The notes beneath the pieces were generated by a model, which was not told the DNA's origin, made no database searches, and saw only the letters and a list, made by a program, of their open reading frames with translations. A stretch of DNA of 62,811 bases, counting the filler, from an uncultured bacterium (GTDB taxonomy: Bacteria > CAZDME01 > JAYEMH01), in NCBI GenBank assembly GCA_964506785.1. It is 11 parts of 11 records of this genome, joined end to end, with 100 filler letters (N's around TTAATTAATTAA, not from the genome) between each part and the next. Parts side by side here need not be neighbours in the genome. Positions count along the whole stretch, not along the records: positions 58,065 to 62,811 come from CAZDME010000078.1; 10 more parts are not named here. One strand, written 5' to 3'. The position numbers were made by a program, and so were the translations under genes. Positions 1 through 62,811 of this stretch are shown in pieces. Numbering within the stretch: position 1 is the first letter of the stretch; every line of letters starts with the position of its first letter.

Positions 1-772
1 CTAACTCAACGATAGAAAGCTCTAAAGGGTTGCCTATATTTACCGGCCCGTTCAAATTAGAAAATAATAAAGCGAGAATCCCTTCGAGCATATCGCTGAT
101 ATAACAAAAACTGCGCGTCTGTTTTCCCTCGCCGTAAACAGTTAAATCTTTATCCCTTAAGGCCTGGCTGATAAACTTGGGGACTGCCCGCCCGTCATCC
201 TTCCTCATTCTCGGCCCATAGGTATTGAAAATACGGACAATCTTAGTATTCAGTTTATGTGTTCGATGATACGCCATGGTGAGCGACTCAGCAAACCTTT
301 TAGCCTCGTCATAAACACCCCGGGGCCCGATGGGATTAACGTTACCCCAATAACTTTCTTTCTGCGGATGAACGGCCGGATCTCCGTAGACTTCAGAGGT
401 TGAAGCCAATAAGAAAACTGCTCTTTTAGCTTTAGCCAGCCCTAAGGCATTATGCGTCCCTAATGACCCAACCTTCAAGGTTTGAATGGGAAAATTAAGA
501 TAATCTACCGGGCTGGCCGGAGAGGCGAAATGCAGGACATAATGCAGATTTTCATCTATTTCAATAAATTTACTGACATCATGCAAGACAAATTTAAAAC
601 TCGGATTAGGTAAAAGATGATTGATATTATCTTTGTTCCCGGTAATCAGATTATCCATGCAGATTACCTTGAATCCTCTATTCAGCAAACCTTCGCAAAG
701 ATAAGAACCAATGAATCCCGCTCCTCCAGTGATTAATGCCGCTCGAAAATCACCCTTTAAGGTCGTCTCCAA
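1..772 (-). CDS. UDP-glucuronate decarboxylase-like NAD-dependent epimerase/dehydratase (3' end outside window)
   Basis: Manual translation: TTG start after [63 protein letters not shown] motifs. Confidence 0.85.
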
Positions 773-783
773 AATTACCTCCT

Positions 784-839
784 TTTATCCTCTGTCTTCT
801 ATCTTCTGTTTTCTGTCTTCTGTTTTCTGTCCTCTGTCT
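784..839 (-). repeat. Degenerate 7-bp tandem repeat (RRAYAGA x7-8) forming the gmhB C-terminal tail
   Basis: Minus strand AGACAGA GGACAGA AAACAGA AGACAGA AAACAGA AGATAGA AGACAGA GGATAAA. Confidence 0.85.
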
Positions 840-1387
840 ACTGCCTGCTTTTTCGTTCTAGGTTTGATAATTAAAGAAACTGCCTCTTTTAAGCTATCAG
901 CCGTAAATCTTGGCTTAATTTTTTTGAGTTCTTCTTGGGTGAATTCTTTGTCCATAACTAAAATCGTCTGGCAGCCGATTTTTCTCCCCGCTTCAATATC
1001 CCGGGCTGCATTGCCCACTAAGAAAGACTGCTTGCAATTAATCTTAAATTTTTTAATCGCCTGCTTGAACAGCAAAGTCTTAGGTTTGCGGCACTGGCAA
1101 TTATCTGCAGTTTGATGCGGGCAGACATACACTGAAAGAATTTCCCCGCCCGCCTCCTCAACTTCCCCGCGCATACGGCGGTTAATCTCTTCCACCGTAA
1201 TTTTTGAAACCAACCCTTTAGCAATCCCGGCTTGATTGGTAACAACAATAATTCCATATTTGGCGTCATTTAAAGACTTAATAGCCTCTTTGCTTCCCGG
1301 AAGGAATGAAAATTCCTCCCAGCTTTTTACATAATCCGGTTTATCTTCATTAATCACTCCGTCTCGGTCTAAAAAGACTATTTTCAT
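785..1387 (-). CDS. gmhB: D-glycero-D-manno-heptose 1,7-bisphosphate phosphatase (HAD)
   Basis: FLDRDGVIN, VTNQAG, CPH...CQCRKP motifs. Confidence 0.88.
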   Translation of the reverse strand: MKIVFLDRDGVINEDKPDYVKSWEEFSFLPGSKEAIKSLNDAKYGIIVVTNQAGIAKGLVSKITVEEINRRMRGEVEEAGGEILSVYVCPHQTADNCQCRKPKTLLFKQAIKKFKINCKQSFLVGNAARDIEAGRKIGCQTILVMDKEFTQEELKKIKPRFTADSLKEAVSLIIKPRTKKQAVDRGQKTEDRKQKIEDRG

Positions 1388-1444
1388 AATCCTCTCCTTA
1401 TCGAAGGTTTTTAAGAAAAGAACATTTTCTTAATCTAGATTCTC

Positions 1445-2392
1445 TTAAAGGATTTTCTCAAAAAAATCTAATGTTCTTTTCAATCCTTCTTTAAATTTAA
1501 TTTTTGCCTGGTAATTCATAAGGCTCTTAGCCTTAGTCATATCCGCCCAGGTTTTTCTCACATCCCCCAGGCGGGCTTGAGTAAACCCTGGCTTTATTTC
1601 TTTACCCATTATCTGGTTGAGGTTTTCAACGATATCTAAGACCGAAAAGGAAGCGCCGCCGGCAATATTAAAGGCCTCACCGGCTATATTAGGCTGGCGG
1701 CAAGCCAGGAGATTGGCTTCAACCACATTATCGATATAGCTAAAATCGCGCGATTGTTTGCCGTCACCATGAACCTGCGGGGGCTGGTCCTTCAGCATTC
1801 TCATGATAAAAATGGGAATAACTGCCGCATACTGAGAAGCCGGGTCCTGCCTCGGCCCGAAAACATTGAAATACCGCAGGCTCACTGTTTCCAATCCATA
1901 AATTTTACTAAAAACCCGGCAGTAGGTTTCGCCGGCTAATTTTGTCGCCGCATAGGGAGAAATAACCTTTAGCTCCTGACTTTCTTTCTGTGGAAATTCG
2001 TTTGTATCGCCATACACAGAACTGGAAGAAGCAAAGACTACTCTTTTGACTTTGGCTTCCCGGGCAGATAGTAAAAGATTAAGTGTTCCCCCCACATTCA
2101 CCTGGTCATAAGATAGGGGCTCTTCGACCGATTTAGGCACCGAACGCAAAGCCGCCTGATGGGAAATATAATCCACCCCGTTCATCGCCTTAGCCAGTAA
2201 TCCCGCATTCCTGATATCTCCTTCAATCAATTCGATTTTATCTAAAAATGGGGCTAAGTTTTCTCTTTTGCCGGTAAAGAAATTATCCAGCACTTTAACC
2301 ACGTTTCCCTCTTTAACCAACCTTTCGGCAATATGAGAGCCGATAAAACCGGCCCCGCCGGTAACTAAATAAGTCGACATTTTATCCTCCAT
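1445..2392 (-). CDS. UDP-glucose/GlcNAc 4-epimerase family SDR (WbpP-like)
   Basis: [32 protein letters not shown]. Confidence 0.85.
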   Translation of the reverse strand: MEDKMSTYLVTGGAGFIGSHIAERLVKEGNVVKVLDNFFTGKRENLAPFLDKIELIEGDIRNAGLLAKAMNGVDYISHQAALRSVPKSVEEPLSYDQVNVGGTLNLLLSAREAKVKRVVFASSSSVYGDTNEFPQKESQELKVISPYAATKLAGETYCRVFSKIYGLETVSLRYFNVFGPRQDPASQYAAVIPIFIMRMLKDQPPQVHGDGKQSRDFSYIDNVVEANLLACRQPNIAGEAFNIAGGASFSVLDIVENLNQIMGKEIKPGFTQARLGDVRKTWADMTKAKSLMNYQAKIKFKEGLKRTLDFFEKIL

Positions 2393-2398
2393 ATATTA

Positions 2399-2490
2399 AG
2401 AGTGTCAGAGTATCAGAGTTTCAAAGTATCACAGTTGCTTTGACACGAGCTCACGAAGTGAGCGATGACACTTTGACACTTTGACACTTT
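2399..2490. repeat. Two inverted arms of degenerate 8-bp tandem repeats with an embedded GCTCAC-GAA-GTGAGC hairpin and no gene between the arms
   Basis: AGAGTGTC AGAGTATC AGAGTTTC AAAGTATC then CTTTGACAC-[GAGCTCACGAAGTGAGCGA]-TGACAC TTTGACAC TTTGACAC TTT. Confidence 0.9.
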
Positions 2491-2495
2491 AGCAT

Positions 2496-3809
2496 TCAGA
2501 GTCTCACAACTTTTCCCTTTTTATCTATTATTTTTCTGGTAACACCTCTGGTATCAAAAATTAATTTTGCTTCTTTAACTATCCAGGAGTAATTCAGATT
2601 GCTATGGTCAGTGACAATTGTCACTAAATCGACTTTGTGAAGCAGGGCTCTATTCAGAACCGAAGACTTAAAAACTTTCCCGTTTATAGAAATTCTAGAC
2701 ACATATGAGTCGTGATAAAAAACCCGGGCTTTTCTCTTGGCGAGCTTTTTTATAATTTCCAGAGCTGGGGATTCCCGGGTATCATTAACGTCTCTTTTAT
2801 AACTCACCCCGATAATTAGAATCTTCGCTCCTTTTAGAGATAGGTCTTTCTGATTGAGGATCTCGGAGATTTTCTCCACCACATAGAAAGGCATGTGACT
2901 ATTAATCTGGGTGGCTAAATCGATAAATCTGGCTTCAAAGTTATGCAGCCGGGCCTTCCAGGAAAGATAAAGCGGATCAATCGGAATACAATGTCCGCCT
3001 AAACCCGGGCCGGGATAAAAAGGGATATAGCCAAAAGGTTTAGAGGCAGCCGCTTCAATCACTTCCCAGGTATCTATCTTCATCTGATGGGACATAAGGG
3101 CCATTTCATTTACCAGGCCGATATTGACACTGCGAAAGGTATTCTCTAATAGCTTAACCATCTCGGCTACCCGGGTTGAAGAAACAGGAATAACTTTCTC
3201 AACGATCTGTTTGAACAAAATCACCGCCAGACGACGGCAATTGTCTGTAACTCCACCGACCACTTTAGGCGTGTTTTTAAGGTTAAAGAATTTATTGCCC
3301 GGGTCAATCCGCTCCGGAGAAAAAGCCAGGAAGAAATCTTTGCCCGCTTTAAAATCACCCGAGGCCAGAAGAGGCAGGATAACTTCTTCTGTTGTTCCCG
3401 GATAAGTGGTGCTTTCCAGTATAACCAGCTGTCCTTTTTTTAAGTATTGTTTTACCTTCCGCGCGGCTTGAATAATATAGGATATATCCGGGTCTTTAGT
3501 TTTCCTCAAAGGCGTCGGCACACAAATATGTATCGCCTCAACCTGCCTTAAGGCTTCATATTCCGTAGTTACTTTGAATTTTTTCTTAATTACAGATTTA
3601 AGCTCCCTATCTTTGACGTCTAAAACATAAGATTTACCCTGTCTGATACTCTCTATTTTATCCTTGTCTCTATCAATCCCGTAAACTTGAAAGCCCCGGC
3701 GGGCAAAGGCAACAGCCAGAGGCAAACCAACATAGCCTAAGCCGATTACTGCCAATCGGGCTTTTTTATTTTCAATCCTCTCTTCAAAAAACTGGCGCTC
3801 CTTAACCAC
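2496..3809 (-). CDS. UDP-N-acetyl-D-glucosamine 6-dehydrogenase family (WbpA/WbpO-like)
   Basis: GLGYVGLPLA, CVPTP, ESTTYPGTT, SPERIDPG, KLLENTFR, GGHCIPIDP. Confidence 0.9.
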   Translation of the reverse strand: MVKERQFFEERIENKKARLAVIGLGYVGLPLAVAFARRGFQVYGIDRDKDKIESIRQGKSYVLDVKDRELKSVIKKKFKVTTEYEALRQVEAIHICVPTPLRKTKDPDISYIIQAARKVKQYLKKGQLVILESTTYPGTTEEVILPLLASGDFKAGKDFFLAFSPERIDPGNKFFNLKNTPKVVGGVTDNCRRLAVILFKQIVEKVIPVSSTRVAEMVKLLENTFRSVNIGLVNEMALMSHQMKIDTWEVIEAAASKPFGYIPFYPGPGLGGHCIPIDPLYLSWKARLHNFEARFIDLATQINSHMPFYVVEKISEILNQKDLSLKGAKILIIGVSYKRDVNDTRESPALEIIKKLAKRKARVFYHDSYVSRISINGKVFKSSVLNRALLHKVDLVTIVTDHSNLNYSWIVKEAKLIFDTRGVTRKIIDKKGKVVRL

Positions 3810-3846
3810 CCCTTTTATTCTCCTTCCCTATCTATCGCTAAAGCGG

Positions 3847-4884
3847 TTAACTCCGGTAATTCCAGTAATCAAAAGTTTCTTCTTCCGTGATTCCTGCTTT
3901 TTTTTCTATCTTCCCTTTAATTCTTCTCCACCAGCTTTCATGTTTTACATACCATTCGATTGTTTCTTTCAACCCTCTATCAAAGTCGGTAGTGGCCCGC
4001 CAGCCGAGCAAAACCTTGGCCTTAGCGGTAGAAGAAATATGCCTTTGAACATGGGCCGGGCGGTCGCTTATATGCTTAATTAAACTTTCAGGCTTTTTAA
4101 AATAGTCCAAAATAGACCTGGCAATAGACATAACATCCCTTTCCTTGCCGCTGCCCAGATTAATTGCTTCACCTTTCAATTTCTTTAAATCCGTATGCAA
4201 AACCTTATCTAAAGCTTTGCAGTGGTCTTCGACATAAATCCAATCACGAGTAAATTTACCCTGGCCGTAAACCGGCAGTGGTTTATCTTCTAAAGCATTG
4301 GTGATAAATAAAGGAATGAGCTTCTCCGGATATTGATACGGCCCATAGTTGTTAAAAGGGCGGACTATAATTACCGGTAAATCGTAGGTAAGGCCATAGG
4401 CATAGACTAAACGGTCCGCTCCGGCTTTAGCCGCCGCATAGGGGCTTTGTGGATTTATTGGATGTTCTTCGGTCATGGGAATTTGTACGGCTTTCCCGTA
4501 TACCTCGCTGGTAGAAATATGGATAAATCTCTCTACCGGGAATTTACGCGCCGCTTCAAGAAGAACCCCTGTCCCCAGAATATCAGTATTAATAAAAGGC
4601 TGGCCGTTATTAATGGACCGGTCAACATGGGTCTCCGCGGCAAAATGAATTACCGCCTCTACGTTACGCATCAAATTTTCTACCGTAACTTGATCCCGAA
4701 TATTGCCATGCCAGAAAATAAAATTTGGATTATCCCGGATATCTTTGGAGAAATTTTCTAAATTGCCGCAGTAAGTAAGCGCATCAAGCACAATTAGCTG
4801 ATGATCTGGATAATGATTCAAGAGATAACGGCTGAAATTACTGCCGATAAATCCGGCTCCGCCGGTAATCAGAATTTTTTTCAT
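3847..4884 (-). CDS. rfbB: dTDP-glucose 4,6-dehydratase
   Basis: Start reassigned to ATG 4884 ([17 protein letters not shown]); HFAAETHVDRS, NNYGPYQYPEKLIP. Confidence 0.85.
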   Translation of the reverse strand: MKKILITGGAGFIGSNFSRYLLNHYPDHQLIVLDALTYCGNLENFSKDIRDNPNFIFWHGNIRDQVTVENLMRNVEAVIHFAAETHVDRSINNGQPFINTDILGTGVLLEAARKFPVERFIHISTSEVYGKAVQIPMTEEHPINPQSPYAAAKAGADRLVYAYGLTYDLPVIIVRPFNNYGPYQYPEKLIPLFITNALEDKPLPVYGQGKFTRDWIYVEDHCKALDKVLHTDLKKLKGEAINLGSGKERDVMSIARSILDYFKKPESLIKHISDRPAHVQRHISSTAKAKVLLGWRATTDFDRGLKETIEWYVKHESWWRRIKGKIEKKAGITEEETFDYWNYRS

Positions 4885-5127
4885 TTTTCTCTCCCTGACA
4901 CAATTATATGGTTTTTCAGCTTGACTATAAGCTGTAAGCAATCGGCTTCCAGGGGCAAACAATCCCCCCTTTCCGTCGAAGCCGATTTTCGCTTCTGGCG
5001 ATTAGAAAAAACCTTATCCCTTTCTAAACAAACACTTCCCTAAAGAAAAGAAACGGAAACACCCTGATTAAACATAAAAACTCAGCAGCATTTCCCGAAA
5101 CGACAGGATAATCCTATGGCCAAATCG

Positions 5128-6423
5128 CTAACGCGGCCTGCCGATACTATCGTATTTAAACCCGAGATCTTTTATCTTTTGCCCGCTATAGATATTGCGG
5201 CCGTCGATAATAACCGGCACCTTCATCAAACGCTTGATTTTTTCTAAATTTAATTCCCTGAATTCGTTCCATTCGGTTAAAATAATTAAAACCTCAGCGC
5301 CGCTGGCCGCTTCATAGGCATCCTGGCAAAACTTTATCTGCGGAAGAACCCTGGCCGCCTTCTCCATGGCTGCCGGGTCAAAAGCCCTTATCTTCGCTCC
5401 TTCTTTTTCTAACGCCCCGATAATATCTATCGCAGGAGCCGACCTCATATCATCGGTATCAGGCTTAAAAGAAAGGCCCAATATACCGATTGTCTTTCCG
5501 TTTATATTCCACAAAGCCTTTTTCACTTTAGCTATGACCAGTTTTCTCTGCTCTTTATTTATCGCTTTAACCGCCCTTAGCAATTCAAACTGATATCCAT
5601 TCTTCTCGGCAATATGGATAAAAGCGTCTACATCTTTCGGGAAACAAGAACCGCCGTAGCCAATACCGGCCCGCAGGAAAGTTTTACCAATTCGCTTATC
5701 TAAGCCCATCCCTTCGGCTACTTTTACCACATCAGCCCCTACTTTTTCGCAAATATTAGAAATTGCGTTGATAAAAGAAATCTTTGTCGCTAAGAACGAA
5801 TTTGATGCATGTTTAATAATCTCGGCGCTTTTGATATCGGTAAAAACTATCGGGGCCTTCAAAGGTTTATAGAGTTCGGCCATAATCGTTCGGGCTTTTC
5901 CACTTTCCGTACCAATAACTATTCTATCAGGGTTCATAAAGTCATTGATAGCTGAACCTTCCCGCAGGAATTCCGGGTTTGAAATAACATCAAAATTTGC
6001 TTTCTTGGAATTATAGGTTTTTATGGTTTGCTCAACCCACTGTCCTGTTTCTACCGGAACAGTGCTTTTTTCCACAATCACCTTATAACCATCTAATTCT
6101 TCGGCAATTTCCCGGGAGACAGCTTCGACAAAAGAAAGGTCCGCCTCCCCGCTTTCTTTGGAAGGAGTACCTACGGCAATAAAGATAATCTTTGATTTTT
6201 TTACCCCTTCTTTTAAATTATTGCTAAAACTCAACCGTTTTTTGGCAACATTTCTTTGTACTAATTCTTCCAATCCCGGCTCATAAAAAGGGATTTTCCC
6301 TTCCTTTAATATTCCGACTTTTTCCTTATCGTTATCGACGCAGATAACATTATTGCCTAAATCGGCAAAGCAGGCACCGGTGACTAAACCAACATATCCG
6401 CTTCCAATGATACAAATATCCAT
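5128..6423 (-). CDS. ugd: UDP-glucose 6-dehydrogenase
   Basis: GSGYVGLV, AVGTP, KSTVP, NPEFLREG, GYGGSCFPKD. Confidence 0.92.
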   Translation of the reverse strand: MDICIIGSGYVGLVTGACFADLGNNVICVDNDKEKVGILKEGKIPFYEPGLEELVQRNVAKKRLSFSNNLKEGVKKSKIIFIAVGTPSKESGEADLSFVEAVSREIAEELDGYKVIVEKSTVPVETGQWVEQTIKTYNSKKANFDVISNPEFLREGSAINDFMNPDRIVIGTESGKARTIMAELYKPLKAPIVFTDIKSAEIIKHASNSFLATKISFINAISNICEKVGADVVKVAEGMGLDKRIGKTFLRAGIGYGGSCFPKDVDAFIHIAEKNGYQFELLRAVKAINKEQRKLVIAKVKKALWNINGKTIGILGLSFKPDTDDMRSAPAIDIIGALEKEGAKIRAFDPAAMEKAARVLPQIKFCQDAYEAASGAEVLIILTEWNEFRELNLEKIKRLMKVPVIIDGRNIYSGQKIKDLGFKYDSIGRPR

Positions 6424-6505
6424 TTTCTCTTCTTTTTATGTATCGCTGTTGCCTCATCTGGTCAGCCACAGCCTATTTCCTCTAAAAAGCTCTCTTGGAC
6501 AAAAT

Positions 6506-6533
6506 CTAACAGCCAAGAGCTATAAGCTGACAG
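6506..6533. repeat. Degenerate 7-bp tandem repeat (4 units) upstream of ugd
   Basis: CTAACAG CCAAGAG CTATAAG CTGACAG. Confidence 0.6.
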
Positions 6534-6594
6534 CGGCAAACATCCGTGTTTTTAGGTATTGTCCCCGGCTACGGCATGGGAAAAGGAGAGAGGC

Positions 6595-6694
6595 NNNNNN
6601 NNNNNNNNNNNNNNNNNNNNNNNNNNNNNNNNNNNNNNTTAATTAATTAANNNNNNNNNNNNNNNNNNNNNNNNNNNNNNNNNNNNNNNNNNNN
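6595..6694. other. Artificial contig linker
   Basis: N-run, TTAATTAATTAA, N-run; 100 bp. Confidence 0.98.
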
Positions 6695-7093
6695 AATAAT
6701 GATATGTTCTTTAAAATATATTCTTTTAAACAAATTTCTAAAATTTTGATAGGCAGGGACAACTAAAGGGATAAGGTCGTTTATGATAACTACCAATTTC
6801 GCCGGACAAAGAAGAGGGGCTTTAAAATAAGGCGTCAGAAATACATCTACTTTCTCTCTCTTTAAATAATTGGCGAGCTGAAATTGGTCCCAAAATAAAG
6901 TGAAGTATTCAGGTATCTTAACCTTCTTTAAATTATTACTTTCAAGAGGCATCTCTGAATGTTGATTGTGAAAGATAATATATTTATTCTCGGATCTTGT
7001 AGAGGCAACCTCCCTTAAAAAACTGTAAAGGTAGCGGCTTATTCCAGTCATCTTCCCTTTTTTAAACTCTCTGCCATCTACGCCAATTCTCAT
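6695..7093 (-). CDS. Glycosyltransferase family 4, N-terminal part (truncated by contig end)
   Basis: MRIGVDGR...TGISRY, VVIINDLIP: GT4 N-terminal signature. Confidence 0.8.
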
Positions 7094-7095
7094 TT

Positions 7096-7806
7096 TTATC
7101 TCTTTTTAAATTTTAAACTTACAACTTTCCCGATATAAATCAAACCATTTCTAAGGGAAATAATTAATCCGGAGGCTATCTTTGATTTGCCTATCCGGCG
7201 GGATTGACATCTATACGGAAACTCCTTTATTTTAAAACCCCTTTTTTCTGCCTGGTATAAAAAACCAATACAATACTCTCCGGAGATTCCCGATATCTCA
7301 ATTTTTTCTAAAATCTCCTTTTTAACCGCTAAAAAACCACTGGTTAAATCGCTTACTTCTGTTTTTAACAAAAACTTAGCCAAATAATTAATGAATTTAC
7401 TTGAAAAGACTCTACTTACCGAAGTCCTGGCATCCTGGCCGCCGGCGACATAACGCGAGCCAACTACGATATCATAGCCATTTATTTCTTTAATCATTAA
7501 TGGTAAAACCTCTGGGGGCATGGAAAAATCAGTATCCATCCAGGCGATAATATCTCCTTTGGCTTTAGAGATACCAGCCTTTATAGCCGTTGCCAAAGAT
7601 CTTTTATTGAACCTTCGAAAAAGTTTAACGTTTTTATTTTTCTCTATTATCCTTTCAACCTCTCTCCAGGTACCATCAGGAGAATTATCATCAACAACTA
7701 TTATCTCTTCCAAATTTTCTAAAGAGCCCAAAATACTAAAAATGAGTCTGGTGACATTTTCCTTCTCATTATAGGTCGGTACAATTAAAGATACCTTTAG
7801 CTCCAT
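7096..7806 (-). CDS. Polyprenol-phosphate mannosyltransferase-like GT2
   Basis: IVPTYNE, VVDDNSPDGT, MDTDFS, GSRY, SDLTSGF. Confidence 0.85.
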   Translation of the reverse strand: MELKVSLIVPTYNEKENVTRLIFSILGSLENLEEIIVVDDNSPDGTWREVERIIEKNKNVKLFRRFNKRSLATAIKAGISKAKGDIIAWMDTDFSMPPEVLPLMIKEINGYDIVVGSRYVAGGQDARTSVSRVFSSKFINYLAKFLLKTEVSDLTSGFLAVKKEILEKIEISGISGEYCIGFLYQAEKRGFKIKEFPYRCQSRRIGKSKIASGLIISLRNGLIYIGKVVSLKFKKR

Positions 7807-7811
7807 TTAAT

Positions 7812-8921
7812 CTATTTGATTAAGCTCTGTCTTACCGCTTTAGATACTTTAATTATCTGTTCTTCTCTAATCGCCAAGCCTGAAGGCAGATAAAGCCCGT
7901 AATTCGATATATCCTCTGTTATCGGATAGCTTTCTTCCTTAAATAAATCCATCTTTTTAAATACCGGCTGCTCATGCATTCCCAGAAAAAAAGGCCTTGT
8001 TTCAATCCCTCGATGATAAAGGCGCCGGGAGAATTCTCCGGCCGATAAACCTAACTTTTTGTCAAGCACTATTCCATACATCCAGAATATACTCTTTGCC
8101 CATTTTCTTTCAACCGGCAAATGAACCTGAGTTAAATCCTTGAGTAACCCATAGTATCTTTTAGCGTTGTTTCGCTTAATCTTTATAAAATTCTCTATTT
8201 TTTCAAGCTGGGCTAAACCGACAGCTGCCTGTAAATTTGACATTCTGTAGTTATAGCCAAGTTCCTTATGATAAAACCTTCTTTCAGGATTAAAACAAAG
8301 ATTGCGAAGGCTTTTTGCTCTTTCTGCCAGGGTTTTATCATTGGTTAAAATCATCCCGCCTTCTCCAGTAGTAACAACCTTATTTGCATAAAAACTAAAT
8401 ATTGAGATATCCCCGAAAGAACCGCATTTTTCCCCTTTATATTCCGCCCCGTGGGCTTCAGCCGCATCTTCAATTACAAAGAGTCTATATTTTTTTGATA
8501 TATTGAGGATAGAATCCATATCAACCGGATGGCCATAAATGTGAACGGGCATTATGGCTTTTGTTTTTTTTGTAATTTTTGCCTCAATTTGGGAGACATC
8601 CATATTCCAACTATCCTTTTCGGCATCAACCAATACAGGAATAGCTCCCAGCCTAATAACCGCTAAGGCACAGGATATTATGGTAAAGGCAGGCAAAATT
8701 ACTTCATCCCCCGGTTTTAAACCTAAAGCCTTTAGGGCTAACTCAAGGGCAGCTGTTCCATTACAAACCGCCACTCCGTAATTTCTTCCAACATACCGGC
8801 TAAAATCCTTTTCAAATTTTTTTACAAACAGTCCGGCAGAAGATATTGACTTCTCATCTATACACCGGACAAGCAACTCCTTTTCCCTTTCACCTAATAT
8901 CGGTTCATTTACCGGAATCAT
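7812..8921 (-). CDS. DegT/DnrJ/EryC1/StrS aminotransferase (perosamine synthetase-like)
   Basis: NGTAAL, EDAAEAHGA, SFYANKVVTTGEGG, GYNYRMSNLQAA. Confidence 0.9.
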   Translation of the reverse strand: MIPVNEPILGEREKELLVRCIDEKSISSAGLFVKKFEKDFSRYVGRNYGVAVCNGTAALELALKALGLKPGDEVILPAFTIISCALAVIRLGAIPVLVDAEKDSWNMDVSQIEAKITKKTKAIMPVHIYGHPVDMDSILNISKKYRLFVIEDAAEAHGAEYKGEKCGSFGDISIFSFYANKVVTTGEGGMILTNDKTLAERAKSLRNLCFNPERRFYHKELGYNYRMSNLQAAVGLAQLEKIENFIKIKRNNAKRYYGLLKDLTQVHLPVERKWAKSIFWMYGIVLDKKLGLSAGEFSRRLYHRGIETRPFFLGMHEQPVFKKMDLFKEESYPITEDISNYGLYLPSGLAIREEQIIKVSKAVRQSLIK

Positions 8922-9339
8922 CTAAAGCCTCAAAATGCTGTTTGTCTTTTTCACCTCTATAAGGACCTTGTTTAACCGCTATCATTTCTGTCTCCTCCAA
9001 CATCTGAAAACCGTGGCCGCCGGAAGCCAGAAGAATTATATCTCCCGAATTCAATATCTTTTCACCTATAAATTTTCGCGCGGCGGAATACAAACTCACC
9101 CTGATTTTGCCTTTCTTCATTACCAAAACTTCCTGGGTATAAAAAATCCGGCGCAATTTCAGGTTATGGATATGCGGTTTAATAATTTCACCCTGGGGGT
9201 GATGCATAAAAGCCAGCTGTTGAGAAAAATTATTGGGAGTGAAAAAACTAACCCCTTTCCCTTTATATCCGTCCCGGATGATTATTGCAATAATGTCACC
9301 ATTACATTTCACTTCTTCAACCAAATTGGCTCTGGCCAT
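8905..9339 (-). CDS. Cupin-fold protein of sugar-modification clusters
   Basis: PHIHN...TQEVL...GGHGF...KQGPY cupin-like metal motif; overlaps the aminotransferase start. Confidence 0.65.
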   Translation of the reverse strand: MARANLVEEVKCNGDIIAIIIRDGYKGKGVSFFTPNNFSQQLAFMHHPQGEIIKPHIHNLKLRRIFYTQEVLVMKKGKIRVSLYSAARKFIGEKILNSGDIILLASGGHGFQMLEETEMIAVKQGPYRGEKDKQHFEALDDSGK

Positions 9340-9363
9340 AACCTGACGCCTCCTTATATCTAA

Positions 9364-10125
9364 CTAAAGCTTCTTGGCAATAATAGAAGCATTCCAGTTT
9401 TTATCGCTAAGTTTTCTTTGTAAAGACATAAAGGGTGTATATGATAATATCTTAAAGCCACCCCTATTAAGAAATCTCTTTATCTCTTCAGGAAAGAAAA
9501 AACGCAGCCTATGGACTTCATTTGCTTTTTGCAACATTTTTTTTCCTTCGGTATGTAGTACCGTGTAATGAATCTTTACTAAGTGTCTCCTTGTATCAAG
9601 TACAGGCTGACAAATTCTGATAATCTTTTTTTTATTATTTATAACCACCTTTTTCCTATTAGCCGGCTTCACTGAAAGAACCCCTGGTGCCGACCAGATA
9701 TCGAATATAAATAACCCTCTATCCTTAAGATGAAAATTAACTTGATTTAAAAACTTAAGGATAATTTTATCTGCCAGCAAATAATTAAATACCGAAAACA
9801 TAGCTATCGCCGCATCAAACTTCCTATTAAGCCGAAAACCAGATATATCCTTATTTACCAATTTAACCTTTAACTTAGTATTAATCTTAACTTTCGCTAT
9901 AGAGAACATACATTTTGAAGATTCAATTCCAGCAAGGCTATAACCCCTTTTAGCCAAGGGGATTAGGTGCCCTCCAGTGCCGCATCCCAAATCGAGGATA
10001 TTTTCTACCGGCTTATCTGAAAATTCTTCAAAAATTTTTTCTAAAAAATCGCACTCAGCCGAATAATCTTTCTTTTTATAAAATAAATCATAAGAGTCTG
10101 CATAAATTTTGCCAAATGGTTTCAT
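9364..10125 (-). CDS. Class I SAM-dependent methyltransferase
   Basis: ILDLGCGTG, FDAAIAMFSV, GLFIFD. Confidence 0.88.
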   Translation of the reverse strand: MKPFGKIYADSYDLFYKKKDYSAECDFLEKIFEEFSDKPVENILDLGCGTGGHLIPLAKRGYSLAGIESSKCMFSIAKVKINTKLKVKLVNKDISGFRLNRKFDAAIAMFSVFNYLLADKIILKFLNQVNFHLKDRGLFIFDIWSAPGVLSVKPANRKKVVINNKKKIIRICQPVLDTRRHLVKIHYTVLHTEGKKMLQKANEVHRLRFFFPEEIKRFLNRGGFKILSYTPFMSLQRKLSDKNWNASIIAKKL

Positions 10126-10158
10126 TTATTACCTGGTAGTTATTGACTAAGACAGCTT

Positions 10159-11139
10159 TTAGTTATCTCCTAAATAAATCTTTCGAAAATAATCAGGCTG
10201 AGATAGCAGCTTAAAAACTTCCTTATCCGATAATCGAGCTCTTTTCTTTGCCAGGGCTCTTTTTTTCAAACAATCTTTTAATCTCCCGAGAGAGGCAAAG
10301 AATGAAATAGTAAAATATGGCCTGCCTGTAAAAAGGGCAATAATAAGAAAAAAAGGCAGGAAGAAAAAATGCTTGAGTAAAAGTGATTTATCAGAAATGT
10401 TCTTCCAGATAAATAGAAATGTATTGCGCCGATGGATAAACTCACGGGAGCCAGCAGCCAAAATTTTATTCATAGTCTCGCCATAGCTATGGTAAACCAC
10501 TGATTTAGGTTCATATAGTGATATCCAACCTCTCTTCCAGGCCCGATAAGAAAGGTCGGCATCATCCCAGTAGAGAGGGCGGAATAATTCATCGAAACCA
10601 CCAAGTTCCAAAAGCTTTATGCGGGAGAAAGCAGAACCCCCGGTAGAGACACAAAAAGCCTGGGTAATCGCATCTATTTCCCCGTTATCAACATCCAGAT
10701 GATCCCAAACAAATCCCCACTTGAATATTGCCCCCATCCGGCCGCCGCCGGCAAAATTTCTGTTATTCCCAGGTAACATCCGGCTATTTACCGCAAATAT
10801 TCTTTTATCTTTGAAATGATTAAGAAGCGGATGTAAAAAGTCCTTTTTTACCTCAACATCGTTGTCTAAAAATACAATCATATCGTTTTGGCTTTCCTTT
10901 ATTCCGGTATTGTGGACAGCAATAGTTCCCTTCTGTTCTCCCAGTTCAATTAATTTGATTTGAGGAAAATTCTTTTTGATAAATTCCCGGCTATCATCCT
11001 TGCTTCCATCATCAATAACAATTATTTCATGTTCCCCTTCATCAAACTGAACAGCTTCTATGACGGAAGGCAAGTTTTTTTCTAACAATACCTTACCATT
11101 AAAATTAGCAATAACAATACTCGCTTTAAGGTTTTCCAT
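10159..11139 (-). CDS. Glycosyltransferase family 2
   Basis: IVIDDGSKD, FLDNDV, GGFDELF, DDADLSYRAWKRG. Confidence 0.88.
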   Translation of the reverse strand: MENLKASIVIANFNGKVLLEKNLPSVIEAVQFDEGEHEIIVIDDGSKDDSREFIKKNFPQIKLIELGEQKGTIAVHNTGIKESQNDMIVFLDNDVEVKKDFLHPLLNHFKDKRIFAVNSRMLPGNNRNFAGGGRMGAIFKWGFVWDHLDVDNGEIDAITQAFCVSTGGSAFSRIKLLELGGFDELFRPLYWDDADLSYRAWKRGWISLYEPKSVVYHSYGETMNKILAAGSREFIHRRNTFLFIWKNISDKSLLLKHFFFLPFFLIIALFTGRPYFTISFFASLGRLKDCLKKRALAKKRARLSDKEVFKLLSQPDYFRKIYLGDN

Positions 11140-12277
11140 TTCTTTTTTTCAATAAATCCAGATAAACCTCTTCTGTTTCGGAAACATTTTTCCCAATACT
11201 GAAGAATTTTTCTACTCTCTTTCTTCCGGCTCGACCCAACTCTATGGCCTTTTCTTTATCACCAACTAGTTTTATGATTCCTTTAGCTAAAGCTTTAGAA
11301 TCTTTTGGGGAAACCAATATCCCTGTTTCCCCATTAAGAACTATTTCCGGTGAAGCTCCACTATCGGCCGCCACGACTGGCTTGGCCATAGCCATTGCTT
11401 CTATCATAACCCGGCCAAAAGGCTCAGCATCTGAGGCCATAACTAAAATATCTAAAGCCGAAAGAACCTGGGGAATATCTTCTCTGAAACCAGTAAAAAT
11501 AACTGTCTCTGACAGGTTCAAACTTTTAGTCAAATTTTTAAGTTCAGCTTTGTATCGTCTATTTTTAGAGAAAAACGCTTCCCCGACGATAAGGAATTTT
11601 ACCTCCGGGAAAATATTTATAACTTCCTTAGCTGCTTGGATAAAATATCTCTGGCCTTTACGGGGATCTAGGCGTCCGGCTATTCCTATTAACGGTGTGC
11701 CTTTATCTATATTAAATTGTCTCCTTATTTCATCTCCTTTTATATTTACATTAAACTTCCCTAAATCCACCCCATTATAGATAGCTATTATCTTAGATGG
11801 AGATTTCCCTTTTTTTATAAACCGGGATTTAATTATATTCGAGTTACATATTAATCTACCAGTTAGCCCTAAAAACAAACGGTCTATGTCAATCATCCCT
11901 TTATCCAATAGATTACGAGCGTGCCAAACTACAGGTACCCCAGTAAACTTAGATACAACGGAACCTAAAAGATTAGTCCTCGGAGTTTGAGAATGAATTA
12001 AATGAATATTTCTCTCCCTCACTAAGTGAATCAACTTTATTGTTTCTTTTACTAAAGAGAAAATATTTAAAATTCTCTTAATAGGTAATATTTCGTATTT
12101 TACCCCTGTTTCATTTAACTTATCCAGGAAAAACCCTTTATCTGGACAAATAACCAGGGGATTAAATTTATCTTTGTTTAAATTTCTTAAAAGCTCTAAA
12201 ATACTATTTTCGGCTCCACCAAATATAGAAGCTTGATGAAGATATAAGATATTAAATCTTTGTTGGGCTTTATCCAT
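11126..12277 (-). CDS. Glycosyltransferase family 4
   Basis: GGAE, YNGVD, EPFGRVMIEAMA. Confidence 0.9.
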   Translation of the reverse strand: MDKAQQRFNILYLHQASIFGGAENSILELLRNLNKDKFNPLVICPDKGFFLDKLNETGVKYEILPIKRILNIFSLVKETIKLIHLVRERNIHLIHSQTPRTNLLGSVVSKFTGVPVVWHARNLLDKGMIDIDRLFLGLTGRLICNSNIIKSRFIKKGKSPSKIIAIYNGVDLGKFNVNIKGDEIRRQFNIDKGTPLIGIAGRLDPRKGQRYFIQAAKEVINIFPEVKFLIVGEAFFSKNRRYKAELKNLTKSLNLSETVIFTGFREDIPQVLSALDILVMASDAEPFGRVMIEAMAMAKPVVAADSGASPEIVLNGETGILVSPKDSKALAKGIIKLVGDKEKAIELGRAGRKRVEKFFSIGKNVSETEEVYLDLLKKRNGKP

Positions 12278-12285
12278 CTCTCAAT

Positions 12286-13176
12286 TCATGTCTTTATTGC
12301 TTTAAAAAACCATTCATTTTCTTTATATTTCCGATATTTCAAGTCTCTGAAAAGGCCTTCAAATAATCCCTGGATTTCTTCATAAGTAAAAAGGAAATCT
12401 GGTATATACCGTAGCCTTCTAATAATACGCCTGCCCAGAGTTGCAAAATCTCCTTTTAATACATCTTTACTTCCTTTCCCAAGATACTGGGAAATTTTAG
12501 GTTTTTCTTTATATTTTTCCTCGAAGCAATAAGTAGCTAAAATTATCTTCCCCCCTTTTTTTAAAACCCTGTGGGCTTCTTTGAAAACATCATGGGGAGA
12601 ATTAACATGGTCTAAAGCAGAGATAATTAAAACATTGTCGAAGGATTCTTCCTTAAAAGGCAAATATTCCCCAACGGCCAAAAAAAACGGAAAAGGGGTT
12701 TTAACGCAAGGAAAGATTTCTTCTAATGCAACATTAATTTTAGGATAATTAATCCAATCTTCAGGATCTACACCCCAATAATTAACGTTCCCTAAAAAAT
12801 GCCGAGCTATCCCGCAAGCCGAGCCAATATCTAAAACTGAGTTTCTAATAGAGCAAAAATCATAGAAAAGATTTTCTAATGCAGGTATCGTTTGATTAGT
12901 ATTTTCTTCCGTCCATTCAGCCATAGCCCTATTAAACTGCTCTATTTTCCGCTTCCAGCTATTCCAATTATTATCTTTAACCGTTTTTTTTAATCTTAAT
13001 TCATCCGGCAGCATATTGGGGATACCTTTGACAATTGGATAGACCCGGTGGCAATCGGTGCAGCTTATTTTTCCCTCAGTGATTTTCTCCTTTTCAAAAA
13101 ATGCGGATTCCAGCTTTAACGGAAAGCTTTTGCATACCGGGCAAAGCATGGTATCAAGCATATTTTTAGTTAACAT
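12286..13176 (-). CDS. SAM-dependent methyltransferase with N-terminal Trm112-like zinc domain
   Basis: CPVC...CTDC..YPIVKGIPNMLP, then VLDIGSACG, LPFKEESFD, HRVLKKGG. Confidence 0.8.
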   Translation of the reverse strand: MLTKNMLDTMLCPVCKSFPLKLESAFFEKEKITEGKISCTDCHRVYPIVKGIPNMLPDELRLKKTVKDNNWNSWKRKIEQFNRAMAEWTEENTNQTIPALENLFYDFCSIRNSVLDIGSACGIARHFLGNVNYWGVDPEDWINYPKINVALEEIFPCVKTPFPFFLAVGEYLPFKEESFDNVLIISALDHVNSPHDVFKEAHRVLKKGGKIILATYCFEEKYKEKPKISQYLGKGSKDVLKGDFATLGRRIIRRLRYIPDFLFTYEEIQGLFEGLFRDLKYRKYKENEWFFKAIKT

Positions 13177-13189
13177 AAACGTTTTACCT

Positions 13190-13279
13190 TTAAGTCCTTC
13201 TAAATAGTTCTTTGAATAAAATAACGTCCTCTTTGGTAATGGCCTTTAAGATAAAAAGGCCGATAGAATAAGTAATTGC
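13190..13279 (-). CDS. C-terminal fragment, possibly a polysaccharide flippase
   Basis: Manual translation AITYSIGLFILKAITKEDVILFKELFRRT*; open to contig end. Confidence 0.45.
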   Translation of the reverse strand, partial: AITYSIGLFILKAITKEDVILFKELFRRT

Positions 13280-13379
13280 NNNNNNNNNNNNNNNNNNNNN
13301 NNNNNNNNNNNNNNNNNNNNNNNTTAATTAATTAANNNNNNNNNNNNNNNNNNNNNNNNNNNNNNNNNNNNNNNNNNNN
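13280..13379. other. Artificial contig linker
   Basis: N-run, TTAATTAATTAA, N-run. Confidence 0.98.
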
Positions 13380-13847
13380 ATGTATCCTAAAAAACATTTA
13401 TATGGCCTTGATTTTGTCCAGTCCTCACGCGATTTAATTAATAAAATCGGCAAAAAATATAAGTGGAAACTAACCGGCCATATCTTCGATATGTTAAAAC
13501 CGGATGAAAATTTTAAAATAAAGGAGAATAGTGTTGTTTTTACCATTGGCGCTATAGAGTAGTTAGCCAGTAAAGTCGAATTATTTCTGCAATTTCTTTT
13601 AAATAGTTCTCCGGGGTTATGTCTGCATGTTGAGCCGACTATTGAGTTATATGACCAAAATAACCTTATTGATTACCTGGCAGTGAGATTCCATAGGAAA
13701 AGAGGCTATACGGAAAACTTCTTAACCAGGTTGAAGGAGTTGGAGGCGAAAGGGAAAATCGAAATTTTAAAGGTTAAAAGACTTTTTTTTGGAAGTTTAT
13801 ATATGGAGGGATATTCCTGTATTATCTGGAAGATAAAGAAACGATAA
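13380..13847 (+). pseudogene. Methyltransferase-like CDS (5' truncated by contig edge) interrupted by an in-frame TAG at 13560-13562
   Basis: Frame stays open and protein-like after the stop: FTIGAIE*LASKVELFLQFLL...LHVEPTIELYD...FHRKRGY...IIWKIKKR, TAA at 13845-13847. Confidence 0.7.
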
Positions 13848-13864
13848 AAAAGGGGTGATTTTTT

Positions 13865-14644
13865 ATGGATTTAGGGATTAAAGGGAAGTATGCACTGGTT
13901 ACCGGAGGCAGCCACGGAATAGGGCGAAGCATTGCTCTAGCCCTGGCCGATGAAGGATGCAATGTAGCCATTTGTGCCCGGGAGAAAGAACGTTTAGATA
14001 AGGTAGTGGGGGAGCTTAAGGCAAAGGGTGTCGAAAGTATCGGTATACCTGCCGATGTGCTGAGCCCAGAGGATATCGAGCGGGTGATGAAAACTATTAA
14101 CGATACCTGGGGGGCGATTCATATTTTGGTAAATAATGCCGGAGGCGGCGGAAGATGGGGAAGTGAAACCTTTGAGAAAACATCTGATGAGGTCTGGAGG
14201 GATGTTTATAATAAAAATGCTTTAGCCGCGGCCCGGTTTACGATGAAAGCCATTCCATTTATGAAAAAGCAAAAATGGGGCCGGGTGGTTACAATTACTT
14301 CTATATACGGACGGGAAGGTGGCGGGCGGCCCTGGTTTAATATGGCAAAGAGCGCGGAAATCAGCCTGATGAAAACACTGGCGATGAATTTTGATTTGGT
14401 AAGAAGCGGCATTACCTTTAATAGCATTGCCCCGGGGGCTGTTATGATTCCAGATACTGGCTGGGAAAAGGAAAGGAAAGAAGACCCGGAATGGTTTAAA
14501 AAATATGTTTCCCAGCTTCCGCTTGGCCGTCTGGGTAGCCCTGAGGAAGTAGCTAGTGTTGTTCTATTTGTCTGTTCAAAAGAGGCGAGTTTACTTAACG
14601 GGGCATCAATCCCGGTGGATGGGTCAGAAGGCAGGAGTTTTTGA
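13865..14644 (+). CDS. Short-chain dehydrogenase/reductase (classical SDR, FxxxK instead of YxxxK)
   Basis: TGGSHGIG, LVNNAG, PLGRLGSPEEVA. Confidence 0.88.
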   Translation: MDLGIKGKYALVTGGSHGIGRSIALALADEGCNVAICAREKERLDKVVGELKAKGVESIGIPADVLSPEDIERVMKTINDTWGAIHILVNNAGGGGRWGSETFEKTSDEVWRDVYNKNALAAARFTMKAIPFMKKQKWGRVVTITSIYGREGGGRPWFNMAKSAEISLMKTLAMNFDLVRSGITFNSIAPGAVMIPDTGWEKERKEDPEWFKKYVSQLPLGRLGSPEEVASVVLFVCSKEASLLNGASIPVDGSEGRSF

Positions 14645-14647
14645 AAA

Positions 14648-15643
14648 ATGATAAAAGAGGATGTTTTAAAAAGTTTTAGAGGCAGAAACGTTTTGGTCAC
14701 CGGTGGTACCGGTATGATCGGGAGACAGATCGTGGATATTTTGTGTGATGCCGGGGCAAAAGTTAAAATAGTCTCTTTAGATAACATAAAAATAAACGAT
14801 AAAGCCGAGCATGTTCTTGGAGACCTGACTAATTTTGGGTTTTGTAAAAGAGAGACAAAAGGCATAGATTTTATTTTTCATGTAGCCGGGATAAAAGGTT
14901 CGATAGAGGTTACCAAGACAAAACCGGCGAGTTTTTTTGTTCCGTTATTAATGTTTAATACCAACGTATTAGAAGCTTCGCGGGTTAACAAAGTTAAAAA
15001 GGTTGTCTACACAAGTTCCATTGGTGCATATTCAAGCGCTGAAGTTTTTAAAGAGACCGAGAATCTTGAGGGCCCTCCGATGGATATGTTCCCCGGATGG
15101 GCAAAAAGAATGGCGGAGCTGCAGATTCAAGCCTATAAAGTTCAATATGGCTTAAACAATTTCTCGATTGTCCGGCCCTGCAACGTCTACGGCCCCGGAG
15201 ATAATTTTGACCCAAATAACGCTATGGTCATTCCTTCTTTAATGTACAGGATATACCGTAAAGAAGACCCGGTTTTAATCTGGGGGGATGGCACGGCCAT
15301 ACGAGATTTTGCTTACAGCCGGGATGTTGCCGAAGGGGTAATCTTAGCCCTTTATCATGGAACAAATTCAAGTTTCGTGAATTTGGGAAGCGGGAAAGGT
15401 TATTCTATTAAAGAGTTGGTTGAGACGCTTAGAAGTTTTCTTTCTTTTAATTATAGATTCGATACGACTAAACCTTCAGGGTTTCCCAGAAGGGTTATGG
15501 ATATAACCTTAGCCAGGAAATTAATTGGGTATAGCCCGAAGACTTCTTTAGTGGATGGATTAAAAGAAACCTGGGATTGGTTTATAAATAATCAGGATGA
15601 GTATTTAAAAAGGAAAAATTACTTTAAGGAAAAGGGGCTTTAA
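14648..15643 (+). CDS. GDP-L-fucose synthase-like NAD-dependent epimerase/reductase
   Basis: TGGTGMIG, RPCNVYGPGDNF, VIPSL, WGDGTAIRDF. Confidence 0.8.
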   Translation: MIKEDVLKSFRGRNVLVTGGTGMIGRQIVDILCDAGAKVKIVSLDNIKINDKAEHVLGDLTNFGFCKRETKGIDFIFHVAGIKGSIEVTKTKPASFFVPLLMFNTNVLEASRVNKVKKVVYTSSIGAYSSAEVFKETENLEGPPMDMFPGWAKRMAELQIQAYKVQYGLNNFSIVRPCNVYGPGDNFDPNNAMVIPSLMYRIYRKEDPVLIWGDGTAIRDFAYSRDVAEGVILALYHGTNSSFVNLGSGKGYSIKELVETLRSFLSFNYRFDTTKPSGFPRRVMDITLARKLIGYSPKTSLVDGLKETWDWFINNQDEYLKRKNYFKEKGL

Positions 15644-16147
15644 ATGATAGAGATATGCAAGACAAACCTGGGAGGGGTTTTATTGATTAAACCCACTTTT
15701 TTTGAGGATCACCGCGGCTATTATTTGGAATTATATAACGAGAAATTATATAAGTCAAAAGGAGTAGAGGTTGATTTTGTGGAAGACGACATCTCTATTG
15801 CCACCAGAGGAGTAATTAAAGGAATACACGGCGATGCTGTAACCTGGAAGCTAATATCCTGCCTGCACGGAGAATTCCAACTGGCGGTCATAAACTATAA
15901 TAGGGAATCAAAGGACTTTGGTAAATGGCAGTCGTTTGTTTTATCGGATGCCAATAAACACCAGGTGCTTGTTCCCCCCAAGCATGGCAATGGACACCTA
16001 TGTTTAAGCGAAAAATCTATTTTTCACTATAAACAGTCTGCTTACTATGATCCCGCCAGGCAGTTTACGATAAAATGGAATGACCCTAGATTCAATATTC
16101 AGTGGCCGATTAAAAATCCAATTTTGTCAAAAAGAGATGGCGCCTAA
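15644..16147 (+). CDS. RmlC-family NDP-4-keto-sugar 3,5-epimerase
   Basis: FEDHRG, GVIKGIHG, VPPKHGNGH, WNDP..IQWP..PILSKRD. Confidence 0.85.
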   Translation: MIEICKTNLGGVLLIKPTFFEDHRGYYLELYNEKLYKSKGVEVDFVEDDISIATRGVIKGIHGDAVTWKLISCLHGEFQLAVINYNRESKDFGKWQSFVLSDANKHQVLVPPKHGNGHLCLSEKSIFHYKQSAYYDPARQFTIKWNDPRFNIQWPIKNPILSKRDGA

Positions 16148-16165
16148 AAATTTCATTTTGGGGAA

Positions 16166-17035
16166 ATGCTTTATATTACTTCCTTGTGTTCAAAAAAAGA
16201 GAGAATAGATGAGGCTATCAAGGAGCTGGCGCAGTTAGGCTTTAAAAATATTGAACTTACCGGAAAAACAAAATTTTACAGTGGTATCAAAAAAGATTTA
16301 TTTGATTTAAAAAATAAATACCAGCTAAATTTCCTTATTCATAATTATTTTCCTCCCCAGGCCGATGAGTTTGTGCTGAATCTTGCTTCTGAAGATGCTG
16401 CCTTGAAAGAAAAAACTTTAACTTTAATAAAAGAGGCAGTTGGCCTTCTAAGGGAATTTGAAGTAGAATTATACAGCATCCATCCGGGATTTAGGAAGGA
16501 TTTATCTCCCAAATTACAAGATGGATTTTTTGCTAATAAGACTGAAACCTTTACTCGCAGGGAAAATTTCTACCAAATGTTGGATTTTGTCGTGAAGGAA
16601 ATTGTCCCTGAGGGCTTTAGAATTGCTGTGGAGAATCTTTGCCCGAAGGCATCTACTGATTTATATTCTTTTGTCAGTAGTCCACGAGATATCGAAGAAT
16701 TTTTAGGTTTTTTTCAGGATAAACCCAATATAGGGATTCTGCTAGACTTCGGGCATTTAAATGTTACTTCTAATTATCTGAATTTTGACAAAGCTAAAAT
16801 AGCCAAGGAGCTATTTCTTAAATATAAAGACCGAATATTTGAAGTGCATCTGTCAGAAAATGACGGCTATAAGGATTCCCATAATATTTCTTCCATCGAT
16901 TCCTGGCAGATAGAACTTTTAGCGAAAAATAAAGAGGCGATACGGGATATCCCAATTGTTCTGGAGTGGCATTATGCCGCCGGTCCGTCGGCCTATAGAA
17001 ATTTTGAAGCGATTAAAAATAAATTAGGTTTTTGA
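16166..17035 (+). CDS. Sugar-phosphate isomerase/epimerase (TIM barrel, AP-endonuclease-2-like)
   Basis: HNYFPP, SIHPG, AVEN, LLDFGH, EVHLSENDG..DSH, VLE. Confidence 0.75.
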   Translation: MLYITSLCSKKERIDEAIKELAQLGFKNIELTGKTKFYSGIKKDLFDLKNKYQLNFLIHNYFPPQADEFVLNLASEDAALKEKTLTLIKEAVGLLREFEVELYSIHPGFRKDLSPKLQDGFFANKTETFTRRENFYQMLDFVVKEIVPEGFRIAVENLCPKASTDLYSFVSSPRDIEEFLGFFQDKPNIGILLDFGHLNVTSNYLNFDKAKIAKELFLKYKDRIFEVHLSENDGYKDSHNISSIDSWQIELLAKNKEAIRDIPIVLEWHYAAGPSAYRNFEAIKNKLGF

Positions 17036-17057
17036 TTTAAAACGGGGAGGAACTAGT

Positions 17058-18032
17058 ATGTTTGAAATGTACAAAAATAAGAAAATTCTGGTTGCCGGCG
17101 GAGCTGGTTTTGTCGGGACAAATCTAATAAAAAAACTTCTTCTTTTTGATTTTGATATTCGGGCCACAATGTATAGGAAAAAGCCAGCCATTGTAAAGAG
17201 GAAGGTCGAATATGTAAGATGTGACTTGACTAAAAAAGAAGACTGTCAGAAGGTGTCCAAAGACGTGGATTATGTTTTTATGTGCGCGGCCAATACCTCC
17301 GGGGCGGCGGTTATGGAGAAAACGCCGCTGGTGCATGTTACACCTAATGTCCTGATGAACACATTATTGTTAGAAGCCGCTTATGAAGCAGGGGTTAAAA
17401 AGTTTTTGTTTATTAGCAGTAATACGGTGTATCCAGTAACGGAGCATCCGGTAAAAGAAGAGGAGATGATGCAGGGAGAGTTGTTTGAGAAGTATTTCTG
17501 TGTTGGTTGGATGAAAAGATTTACAGAAATTCTTTGCCAGATGTATGCAGAAAAAATAAAAAAACCGATGAAAACGATTGTTGTAAGACCCGCAAATATA
17601 TACGGGCCGTATGACGATTTTAAGTGGGAAACCTCTCATGTGATCCCGGCCTTGATACGTAAAGTGGTAGAAAGGCAGGCACCTCTTGAAGTATGGGGTG
17701 ACGGCACTGATATAAAAGAATTCATCTATATTGATGATTTTATCGAAGGGGTGCTGTTGGCAATGGAAAAAATTGAGGAATTTAGCCCTATTAATATAGC
17801 GGCCGGCAGGCCAATCAGTATAAAAGAGGCTCTCCAGAGTATACTTAAAGCCGGTGATTATAAAGATGCAGAAATTATTTTTGATACTTCTAAACCGACA
17901 ATGATTTCCAAACGTTTAATTGATACTTCTAAAGCAAAGAAGCTTCTGGGATTCGAAGCAAAAATTTCGTTTGAAGAAGGCATAAAAAGAACTATCGATT
18001 GGTATAAAGGGACAGTTAAAAATAAAACTTAA
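17058..18032 (+). CDS. Second GDP-L-fucose synthase-like NAD-dependent epimerase/reductase
   Basis: GGAGFVG, RPANIYGPYD, SHVIPALIRK, VWGDG. Confidence 0.8.
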   Translation: MFEMYKNKKILVAGGAGFVGTNLIKKLLLFDFDIRATMYRKKPAIVKRKVEYVRCDLTKKEDCQKVSKDVDYVFMCAANTSGAAVMEKTPLVHVTPNVLMNTLLLEAAYEAGVKKFLFISSNTVYPVTEHPVKEEEMMQGELFEKYFCVGWMKRFTEILCQMYAEKIKKPMKTIVVRPANIYGPYDDFKWETSHVIPALIRKVVERQAPLEVWGDGTDIKEFIYIDDFIEGVLLAMEKIEEFSPINIAAGRPISIKEALQSILKAGDYKDAEIIFDTSKPTMISKRLIDTSKAKKLLGFEAKISFEEGIKRTIDWYKGTVKNKT

Positions 18033-18038
18033 AGGGAG

Positions 18039-19043
18039 ATGATAGAAATGATTATTAGCCGAACACCTTTTCGCATATCTTTTTTTGGCGGGGGAACGGA
18101 TTATCCTGATTGGTACCGGGAACATTCCGGGGCAGTTTTATCTACCAGTATTGATAAGTATTGCTATATCAGTTGCCGTCTCCTGCCTCCCTTTTTTGAT
18201 TATAGATACCGAATTGTCTATACTCAACGGGAAGAGGCTAATAAAATATCTGAAATTGAACATCCGGCAGTAAGGGAAACCCTTAATTTTTTAAAAGAAA
18301 AGCAGGGCTTACATATACATCATGACGGAGATTTACCGGCCAGGACCGGACTTGGTTCTAGTTCCACATTTACCGTCGGACTGCTTAATGCGCTTTATGC
18401 CTTGAGAGGAAAGATGATTTCTAAAAAGCAGCTGACTCTGGACGCCATTCATATAGAGCAGGATTTGATTAAAGAGCATGTTGGTTCGCAGGATCAGACT
18501 ATTGCCGCTTTTGGCGGATTTAATAAAATTGAATTCACCAGGGATAATATCGAAGTTCATCCCATAACCCTGGAAGGCAGCAAAATAGATTTTTTTCAGA
18601 GGCATATAATGATGTATTTTACCGGTTTTTCCAGAATTTCATCAGAGGTAGCCAAACATCAGATCAAAGCCATACCGGATAAACGGAAGGAATTAAAAAC
18701 AATGTATGAAATGGTGAAAGAGGCGGTGAATATACTTAATAACAATCATCAGTCTTTCGATGCTTTTGGGAAACTTTTGCATGAAAGCTGGAAGCTAAAG
18801 AGGAGTTTGACCGATAAGATATCTACCTCATCTATAGACCAGATATATGAGGCAGCCAGAAGCTCAGGTGCTTTAGGTGGAAAACTACTGGGTGCCGGGG
18901 GCGGCGGTTTTATGGTCTTTTTTGTAAGGCCCGAACTTCAGACGAAAATTAGGGAAAAACTAAATAAATTGCTTTATGTCCCTGTCAGGTTTGAACGGCT
19001 GGGAAGTCAGATAGTTTATTACCGGCCTGACTACAATTTTTGA
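18039..19043 (+). CDS. hddA: D-glycero-alpha-D-manno-heptose 7-phosphate kinase (GHMP)
   Basis: RTPFRISFFGGGTD, PARTGLGSSS, GSQDQ, GGKLLGAGGGGF. Confidence 0.88.
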   Translation: MIEMIISRTPFRISFFGGGTDYPDWYREHSGAVLSTSIDKYCYISCRLLPPFFDYRYRIVYTQREEANKISEIEHPAVRETLNFLKEKQGLHIHHDGDLPARTGLGSSSTFTVGLLNALYALRGKMISKKQLTLDAIHIEQDLIKEHVGSQDQTIAAFGGFNKIEFTRDNIEVHPITLEGSKIDFFQRHIMMYFTGFSRISSEVAKHQIKAIPDKRKELKTMYEMVKEAVNILNNNHQSFDAFGKLLHESWKLKRSLTDKISTSSIDQIYEAARSSGALGGKLLGAGGGGFMVFFVRPELQTKIREKLNKLLYVPVRFERLGSQIVYYRPDYNF

Positions 19044-19050
19044 TTCATAT

Positions 19051-19376
19051 ATGGATAGCCGATTGCAAAGTATAGATGTAGTTATCCTCTGCGGAGGGTT
19101 AGGAAAAAGATTAAGACCGGTGGTGGATGGCCGCCCAAAATCCATGGCTGATGTTAATCGCCGTCCTTTTTTAAATGTTCTGTTGCAATATATAAATTCT
19201 TATGGATTTAAAAGGGCTGTTTTATGCACCGGTTATATGGGCGGAATAATTAGAGAATATTATCAAAAAAACTCAACTTCCTTAAAGATAGTATATTCTG
19301 AAGAAAAAGAGCCATTAGGTACCGGCGGTGCGCTGAAAAAATCAGAGCCCTTGATAAAAAGCAAAACTTTTTTAGT
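19051..19376 (+). CDS. hddC: Heptose-1-phosphate guanylyltransferase (3' truncated)
   Basis: ILCGGLGKRLR...PKSMA, EKEPLGTGGA; follows hddA. Confidence 0.75.
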
Positions 19377-19476
19377 NNNNNNNNNNNNNNNNNNNNNNNN
19401 NNNNNNNNNNNNNNNNNNNNTTAATTAATTAANNNNNNNNNNNNNNNNNNNNNNNNNNNNNNNNNNNNNNNNNNNN
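19377..19476. other. Artificial contig linker
   Basis: N-run, TTAATTAATTAA, N-run. Confidence 0.98.
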
Positions 19477-19594
19477 CGTTCGGGGGATGTTGCCCCGTAC
19501 GAAATTAGGGAATAAACTCATAAAGAAATTGAAGGTTTACCGCGGTTCGAATCATCCTCATCAGTCGCAAAATCCAGAGCTGATTAAATTATAA
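19477..19594 (+). CDS. rplM: 50S ribosomal protein L13, C-terminal part
   Basis: Manual translation [33 protein letters not shown]; directly upstream of rpsI. Confidence 0.92.
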
Positions 19595-19608
19595 CGGTAG
19601 GATTCAAA

Positions 19609-20010
19609 ATGGCTAAAGGCGATAATGGATATTTTTGGGGCACCGGAAGGCGAAAAAAATCAGTTGCCCAGGTAAGACTTTCGGCCGGAGAAGGAAAGAT
19701 TTCCGTCAATGCTTCTCTTTTAGAAAAATATTTTCCTAAAGAAATACAGCAGATAATTGTCACACAACCTTTAAAAGTAACCGAAACCTTGAATAAGGTT
19801 GATTTACTGATCAGGGTTAAAGGCGGCGGTAAATCCGGTCAGGCCGGGGCTATTCGCCACGGCCTTGCCCGGGCATTGATGGCTTTTAATGAATCCTTTC
19901 GTTCTCCGCTTAAGAAAGCCGGGTATCTTACCCGTGACCCCCGTATGAAAGAGAGAAAAAAATACGGGCAGCCTGGCGCCCGCAAGAAATTCCAATTTTC
20001 TAAGAGATGA
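19609..20010 (+). CDS. rpsI: 30S ribosomal protein S9
   Basis: [31 protein letters not shown]. Confidence 0.97.
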
Positions 20011-20134
20011 TTCGACCCCGTTAGAGACAGGTTGCCTTCAGGTGACCGCAGGACAACCCCAGCCTTTGGACTGAACTTTTCAATCGTTCACCTTCTTAGT
20101 TATAATCTAACCTCTGGTTTTATCTCGATCGGGA

Positions 20135-21004
20135 TTACCGATATCTCTTAAGCCTTTCTTTGTCTAATATGTTTAGCTCTCCCGTATTTATATCCAATAA
20201 ACGTATCGAGTTAAAAGCTTCAAATTGATAGACCTCGATTACCCGGGCAATCGTCTTAAGGACAAAAGGAATTATTTTGGTATTGCCCTGGCTGGCGGCC
20301 AGAATAAAGATAAATTCATCCCCTTCTTTATATTTCCCGACTAACTCTACCTTCCCCGGGAATTTTACTTTCAGTCTTTGCCTGATTTGTTTAACCAGGA
20401 AATCCGGCCAGGCAACCTCTTCAAACCTTTTCATGCCGGACAAATCCTCCTTATTATATTTTTTTAAATCGAATATTCGGCGTATGCCCAGCTCTCCCGG
20501 GGCAAAACTTCCCAGCCAGGCTTTCTTCAGGTCCTTGACGCAGCCGATAAACGATAATTCAACTCTTTCTTCTTCCTTCGCTAGTTTTATCAAATAGAAA
20601 TCTATGTCGATATCGGAATTGAATAAAACCCGGCCGACAGAAAAAACCAATCCGTTTAAATCTTTCTGCTTTTGCGGGTTAATATTTAATTTCCCGGAGT
20701 CATCGATTGAAAAAAAATGCTCTGCCGGCGCCAAGACGCACATAGTTCGATTTACCTTTTTTGCCTCGACTTCCGTATTGTATTGTTTCTGGCAGATTGT
20801 TTTGATGGCGTCAATGACTTTTTCTTTAGGATAGGTGGGGGCGCAGCTGGATAATAAGATAGGGGTAAAAAGGATGATTATAATCTGGGTTGGGGAGAAT
20901 TTACTTTTTGTTGGATTTGTTTTTTTTCTTCGAATTATTGTAGGCAAGTTTTCCCTGTCTGGCAAGTTGTTGGTGGCTTTTCCCGTATTCGCTGAAAATA
21001 CCAT
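20135..21004 (-). CDS. Hypothetical lipoprotein (true start probably downstream of 21004)
   Basis: Basic stretch, hydrophobic segment and LSSC lipobox followed by APTYPKE. Confidence 0.6.
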   Translation of the reverse strand: MVFSANTGKATNNLPDRENLPTIIRRKKTNPTKSKFSPTQIIIILFTPILLSSCAPTYPKEKVIDAIKTICQKQYNTEVEAKKVNRTMCVLAPAEHFFSIDDSGKLNINPQKQKDLNGLVFSVGRVLFNSDIDIDFYLIKLAKEEERVELSFIGCVKDLKKAWLGSFAPGELGIRRIFDLKKYNKEDLSGMKRFEEVAWPDFLVKQIRQRLKVKFPGKVELVGKYKEGDEFIFILAASQGNTKIIPFVLKTIARVIEVYQFEAFNSIRLLDINTGELNILDKERLKRYR

Positions 21005-22592
21005 CTATCTCGTCATATTCTAATTCATCTTTTTTAATCAATTCCTGGGCAAATCGTTCGAATATATCTGTTTCCCGGCGGAGGAGTTCTTCCACTTCTT
21101 TGGCGCATTCTTTAATGATTTGATTTGTTTCTTTGTTAAGCTGTTCTCTTAGCTTATCCGAGATTTCTCCTTCGGGAATAGCGGTGAAATCTCCCATAAA
21201 GCCGTTGCCGCCCATGCCGTATCGCCAGACCATGTTGTGAGCCAGGAGCGTCGCCTCGCGAAAATCAGAGCTTACCCCGTCGGAAGTAACCCCGAATTTA
21301 TTCTTTTCCGCCAGGTATCCTCCCAGGCTTACCTTAATATTGGCTAGAATTCTTTCCCGGGAAGAGGTAAAAATTTCTTCGCGGGGAATATGATGGACCA
21401 TGCCTAATGCTCCGCGGCGGGAAATAATCGAAGCTTTAAAAACGTCGTCAGTGGGATGGAGAATATAAAGGACCAGGAGATGTCCGGCTTCATGATAAGC
21501 GACCATCTCTTTTTCCTGCGGAGTCATTTTTTTGGATTTGTGCTTAATCCCCATTTCGATTCGTTCCAGGGCTTCGCTGATATCCTTAAGGGAAACCATC
21601 TCTTTTTTGTTGCGGGTAGCGATTAAAGCGGACTCTTTAACGATATTCTCTATATCGGCCGGAGTTTTATATACGGTACGTCGGGATAGACGGGCAATAT
21701 CAATTTCAGGATCGTATTTTACCTTACCTAAATAAAAGGAGAAGAGTTTTTCCCGGTCGGCTAAGCTGGGACGGCCGATATAAATTTTTCGGTCGAATCT
21801 TCCTGGCCTTAACAGGGCTTCATCCAAACTTTTTTCCGGGGCGTTGGTGGCTCCAATAAGGATAATATTTTCTTCCTTTTGTTTCAAGCCGTCCATTTCT
21901 ACCAAAAGCTGGTTTAGGGTGGAATCGGTTTCTTGGCTGCCACCCCAGCTGTAAAGGCTGCGGTGCCGGCCGATAGCGTCAATCTCATCGATAAAAATCA
22001 TGCAGGCCCCGTAGCCATAGGCCAAGCGGCGGGATTTTTTAAAGGTTTTTCTCACCCGGCTGGCGCCTACTCCGACGAAAACCTCGACAAATTCACTGGC
22101 TGACATGGAAATAAAAGGGATCCCGCATTCAGTGGCAATGGCTTTGGCCATATAGGTTTTTCCGCATCCGGGAGGGCCGACCAGTAAAATGCCGCGCAGG
22201 ATTTTGCCGCCGATTTTCTTAATCCGGGTGCGGTCTTTGATTAATTCGACGATTTCCCGGGCTTCTTCTTTGGCTTCTTCCAGGCCGATGACATCGGAAA
22301 AAGGGATATTGACATTTTCTCCTTTTATCTTCTGCTGTTTAATCCGGGTAAAGCCGCCGTGAAGAATAAGCCAGTACATGGTGACAAAGGCAGCAGCGGT
22401 TATCAATCCCAGGATGATATGCATGGGGATGATTGCCAGCATATAGTTCTGGGCGTAAGAATCGAGAGAAACAAGGCCGCGGACCAGCCAGAAAAGCAGG
22501 GAGGCAACTATACTGAAGATAACCACCTTCAGCCAGTTATTCAGGAAAAACATTCTGATTCTGCGGGTTTTATAAGAATTATGCTGGCTCAT
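20901..22592 (-). CDS. FtsH-like AAA+ zinc metalloprotease
   Basis: Two N-terminal TM segments, GPPGCGKT, IFIDEIDA, LLRPGRFDR, HEAGH. Confidence 0.9.
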   Translation of the reverse strand: MSQHNSYKTRRIRMFFLNNWLKVVIFSIVASLLFWLVRGLVSLDSYAQNYMLAIIPMHIILGLITAAAFVTMYWLILHGGFTRIKQQKIKGENVNIPFSDVIGLEEAKEEAREIVELIKDRTRIKKIGGKILRGILLVGPPGCGKTYMAKAIATECGIPFISMSASEFVEVFVGVGASRVRKTFKKSRRLAYGYGACMIFIDEIDAIGRHRSLYSWGGSQETDSTLNQLLVEMDGLKQKEENIILIGATNAPEKSLDEALLRPGRFDRKIYIGRPSLADREKLFSFYLGKVKYDPEIDIARLSRRTVYKTPADIENIVKESALIATRNKKEMVSLKDISEALERIEMGIKHKSKKMTPQEKEMVAYHEAGHLLVLYILHPTDDVFKASIISRRGALGMVHHIPREEIFTSSRERILANIKVSLGGYLAEKNKFGVTSDGVSSDFREATLLAHNMVWRYGMGGNGFMGDFTAIPEGEISDKLREQLNKETNQIIKECAKEVEELLRRETDIFERFAQELIKKDELEYDEIDGIFSEYGKSHQQLARQGKLAYNNSKKKNKSNKK

Positions 22593-22606
22593 TTATCACC
22601 AGGTTG

Positions 22607-22635
22607 ATTCTACCATATTTTGGCTTCATTGTCAA
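22607..22635 (-). promoter_or_regulatory. Sigma70-type promoter of the FtsH-like gene
   Basis: TTGACA-17 nt-TAGAAT on minus strand. Confidence 0.65.
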
Positions 22636-22846
22636 ATAGCCTTCCAGTAAGGTATACATGGTAAATATCACTTTTCGCTTGTGTTCGCCTTAAATTTATG
22701 CTATATTTAACCCGCCGCATTGTGCGCAAATAAGCATAAAAACGGACTTATCGATAACTTTATCCGGTATTTTTTTGAGCCGTAAATGGCGAAGGTCGGT
22801 TTTTCAATGGACTCGATAACGAAATGAAAACTAAAAGGAGATAGAA

Positions 22847-23092
22847 ATGAAAAAGAAGATTCATCCTGCGTATAAGGAAACGACTATTACGTGTGCCTGC
22901 GGGGAGATTATTCCCATTCGTGCGACCAAGCAGAATATGAGGGTGGAAATTTGTTCCAAGTGTCATCCTCTTTTTACCGGGAAACAGAAACTTTTGGATA
23001 CTGCCGGGCGCGTTGAACGTTTTGAACAGCGATATGCCAAAAAGAAGGTGAATTCCCAATTGAAAGAGAAAAAGGAGCGAAAGGAGAAATGA
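22847..23092 (+). CDS. rpmE: 50S ribosomal protein L31 (zinc-binding type)
   Basis: [29 protein letters not shown]. Confidence 0.96.
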
Positions 23093-23799
23093 AAGTTAGG
23101 TTAGTTAGCCATACGCCCAAGCCGCTTAAATTGATCTATGTTGCGGCTAAAACCTGCGCTTCGGAACTATCCCCTCAGGAGATTTGGGATCATCCTGTCC
23201 AGAGAGAAACTATGATTAAATTTATTGAGGAGATTCTCATGGCCGGACACTTGTCGGTTACCGAACATGTCTCTTTTACCTGGGCTATTTCCGGGGTTAG
23301 CCGGGCTTGTACCCATCAGTTAGTCCGGAGCCGCCTGGCTAGTTTCAGCCAACAAAGTCAGCGCTATGTTACTTTTGGAGAAACCTTAGGCTATGCTATC
23401 CCGGGGACAATAAAAAAGAAGCGTCACAAAGCTCTTATTCCATATCTGGAGACAGTGGAGAGAAGCCGGCATCTCTATTTACAATTAGTCAAAGCAGGCG
23501 TATCCCCGGAAGATGCCCGTTACCTTTTGCCTAATGCCGCTTTTACCAATATTGTCATCACTATGAATTTTCGTGAACTTCTGCACAGTGCTTCTTTGCG
23601 TTTATGCCAGCGGGCACAATGGGAAATCAGAGCGCTTTTTAAAGAAATGAAAAAGGAAATTAGCCAGATTGAGCCTTTTCTCGGAAAAAAACTAATCCCC
23701 AAGTGCCAGATTTTAGGCTATTGTACCGAGCCAAAATCTTGTGGTTTAATGCCTAAAAGAAGAATAAAAAAAGTTAAAGAGAAAAAAACCAAAAAATAA
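23089..23799 (+). CDS. thyX: FAD-dependent thymidylate synthase
   Basis: [45 protein letters not shown]. Confidence 0.92.
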
Positions 23800-24857
23800 T
23801 GCTGACTGGAAAAGATTTAGAAAAAATAAAAAAGATAGAGGAACGTTCTCTAAAGCTCGAAAAGCTTTTAGCCGAACCTGAAATTTTAAGGCAGCCGCAG
23901 AAATACCGCCAGCTTTCTAAAGAGTTTTCGGAAAGCCGGCCGCTGGTTGCGAAGATCCGGCTTTTGGAAAAATTAGATGAGGAGTTAAAAGGAACTGAGG
24001 AACTTCTTCAAAACCGGGATAGAGAAATGGTTAATTTAGCCAAATCAGAAATGGCCGAGATAAGAGAAAAAAAAGAAAAATTACTGGGAGATATAATGTT
24101 TTGTCTGAATCCTCCCGACCCGGATGCTAAGCGAAATGTCATTATGGAAATACGCGCCGGCACCGGTGGCGAAGAAGCCTGTCTTTTTGCGGCTGATCTC
24201 TTTCGGATGTATAGTAAATTTGCCGAGAAAAAAAACTGGCGCATAGAGGTAATGAATACTAATTTTACTGGCAAAGGGGGAATAAAAGAAATTATTTTTG
24301 CCCTTGAGGGTGAAGGGGTCTATGGTTCGCTTCGCTATGAAAGCGGTATTCATCGAGTTCAAAGAGTGCCGCTAACTGAATCGAGCGGCCGTATTCATAC
24401 CTCGGCAGCCACCGTGGTTGTTTTTACGGAAATAGAAGAAAAAGAAATGGATATTGAAACTAAAGATATCCGTGTCGATGTTTATCGTTCTTCTGGACAT
24501 GGCGGGCAAAGTGTCAATACTACCGATTCAGCGGTGCGGATTACGCATGTTCCTTCGGGAATGGTAGTTACTTGTCAGGATGAACGTTCTCAGTATAAAA
24601 ATAAAGTCAAGGCCCTTCGGGTGCTTCGGGCGAGATTGACCCAGCAGATAAAAGAAAAAAAACAAAAAGAAATTTCAGCGATGAGAAAAAACCAAGTCGG
24701 TTCGGGTGACCGCAGTGAAAAAATCCGCACTTATAATTTTCCGCAGAATCGTCTGACTGACCATCGTTTCAACCTGACTTTTTACCGCCTAAACGATATT
24801 TTAAATGGCGATTTGGACGAGCTTTTTCAAGCGATGCAGAAGGCTAAGACGGCCTAA
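23799..24857 (+). CDS. prfA: Peptide chain release factor 1
   Basis: EIRAGTGG, HRVQRVPLT (PxT), GGQ, SEKIRTYN. Confidence 0.95.
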   Translation: MLTGKDLEKIKKIEERSLKLEKLLAEPEILRQPQKYRQLSKEFSESRPLVAKIRLLEKLDEELKGTEELLQNRDREMVNLAKSEMAEIREKKEKLLGDIMFCLNPPDPDAKRNVIMEIRAGTGGEEACLFAADLFRMYSKFAEKKNWRIEVMNTNFTGKGGIKEIIFALEGEGVYGSLRYESGIHRVQRVPLTESSGRIHTSAATVVVFTEIEEKEMDIETKDIRVDVYRSSGHGGQSVNTTDSAVRITHVPSGMVVTCQDERSQYKNKVKALRVLRARLTQQIKEKKQKEISAMRKNQVGSGDRSEKIRTYNFPQNRLTDHRFNLTFYRLNDILNGDLDELFQAMQKAKTA

Positions 24858-24921
24858 ATTCCTTAGTCCAATCTTCACCGTGCGGCAAACATGACACCGA
24901 AGATACCTGGCGCTAAAGGGA

Positions 24922-25412
24922 GTGACGTTAGAGGTTTATATGATTAATGTAATAAATTGGGCCGCGAACTATTTAGCGGGTAATAATCCTGTTCCTTCCA
25001 GAGCCGAGGCGGAATTTCTGCTCAGCGGTTTTTTAGATTGCCCTACGATAGATCTATACTTAAATAGAAACGGCCTGGATAAAAAACAAAAAGAAGCTTT
25101 TCGGACCTTGGTTGAGGAAAGAAAAAAGGGAGTTCCTCGGCAAATTTTATTGGGGCGGACCCAGTTTATGGATTGGACCTTTTTAGTGCAAAAAGGAGTT
25201 TTTATCCCCCGTCCAGAAACGGAAATTTTAGTCGAAACCGCTTTCCAGATTATCGAACGATTTCCTTTAACTCCGGGTGAGAGAATTTTAGATTTAGGCA
25301 CCGGTTCAGGAATTATTGCCATAAGCCTGCTAAAGATGTTCCCTGGGGTTAAAGTTTATGCTACGGATATATCTGAACGAGCCCTTTCTCTGGCAGAGAA
25401 AAATGCCAAAGT
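24922..25412 (+). CDS. prmC: Release factor glutamine methyltransferase (3' truncated)
   Basis: VFIPRPETE, LDLGTGSG, ATDIS; follows prfA. Confidence 0.9.
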
Positions 25413-25512
25413 NNNNNNNNNNNNNNNNNNNNNNNNNNNNNNNNNNNNNNNNNNNNTTAATTAATTAANNNNNNNNNNNNNNNNNNNNNNNNNNNNNNNN
25501 NNNNNNNNNNNN
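25413..25512. other. Artificial contig linker
   Basis: N-run, TTAATTAATTAA, N-run. Confidence 0.98.
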
Positions 25513-26997
25513 AGGCGTTTCTTTATTTTGGGAATATTTTATGGATTAGCCTGGTGGACAAATTTTCAGAGCATCTATTTTATCTTAACCAGCCTAATTT
25601 TTATTTTCCTGCGAAAAAAACGCATATTTTTTACTCAAAGATTCTTAATGCTGGTTTTAGGGATTTTAATCGGCGGCAGCCCTTTATGGTATTATTGCTT
25701 TACCCATGGGTTCGGTTTATTTCAGGCGGTAGGCGCAAATAAATTTGTTGATATCGGATTATCGTTCAGAAATTTCATTATAATCGGCCTCCCGGAAATT
25801 TTTGGGGTGATAAAGTCACAGCCGCGGACAGTTTTTCTCCCGTTTATATCCCAGGCCTTATTGGGCATTTATCTGTTCGCCTTTTTATATGTTGTGAAAG
25901 AGCGCTGGAGGGGATTGCTTTATTTAGGCAGGCTTTCTCTTAGAAAAAGCAACGGAATGGAGATGTTTATCGTTTTCTTTATCCTTTTTGCCTTAATCTA
26001 TATCCTGAGCGGTTATGCCCTTATTAATACCCGCAGGTATCTGTTGACTTTATATTCAGGGGTGCCGATTTCTCTCGCTTATTTTCTCAACCGGTTTGGC
26101 CAGAAACATAAAAAACTTTCCATTTTCTTTTTAGCTATTATCCTTGCCGCCAATCTCCAGCAGAATATTATCTCTATCGATATTTTTGATAAAGGCAAAA
26201 GAGACTTATTCTTCCTGACTCAAAAAACCCAAAAAGAAGCATTTTCATTTTTAGAAAAAAAAGGAATTAAGCATGTTTACGTAAATGATTACTGGAGAAG
26301 CTATCAGTATACCTTTGATGCCGGAGAGAAAATCATCTTTACGGAGTGGAATCCCAGCCGTTACCCGCCATATTTTGAAGCTGCTCAAAGGAGTAAAAAT
26401 GCGGCGTTTTATTTTCCGGGAGATGAAAAAAACTTTCTTCAACTGCTTAAAAATATCGGGACAGAATCGTATAAGAGGAAATATATCGGCGGAGCAACCT
26501 TATTTTACGACTTCGGGCCTTTCAAAAGAAATTACGAAGAAATAGATTTGTCTAAAGCAAAAGCCTTCTCTAATTATAACCAGGGTGAAGTTAATCAAGC
26601 TCTGGACGGAAATATGACGACACGCTGGACGACAAAAACTGCCCAGATACCAGGAATGTATTTTGAATTGGATTTAGGCAAGACCGAAGAGGTTGGCCGC
26701 TTAATGGTAGAGTTGGACGGTTCAGCCCACGATTATCCCTGCGGTTATGTCCTGTCTACTTCCTTAAACGGGAAAGTCTGGCAGGATGTCGTAGTTTCCA
26801 GGATAAATTGGGGCGCTTTTTATTATGGCGAGTTCCATCCGATTGTTGATGGAAAAGAGGCAAAATTAGAAATTTGTTTTGAACCGCATTTAGCTAGATT
26901 TGTAAGGCTAACTCAAACCGGAGAGAATCATGTTTGGTGGTGGTCAATGCATGAAGTTAACTTATACGGACCGGAACCGAAGGAAAAATCTAGGTGA
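25513..26997 (+). CDS. GT-C (ArnT/PMT-like) membrane glycosyltransferase with C-terminal discoidin/F5-8 type C domain (5' truncated)
   Basis: Multi-TM N-terminus, RYL motif; ALDGNMTTRWTT, FELDLG, ARFVRLTQ, WSMHE. Confidence 0.7.
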   Translation, partial: RRFFILGIFYGLAWWTNFQSIYFILTSLIFIFLRKKRIFFTQRFLMLVLGILIGGSPLWYYCFTHGFGLFQAVGANKFVDIGLSFRNFIIIGLPEIFGVIKSQPRTVFLPFISQALLGIYLFAFLYVVKERWRGLLYLGRLSLRKSNGMEMFIVFFILFALIYILSGYALINTRRYLLTLYSGVPISLAYFLNRFGQKHKKLSIFFLAIILAANLQQNIISIDIFDKGKRDLFFLTQKTQKEAFSFLEKKGIKHVYVNDYWRSYQYTFDAGEKIIFTEWNPSRYPPYFEAAQRSKNAAFYFPGDEKNFLQLLKNIGTESYKRKYIGGATLFYDFGPFKRNYEEIDLSKAKAFSNYNQGEVNQALDGNMTTRWTTKTAQIPGMYFELDLGKTEEVGRLMVELDGSAHDYPCGYVLSTSLNGKVWQDVVVSRINWGAFYYGEFHPIVDGKEAKLEICFEPHLARFVRLTQTGENHVWWWSMHEVNLYGPEPKEKSR

Positions 26998-29645
26998 AAA
27001 ACGATAGACTGAAAATTGGCGTAATAATTCTCTTTTTTTTCTGCCTGAGTTTAACCATTACTTACCCCTTGCTTTTTTATTTTAATCAGGGTATTCCTTA
27101 TACCCGGACAGCGGTTAAAGGTGAGGAAATCTCTCCTTTACGGCAGGGAGACCACCTTCAGCTTTATTATCATTTCTGGCTGGCTAAGGACGCCCTTAAG
27201 GAGGAATATCCATTCTTTCTCGACCCTTATGAATTTAGTGTCGAAGGCATCAAGATATTTACGGTCAGGCGTTTTCCTCTTTCTATCCTTTTTGTCATCT
27301 TTTCAGTTTTCGGAGGGGCTTTTGCCTATAATGCCGTTCTTATTCTTTCTGTAATTTTCTCCGGGGCGACGATGTTTCTTTTGGCCAAACTTTATCTAAA
27401 AAGTGATTTTCCTTCTTTTATGGCTGGTTTAATTTTTGCCCTTTCGCCCTTTGGCCTTTCCCAGCTTTTGGGCGGGCATACCAATGGCTTTCTCTGGGGG
27501 CTGGTGCCCCTGGCCATTTTTTCTCTGGAAAGGCTTTTCTCTGAAAGAAAAATAAGATTTGGAATTCTATACGGATTTTGCCTTTTTAGTTTTGCCTTGA
27601 TAGAATACCACCTTCTTTACTATCTTACCCTTTTTACCCTGACGATGCTTCCGGTAAGAACTATTACCAGTTTGGCAAAATGGAAAAGGGCCAATTTTAA
27701 TTTAAAAAGGGCTCTTCTGAAAACCTGGGTGCCGATATTTTTATCTTTATTTATTATTTTTCTCTTTGTCCTCTTTTTGAAACATATTGAAATTAGTTCT
27801 TCTATTGCCCAGAAGGGGAGGAATATTTCGGAGGTAAAACTTTATTCCCCGGCAGTCAAAGATTTGTTTCGGCGGACAAATTTTAATGGCGAAAAAAATA
27901 TTTATTTAGGAATAACCGCTTCGGTTCTAGCCTTTTTAGGATTGGTTCTCAACCTGGGCCGGCCGGGAAAGGATAGAAAATGCTATGAGGAGAAAATCAA
28001 CCTTCTTTTTTTTGCCGGCGGATTGGGGATAACCGCTATCTTGGCCACGGGAACAAGCTTAAACAATATTTTCCCGCTTTACAAATTTTTATATAAATTT
28101 TTCCCGTATTTTAATTACCCCCGAGTTCCCGGGCGGATAATTATTGTAAGTTTTCTATGCCTGGCGATATTGGGCGGTTATGGAGTCAGAGAAATTATTA
28201 ATTTGTTTTCCCGGATTAAAAAGGGAAAGGGGAGGGAAATAATAAAAATTGCAATTTCTTCCATTATCTTTCTGGGGGTCTTTTTTGACTATAATTCCGG
28301 AACCCGGGTGGGTATAAGCCTGATGGATGGAAAAAACAGAATTTACGAAATCATAAAGGAAAATGCCGGGGATAAAAAGGTTTTGGAATTACCTCTCTGG
28401 CCGGGGGATACGGCCTGGTCTTCGGTTTATCTATATTACGTAACCCTGACCCGGGCAAGAATTATTAACGGCTATTATCCTTTGGTGCCCCAGGAGTATC
28501 TGGAGAGAATATTTTATCCTTTAATCAGTTTGAATTTAGGCGACATAACGGAACTCGAATACGGCCTTTTAAAAAAACTCAAGGTCAAATATGTTATCAT
28601 GCATGAAGATGCCTTTCCTCAAAAGGTAAGTCATTTCCGTTCTACTTATTCAGTTAGGAGGCTGACGCAGTCGCCTTATCTAAGGTTTATTACCCGAGAT
28701 AAACTTGTCTGGCTTTTCGAATTAAGGGATAAGCCAGTTTTTAAAAAAGCTGGCCCTCAGTTAAGATGGGTAAGCGGGGTGGTAAAAAGAGCTGACCAGT
28801 TTCATCACCGGATTGGACGCCTTATTGACGATCCAGAGGCGGAAAATGGCCAGGCCCTTTTCGCCTCTGAAGAATCCGATCCGCCAGGATACCTGCTTTT
28901 TGGCCGGCAGCAGGTTTTTCCCCGGAGTAGCTATAAAATTATTTTTCACCTCAAAACAGGAAATAATACTTTCAGTGAGCCAATAGCTGTTTTGGATATT
29001 TGTACCAGAGGAGGAAAGGATAAATTGGTTGAAAAAGAAATAAAAGGGACGGATTTTAAAGAAGCCGGGAAGTATCAGGATTTTGTGCTTGATTTTAATC
29101 AAAAAGAACCAATTTTTCCTGAATTCCGCCTGAATTTTTTAAAGAAAGCCGACCTCTGGGTTGATTATGTTTATATTTTATTCGCCGGAGAGAAGGAGCT
29201 TCTCTATTCTTATCAAGCCGGAGAGCTTTATTACCGGGGGCTATTGGTGGAAGATGAGGATACCTTAGCCGGTAAGGCGGTTTTATTTTCTCCTGGTTTT
29301 ACCCGGGATAAAGAGGTGCTTTACGGGCCTTACCGGCGTTACCCAAAGGGTAATTATCAAATATTTTTCCGTTTAAAAACAGACCAATTGACCGATTTGC
29401 CTCTGGCTGCCCTGGAAGTAGCCAGCGATTCCGGGAGAGAGAAGATTGCCGAGTGCCTAATTAAAAGCTCTGATTTTAAAGAGCAGGGAGAGTATCAAGA
29501 ATTTTCTTTCCCTTTTGAATTAGAGAAGGAGAAAATCGTTGAATTCCGGATTATTTATCCGGATAAAACCGAAGCGCCTAAGAAGGTTTTCCAAAACAGA
29601 GGAAAACTCTGGGTAGATACGGTTAGACTTGAACCAATAAAGTAG
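26994..29645 (+). CDS. Large GT-C/YfhO-like membrane protein with two repeated C-terminal beta-sandwich modules
   Basis: GDHLQLYY, AYN, YLG, RVPGR, LELP, INGY; duplicated module ending DFK..G.YQ.F...F. Confidence 0.65.
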   Translation: MKNDRLKIGVIILFFFCLSLTITYPLLFYFNQGIPYTRTAVKGEEISPLRQGDHLQLYYHFWLAKDALKEEYPFFLDPYEFSVEGIKIFTVRRFPLSILFVIFSVFGGAFAYNAVLILSVIFSGATMFLLAKLYLKSDFPSFMAGLIFALSPFGLSQLLGGHTNGFLWGLVPLAIFSLERLFSERKIRFGILYGFCLFSFALIEYHLLYYLTLFTLTMLPVRTITSLAKWKRANFNLKRALLKTWVPIFLSLFIIFLFVLFLKHIEISSSIAQKGRNISEVKLYSPAVKDLFRRTNFNGEKNIYLGITASVLAFLGLVLNLGRPGKDRKCYEEKINLLFFAGGLGITAILATGTSLNNIFPLYKFLYKFFPYFNYPRVPGRIIIVSFLCLAILGGYGVREIINLFSRIKKGKGREIIKIAISSIIFLGVFFDYNSGTRVGISLMDGKNRIYEIIKENAGDKKVLELPLWPGDTAWSSVYLYYVTLTRARIINGYYPLVPQEYLERIFYPLISLNLGDITELEYGLLKKLKVKYVIMHEDAFPQKVSHFRSTYSVRRLTQSPYLRFITRDKLVWLFELRDKPVFKKAGPQLRWVSGVVKRADQFHHRIGRLIDDPEAENGQALFASEESDPPGYLLFGRQQVFPRSSYKIIFHLKTGNNTFSEPIAVLDICTRGGKDKLVEKEIKGTDFKEAGKYQDFVLDFNQKEPIFPEFRLNFLKKADLWVDYVYILFAGEKELLYSYQAGELYYRGLLVEDEDTLAGKAVLFSPGFTRDKEVLYGPYRRYPKGNYQIFFRLKTDQLTDLPLAALEVASDSGREKIAECLIKSSDFKEQGEYQEFSFPFELEKEKIVEFRIIYPDKTEAPKKVFQNRGKLWVDTVRLEPIK

Positions 29646-29720
29646 CTCATAGCTGATGGCTGATAGTTAAGAAGAAAACTAAGAGCAAAGAGCGATGAGC
29701 GAAGAGCCAAGAGCTATGAA
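29643..29720. repeat. Inverted arms of degenerate 7-bp tandem repeats with no gene between
   Basis: CTCATAG CTGATGG CTGATAG then CTAAGAG CAAAGAG CGATGAG CGAAGAG CCAAGAG CTATGAA. Confidence 0.85.
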
Positions 29721-29743
29721 GTATATTTAGTGAACAAACTGCC

Positions 29744-30682
29744 ATGATGAAAAAAGTCTTACTATCTTCAGCGAAAATTATATTTAGTATAGCTCTGGTG
29801 TGGTATATCGTCAACAAAGTAGATGTCAAACAAGTCTGGGTAAGCTTCAAATCAGTTAATATTTTCTGGCTGGCCGTTGCCTACCTGGTTCATCTGATCG
29901 ATTATCCCATCAGTACTTTTCGCTGGAAGCTTCTTCTTGATGCCCAGGGAATAAGGCTTCCTTATCGAAGGCTTTTAGGTTCTTATTTTGTCGGCACCTT
30001 TTTTACCACTTTTTTACCCACCGGTATCGGGGGAGATATGATTCGGGCCTATGACACCATTCGCTGGAGCAAAACAGCTATCAAGCCCATTATGGTTATT
30101 TTTGTCGAACGCCTCTCGGGCCTTTTCGTTCTAATGTCCATTGCCGCCTCTATTTTATTATTTTCCGGGGTAGAGGTAAAAGAGACTTCTTTTTTAATAT
30201 GGATTTGCGCCGTATTTTTTGTTTTAATGGCTCTTTTTCTCTTGGTTCTCTTATGGGCGCCACTGGCCCGTATTTCCGGACGGATTTTTAATTTACCGGG
30301 ACTGAATATTCTTAAGAAATGGATTAAAGAAATGTATGAGGCTTTATATCTCTATCGCCATAAAACTAAATATCTCGGCTGGGTACTTTTGGCGGCGACA
30401 CTTTTACAAATAGTAGTTGTTCTTCATTACTACCTGATTGGTTTTGCCTTGGGAATTCCTGTTCCCCTTATAGTTTACTTCTTAATTATCCCGGTAATTT
30501 CTTTGCTTTTGACACTGCCGGTAACTATAAGCGGTATCGGGGTAAGAGAAAGCGCTTATGTTTTCTTTTTCAGCGCCTATGGGGTGCTTAACGCCTCGGC
30601 TCTGGCCCTTGCCTGGCTCTCGTTCAGTTTTGTAATTTTGACGGCGATAATCGGTGCGGTGGTATATACGGTGAGAAAATAA
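29744..30682 (+). CDS. Lysylphosphatidylglycerol synthase TM-domain (flippase-like) protein
   Basis: RWKLLL, FLPTGIGGD, ERLSG, LPVTISGIGVRE. Confidence 0.85.
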   Translation: MMKKVLLSSAKIIFSIALVWYIVNKVDVKQVWVSFKSVNIFWLAVAYLVHLIDYPISTFRWKLLLDAQGIRLPYRRLLGSYFVGTFFTTFLPTGIGGDMIRAYDTIRWSKTAIKPIMVIFVERLSGLFVLMSIAASILLFSGVEVKETSFLIWICAVFFVLMALFLLVLLWAPLARISGRIFNLPGLNILKKWIKEMYEALYLYRHKTKYLGWVLLAATLLQIVVVLHYYLIGFALGIPVPLIVYFLIIPVISLLLTLPVTISGIGVRESAYVFFFSAYGVLNASALALAWLSFSFVILTAIIGAVVYTVRK

Positions 30683-30706
30683 TTTGTTTTATGGGGAAAG
30701 ATAAAG

Positions 30707-31386
30707 ATGTCTGGCATTTGCGGAATAATTAATCAGGCTGGCAATGTAAGGGACGAAAGGGAGCACCTGGAGAAGATGCTTGAGTCTCTTCGCCGCCGCG
30801 GCCCGGACGAAAGGGAGATATACCTTAAAGAAAGTGCCGGCCTGGGAGTTTGCCGGTTGGCGACTATTGATTTGGTTAGCGGAAAACAGCCGATTTTTAG
30901 CCAGCGGGGAGATATTGTTTTAATTTGTGACGGTGAAATCTATAATTTTAAAAAGTTAAAGAGTGAACTCGAAAAGAAGGGCTGCCGGTTTAGAACTTCT
31001 TCCGATTTAGAGGTTATTGTCCATCTTTACGAGGAAAGGGGGATAGATTTTCTTGAAAGTTTAAGAGGGGTTTTTTCTCTGGCTCTCTGGGACAGAAGAA
31101 AAGAAATTTTCTGTCTGGCCCGGGATAGAATTGGGGTTAAGCCGCTTTATTATTTTAACCAGGGCAATAAGTTGATTTTTGCCAGTTTACCCCGGGCCAT
31201 CATTGCCCACCCGGAAGTTCCTAGAAGTCTGGACTTATCTTCATTAGATTGTTACCTGACTTTTGAATATCTAATCGGCGAACAAAGTATCTTTAAAGAT
31301 GTTAAACGGTTATTACCCGGCCATTACCTTTTATTTAAAAAAGGAAAGTTAGAGGTTAAATCATATTGGCAGCTGAATTTTCGATA
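30707..31386 (+). CDS. Asparagine synthetase B-like amidotransferase (3' truncated; Ntn Cys replaced by Ser)
   Basis: MSGICG, RRGPD, GEIYN, ARDRIGVKPLYY, LLPGH. Confidence 0.85.
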
Positions 31387-31486
31387 NNNNNNNNNNNNNN
31401 NNNNNNNNNNNNNNNNNNNNNNNNNNNNNNTTAATTAATTAANNNNNNNNNNNNNNNNNNNNNNNNNNNNNNNNNNNNNNNNNNNN
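31387..31486. other. Artificial contig linker
   Basis: N-run, TTAATTAATTAA, N-run. Confidence 0.98.
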
Positions 31487-31551
31487 AGAAAACCCACTAA
31501 TGGAAAAATACCTGAAAAAAACATGCAATAACATACAAAATTAAAAATAGG

Positions 31552-33441
31552 ATGTTCAACATTAACGAAAAGGATTTAAAAATAATTTTGGTACCTAAAG
31601 AAGAAAGAGAAAAAGAGGGAAAAATCATCTGGGAAATTACAAATCGGCCAGGAATCAAGGTGAGTCGAATCCTAAGAAAAAATCGAAAATTCTATTTGTC
31701 CCAAGAATCTGACCTTAAAGTTAAGGTCAAGGTAACGCCGTACCTTTTCAGGAAAAAAGGAAAAGTCGGGATAGCGATTAGATTTGATGATGCTGAGAAG
31801 TTGAAAGACTGGTTTATTTCTCCATCGAAGGTACCCTGCGAATATTCTATTTATAAAAACAAGGTGTTATTTCTGTCTTCACATTTTAAGGGTGATGCTA
31901 AGGCAGATGAATTTGTCCAGATGAAGAATGAAAGCATCCGGGTGAATCTTGAAAAGTATCCTTATTTTAATTTGACGTACAGAATAGAAGACCCAGAAGT
32001 CCAGACAATAGAGGTAGTTGCCGGAATAGATTTTGATAAAGATGGTAAAGTTAACGAATATATCCGGGGTATATACCCAAGGCCAGCCTCGGTATTTTGG
32101 GATAACTTTCGTTATAATTTCTATAGTAAAGTAAAGGCAAAATTCCCGGATAAAAAGTATTATGAGTTGGTAAAACTGGAGCTTTATCCCCATAAACTGT
32201 GGAAGGTTGACTGCAGTACGCCAAAAAGAAAGGGTAAATACAGATTTTGGATTAAAGGTTTAAAATTCTCCAATTATTCCCCAAGGGAATTTTTTGAAAG
32301 TTTTAAAGATGCTTTAGATGTGGATTTAAATTCAGAAGAGGAGATTAAAAACTGGTCGGTGGAAAGAAAAGGTAAAATTCGCTTAGAGCTATCCAGGAAA
32401 GTTAATAAAATAAATCTTAGGCAGTTTCCGATGATTGAATTGGATTGTAAGATTAAAGACCCCGAGCTTCAAAAAATCGATTTTATCCTTGGTTTAGATT
32501 TTGATGGCGATGCGATAGCCGATAAAGATATTTTTCTTGATTACCTTGTTACCTCTAAAGAATGGGGTAAATTTCAGTTCGACGCTTATGGTTTGGTAAA
32601 GGAGGTTTATCCAGCTGAGAAGGAATACAACTTAATAAAGATAGCATTAGGGTTAAGTGAACAAAAGATAAAAAGGCCAAAGGAGGGGTATCCGTCTTAT
32701 TTCAAAAGATTAAGAGTTTTTTCTTCTTCTTTGGTTTCTACTGAGGAGGCTATTTTCGATAGGCCGGTGTTTGCTATAGATAAAGAAAGATTCCGGTTGA
32801 AGGCAAAATTTAAGGGTAAAGCGAATATAGAAGATTTACGGTTTGAGAGGACTTTATTTTTAGAAGGAGGGGAACATTATTTAAATAAACTCGAAGATGG
32901 TAGTTTTAAAGTGGACTGGGTGATAGTTGAGCCAAGGGACGGAAAAGATAAAAAAGAAAATAGGAATGAGCCAAAAATCACCTTTAGAAGGGTGAATTTG
33001 ACTAAGTATCAAGTGAAGGTGAAAGGGGCAAAAAAACCGTTTTGGTTGGTATTTAGTGAGAGTTTTCATGATGACTGGAAGCTATACAGCAAACAGAAAA
33101 CAGAGAACAGAAAACAGCAAGCAGAAGAGATTGCAGCCGAATATCCAAATTGGGGGGTGAAAGAAGCTAAATATAAATGGGGATTTTCTCCCGGGGATAT
33201 TAAATATCTATTTGGCGAGCCGTTAGATACGGAACACCAATTAGTTAATTTTTATGCCAATGCCTGGTGGATAGATCCAGAGGCCTTGAATTTGCCGGAA
33301 GATTTTAACCTGGTTGTCTTTTTCCGGCCCCAGTCACTTTTTTGCCTGGGCTTATTAACATCAGGTCTTACTCTTGGCGTTTGTCTGCTCTATTTACTAT
33401 GGGGTTGGAGAAAGAAAAAAAATAATGAATCATTGGTATAA
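31552..33441 (+). CDS. Membrane-anchored extracytoplasmic protein, probably the C-terminal part of a larger GT-C-associated protein
   Basis: Two DFDxD-containing repeats; PFWLVFSESFHDDW and HQLVNFYANAWWI; C-terminal TM followed by basic tail. Confidence 0.6.
   Translation: MFNINEKDLKIILVPKEEREKEGKIIWEITNRPGIKVSRILRKNRKFYLSQESDLKVKVKVTPYLFRKKGKVGIAIRFDDAEKLKDWFISPSKVPCEYSIYKNKVLFLSSHFKGDAKADEFVQMKNESIRVNLEKYPYFNLTYRIEDPEVQTIEVVAGIDFDKDGKVNEYIRGIYPRPASVFWDNFRYNFYSKVKAKFPDKKYYELVKLELYPHKLWKVDCSTPKRKGKYRFWIKGLKFSNYSPREFFESFKDALDVDLNSEEEIKNWSVERKGKIRLELSRKVNKINLRQFPMIELDCKIKDPELQKIDFILGLDFDGDAIADKDIFLDYLVTSKEWGKFQFDAYGLVKEVYPAEKEYNLIKIALGLSEQKIKRPKEGYPSYFKRLRVFSSSLVSTEEAIFDRPVFAIDKERFRLKAKFKGKANIEDLRFERTLFLEGGEHYLNKLEDGSFKVDWVIVEPRDGKDKKENRNEPKITFRRVNLTKYQVKVKGAKKPFWLVFSESFHDDWKLYSKQKTENRKQQAEEIAAEYPNWGVKEAKYKWGFSPGDIKYLFGEPLDTEHQLVNFYANAWWIDPEALNLPEDFNLVVFFRPQSLFCLGLLTSGLTLGVCLLYLLWGWRKKKNNESLV
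33084..33125 (+). repeat. Degenerate 7-bp tandem repeat inside a CDS (6 units, 42 bp)
   Basis: ATACAGC AAACAGA AAACAGA GAACAGA AAACAGC AAGCAGA. Confidence 0.65.
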
Positions 33442-33640
33442 AAGGTTTTTGCGATATTTCAAGAGGACTTCAGGTTCAGAATTTATATTGGCATTTATCT
33501 TTTTGTTAATCATTTGTGCTGTGCTGCTCATTTTTAAATGGGAAAAGATGGCGGAATGGGTGGCCAACTGGGCATATCTATTTTTAGTTATGGGAATACT
33601 GATAAAGTTAGTTCGATTTTTAAAGGAGCGGAAAGATTAA
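33425..33640 (+). CDS. Small two-TM hypothetical protein
   Basis: ATG 33425; two hydrophobic helices, AEWVANWAYLFL. Confidence 0.55.
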   Translation: MNHWYKRFLRYFKRTSGSEFILAFIFLLIICAVLLIFKWEKMAEWVANWAYLFLVMGILIKLVRFLKERKD

Positions 33641-33666
33641 AGGAGAACTTTTTAAGGAGAGAGGCG

Positions 33667-35418
33667 ATGTTTAATTTAGGGAAAAGAGAAGTTACAATCT
33701 TCTCTTTTTTTATCATCTTAACTTTAATAGCCACCTATCCTCTCATTTTTAAAATGAATAACAGCATATTTAGCGATTCCGAGTGGACTTTTGATTCGCC
33801 GGGTTTTATTTACGGTTTATGGGACGGGAAGCAAGCTTTGTTGAATAATACGGATTCTGGGAAAAATGATATGGTTGCTTATCCGTTTGGCGTCCCTTAC
33901 GCGGGCAATCGATTGCGTTCATATCTAACGCCCTCTGCTTTCTTATTCTTGCTGGTTCTTTTGAAAAATGAAATATTCGCTTATAATTTTTGCACCCTCT
34001 CTAGTTTTATTCTATCCGGAATATTTATGTACTATCTTAGTTTTTATTTAACCAAAAACAAACTGGCCGCTTTTACATCAGGTATAATATTTGCTTTCTG
34101 CAGTAATCATTTCCTGCAGGCCTTTTCTCATTTTGGGATGGCCCAGATTCAATGGATGCCTCTTTATGTTCTCTCTTTAATAGCGCTGAATGAAAAGAGG
34201 TCATATCCGGCTGCAGTTTTATGCGGTTTGGCCTTTTCTTTAGTTTTGCTGGTGAACTACTATTTCGGTTATTTTATGGTTATCATTACCGCCGGCTTCA
34301 TTTTATTTAATTTGGCTTATCGAATGTGGGGTAAAAGGCTTGAAAGGGAAAGGATAAGCCGATTAAAGACAATAAAGTTGATATTACTGGCCGGGGCAAT
34401 TTCCCTGGTGATGATTCTGCCGTCTACATATGATACGCTAAAGCAGATAATCAGGCCTAAAAGAGCGGAGGCGGAAGTTTCATTCCTATATGTAAGGCCA
34501 TACGAAGACCTTTATAGATACGCGGCCAGGACATACGATTATTTTTTGCCTACCGAATATCATCCCGTATTTGGCAGATTGACAAAGAAGATAGTCAGGA
34601 AAATTACCGGCGGCCAGAGGCACTGGGCGGAAAGAACCCTTTATCTGGGAGTTACACCTTTATTTTTGGCCTTTATAGGGATAATGGGCTGGTGGAAGCG
34701 CCGGAAATTGGGAATAAAGAAGGCTAAAGAGAATTTCTATATTCCCCTTTTTTTATTCTTGGCAGTTTTAGCTTTCTATACATCTCTGTCTCCGGTAGTT
34801 CAGTTCTGGAAAATTAAAATTCCTACACCTTCTTTTTTCCTCTACCGCATAGCACCGATGTTCAGGGTTTATGCCCGAATGGGATTTGTGGTTACCCTAA
34901 GTCTCGCAGTTTTAGCCGGTTTTGGCCTCAGGGATATCCTGGCAAAGATTAAAAGGAAATGGGCAGAGACTGCGGCGGCGGTAATTTTCTCTGCGTTGAT
35001 ACTTTTTGAATATACGGTTATCCCTCCCTGGCGCAATGTGGATTTTAGTAAAACCCCGGCTGTTTATGAATGGCTGGCTGAACAGCCGAAGGATATAATT
35101 ATCGCCGAATATCCTTTGTACGATAGTATTGACGAAAGGCACTTTAATTATTTATTTTATCAAAGAATTCACCGGAAGAAGATGATTAACGGTGCACCCA
35201 GAGGAACAGAAGGATATTCCTTTAGAGAAACGATGATGGATATTTTAAAACCAGGGAGCCGTTCGGTTTTACGCACTCTGGGAGCGAACTATCTCATTAT
35301 CCATAAAGAGATATATGACGATAAAGCAATTTCTATCTTAGACAATTCTAAAGACCTGAGACTTATCCAGGATTTTCCTTCGGCCCGGGTTTATCAGATA
35401 CCCGGTGAGAGCTTTTAG
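33667..35418 (+). CDS. YfhO-like GT-C membrane protein
   Basis: ATG 33667 after GAGG; YPFG, AYN, YLG, FRVYARMG, AEYP, HRKKMING. Confidence 0.7.
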   Translation: MFNLGKREVTIFSFFIILTLIATYPLIFKMNNSIFSDSEWTFDSPGFIYGLWDGKQALLNNTDSGKNDMVAYPFGVPYAGNRLRSYLTPSAFLFLLVLLKNEIFAYNFCTLSSFILSGIFMYYLSFYLTKNKLAAFTSGIIFAFCSNHFLQAFSHFGMAQIQWMPLYVLSLIALNEKRSYPAAVLCGLAFSLVLLVNYYFGYFMVIITAGFILFNLAYRMWGKRLERERISRLKTIKLILLAGAISLVMILPSTYDTLKQIIRPKRAEAEVSFLYVRPYEDLYRYAARTYDYFLPTEYHPVFGRLTKKIVRKITGGQRHWAERTLYLGVTPLFLAFIGIMGWWKRRKLGIKKAKENFYIPLFLFLAVLAFYTSLSPVVQFWKIKIPTPSFFLYRIAPMFRVYARMGFVVTLSLAVLAGFGLRDILAKIKRKWAETAAAVIFSALILFEYTVIPPWRNVDFSKTPAVYEWLAEQPKDIIIAEYPLYDSIDERHFNYLFYQRIHRKKMINGAPRGTEGYSFRETMMDILKPGSRSVLRTLGANYLIIHKEIYDDKAISILDNSKDLRLIQDFPSARVYQIPGESF

Positions 35419-35944
35419 AGACAATTTCCGAGTAATGAGAATTTCGAAATTAACAGTCTTTATCGTTTTTTTTATAATTGTCTCTGCCTCATTTATGCGG
35501 CAGGTAATGGGGTTTGTGGAAGGTTATCTTGGAGAAAGGGGGGCGGCGTTTATAATCGGGCTAATCATTCTCTTCAGCGCATTAGCCTTTTTAATTTTTG
35601 TTTTTAAAAACCACCCCAATATTAAAAAAAACTTAGCTATTGTATTATTCTTGGCAATAGGTATTATTCTGAGCTGGCAGATAAAAATGCCGGCAGAAAG
35701 AATTCATATTTTGGAGTATGGTATTTTGGGCTGGTTTGCCAACCGGGATTTAACGGTTGAAAATAAAAAATGCCGGGGTTTTATTTTTGCCTGGCTGTTA
35801 ATAATTACAGTCGGAATTTTTGATGAGGCATTTCAGAAAATATTACCCTATCGGGTTGGGGACAGCCGGGATATTTTTTTTAATAACCTGGGAGGGTTAT
35901 GGGGAATAGGGTTATGGTTTCTCAAAAACAAATTAAATGGATAG
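35405..35944 (+). CDS. VanZ-family membrane protein
   Basis: ERIHILEYG, DEAFQ..LPYRVGD..DIFFN. Confidence 0.75.
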   Translation: MRAFRDNFRVMRISKLTVFIVFFIIVSASFMRQVMGFVEGYLGERGAAFIIGLIILFSALAFLIFVFKNHPNIKKNLAIVLFLAIGIILSWQIKMPAERIHILEYGILGWFANRDLTVENKKCRGFIFAWLLIITVGIFDEAFQKILPYRVGDSRDIFFNNLGGLWGIGLWFLKNKLNG

Positions 35945-37043
35945 TATTTCTGGTTTCGTTTGCGGTTTGTCTTTTTTTAAGTTTTAGGGCTTTTCGTTTC
36001 AATCCCTACGGGGATTTTAAATATTATTTGCTAACAGGCGATGAGCCCCATTATTTACTAATTACCCAGAGCCTGATTTTTGATAAAGACTTTAACCTCT
36101 GGAATAATGTCCGCAATAATGATTGGAGATTTTTTGAGCATCGGCCGGTCGATGGGCATGCTCCCGGATTCACCTATTACAATAATCTGGCAAAAGGAAG
36201 ACTGGAATCTAAGGAGAAATTTTGGCAGGATAGAAGATATTCTGTCCATAGAATCGGTCTTCCTCTACTTATAAGCCCGGCTTATTTTTTAGGGATTAGG
36301 TGGAAATTAGGAGTTAGATGGGCAGTAATTTTATTTCTAAATTTATGTATCGCTTTGTTAGCCGTTAATATTTATGCGCTTAGTTTTGAATTGACCAATA
36401 ATAAAATTGTATCTTTATGGGTCTGGGCAGTCCTATCATTTTCCGGGCCGGCTTTATTTTATTCTAACAAGATATTTCCTGATTTACTGGCGGCTTTATT
36501 TATTATATTTGCTTATCGGAAAATAAGAAATCTCCGGCGCATTGACTTCGTTAATCCATTTATCATCGGCCTTTGTATTGCCTATTTACCTTGGCTTCAT
36601 GAGCGTTTTATTTTAACCTCCTTCATCCTTTTTCTATTTTTTGTTTATTCAGTAAAATTATCTGTAAAGCCAATCATTATATCGCTAATACCCATTGCTA
36701 TATCTTTCATTCTGCAGGGGGCCTATTATAACCTGCTTTTTGGGGTGCCTTTCCCGGTTAACGTCCATCCTTCTTTTTCTTTAAGGAATTGCGGCCTTTT
36801 AGGTTTGCTTTTTGATAGAAATCTCGGGCTTCTTTTCTATTCGCCAGTCTATATCATATCCTTGATTGGAGCTTTAGGATTGCTTAAAGAAAGGCCAAAG
36901 GAGTTTTTTTGGTTAAGTTTAATTTTTATTCCCAACTATATTATCTTAGGTCTTTTTCGAGAATGGTGGGGAGGATTATGTCCTCCTGTTCGTTATCTTT
37001 TGCCTTTCGTTCCACTGCTAACTTTACCGATATCGTATGCATT
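35899..37043 (+). CDS. GT-C-type membrane glycosyltransferase (3' truncated)
   Basis: TGDEPHYLL, LPWLH, GLLFYSP, WWGG...RYLLP. Confidence 0.7.
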
Positions 37044-37143
37044 NNNNNNNNNNNNNNNNNNNNNNNNNNNNNNNNNNNNNNNNNNNNTTAATTAATTAAN
37101 NNNNNNNNNNNNNNNNNNNNNNNNNNNNNNNNNNNNNNNNNNN
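37044..37143. other. Artificial contig linker
   Basis: N-run, TTAATTAATTAA, N-run. Confidence 0.98.
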
Positions 37144-37980
<837 letters not shown>

Positions 37981-37994
37981 TTATGAGAGATTTT

Positions 37995-38219
37995 CTAAAC
38001 CAGCTCCACCCTTTTAACCTGGGGCAGTTTGGACCTAATGGCGCTTTCAACTACGCTAACCAGGGTCATCTGGGCCGAAGGACATCCGGCGCACCCCCCC
38101 GTCAGGCGCACCTTAACTGTCCCATCAGCGCTTGCCTCAATTAAATCTACACTGCCACCATGCATAGCCAACATCGGCCGAACTTCTTCAGCCAATACTT
38201 TTTCAACCTCTTCTCTCAT
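37995..38219 (-). CDS. NifU/Nfu-type Fe-S carrier domain protein
   Basis: VRPMLAMHGG, LTGGCAGCPSAQMTL. Confidence 0.9.
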   Translation of the reverse strand: MREEVEKVLAEEVRPMLAMHGGSVDLIEASADGTVKVRLTGGCAGCPSAQMTLVSVVESAIRSKLPQVKRVELV

Positions 38220-38232
38220 CTTTTATCCTTCC

Positions 38233-38261
38233 AATTATAGGATATCGGATATCCTATAATT
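38233..38261. promoter_or_regulatory. Perfect palindrome between the promoter and RBS of the nfu-like gene
   Basis: AATTATAGGATATC-G-GATATCCTATAATT. Confidence 0.6.
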
Positions 38262-38289
38262 TCAAACAGTTCTCATCTTTCGGGCAATC

Positions 38290-38318
38290 ATTATAAGCTA
38301 AACAACTCCCTTTGCCAA
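38290..38318 (-). promoter_or_regulatory. Sigma70-type promoter for nfu (and possibly gdhA)
   Basis: TTGGCA-17 nt-TATAAT on minus strand. Confidence 0.6.
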
Positions 38319-38401
38319 GTCTTTTCTCTCAAAAAATCATAGGGCCGAGTTGCCAAAATATCAAAGTTTAGTTTCCTTATGCGCTGACACTTTAAATCTT
38401 T

Positions 38402-38442
38402 AAAATCAAAAAGCCGGGATAGCTTGCATCAGCCAACCCGGC
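38402..38442 (-). terminator. Intrinsic terminator after hsp20
   Basis: GCCGGG-TTGGCT-loop-AGCTAT-CCCGGC followed by T-rich tract on minus strand. Confidence 0.6.
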
Positions 38443-38496
38443 CTTTCTTTAAATTTAAAAGAGGAGTTTGTCTCTTTAGTGAAAATCCCCTAAGGG

Positions 38497-38946
38497 TTAT
38501 TCCACCTCAATCTTAATTTTATTCTTCTTCTCCTCTTTACTTTTGGGCAGTTCTACCTCCAAGAGCCCGTCTTTATAGCTGGCCTTGGCTCCTGAGGCTT
38601 TTACCTCAGTCGGCAGTTCCACTACCCTTTGGAAGAAACCGTAACTCCTCTCCAGACGATAGTAATCTTTCTCTTTAACTTCGTCTTTTTTCTTCTTCTC
38701 GCCGCGAATATTCAAGAGATTACCATCGATGGATAATTCTATCTCTTCGGCCTTTATCCCCGGCAGCTCCGCCTTGACAATAATCTTGTCATCCTTTTCA
38801 TAGAGGTCAATAAGCGGAACTATACCCTTGGCGAAAGTATTTAGAGATAGGGGGCTTTTGAAAAAATCTTCAAAGAACCTATCTAAATCAACCTCACCAA
38901 AAAGAGATAAATCTCGGTTTCTCTTAAAAGGCACTAAGTTTCTCAT
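38497..38946 (-). CDS. Hsp20/alpha-crystallin small heat-shock protein
   Basis: ATG 38946 after GGAGG; AELPG, ERSYG.FQR..LP, ASYKDGLLEVELPK. Confidence 0.92.
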   Translation of the reverse strand: MRNLVPFKRNRDLSLFGEVDLDRFFEDFFKSPLSLNTFAKGIVPLIDLYEKDDKIIVKAELPGIKAEEIELSIDGNLLNIRGEKKKKDEVKEKDYYRLERSYGFFQRVVELPTEVKASGAKASYKDGLLEVELPKSKEEKKNKIKIEVE

Positions 38947-39020
38947 AGTTTTCCACCTCCTCCCATAAGTTGGCTTTATTAGACACATTTATATATATCT
39001 ATCTATTTGCTTAAAAAAAT

Positions 39021-39317
39021 TTACTCCCCCTTCACTTCTATCTTGAATCTTCCGAAAAATTCCCGGCAATTATCACTGATACAACCCCTTCGAATATAGT
39101 AATAGATAAGCTTTCCCTGCTTCCGGCTGTCTATCACCCCGCAATTCCTCAGGATTTGCAGGTGATGAGATATCGTCGGCTGAGTAACATTTTCGAATTC
39201 CTCGCAAATCTCGGTGACATTCATATCGTGCTCTTCAAGCATTTGCAGAATTTCCTGCCGCTTCTCATCAGCTAAGGCTTTGAAAAACTGAACATAGCGG
39301 TCAATCATCAGCCTCAC
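39021..39317 (-). CDS. ArsR/SmtB family transcriptional regulator (likely start ATG 39308)
   Basis: FKALADEKR, TQPTISHHLQIL, RKQGKLIYY. Confidence 0.92.
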   Translation of the reverse strand: MRLMIDRYVQFFKALADEKRQEILQMLEEHDMNVTEICEEFENVTQPTISHHLQILRNCGVIDSRKQGKLIYYYIRRGCISDNCREFFGRFKIEVKGE

Positions 39318-39318
39318 C

Positions 39319-39378
39319 TCAATATATTGATATATTTACTTTCGTTTATATTATGCCGCAAATCCTTGTTTCTGTCAA
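39319..39378 (-). promoter_or_regulatory. arsR-like promoter with downstream palindromic operator candidate
   Basis: TTGACA-17 nt-CATAAT (39350-39378); palindrome TCAATATATTGA at 39319-39330. Confidence 0.55.
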
Positions 39379-39441
39379 GTCTTTTTTTTATTTTTCCCCT
39401 TCCCCTTTTTACGCCTTTTAAATATATTCCCTCTTTCTATC

Positions 39442-39903
39442 TCATCCCTTTATATGCTGCGGGGTAAGGTCGATAACCTCTTTTATCTTCATCACTATCA
39501 GATATTCAGGCTTAGGTAAAAGCGCTTCAGGGTGTTGCTGGTGTCCCTTTTCGCCATGAATGTTCCTTATTATCCGTTGAAAAATCCGGTTGTTAATTTT
39601 TTTGTCCCAGGCTTTTAAAAGACGGGGTGTAAGTTTTCTACCCGTAATTATACTGGCCCGGCCCTTAAGACAATAACCTTTAAACCGATGTTCATCCACA
39701 GAGGTAATAGCTATCTGCATCCTCCGCTTTAAATTTTCATAGGTCTTTTTTTTATAAAGATCGATAATATAAACCTTCCCACTCCTGGTTAGCTCTATAA
39801 TGCCTTTACAGGAATTATGAGGATAACCCTTTTCATCGACAGTAGAAACAATAACCGGCCCCTGTTTCTTAAAAAACTGGACAATTTCATCTGAAAGTTT
39901 CAA
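39442..39903 (-). CDS. Pyridoxamine 5'-phosphate oxidase-like FMN-binding protein
   Basis: VSTVDEKGYPH, KTYENL, GYCLKGRA. Confidence 0.75.
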   Translation of the reverse strand: MKLSDEIVQFFKKQGPVIVSTVDEKGYPHNSCKGIIELTRSGKVYIIDLYKKKTYENLKRRMQIAITSVDEHRFKGYCLKGRASIITGRKLTPRLLKAWDKKINNRIFQRIIRNIHGEKGHQQHPEALLPKPEYLIVMKIKEVIDLTPQHIKG

Positions 39904-39946
39904 ATTTAATCCTCTGCCTTTTCTACCGCTATAGATGCTTTCTTTA

Positions 39947-40255
39947 CTATTTCTTTTTAATTTTTCCTATCTCTTCTTCAACTTCCTTATAACCTTCGCC
40001 ATAAAATTTTTCTTCATCCGGCGCCAGCTCTCTTAAGAGCCTCAAAAATTCACCGGCGTGAACCCTTTCTTCATCGGCGATATCCTTGAGCACCTCCTGA
40101 GCCAATTTATTATCCGTTGATTCGGCCAGCTGCATATAAAGCTGAATGGCTTCATACTCTGCGGAAACCATAAACCTTATCGCCCGAATTAATTCTTCGT
40201 GGGTAAGTTTACGGTCCTTGGCTAAACCAGAAAACGGACTTCCAAAATCAGGCAT
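39947..40255 (-). CDS. Small ferritin-like/rubrerythrin-family protein
   Basis: AEYEAIQLY...DIADEERVHAGEF di-iron motifs. Confidence 0.85.
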   Translation of the reverse strand: MPDFGSPFSGLAKDRKLTHEELIRAIRFMVSAEYEAIQLYMQLAESTDNKLAQEVLKDIADEERVHAGEFLRLLRELAPDEEKFYGEGYKEVEEEIGKIKKK

Positions 40256-40291
40256 GTCAGCCTCCTTTCATATATCCTTGCAGTTTTAAAG

Positions 40292-41161
40292 CTATATTTC
40301 TACTTTTAAGAAAATCCTTACCAAAAAACCTATGGCAAATGACAAAGCCGCCACCCCTAAACTTATCAAAGCCATCTCTAGAAACCTTTTTTTGAAAGGA
40401 ATATCTTTAGCCACCGAAATGTAAAAGGTGAATATCAGAATCACTATAATAGCATTAAAAAGGACAAACCCTAAACAAAAAAAGTAATTTTTAAAAAAAA
40501 GATAAGGAAAAAGAAGAAAAAATACGGTGAGAATATAGGCAACTCCGGTGTAAATCGAAGCTTTAAGAGGATTTTTCTCGGTTTTTTCCGATTTGGTGGA
40601 AAGATACTCCGAGGCAGCCATGGAAAAAGAAGCGGCAACTCCGGTAACTAAACCTGCAGTGGCAATCAGGAGGGTGTTTTGCAAAGCCAGAGTGAATCCG
40701 GCTAAGGCTCCGGTAAGCTCGACCAAAGCATCGTTTAACCCCAGGACCATCGAGCCTACATATTTAAGCCGTTCTTCATCTATCAGATTTATAAGCTCGC
40801 GCTCGTGCTCGTCCTCATCCTGAATGATACTTTTGGCCTCGGGAATGAATTTAGAAATCTCCCCATATGAAAGCTGGGCCTGTTCTTCGCCTTTCTCCAT
40901 GAGCTTTATGCCAAAGGTGACACCGAAGAGTCTTGAAATTAAATAATACGCCCAGATCCTGAATTTGTCGGGTTTAACCTCTTTGCCTGTCCGCTCTTTC
41001 CAAAAGTGATAATGCCTTAATTCATCCTTCGATATCTCTTTTAAAATCTTTTTATTATGGGGTTCTTTAATAGAAAGAGACAGCTTTTCATAAATAAAAT
41101 GTTCGGTTATTTCACTTTTTTGCGCCAGCAAAATTTTATTTTTTATTCCCCGGGTTAACAT
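40292..41161 (-). CDS. VIT1/CCC1 iron transporter with N-terminal rubrerythrin-like domain
   Basis: DELRH and DEDEHE, then VLGLNDALVE, SMAASEYLS and TM helices. Confidence 0.88.
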   Translation of the reverse strand: MLTRGIKNKILLAQKSEITEHFIYEKLSLSIKEPHNKKILKEISKDELRHYHFWKERTGKEVKPDKFRIWAYYLISRLFGVTFGIKLMEKGEEQAQLSYGEISKFIPEAKSIIQDEDEHERELINLIDEERLKYVGSMVLGLNDALVELTGALAGFTLALQNTLLIATAGLVTGVAASFSMAASEYLSTKSEKTEKNPLKASIYTGVAYILTVFFLLFPYLFFKNYFFCLGFVLFNAIIVILIFTFYISVAKDIPFKKRFLEMALISLGVAALSFAIGFLVRIFLKVEI

Positions 41162-41185
41162 TTTAACCGCTCTAATCTTAAATTT

Positions 41186-41581
41186 TTATTCGACCTCTAT
41201 CCCTTTAGCGCTTTCCCAAAGGCCATGAATGTTGCAGTAAGAACCGGCCAGAATGACACCGGCTTTATCCGTTTTGAAGCTCAAAACTATCTCAGGATGG
41301 GTATAAACCCCACTGGTATCCGGCCCCTGGGTGGACTCACCATGGCTGGTAAAATCAAACTTGCCGAGTTGATAAGGAAATTTTTCACCCTGAGCCAAAA
41401 AGTAAATCTCTATCCACCGGATGTGATGCTCGGTAGTATTGGGATGGGCAATCTCCTTTCCCACCCCTATCTTAATCTGGAAAATCTTGCCTTTTTTTAC
41501 CTTATCCGGACCTTCGATAACGGGAACATGTTTCTCCTTTTTCCAATCGGCACTCTGAAAAAACTCTTTAATACTGTTCAT
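41186..41581 (-). CDS. Superoxide reductase (neelaredoxin, 1Fe type)
   Basis: EKHVP, HPNTTEHHIRW, CNIHGLW. Confidence 0.92.
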   Translation of the reverse strand: MNSIKEFFQSADWKKEKHVPVIEGPDKVKKGKIFQIKIGVGKEIAHPNTTEHHIRWIEIYFLAQGEKFPYQLGKFDFTSHGESTQGPDTSGVYTHPEIVLSFKTDKAGVILAGSYCNIHGLWESAKGIEVE

Positions 41582-41614
41582 TTCGACACCCCTTCATTAT
41601 TTAATCCCTTGGGT

Positions 41615-42643
41615 TTAAAAGGCATTTTTTTCACAAGCGGATATGGCCTCATCAACCTGTTTTTGTAAAACATCAGGAAGGCCCATAATGGAGGTATCCA
41701 AAAATCCTCTAACAATTGCCGCCTGAGCCTCATTTTGACTTAACCCCCTGGCCATAAGATATTCTATTTCATCATGAGCAATTTTACCCACGGCCGCCTC
41801 GTGAGACATATCCACGCCTTGAACTCTTCCTTCGAGTTCCGGAATGGCATGAATCAAACCCGTATCAGTTAACATAAGCCCCCGGCATTCCAGGTGAGCC
41901 TTTATTCCTTTTTTCTCTCCTTTGAGGTGCCCTCGGGCAATAATCTCTCCGCCAAGACTAATGGCCCGGGCTATTACTTCTGCTTTTGAATCTTCGGCTT
42001 TCAGAATCACCCTGGAGCCAACATCAAGATGGGACCCCGGGTAGGCAAAGAGAATAGAGTTAAAACGGGCTAAAGCGCGCTTACCGATTAACTCAACCTG
42101 AGGATACATCTGGAGATTCTGAACTGGTTTCAAACAGATATAATTGGATAAGAAACTGCCATCTTCTTCAACTAAAACAGCCGTCCGCGGCCGGACAACC
42201 ACCTCTTCAGTCCAGTTATGTATCATCGTAAAAGTAAGTTTTGCTCCTTTCTTTACATAAAATTCTGAGATACCGATGTGAAGACCCCGGCGGACATCAC
42301 TGGATGAGGCACAACCAGTAATAATCTGTAAATCTGAACCTTCTTCGGCAATGATTATATTATGAACATTTTGAATTATGTTGTTTTCATTGATAAAAAG
42401 GCAAGCCTGCAAGGGATAAACTGTTTTTACCCCGGGGAGGGCCCTTAAGAAATATCCGTAATGGGGCTGGTTTTGAGCTTGCCTGGTAAATTCATCGGCA
42501 TTTATTGAAACTAATTTCCAAAATAAATTATCCAGCCATTCATATTTTTTGAGGGCTTCGGAAGCACTCATTACCTCAAGCCCGGGATAAAGGCTTCTGG
42601 CGTGGACAACGCTGTGATCCATCTGAAGGTACGTTCCAGAACG
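41615..42643 (-). CDS. SufB/SufD-family Fe-S scaffold protein (5' truncated)
   Basis: HNIIIAEE, ITGC, HLECRGL, AIPEL, SHEAAVGKI, YLMARGL. Confidence 0.9.
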   Translation of the reverse strand, partial: RSGTYLQMDHSVVHARSLYPGLEVMSASEALKKYEWLDNLFWKLVSINADEFTRQAQNQPHYGYFLRALPGVKTVYPLQACLFINENNIIQNVHNIIIAEEGSDLQIITGCASSSDVRRGLHIGISEFYVKKGAKLTFTMIHNWTEEVVVRPRTAVLVEEDGSFLSNYICLKPVQNLQMYPQVELIGKRALARFNSILFAYPGSHLDVGSRVILKAEDSKAEVIARAISLGGEIIARGHLKGEKKGIKAHLECRGLMLTDTGLIHAIPELEGRVQGVDMSHEAAVGKIAHDEIEYLMARGLSQNEAQAAIVRGFLDTSIMGLPDVLQKQVDEAISACEKNAF

Positions 42644-42743
42644 NNNNNNNNNNNNNNNNNNNNNNNNNNNNNNNNNNNNNNNNNNNNTTAATTAATTAAN
42701 NNNNNNNNNNNNNNNNNNNNNNNNNNNNNNNNNNNNNNNNNNN
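42644..42743. other. Artificial contig linker
   Basis: N-run, TTAATTAATTAA, N-run. Confidence 0.98.
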
Positions 42744-42840
42744 CTAAAGGATTCGACTCGTCTTTCTTTCGTTCGTGAAAAGTATGCGAACATCCCGTAA
42801 TAATAAGCATAATGATAAATGTCAGGTATATATTTCTCAT
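42744..42840 (-). CDS. N-terminus of a lipoprotein (3' truncated)
   Basis: Manual translation MRNIYLTFIIMLIITGCSHTF...; lipobox ITGC. Confidence 0.5.
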
Positions 42841-42851
42841 TTAGCATTCTC

Positions 42852-43313
42852 TCAGTTTAGCATTAACAGCGCTGAATTAAGCAAAAGCGCGAAGCTTATC
42901 CATAAAATATATGGCGTAAGCAAAAAAAACGCCGGTTTTGAAATATTAAAAAAAACTGCCATAGTCCATACTATAGCCAGCCACAAAAACACGATTACAA
43001 TCATGCCGCCGCCTATTGACCTGCCCCCGAAAAAAACAACCGGCCATAAACTGTTTAAAGACAGTTGCAGAACAAAAATCGCCAGCGCCGATCTTACGCC
43101 GGGCGTTCGTAATCCTTTACGCCAAACAGTGTATGCCGCGATACCCATCATGGTATACAAAATTATCCATACGGGCCCAAAAATCCGGTCAGGCGGGTTA
43201 AAAAATGGTTTTTTGAGACTCTCGTACCATAACGGCATAGAATATCGAGTAAACAACCCTCCGATTACTCCGGCAAGCTGACAAAGTAAAATGCTTATTA
43301 ACAGTTTAAACAT
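42852..43313 (-). CDS. tspO: TspO/MBR tryptophan-rich sensory protein
   Basis: WYESLKKPFFNPP..FGPVW.ILY, QLSLNSLW, PYILWISFA. Confidence 0.93.
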   Translation of the reverse strand: MFKLLISILLCQLAGVIGGLFTRYSMPLWYESLKKPFFNPPDRIFGPVWIILYTMMGIAAYTVWRKGLRTPGVRSALAIFVLQLSLNSLWPVVFFGGRSIGGGMIVIVFLWLAIVWTMAVFFNISKPAFFLLTPYILWISFALLLNSALLMLN

Positions 43314-43314
43314 A

Positions 43315-44214
43315 TCAGGCCGTACCGCCGAAACGTTTATCGCCTTTAAGCGCTTTTACCGCTTTTAAGGCGCTCTTTTCTTTATCCTTAATCTCTAACA
43401 TTATATCAAAATCATAAGGCCTGGATGCTTTTAAAAAAGTCTTAAAACTTTTTATATCGATAGATTCCGCGTGGCTTCCGGGTTTTGCATTTTTTTTCTG
43501 GAGGCTGTAATCCACCATTAAAATCCCGTCTTTTTCTTTCCATGTTCTACGCGATAACTTTATTGCGCCCGACACCGATTCTCCGGAGCAGTTTACCGAG
43601 TGATGAAATACGTCAAAAAGTACGGGAACGCCTATTTTATTACTTATAGACATACAATTTCTCAATGTATAGCTAACGTCGTCGTTTTCGATAACAAGCC
43701 GTCTCTTTACTGCGCTATCTAACTTGCCAAAGCGGTATATAAACCTATCGATGCTTTCTTTCTTATTTCCATACACGCCGCCCACATGTATCTGCATCTT
43801 CGCTTTATTGTCGAGTTCCATTAAGTCAAGAACCTGTGCATGATAAAGAAGCTCTTTATGGCTTCTTTTGAAAATATCTTCATCTAGTGAATTTATAAGC
43901 GTAAATTGATCGGGGTGCATGGATATTCTTATGCCATGCTTCTTAATAAATTTTCCTATCTCTATAAAAGTACTTTTAAAATGCTCCTGCCAATTAAATT
44001 TGCATACCGGATGGGAGGCAAAAGGCACAAGAACTGAAGATATCCTGAAGAAAAAAATATTGTTTTTTACGTTAAATCGCAGCATCTTTAAAAGGCAATC
44101 CAGGTTGTTCTCAACTGATTCAATAAGACGGCTGTCTGAATAAGATTTCAGCCTGAATGTCTTACCGGCTTTGCATCCTAACGTCCGATTTAAACAAGGG
44201 TAACCTATTCTCAT
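43315..44214 (-). CDS. uvsE: UV DNA damage repair endonuclease
   Basis: MRIGYPC, FFRISS, SMHPDQF, IHVGG, IENDD, FDVFHH, MLEIKDKE. Confidence 0.93.
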   Translation of the reverse strand: MRIGYPCLNRTLGCKAGKTFRLKSYSDSRLIESVENNLDCLLKMLRFNVKNNIFFFRISSVLVPFASHPVCKFNWQEHFKSTFIEIGKFIKKHGIRISMHPDQFTLINSLDEDIFKRSHKELLYHAQVLDLMELDNKAKMQIHVGGVYGNKKESIDRFIYRFGKLDSAVKRRLVIENDDVSYTLRNCMSISNKIGVPVLFDVFHHSVNCSGESVSGAIKLSRRTWKEKDGILMVDYSLQKKNAKPGSHAESIDIKSFKTFLKASRPYDFDIMLEIKDKEKSALKAVKALKGDKRFGGTA

Positions 44215-44651
44215 TTCATTTCCAGCTCTAAGACTTCCTGAAATCGCTGTACAAAAATATATCTATCAACCTTTATGGAAACTATAGACGTTTCCGGGTC
44301 ATTGATAAAACCTCTTAAATGGGGAAATCTTTTTAAATAGAGTTTTTTATACTTTGTTTGTAGGGGTAAGTTTACCCGTTTCGCCTTTCCGTTCACTGTC
44401 AAAGCAACAGCATCCTTGAAATCTCTGACATAATTTCTTCTGCTATCGATTAACATAGATACATTACGGTGTTTAATAATGTTTCTATACTTTCTCGTAT
44501 GGCGCATCGTAGCAAAAAGTATAAATCTAAGGTCTTTTGTAAAAGAAAATCCTACCAAGGTGCCATAAGGATAGATATCCCCTTGAGTCGCAAGAACGCC
44601 TAATGTCTGCTTTTTTAGAAGTTCTTTTACTTTGTCTTTTAGCTTAGACAC
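44211..44651 (-). CDS. Pyridoxamine 5'-phosphate oxidase family protein
   Basis: GVLAT...PYGTLV, FAT..TRKYRN, VSMLIDSR. Confidence 0.8.
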   Translation of the reverse strand: MSKLKDKVKELLKKQTLGVLATQGDIYPYGTLVGFSFTKDLRFILFATMRHTRKYRNIIKHRNVSMLIDSRRNYVRDFKDAVALTVNGKAKRVNLPLQTKYKKLYLKRFPHLRGFINDPETSIVSIKVDRYIFVQRFQEVLELEMK

Positions 44652-45004
44652 GTTTTTCCTGTCTCGCCTTTTGCATACTTTCGGTTACCCTTCGAATCTC
44701 GTATCTATGCATATATCAGGCACTTACAAATAGCCGTACATATCTTTTAAAAAACCTAAAATCATCATACAATAACGGATCTGGCGGCCATCCGAAAATA
44801 CGGATATAGATATTCTCTACTTTAATAGACAGATTATAGCATAAGGAGCGGGATGGGAACAGATTTATAATTCCGTGTAATCCCGAAGCTGAACGCGAAA
44901 GCGATTCAGTGAAAAAGCGGCAAAAAGTTTAAAAAGTGCCTGATTTTCTTCTTATTTTTTAGGGCAGGGGGTGGTTTTTGACGTAAGCAAAAATGGATTC
45001 TTCA

Positions 45005-45199
45005 TCAAGGCGATTTCGGCATTTTATCTTTGTCGCCGTTATTGAACTTTTCCTTTTTAGCGCTGAGTCCGTCCTCTAAATTTTCCAATTCCCGCATCAT
45101 TTCAATAGAAACTGAATGAGCGGGCATCCTTTTCTTTAACTCCTCTATTTTCTTTTCAATAGCCAAAATTTTCCCTTTAAGCCTGTTTTCAGTTTCCAA
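45005..45199 (-). CDS. Small coiled-coil hypothetical protein (PAHS motif)
   Basis: Helix-PAHS-helix pattern; co-oriented with neighbours. Confidence 0.55.
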   Translation of the reverse strand: METENRLKGKILAIEKKIEELKKRMPAHSVSIEMMRELENLEDGLSAKKEKFNNGDKDKMPKSP

Positions 45200-45231
45200 T
45201 TTTCAGCATCTTTTTATTACTAATTCTCAAC

Positions 45232-45864
45232 CTAAAAAATTCCATCCATCAAAAAACATTTTAATCTATTAAGAGAAATTTTGTAAGGTTCTATATTAAG
45301 CTTCATCCAATCCGCAAATTCGAGTAACTTCTCAGGCGAATTACTCGAATATTTCTCAAATATGCCGATGGGGTCGAGTAAAATTGCCTTATCATGCCGG
45401 GGGAAGGTCTCATTAACCTTGCCCTGATCCCAATCCTTAAAAATTACTTTCCGGTATTCCAGCCAGCCGGGAGAAAGCCAATATACTTTTTTACCCATGC
45501 TTATCTTTTCTCTTTCATCCATGCCGGCAAGCATGTCAATACAGTTTTTTGCCTTAATTCTTTTAGCGTCCGCGCCTGTTTCCTGAATAATTCTATCTAT
45601 GCCCCTTGAAGGATCTTTGGTATCGATAAAACATTTCTCGCCATACACTATAAGGATTTTTTTTGAATACTTTTTCGCATTTTCAATTTGTTTCTTAAGC
45701 TGTTTTTCGAGTTCATGGGGAATTTCGTGCAGGCCGGGTGCGGTATATAAAAGCTTATCGGCGTTCAAAAAACCCTCTTCCCTTAAAAGGTTGAGCTCAC
45801 GGCTCAATATACCGCAGGATATCACGGTATATTCCTTAAAATTTGCCGAAGGAAATGTTTTCAT
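45232..45864 (-). CDS. DUF1638-family protein
   Basis: ISCG, PGLH..P..L, VYG.KC, NCIDML, YWLSPGW. Confidence 0.75.
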   Translation of the reverse strand: MKTFPSANFKEYTVISCGILSRELNLLREEGFLNADKLLYTAPGLHEIPHELEKQLKKQIENAKKYSKKILIVYGEKCFIDTKDPSRGIDRIIQETGADAKRIKAKNCIDMLAGMDEREKISMGKKVYWLSPGWLEYRKVIFKDWDQGKVNETFPRHDKAILLDPIGIFEKYSSNSPEKLLEFADWMKLNIEPYKISLNRLKCFLMDGIF

Positions 45865-45865
45865 T

Positions 45866-46627
45866 TCAAATTAAATTTCCCGTATCGTTCAAAATCTTTT
45901 TAACAGAAACGCAGGCGGGTGAATTATCAGGGAGCCCTAACAACGACTTACCGCTTAAATTATATTTCTTTAATTCCATGTCATATGGTATTTTTCCCGT
46001 ATAATATCGGCTGATTTTACGCAAATGCTCCTCTGACTCCGGCTCAAACTCATGGTTCCCCATTGCGTAAAGATGTTTATATTTAATATCGCAAGATTTA
46101 GTTATATCTTCCACTCTTTTTATATGTTTTATCGATTTTAACGAAGGGTCTAAAAATATAAAAAGGTCGTCTATATCCGACGTTATCTTTCTATTTAAAT
46201 GCTCCACCCCCGCGGGTGAATCTATTACTATATTTCTATAGCTTTTGGACAATCTCGGAATATTTTCTTTTAGTAAATCATCCGGGACGCAATAGCAGCC
46301 CGGCAGTAATTTTACGCCCAGTGTAAGCAGATCAAAATTTTCCCCCTCATGTAAGCAGTCGCTTTGAAGCAGGTATTCCATCTGATGATGCAAGGGCGTC
46401 GAGTCGAATTCCTTGCCGCCTTTTCTTTTCCGTATAATATTGTAAAGCGCGTCTGAAACAGTTATCGTCTGATCATTATCTAAATTTATGCCGAGCATAT
46501 CTGCCAGATTCTGGTCAGGGTCAAGGTCAATAAGAAGTGATGGGGCCTTAAGATATCTGGCGGCCAATGCCACAAATGTGGTTTTTCCGGTACCGCCTCT
46601 TCCGGTAGAAACTATTATTTTAGCCAT
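45866..46627 (-). CDS. CooC/AcsF-like nickel-insertion ATPase (MinD/ParA superfamily)
   Basis: GRGGTGKTT, IDLDPD.NL, GCYC, DSPAGVEHLNR. Confidence 0.85.
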   Translation of the reverse strand: MAKIIVSTGRGGTGKTTFVALAARYLKAPSLLIDLDPDQNLADMLGINLDNDQTITVSDALYNIIRKRKGGKEFDSTPLHHQMEYLLQSDCLHEGENFDLLTLGVKLLPGCYCVPDDLLKENIPRLSKSYRNIVIDSPAGVEHLNRKITSDIDDLFIFLDPSLKSIKHIKRVEDITKSCDIKYKHLYAMGNHEFEPESEEHLRKISRYYTGKIPYDMELKKYNLSGKSLLGLPDNSPACVSVKKILNDTGNLI

Positions 46628-46661
46628 TTTTTGATTTTATTCCCTTACCTTTCTTTTTTTG

Positions 46662-47868
46662 TCAGGATGCCGCTGATTGGGATTCATCCAGTGAATGCGT
46701 GGGCGCAACGATTCTTTCAAGCCGATTACCATGATATTTCTTAACCATTTCTCTCACTGTTGAATTTTCATCTATTTTATAAATATCTACAAAATTCTCC
46801 TTCAGCATATAAAAAGATAACTCCCCTATTTGGCAGGTGAACAATATATCCAGCTTGTACTTAATGACCGCTTTTATGACCTTAATTCCTATATGTTTCT
46901 TTTCGTCCAAAAACTCATTATAATAAAAATCCTCTATTTCCGCGCCTTTATCGCTCATGCGTAAAATAATATAGTACGGGGCTCGTCCGAAATGGCCGTG
47001 AACTTTTGAATTTAAACCGTCGATATCTTTCACCGGAATAATTGCCGACACAATGCTCTGCCTTGAAGGCTCAACATGTATAAAAACGGATTCGACATCT
47101 CCATAAGTTTTTATTATAGAATTTTCTGTTTTATCCGCGAGTTCATGCGCCCGATACAAAGGAAGCAAAGGCGAGGTCTGAATCTTACATTCCACCATTT
47201 TAAAAGGGCCTGATTGGCGGATTTTGACTTCACTCGTTCCCTTAACACCGTATATCTCATTTATCTTCTTCTCGATAAGAGATGCGAGCGCGGGGTCTAA
47301 ATTGGCGTCTAAAAGCGCCAATAAAGACATCCATACGCTCCTGATTCCTAATTTAACGATTAAAAGCGAAATAAAGACTATAATAAGCCCTTCTATAAGG
47401 GGAATCCGCAAATACGCCAGCCATATTCCCGCCAGAACGACTATCGAAGTGATAATATCTAAAAATGATTCCTGGGCATTGGCTATAAGGGATTGGGAAT
47501 TGATTTCTTTACCTGTCTTTTTTTCTTTTCTGGCTATAAAAAAAGCTCCTATGGCCGATAATCCACTTACAAAAAGAGGTAAAACAGGCAACTCCCCTTT
47601 TTGGGTTACATGAAAAAATTTATGAAAACCTTCTTTGAATATCCCGGCGCCGGCCGCGATTATAAAAATCCCTATCAAAAGAGTAACTAACGTTTCTGCC
47701 TTATACAATCCATATGGAAACTTCGCGCTTTTTTTCTTCCCTGCCAGCCAGAGCCCAAATCCGGAAGCGAAAATGGCCAAAAGGTCTGCCCCGCTATGAA
47801 AAGCATCAGCTAACAGTATCTTTGAATCGAAAAGATATCCTATAGCACCTTTGGTTACCGCTAAAAGC
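46662..47868 (-). CDS. Cation diffusion facilitator fused to a C-terminal NifB/NifX-like (FeMo-co binding) domain (5' truncated)
   Basis: FPYGLYKAE, AHELAD, FIHVEP, then HGHFGRAPYY. Confidence 0.85.
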
Positions 47869-47968
47869 NNNNNNNNNNNNNNNNNNNNNNNNNNNNNNNN
47901 NNNNNNNNNNNNTTAATTAATTAANNNNNNNNNNNNNNNNNNNNNNNNNNNNNNNNNNNNNNNNNNNN
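47869..47968. other. Artificial contig linker
   Basis: N-run, TTAATTAATTAA, N-run. Confidence 0.98.
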
Positions 47969-48040
47969 CGCTTTTTCCAAGGAGGTTATTCCACTCATCC
48001 CCTATTTCATAAAACTTATTTTCATCCTGAATAATTTCTA

Positions 48041-48586
48041 TCATTTTTTGTAAATTGTGCGCGCCAGTTGGGCTGCCTTTAGTTCAACTAAAGATAAATC
48101 CTCCACATTGGGCCGGCCTCTTATGTCACCCAGTCTTCCTTTTACACTTCCCTCATCCCAGCCATGGAATTCCCCAATCTCATACCACTCATCTTTTATA
48201 TCGAAACCAAGATGCTCAAAAAACTGCCTTATATATTTCCCAACAGGGATCGCCTCGTTTATCCCGCAGTGGGGGCCAGAATAGGTGCAAAAAACAAGAG
48301 CGCTTTTATTAATAATTGGCGGAGAAGATAAATTTACGTCTCCCGAGTTTCTATATCTTTTCTCATTTTTCTTAATAAAATTGAATACCGGCGGGGGGGG
48401 AAGCGAATGGAGCACCGGCGAACCAAAACAAACCAGGTCATAATCGAAAAAATCCTCCATTTCCGCTTCATTTACTTTTTTAACGTCTACATCGAGGCCT
48501 CCTTTCTTCAATCCTTTCTCAATCGCCAGGGCAACCTTTTCAGTATTACCCGTGTTCGAAAAATATATCACCAGGGCATTATTCAT
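48041..48586 (-). CDS. Flavodoxin-family protein
   Basis: ATG 48586 after AGGAGG; IYFSNTGNTEKVA, YDLVCFGSP, FCTYSG. Confidence 0.85.
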   Translation of the reverse strand: MNNALVIYFSNTGNTEKVALAIEKGLKKGGLDVDVKKVNEAEMEDFFDYDLVCFGSPVLHSLPPPPVFNFIKKNEKRYRNSGDVNLSSPPIINKSALVFCTYSGPHCGINEAIPVGKYIRQFFEHLGFDIKDEWYEIGEFHGWDEGSVKGRLGDIRGRPNVEDLSLVELKAAQLARTIYKK

Positions 48587-48753
48587 TTTGAGAACCTCCT
48601 TTAAAATTTCTCCTCCTTTAAAAAACCTATATTGCCACTTCCTATTTTTTTTGGGGCTAAAATTTTTTGCTAAATTCTTCAAAAATAATTTGAAAAGTTT
48701 TTCCTTTTTGCTATACACTAGCCAATCCTCTTTCACTAAAACTTTATATTTTC

Positions 48754-49968
48754 TTAGCTAAATATTTTCGTCCGCAAATACTGCCGGGCAAAAGGCCTAA
48801 AAATAAATCCTATCGGAGTGCCTTTCAGTTTTCTATGAGCAAACCACCCCAGGCGTTTTACCCCTGCTTTTTTGACCCTGGGAAGTTTATTTTCCCGGGA
48901 CATATTTCCCAAATTGGCCGCAATCAACCTTCTCGCCACCTCCGAAAATGCCTTTTGCCTATTGGTTTCCTTCAATATCTTTTTAATCTTAAAGGAAAAT
49001 CCCTCTCTAATCATTTTCTCAACTTCACCTTTATCAAACCCGCCTTCGTTTAAAAAATAAGATAAGATGCCACCGCAATTTGAAACAAAGCCCGGAATAT
49101 AGGTTATCCCTTTTTCAAAAAGCCGATGTTCAACTGCTTCGGTAGCCGCGATATTAGAAATAGGAATGATAATTCTTGCCTGAATCTGATTAATATTTTC
49201 TAAATTTATGCAGTCTGCCCGGGCGCCTGGAATAAGCAGGTCCGTCTTTTGTAAAATTAAATCTTTAGTAGCCCCTCTTTCCCCTTTCGGGTAAAAATTC
49301 ACCAGGCTATCCCCGTATTCCTTTTTTAAACTGCAAAGTCTCTGGATATCCAAGCCGTTAGGGTCAAATAGACCTCCGGACAATGTAGAAATACCGATAA
49401 TTTTAGAGCCGGCATTAGAAAATAATTTTGCCGCTTTTTCCCCGACTTTACCAAAACCCTCTATAGTTACAGAAAGTCCTTTTAACATTGCACCTTTATG
49501 CTTTAATAATTCCTCTGCTGTTAAAAATACGGTCAAAGCAGTAAAATAGCCAGAATCGATTTCTTTACTAGCTAAATAATTAATTCCTGCCCCCAGAAAG
49601 ATGTTTGATAAATCTTCGCTATTTATACCTAAGTCTTCACCCGGCGAATACTTTCCTTCTTTAATTAATCCCCTTATTTCTCTCCCAAACGCCAAACAGA
49701 GCTCTTTCTTTTTCTCCCTGTCCATTTTAGGATGTGCAACAATACCCGCTTTGGCACCGTCTTTTTTGATATTTAAAAAGGCGAATTTCATCGTCATCTC
49801 ATGGGCAAGATTAGCTATCTCTTCCAGGGTTACCTCTCCCGCCATTCTGATACCGCCAGTGGCAAAACCGTTCACGCATCTATCAATAACCACAAAAGCA
49901 GAAAGGCCGGAATTTTTATCTTTAAACTCTTTATAGAAATCTGGTTTTAATTTAGCTAATGATTCCAT
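48754..49968 (-). CDS. Glu/Leu/Phe/Val dehydrogenase-family protein
   Basis: GGIRM, MTMKF, GAKAG, GEDLG, EGFGKVG, PGFVSNCGG. Confidence 0.8.
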   Translation of the reverse strand: MESLAKLKPDFYKEFKDKNSGLSAFVVIDRCVNGFATGGIRMAGEVTLEEIANLAHEMTMKFAFLNIKKDGAKAGIVAHPKMDREKKKELCLAFGREIRGLIKEGKYSPGEDLGINSEDLSNIFLGAGINYLASKEIDSGYFTALTVFLTAEELLKHKGAMLKGLSVTIEGFGKVGEKAAKLFSNAGSKIIGISTLSGGLFDPNGLDIQRLCSLKKEYGDSLVNFYPKGERGATKDLILQKTDLLIPGARADCINLENINQIQARIIIPISNIAATEAVEHRLFEKGITYIPGFVSNCGGILSYFLNEGGFDKGEVEKMIREGFSFKIKKILKETNRQKAFSEVARRLIAANLGNMSRENKLPRVKKAGVKRLGWFAHRKLKGTPIGFIFRPFARQYLRTKIFS

Positions 49969-49987
49969 TGGATTTTTATTTTCTTTG

Positions 49988-51385
49988 TTATATTTTTAGC
50001 TTTTGAATAAGAAGCGGCTGCTTCCCCGATTGAGTTTTTCGGATCGAATCAACAGCTTTGATTTCCACATCAAAATCATTGAAAAACTTTTCTTTTAATT
50101 TTTCCCTTATTTTTTTTAGGTCGCCTGGCGAAAAACTATTCTTTCTGATTATTTGAAGCTCCAGCTTCCCTTTTTCTCTCTGGATAAACTGAAACTGCTT
50201 GACATTATCCGATGCATTGGGAATATCTACGATAGTAACCGAAATTATACTGCCGCTTTTTGAAACGATAAAATTCCTCTTTCTGCCGCCAACTAAATCT
50301 AACAAAGGCAGCCCCCGACCACAGGGGCAACTTTCTTTAAAGTAGCCAATATCTTTAGTGTTATAACGGATAAAGGGCATTCCGTAATTATTAAGGCTGG
50401 TGGCCACGATTTCCCCGGATTTCCCATCACTGATAGGCTTTCCAGCTTCAACCAATTCTACAATTCCGTATTCTGAAAAAATATGGTGTCCGGTATGCTT
50501 TTCACATTCAGCCGCAATCACCACTCTTTCTTCCAAAGAATACACGTCAAATAATTCACAGCCAAAATATTCGCCGATTAATTTTCTCTGCCAGGGATAC
50601 AAAACCTCAGAATTAGTAAAAATTGCCCTGGGTTGAACCGGCCTTTTAATTCCTAATTCTTTAAAAAACCCAATTAATGCCTCAAGCGAAGCCGGAAATG
50701 CCTCGATAAATTTGGGTTGATATTTTTTTAACGCCTCGGCAAAAAAAGGCACATTTTTATAATTAATATCATAGCTTGAAAAAATTAACTGACTCCTGGC
50801 TGGATTATAATGAATGATTTGTTTTCTTCCATGTTTATCCCCTTTTACAATATAAGAGCCAAGAATAACCTTTAAATCGCGAAATCCCTGTCTCCCCCAG
50901 CGGTAATGCCGCCACATATAGGGTCCAAAGTTAAAAAACTCCAATCGTTTCTCCGAGAAAAAGATTAAAGGCTCGCCAGTAGTTCCGCTTGTTGAAAAAC
51001 GAAGGAGGCTCTTTTTATCAATATTGGTGGCTATCATCTCTTTGAAATGAGTCCTTACCATATCTTTTGTTAAAATTGGCAATTTTGCCAAATCCTCTAC
51101 CCTTTTTATATCATTCGGTAAAAGTCTGTTTTCCTTAAAAATCCGGTGATAATAGGGGCTTTTTTCATAAGCATGTTTAACTAAAAGGCGCAATCTTTCA
51201 TTCTGGAAGTTTTCCAATTCCTCTCTTGACCACCACTGACTCTTTTCCAGGAATTCCAATTGCCGGAAAAACTCTTTGCCCCAACGCACCTTTAAAGGAA
51301 GCCGGCTATACCCCCATTTAGCCATTGATTTCAAACGCTCGGGCATATAGTTTCTGCTTTTATTATATATTTCTTCCCAGAACAT
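49988..51385 (-). CDS. Phenylacetate-CoA ligase family (CapK-like) adenylate-forming enzyme
   Basis: ATG 51385; LPILTK, TSGTTGEP, YSLEE, MPFIRYNTKD, SGKQ. Confidence 0.85.
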   Translation of the reverse strand: MFWEEIYNKSRNYMPERLKSMAKWGYSRLPLKVRWGKEFFRQLEFLEKSQWWSREELENFQNERLRLLVKHAYEKSPYYHRIFKENRLLPNDIKRVEDLAKLPILTKDMVRTHFKEMIATNIDKKSLLRFSTSGTTGEPLIFFSEKRLEFFNFGPYMWRHYRWGRQGFRDLKVILGSYIVKGDKHGRKQIIHYNPARSQLIFSSYDINYKNVPFFAEALKKYQPKFIEAFPASLEALIGFFKELGIKRPVQPRAIFTNSEVLYPWQRKLIGEYFGCELFDVYSLEERVVIAAECEKHTGHHIFSEYGIVELVEAGKPISDGKSGEIVATSLNNYGMPFIRYNTKDIGYFKESCPCGRGLPLLDLVGGRKRNFIVSKSGSIISVTIVDIPNASDNVKQFQFIQREKGKLELQIIRKNSFSPGDLKKIREKLKEKFFNDFDVEIKAVDSIRKTQSGKQPLLIQKLKI

Positions 51386-52793
51386 ATTTTTCTTCCCTGT
51401 TATTGCCGGTCGGTTTAATTTTGGAATCGACATAGTTGAATTTACCCGAAGACAAGCGTTCAATTTTATCAACAAACTCTACATGAACCTTTACCTTCCC
51501 TCCCAGAACCCTTGAATAAAGGGCAAGAAGAGATCGAGTGTCCTCTTCCGAAAAAGAATTTTCTTTAACAACCTTTAAAGAAATCTCGTTTATTTTATCC
51601 TGAAAAATCTGAATTTGTTTGATTCGTCTGGAAAGATTTTTATCAAAAAAAACATAATCTGGCGAAGTAATCAAATATCCCTGGGAGGTGGCAAAAAGAG
51701 ATTTTCCCCGACCGCCATATATCTCGATAACGGAAAAAGAACTGCCGCAAGGGCACCTCTCTTCTTTATAACAGCCGAAATCTCCGGTGGCATAACGAAT
51801 AAAGGGCATAGAACGATTATGGAAGCCTGTAACGACAAATTCCCCTATCTCCCCCGGCTTGCAGGGCTTCCCATTTTTAATTACTTCTAGGAGACCTGAA
51901 TCAAAAGAAACATGCATCCGCCCTTCGGAACACTCATTGGCAAATATCGTTCTTTCTTCCATCCCGTAGCTATTAGAAATCTTTCTCTTAAATACACTTT
52001 CTATTTTCTCCCGCTGGGCTGGATAAAGCATCTCTGCCTGCGTAAGAAGAACCCTCATTGGTAAATTTATTTTTTCTTTATCAAGAAATTTTGCAAATTG
52101 GAATAATAAAGAGGGATAAGCAAGTAACACATCAACCTTATAATTTTTAATTAACCGGACCATTTCGTGCAAATATTCATCCTCAAAAAAATGCGTATTT
52201 AGCTCAAGCATTTTATTTATAAAGTCGCAAAAATAACGGTCCTCTTTATTGATTTTGCCCTGGCGGTATCCTATCGGCATACACATTAAGGCATGCCGGT
52301 CGTTCAGATTATATCCAGCCCAATTATGCCACCTCCAGAATAAAACATCATAAAAAGAGAGTAAGCGACTATCAATATAAAACTGGAAAGGCATCCCGGT
52401 TGAACCACTTGTGGTAACGACTTTAGGTCTAAATTTTTCTCTATTATCCGCCATGAATTGTTCGGTCTTTCTGCGCATAAAAGATTTTTGAATTATGGGT
52501 AATTTCGAAATATCTTCTAATGCCTTAAAATCTTCTCGGCTGAGATGGTTCTCTCGGAAAAAATCTCGATAAAAGGGAACCTGTCTGCTTGCATGCTTTA
52601 ACAAAGCCCGCATTTTTCTAAGCTGGTACCGTTCCATCTCAAAAGAAGATAAAAATTCGTGCCTTTTGCAAAGAAATCGGTAAATAAAAAAGCTTGGGCC
52701 GTATTTACCAAGTTTATAAAGATGATGTGAAATTGGTAGCTTTACAATAATCTTTTTTAAAAATCGCTTAATTTCAGCTTGGTTAGTTTTCAT
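51363..52793 (-). CDS. Phenylacetate-CoA ligase family (CapK-like) adenylate-forming enzyme
   Basis: TSGSTGMP, YGMEE, MPFIRYATGD, GR, SGKF. Confidence 0.87.
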   Translation of the reverse strand: MKTNQAEIKRFLKKIIVKLPISHHLYKLGKYGPSFFIYRFLCKRHEFLSSFEMERYQLRKMRALLKHASRQVPFYRDFFRENHLSREDFKALEDISKLPIIQKSFMRRKTEQFMADNREKFRPKVVTTSGSTGMPFQFYIDSRLLSFYDVLFWRWHNWAGYNLNDRHALMCMPIGYRQGKINKEDRYFCDFINKMLELNTHFFEDEYLHEMVRLIKNYKVDVLLAYPSLLFQFAKFLDKEKINLPMRVLLTQAEMLYPAQREKIESVFKRKISNSYGMEERTIFANECSEGRMHVSFDSGLLEVIKNGKPCKPGEIGEFVVTGFHNRSMPFIRYATGDFGCYKEERCPCGSSFSVIEIYGGRGKSLFATSQGYLITSPDYVFFDKNLSRRIKQIQIFQDKINEISLKVVKENSFSEEDTRSLLALYSRVLGGKVKVHVEFVDKIERLSSGKFNYVDSKIKPTGNNREEKYVLGRNI

Positions 52794-52959
52794 AATTACT
52801 TAAATAAACTTTGTGTTGAATATAGCTCCACTCTGTCACTAAATTCAGCGGGGATAATTCTGTCATCCTTGCTTAATTTTTCCCCGAAACGATAAACGGT
52901 TAATTTAGATAAACCCCTTAGATCACAATTTCTATAAATTTTTTGAAAATTCTCCTTTG

Positions 52960-53059
52960 NNNNNNNNNNNNNNNNNNNNNNNNNNNNNNNNNNNNNNNNN
53001 NNNTTAATTAATTAANNNNNNNNNNNNNNNNNNNNNNNNNNNNNNNNNNNNNNNNNNNN
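52960..53059. other. Artificial contig linker
   Basis: N-run, TTAATTAATTAA, N-run. Confidence 0.98.
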
Positions 53060-53121
53060 GGCAATTATACGGGGTATTTCAATCGTCATTTACCCTTTTA
53101 CCAATACGAAAGGAGGAGAAA

Positions 53122-53346
53122 ATGGCAGAGAATGAAACTAAACACGATAAATTCAAGAGGCTGGCGACCAAAAGAGTCAATGATACAATCAAGAAGCTAA
53201 AGAATATCGGTAATTTATCGGCCCCAAGCTATGAATACAGCGAAGAAGAGATAAATAAGATATTCTCAAGCCTCCAAGAGGCTTTAGATAACGCCAGAAA
53301 CAAATTTTTTTCCAAGAAGATTAAGAAAGACAGTTTTGAATTTTAA
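53122..53346 (+). CDS. Small hypothetical protein
   Basis: Strong AGGAGG RBS; FKRLATKRVN...IGNLS..YEYSEEE..KIF pattern. Confidence 0.7.
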   Translation: MAENETKHDKFKRLATKRVNDTIKKLKNIGNLSAPSYEYSEEEINKIFSSLQEALDNARNKFFSKKIKKDSFEF

Positions 53347-53408
53347 AATTTCGTCTATTGAAAGGAAATTATAAACGGCAAAGGTGATTTTACAAAGGAG
53401 GTGAAAGG

Positions 53409-53795
53409 ATGAAGATAATAGTTTCGACTTTCGTAGTTTTGTCTCTTTGTTTTTTTATCTGTGGTTTTGGCTGCCAGCATCTTCAGGCCAAATATCATCC
53501 CGGAGGGCCATATTACTATAAATGCTGGGCCGGTTCAAAAGTGCCCTTCCGGCCTGTCGATGAAATTACCCTGGTAGAGGCAAAATTGATTGAGACCAAT
53601 GGTTATCCTTATTACGAGGCCCATTTTAATCAGGACGGTTATATTGAGTCTTTTAAGAAATATAGCGATGGAAAAGTAGACTGGGTTGACAGCTATTACT
53701 ATAAAGGCGGAATTTTTGAGAAGAGGGAGCTCAAAAAATCGGACGGCTCTAAAATCGTCGAGAAGTACGATAAGGAAGGCAATTTAGTAGAATAA
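53409..53795 (+). CDS. Hypothetical lipoprotein
   Basis: Signal peptide with GFGC; beta-rich YF/YY/YD..G turns. Confidence 0.6.
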   Translation: MKIIVSTFVVLSLCFFICGFGCQHLQAKYHPGGPYYYKCWAGSKVPFRPVDEITLVEAKLIETNGYPYYEAHFNQDGYIESFKKYSDGKVDWVDSYYYKGGIFEKRELKKSDGSKIVEKYDKEGNLVE

Positions 53796-53797
53796 TA

Positions 53798-54505
53798 ATG
53801 GCAAAAAAAGAAATCAGGTTTATTTTACTGCTTGCCATTAGTTTATTAATTATTGGCTGCCGGCAGGATATTTCTGAAAAAAATCAGGATTTTATACCCC
53901 AAACAGGGGATTTGCTCTTTCAAGATCTTGATTGCGGCCCTCTTTGTCAAGCCATTGAAAAGGTTACCGGCGGATATAAAGGGGCAAATCTTTCCCATCT
54001 GGGTATTGTTGCTAAAAATGATAAGGGCAATTTTGTAGTTATTGAAGCCCTGCCAAAAGGGGTTGAGGTTGCGCCGTTAGAGACCTTTCTCAACCGTAGT
54101 TTAGATACGGATGAGCGGCCCAAGGTTATTGTGGGGCGTCTTAAAAAAAACTATCGTTATCTGATACCTTCAGCCATTAAAGAGGCCTTTATTTTGGAAG
54201 GCAAGCCTTATGATAAAGCATTTGCTATCGGTAATAACCGCTATTACTGTTCGGAACTTATTTATGAAATATTTTTACGGGCCAATGATGCTCAACCTTT
54301 ATTTAGATTAGAACCGATGACCTTCAAAGCCCCGGACAGCGGAGTTACTTTTCCGGTCTGGGAAGAATATTTTTTCGAATTAGGTGTTTCTATCCCGGAA
54401 GGCAAGCCCGGCATTAATCCCGGCAGCATTTCACGGTCGGCAGTTTTAACTGTTATTTGCCCGTATGGTAAGCCGGATGGATTGAAAAAAGAAGATATTG
54501 ACTAA
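53798..54505 (+). CDS. YiiX/YebB-like permuted NlpC/P60 cysteine hydrolase, lipoprotein
   Basis: IIGC lipobox; GDLLFQ, SHLGIV, IEA, GKPYD, YYCSELI. Confidence 0.85.
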   Translation: MAKKEIRFILLLAISLLIIGCRQDISEKNQDFIPQTGDLLFQDLDCGPLCQAIEKVTGGYKGANLSHLGIVAKNDKGNFVVIEALPKGVEVAPLETFLNRSLDTDERPKVIVGRLKKNYRYLIPSAIKEAFILEGKPYDKAFAIGNNRYYCSELIYEIFLRANDAQPLFRLEPMTFKAPDSGVTFPVWEEYFFELGVSIPEGKPGINPGSISRSAVLTVICPYGKPDGLKKEDID

Positions 54506-54517
54506 AAATGGGACGCG

Positions 54518-54985
54518 ATGGATTATTTAAAAATAAAAATATGCCCGGCTCAAAAGGATGATATGCCGGATATAAAAGAGAAGATTAAAAAGTATCTTTT
54601 GGATTCTACCAATATCGGGTATCAGCAGTTTTTTGTAGCTAAGGTTGATGGCCGGATAGTTGTCTTTGGCCGGATTATTGACCATGAAAAATTTTTTGAG
54701 ACGGCTTCTTTAGGGGTAAATTATTATTACCGGGGGAAAGGCTTGGGTACCAAGATGATTATATTTCTCGTTGAAGAGGCAAAGAGAATGAATCCCAAAA
54801 AGCCCATTTATGGGGTTACGCATCGGCCGAATTTTTTTAAAAAGGTTGGTTTCGAAATAGCCGGGGCCTATCCTGACTATTTCGATTATAAAAAAAATCG
54901 GATATGCAAATATCCCTCTAAAATTGAGATAATGAAATATAAAGAAAAGACCTGGGTTAGTAAAACAATGGATGAGCTGATTTGA
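54518..54985 (+). CDS. GNAT-family acetyltransferase
   Basis: SLGV..YRGKGLG, FFKKVGF. Confidence 0.85.
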   Translation: MDYLKIKICPAQKDDMPDIKEKIKKYLLDSTNIGYQQFFVAKVDGRIVVFGRIIDHEKFFETASLGVNYYYRGKGLGTKMIIFLVEEAKRMNPKKPIYGVTHRPNFFKKVGFEIAGAYPDYFDYKKNRICKYPSKIEIMKYKEKTWVSKTMDELI

Positions 54986-57582
54986 AAAAATATTTAAGGA
55001 TAATTCTGGTTTTAGTAGCTTTTTTATCATTCAGTAATCCTGCCTTTAGCCGGCCGGTATTATGGAATTCATTTAAATACGGCGCCTTTAATTTTTACCA
55101 GCAGTTCAAATATTCATATGAAGTAAAAAAAAATAAAATTATTTTAAAACTCGCCAAAAGGATATTTGGCGCGGAATATCCTGATGTGGCAATTTTTTTG
55201 AATAATTTGGCGGTTCTTTATCAGGAAAAGAATAGATATGAAGAAGCTGAAGCTTTTTTAAAAGAGGCAATAGAGATAACCGAAAAAGCTTTTGGGGCAG
55301 ATGCGCCTAATCTAACTACCTACCTGGATAATCTGGCCGTGCTTTATTATGCTCAAAAAGAATATGACCAGGCTGAATCTTTTTTAAAGAGGGCAATAGC
55401 GATTATAGAGAAAAATTTTGGGGCGGATGATATTAGATTAGCGGCAAGTTTGAACAATTTGGCAGAGTACTATCGCAACCAGGGTGACTATGCCCGGGCC
55501 GAAAATCTTTATAAACGGGCGCTTGAAATTAAAAAAGAAGAATTTGGAGCGGATGATCCCAGGCTGGCGGTTTCATTGAATAATCTGGCGGTACTTTACT
55601 TAAAGCAGGGGCAGTACGGTAAAGCAGAGCTTTTATGTAAGCAAACTGTAGAGAAATATAAAAGAGTCGGCGAATCAGATTATCGGCAGGTGGCGCAATT
55701 CCTGAACAACCTGGCAGTACTTTATCAAGATCGAGGCAGATATGACGAAGCTGAACTTCTTTATCAACAAGCCATAGAGAAATATACGCAGGCCTCTAAG
55801 CCTGATTATCGTAATTTAGAAAAATCTCTCTATAATCTGGCAGTACTTTATCGAAAACAGGAAAAATACGATAGGGCGGAATTATTTTTTAGGAAGTTAC
55901 TATTTATAAAGGAGAAGATTTTTGGGCCGAGTCATCTTGAAGTAATGCAACCCTTGAATCTTCTGGCGGAAATTTACCTTAGGCAAAAAAAATATGCTGA
56001 AGCCCAAGTTCTGCAAGAGAGGTTGGTTGAAATGACAAAAGAGATTTACGGTTTAGATCGGCCCGAAGTGGTACAATCTTTAAACGCTTTAGCTGATTCT
56101 CATTTACGCCAGGGCGAATATGCTGAAGCCACCTCTCTTTACCGGCAGGCCATAGCCATCTATGAAAAAGCCAATAGGCCAGAAGATCTTGAATTGGCGC
56201 AGCTGTTAAGTAACCTGGCGGCAATTTACTTAGAGCAGGGTAACTATGCTGAAGCTATCCCTCTTTACCGGCAGGCCATAGCCATCTATGAGAAAGCCAA
56301 TAAATCAGAAAATCTTGAATTGGCGCAGCTGTTAAGCAGCCTGGCGGCAATTTACTTAAAGCAGGGTAACTATACTGAAGCCATCTCTTTTTGCGAGCAG
56401 GGCATAGCCATATATGAGAAAGCCAATAAATCAGAAGATTCTCAACTGGTACGGTTGTTAAATACCCTAGTAGACATTTACTTTGAGCAGGGTAACTATG
56501 CTGAAGCCATCCCTCTTTGCCGGCAAGGCATAGCTATCTATGAAAAGGCCGATAGGCCAGAAGATCTTGAATTGGCGCCGCTGTTAAGCAGCCTGGTAGA
56601 AATTCATTTCAAGCAGGGTAAAATTGCTGAGGCTGAGGTTGTGTTAAAACGCTTAATATCAGTAATGGGGGAAAGATATGGGAATGACTATTTCGCAATG
56701 GCCGGGGTTCTTAATCGCCTGGCGTATCTTTACTTCTCCCAGGATAAATATGCTGAAGCCGTCTCTCTTTGCCAGCAGGTCATAGCCATATATAAAAAAG
56801 CCAATAAACCAGAAGATCGTGAACTATTCCGGGCTCTAAACTTGATGGTACAGATTTATTTAATCCAGGGTAAATATGATGAAGCCCTTCTTTTTTGCCA
56901 GCAGGCTTTGGACATGCATGAAATAGCCGCCAGTCCAAAATATTTCCCAGAGGTGCAATTTCTAAAGCTAACTATAATTTCTTTAAAACAGGGAGGAAAT
57001 GAAGAAATTGAAGCGGCTATTAATCGGTTAACGGCTCTAGCAGGGAAAAATGATGGGCAAGGCTATTCTGGAATGATAGAACCTTTAACCAAGCTGGGGC
57101 AGCTTTACTTCCGTCAGGGCAAATATGATAAAGCAGAAATTTTTTGGAAAAAAGCACTATCAATAGCCAAAGATATCCCTGGATCAAATCATTTTATGGT
57201 AGAGCGATGTTCAATGGATCTAATTGAAATTTACCTTGCGCAAGGCAAAAAATCTGAAGCGGAATTTCTTCAAAAAAAACTATATAAACAAGTATTAGAA
57301 ACAATGGATAATCCTTACAAAATAAGCAATCATGGGCAACGACTAGAATTTTCGAAACTTATAGTTTCTTTGGTAAATTTTTACGCAGAACGGGGTGAAT
57401 ATGAAGAATCCTCCTTATTGGCTAAAAAGGCATTGGCACTAATGGAAAAAAAACTTGGATTAAACTATAATCAGCTAATTCAAGAGTTGGAAAATATTGT
57501 AGTGTTTTATGAGAAAGACGGGAATAAAAGTGAAGCGGAAAAAGTAAAAGAACGAATAAAAATAATCCGTTCAAACAACTGA
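54982..57582 (+). CDS. Secreted tetratricopeptide-repeat protein (42-aa kinesin-light-chain-type TPRs)
   Basis: Signal peptide; many LNNLAxLY..QG.Y..AE repeats at 42-aa period. Confidence 0.9.
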   Translation: MKKYLRIILVLVAFLSFSNPAFSRPVLWNSFKYGAFNFYQQFKYSYEVKKNKIILKLAKRIFGAEYPDVAIFLNNLAVLYQEKNRYEEAEAFLKEAIEITEKAFGADAPNLTTYLDNLAVLYYAQKEYDQAESFLKRAIAIIEKNFGADDIRLAASLNNLAEYYRNQGDYARAENLYKRALEIKKEEFGADDPRLAVSLNNLAVLYLKQGQYGKAELLCKQTVEKYKRVGESDYRQVAQFLNNLAVLYQDRGRYDEAELLYQQAIEKYTQASKPDYRNLEKSLYNLAVLYRKQEKYDRAELFFRKLLFIKEKIFGPSHLEVMQPLNLLAEIYLRQKKYAEAQVLQERLVEMTKEIYGLDRPEVVQSLNALADSHLRQGEYAEATSLYRQAIAIYEKANRPEDLELAQLLSNLAAIYLEQGNYAEAIPLYRQAIAIYEKANKSENLELAQLLSSLAAIYLKQGNYTEAISFCEQGIAIYEKANKSEDSQLVRLLNTLVDIYFEQGNYAEAIPLCRQGIAIYEKADRPEDLELAPLLSSLVEIHFKQGKIAEAEVVLKRLISVMGERYGNDYFAMAGVLNRLAYLYFSQDKYAEAVSLCQQVIAIYKKANKPEDRELFRALNLMVQIYLIQGKYDEALLFCQQALDMHEIAASPKYFPEVQFLKLTIISLKQGGNEEIEAAINRLTALAGKNDGQGYSGMIEPLTKLGQLYFRQGKYDKAEIFWKKALSIAKDIPGSNHFMVERCSMDLIEIYLAQGKKSEAEFLQKKLYKQVLETMDNPYKISNHGQRLEFSKLIVSLVNFYAERGEYEESSLLAKKALALMEKKLGLNYNQLIQELENIVVFYEKDGNKSEAEKVKERIKIIRSNN
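56110..56613 (+). repeat. 126-bp tandem DNA repeat (4 close copies, further diverged copies at 56740 and 56866)
   Basis: Units start CAGGG at 56110, 56236, 56362, 56488 with long identical stretches. Confidence 0.85.
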
Positions 57583-57618
57583 ATATTGAAAGGTTAAATA
57601 GATTAGGTTAAAACGGGA

Positions 57619-57761
57619 GTGGAAACGGCCGCGTCAATTATTTTAATAATTTTCAGCCTGATAGGGTTTGCCGCTATTTTTTTACTGGGTTCGGCGCTTT
57701 AATTATTTTTATCGGGTCCGGGATTATATTCATCCTGACAATTTCCCGAATAATTGAATAA
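57619..57761 (+). pseudogene. Possible frameshifted remnant of a small membrane-protein gene
   Basis: GGGA RBS and GTG; hydrophobic VETAASIILIIFSLIGFAAIF, continuing hydrophobic in another frame after a T-run. Confidence 0.3.
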
Positions 57762-57876
57762 AGCCGCAGACAAAGTTACTTTTTCAGGTGGTTTTATTTA
57801 TTTTTCTATAATTTATTCTTGAAAATTATAGAAAACTTGTGTTATGATATCGCGTCTTTATTCAAAAGGAGAAGAT

Positions 57877-57964
57877 ATGGAAAAATTAAAATTAGACACG
57901 GTAAGAGTTGAAGTGAAAAGATTAATCGAGCCTTATTTAGGAAAGTTATTAAATATCCATAAAG
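57877..57964 (+). CDS. N-terminus of a hypothetical protein (3' truncated)
   Basis: AGGAG RBS, ATG, open to contig end (MEKLKLDTVRVEVKRLIEPYLGKLLNIHK). Confidence 0.5.
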
Positions 57965-58064
57965 NNNNNNNNNNNNNNNNNNNNNNNNNNNNNNNNNNNN
58001 NNNNNNNNTTAATTAATTAANNNNNNNNNNNNNNNNNNNNNNNNNNNNNNNNNNNNNNNNNNNN
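57965..58064. other. Artificial contig linker
   Basis: N-run, TTAATTAATTAA, N-run. Confidence 0.98.
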
Positions 58065-58335
58065 AGTATTTTCCGTCCATAGAATTATTCCTTTATTTTT
58101 TAATGGATTCAACTGGTATAAAGGAAGCGGCAGTTTCTTAATTGCCGAACCAGAAAAGGCATTAGTTGATAGTTTATACCTCTCTGCCTGCCGGAAAAAA
58201 CAATTTGGTTATTTCCCAGAATTACATTTCCCAAGAGAATTTAGTTTCAAAAAAGTAAGAAGCTGGGCAAAGAAGATTCCTAATCCGAGAATCAGCTCAA
58301 ATGTCCAGAAAAAGATATTGGCATTTAAAAAATAA
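58065..58335 (+). CDS. C-terminal part of an AbiEi-like (type IV TA antitoxin) protein
   Basis: Manual translation ...LFFNGFNW...FLIAEPEKALVDSLYL...; TAA 58333-58335. Confidence 0.6.
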
Positions 58336-58341
58336 GAAAGA

Positions 58342-58370
58342 TTGATTTTCTTTATCTCTTATGATATAAT
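58342..58370 (+). promoter_or_regulatory. Sigma70-type promoter of the wza-wzc operon
   Basis: TTGATT-17 nt-TATAAT with extended -10 TG. Confidence 0.6.
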
Positions 58371-58422
58371 AAAATCCGGCTACAATTTACCAAAGAGGGA
58401 AACGAAAGAATCAACTTAGGGG

Positions 58423-59391
58423 TTGGATATCGGATATATGAAGAGACAAGCCGCATACTTTATATCCTCTATGGCCGTGGCAGTATTTTTTGCCGTTTCA
58501 GCCCAGGCCAGTTATGAAATGGTGAAGGAATTTGAAGAAAAAGAAACCCGCCTGAAGATAGAAGAGCTATCCCCGCAGCCGGAAGAAAATTTTTTTGAGG
58601 CGCCGGTTAAAGAAGAGCCGGCTGAAAAAGAATGGCTGATTGAAAGAGAATGGCCGGAGGAGGAAGGTATAATTCCCGAAAAAGAATTTTCCCCAGAAGA
58701 AGAGGCTTTCCCGCCTACAGAAATACCGATTATTGAAGAAGGAATCCTGGAGCCGCTAAAAGAAATATCCCCTGAAAAAAGCGAGAAACACGCTGAAATC
58801 CAAAGGATAAAGAATAACAGCTATTACTTGGGGGCGGATGATGTCATTAAGGTATCGGTCCTGCGCCATCCGGAATTTTCCGGGGAATTTGTCGTTGAGC
58901 CTAACGGATATATCTCGGTACCCTATTTAGACCCGGTAAAGGCCGAAGGGTTGACTAAATATCAGCTCAGAGACAGGCTGACGGCGGTTTTATCCGATTT
59001 TATCGAAAAACCCACCGTTGATGTGCGAATAACCGAATACAAAAGCCAGTTTATTTATGTCGTGGGCGCCGTTAACCGCCCGGGTAAATATTCAACCCAG
59101 GGGAAAAAGATGACCGTAAGAGATGCGATTACCGCCGCCGGAATGCCGAGCCGCGGGGCTTCCCTGCGTTATGCTTATGTTTTCAGCCCGGATCCGGATG
59201 TGCCGAAAAAAACGGTTAAACTATACGATTTGATGTACCGGGGGAAAATGGAAGATAATATCGAATTGAAACCAGGCGAAATTATTTATATCCGTGCAAC
59301 AGTCATTTCGAAATTAGGCGGTTTTCTCGAGCAACTCCTCAATCCTGTCGAAAGAGCCACTGCCATCAAATACATACAAGAGGCATATTGA
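58423..59391 (+). CDS. Polysaccharide export protein (Wza/OPX family; likely start ATG 58438)
   Basis: Signal peptide, Glu/Pro-rich linker, YYLGADDVIKVSV...G.ISVPYL, VVGAVNRPG (SLBB). Confidence 0.87.
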   Translation: MDIGYMKRQAAYFISSMAVAVFFAVSAQASYEMVKEFEEKETRLKIEELSPQPEENFFEAPVKEEPAEKEWLIEREWPEEEGIIPEKEFSPEEEAFPPTEIPIIEEGILEPLKEISPEKSEKHAEIQRIKNNSYYLGADDVIKVSVLRHPEFSGEFVVEPNGYISVPYLDPVKAEGLTKYQLRDRLTAVLSDFIEKPTVDVRITEYKSQFIYVVGAVNRPGKYSTQGKKMTVRDAITAAGMPSRGASLRYAYVFSPDPDVPKKTVKLYDLMYRGKMEDNIELKPGEIIYIRATVISKLGGFLEQLLNPVERATAIKYIQEAY

Positions 59392-59405
59392 AGAGGTAGC
59401 CGGCT

Positions 59406-60935
59406 ATGCCCATCACCAAGGTTAAAGTCAGCTTAAAGGATTATGTCCAGGTTATTTTCCGCCGAAGGTGGCTGTTCATCATCCCGTTTATCAGCGTTTT
59501 TGCCACTTCCACCCTGGGTAGTTTTCTTTTGCCTAAGGTTTTTGCCTCATATACGACTATCCTGGTTACCGAGGAGAAAATAGTCAGTCCTTTAATCGGC
59601 GATTTGGCGGTATCCACCGCAGTAAAAGAACGCCTCAATGCCTTAACAGAGGAGATTCTAAGCTGGGACAGCCTGGTCGAGCTGACTAATAAAGTCGGGC
59701 TGGGGAAAGAGATAAAATCACAGGAGGAATACGAAAAACTGCTTTTGGGCATCCGGGACAAAGTCATTGTCGACCTGAAAGGGCAGGATATTATCCAGAT
59801 ATCCTATCGGGGGAAAAATCCGGAGCAGGTTCAGCAAATTGCGGCTACTTTAACCGATATTTTTATTGAAAAAAATCTTCAGTCAATAACCGAAGAGGCC
59901 TCCTCGGCGATTCAGTTTATCGAAAACCAGCTGGTTATTTATAAAGAGAAGCTGGAGCATTCGGAAAGAGCCTTAAAAGAATTTAAAGAGAAGTATCAGG
60001 CAGAATTGCCCGGTGAGGTGAATGTTAACCTGGGCCGGCTGGTTGATTTTCAATCTGAACTGCTTAAGGTCCAGTTAGAACTGGAAGATGCTATGCGAAG
60101 TAAAAGGCTTTTGGAAAGGCAGCTTTCCGGAGAAGAGCAGGTTGTCGTTTCTGAAGTTACCCGGATAAGAAACCCGCTGGTTGCCCAGTTAACCCAGCAC
60201 CTGGTCGATTTGAAAATGCAGCTTAATACTCTTTTGGTTGACGCCAAAGAAAGCCATCCCCTGGTGCATGAGCTGAGGCGGGAGATTGCCGATATCCAAA
60301 GTCAAATTGACCAGGAAAAAGAAAGTACGATTAGCGAAGAAACCTCAGCGGTTAATCCGGTTTATCAAGAACTGGAACAGCAGCATCGAGCAGTCGAACT
60401 GACAATCGATTCTTTAAAGTCCCGTCAAAAAACCCTGAAGACACTGGAAAAAGATTATCAACTGCGGGTAAGAAGCGTACCGGCGCAAGAGCAGGAGTTA
60501 GCCGAATTAACCCGGGATACCCGGGTAAATGAGGGGATTTACAGCATGCTTCTGCAGAGGTTAGAGGCGGCCAAGATTTCCCAGCGGTTGGAGACTTCCG
60601 ATAAAGGAACTAAATTCCGGGTTTTGAATGAAGCCCGCCTGCCGCTCAAGCCGATTAAGCCGAATAAGGTAAAAATTTCTTTTTTAGGCCTTTTTGTGGG
60701 CACCCTTTTGGGATTTGCCACTGTTTTTGTGCGTGAATTCACCGACCATTCCATAAGCAGTATCGAAGATGCCAAAGCGCTTTTGGATTTACCGGTTTTG
60801 GCCTCTATCCCGCGCATCTATACCCAGCGGGAAATCCACCTTCTTAAGCTTAAACAGAATCTTTTATTAATCGCCGTGGGGTTGGTTCTTTTTACCATGA
60901 TTGTAGTTGTTATTGTAAGCAAGGTGTTAGGATAA
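59406..60935 (+). CDS. Polysaccharide chain-length determinant (Wzz/GumC-type membrane module)
   Basis: Two TM ends, long coiled coil, HPLV, ARLPLKPIKPN, LDLPVLASIP. Confidence 0.88.
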   Translation: MPITKVKVSLKDYVQVIFRRRWLFIIPFISVFATSTLGSFLLPKVFASYTTILVTEEKIVSPLIGDLAVSTAVKERLNALTEEILSWDSLVELTNKVGLGKEIKSQEEYEKLLLGIRDKVIVDLKGQDIIQISYRGKNPEQVQQIAATLTDIFIEKNLQSITEEASSAIQFIENQLVIYKEKLEHSERALKEFKEKYQAELPGEVNVNLGRLVDFQSELLKVQLELEDAMRSKRLLERQLSGEEQVVVSEVTRIRNPLVAQLTQHLVDLKMQLNTLLVDAKESHPLVHELRREIADIQSQIDQEKESTISEETSAVNPVYQELEQQHRAVELTIDSLKSRQKTLKTLEKDYQLRVRSVPAQEQELAELTRDTRVNEGIYSMLLQRLEAAKISQRLETSDKGTKFRVLNEARLPLKPIKPNKVKISFLGLFVGTLLGFATVFVREFTDHSISSIEDAKALLDLPVLASIPRIYTQREIHLLKLKQNLLLIAVGLVLFTMIVVVIVSKVLG

Positions 60936-60936
60936 A

Positions 60937-61770
60937 ATGGCAGGAAACGATAAAATAAATGAAATTCTAAATAGGGTAAGAGAAAAAAAGGAACGCCCGG
61001 TAAAGAAGTTTCGTTCTTCCCGGTTTACGGCAATAAAGGATTTTTTTAACCAATTCAAGGCTTCTTCCCAATTGACCTATATCGCCGACAAAACGGATGA
61101 AAGCGGTATTGACCCCCGGGTGGTTACCTATTATTCATCCGACTCGCCGATTTCGGAACAGTATCGGATTTTACGGACTCATATTTTTGTTTCACAGCCC
61201 GATAACCCGCCCAAAACCATTCTTTTAACCAGCTGCCATCGTCAGGAAGGGAAAACCCTGACGGCCGTCAATTTAGCCATTACCTTAGCCCAGGATTCCC
61301 ATAAAAAGGTTTTACTTATCGATGCCGATTTGAGAAAGGGAGAAATCAGTAAAATTCTGAATCTGTCCGAGGCGCCGGGTCTGGCTGAAGTATTAAAAGG
61401 CCAAGCGGAACTGGCAGAGGTTATTCAAGAGGGAAGGATTCCCGGGGTTTCGGCAATTGCCGCCGGAGCCAACCCGTTAAATCCTTCCGAACTTTTAGGC
61501 CAGGCGAAGATAAAAGAGAGCTTGAGACTGATAAAGGAAAGCTATGACCAGATAATTATCGATGCCCCGCCATTAATTCCGGTTACCGACGGCGCTCTTT
61601 TAGCCCCGTTGGTTGATGGGATAATCCTGGTTATCAAGGCGGAGGTTACCCGATTAGAAGTAGTTGAACACGCCCAATTTCTACTCAAACAGGCCAAGGG
61701 AAAACTCCTTGGCTATGTCCTCTCCAATGTCGAGTACCATATCCCCGAGTATATCCATAAGTATTTGTAG
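60937..61770 (+). CDS. CpsD/CapB-family tyrosine-protein kinase
   Basis: EQYRILRT, EGKT, LIDADLR, IIIDAPP, Tyr-containing C-terminus. Confidence 0.9.
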   Translation: MAGNDKINEILNRVREKKERPVKKFRSSRFTAIKDFFNQFKASSQLTYIADKTDESGIDPRVVTYYSSDSPISEQYRILRTHIFVSQPDNPPKTILLTSCHRQEGKTLTAVNLAITLAQDSHKKVLLIDADLRKGEISKILNLSEAPGLAEVLKGQAELAEVIQEGRIPGVSAIAAGANPLNPSELLGQAKIKESLRLIKESYDQIIIDAPPLIPVTDGALLAPLVDGIILVIKAEVTRLEVVEHAQFLLKQAKGKLLGYVLSNVEYHIPEYIHKYL

Positions 61771-61801
61771 ATATAAAAGAGTATAAAAGAATAAAGAAAA
61801 T

Positions 61802-61833
61802 TTGACAGGAGTATATTTGTATGGTATACTCCT
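61802..61833 (+). promoter_or_regulatory. Sigma70 promoter overlapped by a 9-bp inverted repeat
   Basis: TTGACA-17 nt-TATACT; AGGAGTATA-N9-TATACTCCT. Confidence 0.7.
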
Positions 61834-61902
61834 TTTTGATTTATTCTCTAAATGAATGTTATATAACAGCATATATGGAAATTAGAAGGAGGAGAGAAGT
61901 TG

Positions 61903-62082
61903 ATGAATAACAAGCTGATGACTACCAAAGAGCTGGCTGAATACATGCAGCTTAATCCCTTGACTGTTTACCGAAAGGTCAAGGAAGGCGAAATCCCTTA
62001 TATCCGGCTGGGTCGCTCCATTCGCTTCAAGAAAGAGCAGATTGATAAATGGCTGGAAGCAGAAACACAAGAAAATAGATAA
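61903..62082 (+). CDS. Excisionase-like helix-turn-helix (HTH_17) DNA-binding protein
   Basis: LMTTKELAEYMQL..TVYR....IPYIRLGRSIRF...IDKWL. Confidence 0.88.
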   Translation: MNNKLMTTKELAEYMQLNPLTVYRKVKEGEIPYIRLGRSIRFKKEQIDKWLEAETQENR

Positions 62083-62138
62083 AAGTGTCAAAGTATCATA
62101 GTGTCATCGCTCACTTTGTTCGCTAGTATCAAAGTTTG
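62082..62138 (+). repeat. Left arm of 8-bp tandem repeats with embedded TCGCTCACTTTGTTCGCT motif
   Basis: AAAGTGTC AAAGTATC ATAGTGTC A-[motif]-AGTATC AAAGTTTG. Confidence 0.88.
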
Positions 62139-62154
62139 ACAACGGGAGTGTACA

Positions 62155-62520
62155 GTGGCAGAAAAAGGCTATAGAAAACTAAAAGTCTGGCAGAAAGCTC
62201 ATAACTTGGCAGTTGAAATCTATCGGACTACAGAGAATTTTCCCAAAGAAGAACTATATGGGATTACTTCACAATTAAGAAGGGCTTCATTTTCTGTGCC
62301 TTTAAATATTGTTGAAGGACAGGCAAGCAGCAGCAAAAAAGAATTTATTAATTTTCTTAATATTGCTAACCGATCCTTAGTAGAGGCAGAATATTTATTA
62401 GAAACATGCGAGGAATTAAATTTTCTAAACAGGATAGATTATGAAAAGTTAGAACGTCTACGTTCTGAAGTTGGCATTATTTTAAATGCATTTGTTAAAT
62501 CTGTAAAAAGTAAACTCTGA
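62155..62520 (+). CDS. Four-helix-bundle protein (23S rRNA IVP-like family)
   Basis: YRKLKVWQKA, FPKEELYGITSQLRRASFSVPLNIVEG, EFINFLNIA.RSL.E. Confidence 0.92.
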   Translation: MAEKGYRKLKVWQKAHNLAVEIYRTTENFPKEELYGITSQLRRASFSVPLNIVEGQASSSKKEFINFLNIANRSLVEAEYLLETCEELNFLNRIDYEKLERLRSEVGIILNAFVKSVKSKL

Positions 62521-62566
62521 CACTCTGATACTCTGACACTTTGATACTTTGACACTATGAGACTTA
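62515..62566 (+). repeat. Right (inverted) arm of 8-bp tandem repeats
   Basis: CTCTGACA CTCTGATA CTCTGACA CTTTGATA CTTTGACA CTATGAGA CTTA. Confidence 0.9.
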
Positions 62567-62811
62567 GAAGGAAGCCAATATTAATTGGCATTAGCGGCGG
62601 GACCGGCTCAGGGAAAACCACCCTGGCCGAAACCCTGCAGGCAAAGATAGGCAAGGCAGATTGCCATATAATCAGCCAGGATAGTTATTATAAAGACAGA
62701 AGCCCGATGGAATTCTTAAATAGGGAAAAACTCAATTTTGACGAACCGGCCGCTTTTGACCTGTCTTTACTGATTGAACATTTAAAAAAGCTTAAGGCGG
62801 GTAAGGCCGTT
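62557..62811 (+). CDS. udk: Uridine kinase (3' end outside window)
   Basis: Manual translation ILIGISGGTGSGKTT...ISQDSYYKD...NFDEPAAFD. Confidence 0.9.
   Translation, partial: MRLRRKPILIGISGGTGSGKTTLAETLQAKIGKADCHIISQDSYYKDRSPMEFLNREKLNFDEPAAFDLSLLIEHLKKLKAGKAV

Follow-up and report, generated by a model that had tools for sequence, protein, structure and literature searches.

Inverted octamer arrays enclose a PF05635 (IVS-protein) gene in a probable inserted cassette at an operon junction of an uncultured bacterium

Our analysis of a 62,811-nt stretch of joined contigs (the window) from the genome of an uncultured bacterium, G000, indicates that positions 62082-62569 hold, with high probability, an inserted cassette whose gene and arms pass down the generations together. 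The best reading of its type is an IVS-type cassette, in which a promoterless PF05635 gene with its own ribosome-binding site lies between mutually reverse-complementary octamer arrays. PF05635 is S23p, the family first met within rRNA intervening sequences (IVS). Unlike an rRNA IVS, the present cassette lies between two protein-coding genes, an HTH gene and udk, and not in an rRNA helix; this location keeps it out of the rRNA IVS class.

A PF05635 gene between inverted octamer arrays

The cassette is placed exactly at the junction of two coupled genes on contig C78, one for an excisionase-family HTH protein and the other for uridine kinase (Table 1). Its octamer reads (AAAGTGTC)n in one orientation and (GACACTTT)n in the other. 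As the first-pass annotation of this DNA had proposed, a four-helix-bundle gene is bracketed by these inverted 8-bp arms, with three units upstream and seven reverse-complement units downstream. The first base of the left arm is also the last base of the TAA stop of the HTH gene (62080-62082), and after the 19-nt interruption the left end resumes with AGTATCAAAGTTTGACAAC, up to 62143. The right arm, which TRF delimits as 62514-62564 (period 8, 6.4 copies), contains both the TGA stop of the cassette gene (62518-62520) and the ATG of udk (62557-62559), as had also been noticed, together with the first four udk codons. The best pairing between the two arms is that of 62084-62106 with 62534-62556, where 22 of 23 bases agree.

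Note that the promoter-like site of the host operon belongs to the context of the cassette and lies outside the cassette itself; in G001, a genome from a sister genus, an identical motif is likewise located upstream of the HTH gene. From this site to udk, no further promoter-like or terminator-like site was seen on the plus strand. The PF05635 gene is the sole ORF of the cassette, and no recombinase or transposase was found in the cassette or its immediate neighbours. Although the cassette itself carries no transposase, the earlier idea that the gene comes and goes without one is not a claim that can be made.

Table 1. Positions of the cassette, its parts, its neighbours and a gene-less relative in the window
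Feature	Position	Strand	Description
Gene-less hairpin, same octamer family, contig C65	2395..2490	-	Between two minus-strand genes
Promoter-like site, host operon	61802..61830	+	TTGACA, 17-nt spacer, TATACT, TG before -10; score 11/12
Gene for HTH_17 / excisionase-family DNA-binding protein, upstream neighbour	61903..62082	+	HTH_17 / TIGR01764 match
Inserted cassette (probable), arms included	62082-62569	+	Size ~488 nt
Left arm	62082..62105	+	Three 8-nt units, AAAGTGTC / AAAGTATC / ATAGTGTC
Interruption	62106..62124	+	19 nt; derived form of the mini-hairpin with UUCG cap seen in the gene-less copies, diverged and no longer pairing
Left end, inner part	62125..62143	+	AGTATCAAAG then TTTGACAAC; counterpart of the end of the 38-nt core of the gene-less copies (…GTGTCAAAGCAAC)
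Shine-Dalgarno	62144-62148	+	GGGAG, precedes the PF05635 gene
PF05635 / TIGR02436 four-helix-bundle gene	62155..62520	+	GTG start, TGA stop, 121 aa
Right arm	62514..62569	+	Seven units ACTYTGAY, reverse complement of the left units
udk, uridine kinase, downstream neighbour	62557..62811	+	5' part (contig end reached); start codon from the right arm

The HTH-udk junction is empty in a sister genus

In G001, whose distance is such that the neighbouring kinase gene is 67% identical, the kinase, HTH and udk genes are all present, the cassette is absent, and the HTH and udk genes overlap as an ATGA stop/start. Thus, 62082-62569 represents a filled site, next to which the HTH gene is a resident. The role that the first-pass annotation had hinted at for this excisionase-like gene is therefore unsupported, as the gene is resident and coupled to udk where no cassette exists. 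The start of udk differs between the two forms, the ATG being supplied by the arm here and overlapping the HTH stop in G001. At another junction, rtcB-serS, G000 has the filled form while that of G001 lacks the gene; in a further genome, G002, this junction reads as N. The suggestion that the gene could be gained or lost is supported by both junctions.

The filled form HTH-cassette-udk was bridged by contigs from two other metagenome runs (X3, 61762-62798; X5, 61700-62547). Among the contigs of four DNA runs (four studies) over 61700-62811, neither a joint across the cassette nor a circle was present; since contigs drop rare variants, the missing joints and circles are uninformative on the absence of excised forms. 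A candidate target-site duplication, the hexamer GGAAGC, occurs at 62055-62060 and again at 62570-62575, with a single GAAGCC in G001, in what is one between-genera comparison only.

The protein belongs to the IVS-protein family

The ORF at 62155-62520 matched PF05635 over domain positions 1-105 of 106 (E 7.6e-37, 126.2 bits, cut-off 33.8) and TIGR02436 with 122.1 bits (cut-off 24). The AlphaFold model of the 121-aa protein (pLDDT 95.6) consists of four long helices. Using Foldseek, the predicted model was matched to 2gsc (XCC0516; TM 0.93, rmsd 1.1 Å), which phmmer also recovered by sequence (E 2.5e-17), and to 2rld (BT_0352; TM 0.81). Both PDB entries contain five chains. The model also resembles the Avd structures 4dwl and 8ub7 (TM 0.79-0.81), with sequence identities of 13-15%, and the Avd profiles scored under their cut-offs (Pfam bAvd PF22296, 31.3 bits, cut-off 40; NCBIfam NF033474, 37, cut-off 80). 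No RVT_1 reverse transcriptase was matched in the 91%-complete genome. The IVS-protein family occurs across many phyla, Bacteroides thetaiotaomicron being one of its carriers, has two solved structures, is related to Avd and has no accepted function; our literature search found no binding data for PF05635 proteins.

Inverted arms are enriched around PF05635 genes

Ranked by the inverted complementarity of its flanks, the C78 locus was second among the 1423 ORFs of the genome, with a score of 25 (mean 8.2, sd 1.75). Four of the six PF05635 loci occupied ranks 2, 4, 5 and 6-8 (hypergeometric P 6.1e-9), and the unit was different at each of the four. The two Y1-transposase genes of G000 ranked beside them because palindromes flank these genes. 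Strict seeds gave 21 inverted pairs with spacings of 150-1500 nt, of which the C78 arms alone were a pair of 7/8-mer arrays, and same-unit inverted arrays at gene-sized spacing in G000 enclosed PF05635 genes only.

The survey was extended to 84 PF05635 loci from many phyla, gathered with a single protein as query, whose protein identities span 26% to 99%. Arms scoring at least 14 were present at 53 of these loci; 44 of these have units of period 7 and five of period 8, the present 8-nt unit being a minority form. Six of the 84 loci had direct-only arms, and 25 did not reach a score of 14 in either orientation. The scan of genome and relatives that had been proposed at the outset thus revealed a strong enrichment of PF05635 genes between arms, and the packaging of gene plus arms is typical of the PF05635 family in many bacteria.

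The unit also tracks the protein. It was shared (distance <=1) by nine of the 11 protein pairs that are at least 60% identical, versus 1-3% of the pairs below 50% identity (permutation P=0.004). A Nitrospiraceae MAG (L051) encodes a protein 65% identical to that of the C78 cassette and has an identical octamer, the G001 copies on C6 and C7 (90% identical) have a heptamer in common, and one cassette lineage, protein plus unit, recurs across different phyla. Gene and arm unit are inherited together. Note that L050, which at 69% identity is the closest relative, has the C78 octamer on both sides, in direct rather than inverted orientation, and that on C4 of G000 both arms lie upstream of the PF05635 gene. 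Stop codons were present in 37 of the 53 units in the sense orientation (shuffled 30.4 ± 2.9) and in 30 when the opposite strand was read (shuffled 20.1 ± 3.0); this excess is real, but may reflect no more than spacers being kept closed to translation.

Gene-less hairpins and solo arrays

The resemblance between the left arm and another contig, C65, was traced to a gene-less copy of the C78 arm family. The alignment of 62082-62134 with the minus strand of 2438-2490 is ungapped and identical at 46 of 53 positions, and the orientation relative to transcription is the same, the C65 site running arm-first along the direction of its two minus-strand neighbour genes; all this stood as first described, except that the interruption measures 19 nt, not 18. 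The hairpin is made of an arm, a 38-nt core with a GCTCAC-UUCG-GUGAGC mini-hairpin and an inverted arm, and its predicted RNA fold has an energy of -36.7 kcal/mol (z -4.35). Gene-less hairpins of this arm family at C65, C21 and C30 have 38-nt cores that are 100% identical and unequal numbers of units, suggesting recent DNA-level copying. No clear target-site duplication was seen at the three copies. In another genome (G002), the region upstream of the epimerase gene orthologous to the C65 neighbour has no octamers, a weak comparison since its upstream neighbour differs.

Arrays of period 7 or 8, as called by TRF, number 218 in G000, with 151 mostly outside ORFs (a stricter detector, mismatch -3, gave 74 and was too harsh). 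Most are solo: an inverted partner within 700 nt was found for 20 of the 217 arrays tested. For the largest array families, no PF05635 gene was found whose arms match, and the arrays show a sense-strand G>C polarity (94 vs 40) both near PF05635 genes and away from them. An array pair on C18, separated by a 425-nt gap, was considered as a cassette and rejected, since what lies between its arrays is a tRNA together with an acylphosphatase-like ORF.

Possible roles of the arms

The reading that we prefer, held tentatively and at somewhat under an even chance, is that the arms work as an RNA stem that RNase III processes. The promoter of the HTH-udk operon would drive transcription of the cassette, and in the operon transcript the arms would zip into a stem of ~22 bp or more, looping out the gene. 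RNase III, the gene for which is present on C48, would cut this stem by analogy with the rRNA intervening sequences that bear PF05635. Cutting would part the cassette RNA from that of the host, and operon junctions or rRNA helices could then harbour the element with the host function intact. Since the arms consist of tandem units for which several registers are possible, pairing would survive the gain or loss of units. The looping out of the gene by its arms, already suggested in the first-pass annotation, is predicted by RNA folding: in the MFE structure 62534-62556 pairs with 62084-62105 and closes the gene (z -2.59; one shuffle in 100 did equally well).

Several observations count against RNA pairing. 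Across the 53 armed loci, there were 70 G·U-type mismatches in the sense RNA and 64 in the antisense (P=0.67), and 197 of the 331 arm mismatches were transversions. This lack of a G·U excess between the arms leaves no signature of RNA pairing. Moreover, 175 of 267 mismatches fell in the two most variable positions of the unit, where 53.7% was expected (none of 2000 permutations reached 175), and such phasing resembles a series of recognition units, or a helix interrupted on purpose, more than it does a stem under compensatory change. The direct arms of L050 also argue against a stem, as do the upstream position of both arms on C4 and the mostly solo occurrence of the arrays. If the stem does form, the start of udk would lie at its foot with no Shine-Dalgarno, and this cost to udk also speaks against it. 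The missing G·U excess, the phased mismatches and the direct arms keep a repeat-binding role for the protein in play.

This second explanation, which we consider somewhat unlikely, holds that the arms are binding-site arrays for their own PF05635 pentamer, which would read the cognate 7/8-nt unit, pairing being secondary. The target could be a single strand, or the regularly unpaired bases of an interrupted arm-arm duplex, and the whole would be a self-recognising module serving autoregulation, RNA protection or the recruitment of host copying enzymes. Such a role fits a unit whose conservation greatly exceeds what neutrality would predict and which follows protein identity, mismatches that are phased within the unit in the absence of a wobble signature, and the situation in L050, which retains the unit yet loses its inverted orientation. 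It is also consistent with the fold, shared with the five-chain 2gsc (and 2rld likewise has five) and with Avd of the DGR ribonucleoprotein; according to a preprint, Avd holds a structured RNA stem-loop, five protomers on one stem-loop, by means of flipped-out bases lodged in crevices (bioRxiv 10.1101/2023.10.23.563531). However, simple co-inheritance would equally produce the co-variation of unit and protein, the literature yielded no binding data for any member of the family, and a cognate gene is missing for the big array families of G000. Array density, sampled over 20-40 kb per genome, was not significantly higher in 11 genomes with PF05635 than in 10 without (medians 12 vs 3 per 40 kb; Mann-Whitney P=0.12, suggestive only, some of the sampled contigs of the former group carrying the PF05635 gene). 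Nor were Avd-like stem-loops enriched at the 84 loci, where UNCG tetraloops were found in 2 in the sense orientation (2 antisense, 1.6 in shuffles) and GNRA tetraloops in 7 (8 antisense, 5.5 in shuffles), so neither is a general feature. The wider proposal that the PF05635 family consists of ring-shaped proteins that bind short tandem repeats in a sequence-specific manner, with each pentamer reading its own unit and gene plus arms being self-propagating, is in our opinion unlikely.

Quite improbable is a third explanation, in which the arms are DNA ends that fold on single-stranded or cruciform DNA, a structure-specific host enzyme recognises them and inserts, excises or copies the cassette, and the RNA stem is a by-product; the logic would be comparable to that of integron attC hairpins or of the hairpin-dependent IS200/REP systems. 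The clean contrast of filled and empty junction at a stop/start boundary, the identical cores and differing unit numbers of the gene-less copies and the occurrence of one cassette lineage in different phyla all point in this direction, and the strand-unbiased mismatches of the arms fit DNA as well as anything. Against it, cassette and neighbours have no recombinase or transposase, the two Y1-transposase genes of the genome have their own, different flanking palindromes, and the target-site evidence amounts to the 6-nt GGAAGC of a single distant comparison at the filled site, with no clear duplication at the gene-less copies. Furthermore, since the unit is different in each cassette, one sequence-specific enzyme cannot serve all of them.

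That the layout is incidental, a small gene happening to lie between two of the 7/8-mer arrays that fill many spacers, agrees with the abundance of arrays outside ORFs and with a polarity independent of PF05635 nearness, but is scarcely credible given that same-unit inverted arrays at gene-sized spacing enclose PF05635 genes alone in G000, that the armed loci elsewhere each have their own unit, and that the unit follows the protein phylogeny among loci too diverse in identity to be one clonal family. Just as implausible is the idea that the protein is the DGR accessory factor Avd, or that the adjoining HTH protein mobilises the cassette: the weak Avd matches, the Avd-like fold and the excisionase family of the HTH gene suggest it, but both Avd scores are under their cut-offs, the genome gave no RVT_1 match, and the HTH gene of G001 is conserved and coupled to udk without any cassette.

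Comparison with known systems

As in the rRNA IVS, a PF05635 (S23p) gene is enclosed here by terminal inverted repeats capable of forming a stem, and the ORF is promoterless but equipped with a ribosome-binding site. In the report on the Coxiella burnetii IVS, the S23p ORF is located within terminal inverted repeats with tandem heptamers upstream of it, the 5' RNase III site is at the first heptamer, copy number varies by strain, and the element is treated as peculiar to rRNA; ORF-bearing 23S rRNA IVS are cited there also for Leptospira and Salmonella (PMC4990558). The Coxiella IVS is close in size (428-444 nt vs ~488 nt for the cassette), but by the same account its heptamers are on the 5' side only, whereas the cassette has 8-nt units on both sides (PMC4990558). 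In a further difference from the rRNA IVS, RNase III cleavage of the present cassette is a prediction.

Like Avd of the Bordetella phage BPP-1, the cassette protein is a four-helix bundle (TM values given above); unlike a DGR, it combines low identity to Avd and sub-cut-off scores with no reverse transcriptase and no template/variable repeats. Known heptamer repeats include the cyanobacterial STRR, GGGAATC of Xanthomonas and GGGGAYT of Nostoc, and Xanthomonas has 70-75 convergent inverted heptamer pairs capable of forming stem-loops; the paper that describes them makes no gene link, with 0 occurrences of '23S', 'S23' and 'four helix' (PMC4692102). Like STRR, the arrays of G000 are short tandem units in spacers at many loci. 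STRR have one or few genome-wide units, whereas each cassette has a unit of its own and a PF05635 gene between its arms.

With MITE and REP/RAYT systems the cassette has in common that its ends are short inverted repeats and that copies lacking the gene are dispersed in the genome alongside one that bears it. Unlike these, the cassette has no transposase fold or domain, and its arms are tandem, cassette-specific and non-palindromic (low direct-repeat scores); the 38-nt core is the REP of neither Y1 gene, and the Y1_Tnp palindromes are unrelated to the cassette arms. Integron cassettes are promoterless single-gene modules recognised by structure and not by sequence, while among the early genes of phage T7, RNase III sites between genes split the polycistronic RNA into messages. 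The present cassette is likewise a promoterless single-gene module, and, as at the T7 sites, stems between genes would split the RNA. Unlike an integron, no integrase, attI or array was found at the locus; the cassette is solitary in the operon, and its arms flank the ORF, whereas an attC hairpin lies 3' of it.

Significance

Like the PF05635 IVS-protein family, the excess of 7-nt tandem repeats in bacterial spacers has had no accepted function. Our analysis shows that the two are parts of one unit, here and in relatives, and that the rRNA intervening sequences are a special case of a cassette that lives mostly between operon genes. In the literature we found no description of this general gene-plus-inverted-arms architecture beyond the Coxiella IVS with its heptamers upstream of the ORF. 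The clean filled/empty pair at a translationally coupled junction opens both mobility and function to direct experiment. Finally, if the repeat-binding reading is true, orphan heptamer arrays and gene-less hairpins (STRR-type) would be footprints or trans-acting targets, and the IVS-protein family and the bacterial heptamer repeats would both gain a function.

A PF05635 gene between inverted repeat arms

The genome under study, G000 (GCA_964506785.1), is a metagenome-assembled genome of 1.38 Mb in 112 contigs, with 42% GC; the window strings together its contigs from C65 to C78. The cassette lies at the end of its contig C78, between an HTH gene and udk (uridine kinase), and has a matching site at 2438-2490 on contig C65. 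The left arm matches the minus strand of that site at 46/53 positions without gaps, exactly as the first-pass annotation had claimed. Profile searches assigned the cassette gene to PF05635 (E 7.6e-37) and TIGR02436 (122 bits). The AlphaFold model of its protein (pLDDT 95.6) superposes on XCC0516 (2gsc) with a TM of 0.93, and on Avd, the accessory protein of diversity-generating retroelements (DGRs; 4dwl and the DGR ribonucleoprotein entries), with a TM of ~0.8 at 13-15% identity.

The HTH gene ends in a TAA that overlaps the first left-arm unit by one base, and the three units of this arm are followed by a 19-nt interruption and two further degenerate units. Within the right arm lie the TGA of the cassette gene (62518-62520) and the beginning of udk, namely its ATG (62557) and first four codons. 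The best pairing between the arms joins 62084-62106 with 62534-62556 (22/23 bases).

Features of the cassette and of the gene-less copies of its arm family
Feature	Location	Strand	Description
PF05635 gene	62155-62520	+	GTG start, GGGAG at 62144-62148, 121 aa
Left arm	62082-62105	+	three units: AAAGTGTC / AAAGTATC / ATAGTGTC
Right arm	62514-62569	+	seven units ACTYTGAY
Gene-less copy	window 2395-2490, contig C65		arm + 38-nt core + inverted arm
Gene-less copy	C21 6813-6910		arm + 38-nt core + inverted arm
Gene-less copy	C30 2895-3013		arm + 38-nt core + inverted arm

Inverted arms are enriched around PF05635 genes

For 1423 greedy ORFs of G000 (at least 50 aa), the 115 nt around the start and the 115 nt around the stop were compared for inverted matches, and the best one without gaps gave the score (mean 8.2, sd 1.75, 99th percentile 13). 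The genome has six PF05635 matches, and four of them were near the top of this ranking: C78 with a score of 25 (rank 2), C36 with 19 (rank 4), C35 with 18 (rank 5) and C37 with 15 (rank 6-8). The proposed enrichment of helix-bundle genes between inverted arms was thus borne out (hypergeometric P 6.1e-9 for six loci among 1423 ORFs). Ranks 1 and 3 were two palindrome-flanked Y1-transposase genes. Palindromic hairpins flanking such genes are a known arrangement, and the two genes serve as a built-in positive control for the test. Note that these genes are of the IS200/RAYT type (rank 1, C23:7146-7799; rank 3, C1:11031-11723). The broken gene on C30 (score 10) and the C4 locus (score 8) did not stand out in the test, the latter since its two arms form a hairpin upstream of the gene. 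The unit differs from one PF05635 locus of G000 to the next (for example TAGCGTA, GGTTRAG and AATTACA).

A strict seed search of G000 returned 21 inverted pairs at 150-1500 nt, among which C78 was the sole pair of 7/8-mer arrays. TRF found 218 period-7/8 arrays, and 20 of the 217 tested had an inverted partner within 700 nt. The gap was at most 98 nt in 16 of these 20, which are therefore gene-less hairpins; in the other four it was 425-670 nt, and of these C78 alone is a cassette. Other heptamer arrays occupy gene spacers of the window (782-843, 29681-29714 and 33086-33126; units TCTGTCT, AAGAGCG and ACAGAAA). A 126-nt unit in four tandem copies (56119-56621, 81% matches), within a coding region, is probably a repeat-protein gene with no relation to the cassette.

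We then extended the comparison to 84 PF05635 loci: 37 from G000, its family relatives G001 (of a sister genus) and G002 and 14 unrelated genomes, and 47 of the 80 returned with the window protein as query in named public genomes, the other 33 being partial matches or having cut flanks. Left out of the 37-locus set were two short fragments from genome G019, one fragment with stops and a frameshifted G001 copy on contig C7. Inverted arms scoring at least 14 were present at 53 of the 84 loci. Their period is 7 in 44, 8 in five, 9 in two and 6 in two, which places the octamer of the window in the minority. The arms lie close to the gene, with median distances of 23 nt from the end of the left arm to the start codon and 6 nt from the stop codon to the right arm. 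Six loci have direct arrays only, and 25 score below 14 in either orientation, some with a hairpin on one side.

The gene and its arms travel together

Unit similarity tracks protein identity (permutation P 0.004): among protein pairs that are at least 60% identical, 9/11 have units no more than one base apart, and unit sharing is 26% at 50-60% identity and 1-3% below 50%. The relative nearest to the window protein (L050, 69% identity, from a MAG labelled Nitrospirae) has the octamer family of the window on both sides of the gene (820-900 and 1255-1290) in direct orientation, so that no hairpin is possible there. A protein from a Nitrospiraceae MAG (L051, 65% identical) is flanked by arms of the same octamer. 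Units are also common to pairs in different phyla, such as Terriglobia and Desulfobacteraceae (64% identity, AGCTNTC). G000, G001 and G002 contain no close paralogue of the window protein (at most 43% identity). In G001, the loci on C6 (L028) and C7 (L042, 7837-8156) encode 90% identical proteins and, at their separate sites, both have GTCCATA-type arms. A frameshift splits the C7 copy, and the pair appears to be the product of a recent duplication with later decay.

Filled and empty junctions

G001 carries the ortholog of the tyrosine-kinase gene (67% identical) contiguous with the HTH gene and udk. The stop codon of the HTH gene overlaps the udk start codon in an ATGA, and a matching promoter-like motif lies upstream. 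Compared with this arrangement, G000 carries ~490 extra bases precisely at the HTH-udk junction. Its HTH gene terminates at the TAA abutting the first unit, udk starts at the ATG inside the last units, and the ancestral udk ATG region is absent. This alignment of filled and cassette-free orthologs supports the suggested gain or loss of the gene at this interval. Since the HTH gene and udk are contiguous in G001 without the cassette, the HTH gene is a resident lying outside the element, and a part in the cassette for this excisionase-like gene is not supported. The 6-nt GGAAGC occurs on both sides of the cassette (62055-62060 and 62570-62575) and a single GAAGCC in G001, which in this one distant comparison makes it no more than a candidate target duplication. 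The filled form is bridged by contigs in two other metagenome runs. For both variant contigs bridging it, zero differences are listed in the cassette (62082-62569); the X3 metagenome variant has 8 differences in udk within 82 nt (window 62683-62764).

The rtcB-serS junction is a second one behaving in this way, with the C35 cassette in G000. The G001 spacer (L176, contig C5) has instead a solo (TAGGTRR)4 array, then a GC-rich hairpin, and no gene. The same tRNA gene directly precedes both the pseudogene on C30 of G000 and the cassette on C10 of G002, which have a CAGTAG-type heptamer unit in common; some cassette sites are therefore old. The pseudogene (L005, C30:11422-11809) has an internal TGA; the G002 cassette (L048) is intact, and its downstream arm has ~12 units.

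The 38-nt core is identical in all three gene-less copies and includes a 6-bp stem with a UUCG cap; the number of arm units varies between the copies. In the cassette, the gene-bearing copy, the core is diverged and non-pairing, and the gene starts directly after the last core bases. The octamer family also occurs as core-less hairpins (C5 and C3) and as solo arrays (C2, C37, C43 and C46, the last with 14 units). The core differs from the palindromes of both Y1 transposase genes.

Relation to known systems and proposed mode of action

By the features tested, the cassette is not a DGR part, a transposase-bearing transposon, a REP/RAYT element or an integron cassette. It has its gene family in common with the ORF-bearing rRNA intervening sequence (IVS) and by analogy may work alike, but the latter sits in an rRNA gene, a defining feature that the cassette lacks. 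A full-text literature search gave two relevant leads only: a Coxiella IVS paper, which describes heptamers located 5' in a single rRNA element (PMC4990558), and a Xanthomonas and Nostoc heptamer paper, which does not mention this gene family (PMC4692102).

The arms could act as a plain RNA stem, or a PF05635 pentamer could read the repeated unit. The latter fits several observations. Mismatches between the arms of the 53 armed loci are not biased towards G·U in the sense RNA (70 vs 64 in the antisense), and 197/331 are transversions. They are also phased, 65.5% falling at the two most variable unit positions versus 53.7 ± 1.6% expected, and an arm helix would therefore bear regularly spaced small internal loops. 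The direct arms of L050 point the same way, as does the excess of G over C on the sense strand of the upstream arm (39/47 informative loci). Note that solo arrays of G000 have the same polarity (94 vs 40 among 134 informative co-directional junctions), which may reflect a general purine richness of sense strands. By analogy, such a pentamer might resemble that of Avd, which, according to a preprint, holds a stem-loop via flipped-out bases between its five protomers (bioRxiv 10.1101/2023.10.23.563531). However, co-inheritance would also make unit and protein co-vary, a cognate gene is lacking for the largest array families, and tetraloop stem-loops do not generally accompany PF05635 genes.

Our preferred reading is instead built on the transcript. 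We found no promoter-like or terminator-like site on the + strand between the HTH promoter and udk, from which we infer that the cassette would be co-transcribed with both genes. In the predicted RNA fold of 62070-62580 the arm stem closes the gene (-119.1 kcal/mol, z -2.59, 1/100 shuffles as good); the gene-less copy on C65 folds with a z of -4.35. An RNase III gene is present in G000, and a search of this 91%-complete genome for an RVT_1 reverse transcriptase found none. The rRNA IVS of Coxiella carries a gene of the PF05635 family, and its terminal stem is cleaved by RNase III at the first in a series of tandem heptamers (PMC4990558). Together, the probable co-transcription, the predicted arm-stem fold, the RNase III gene and the Coxiella precedent suggest, as the best reading, a promoterless cassette that an RNase III stem would insulate from the host transcript.
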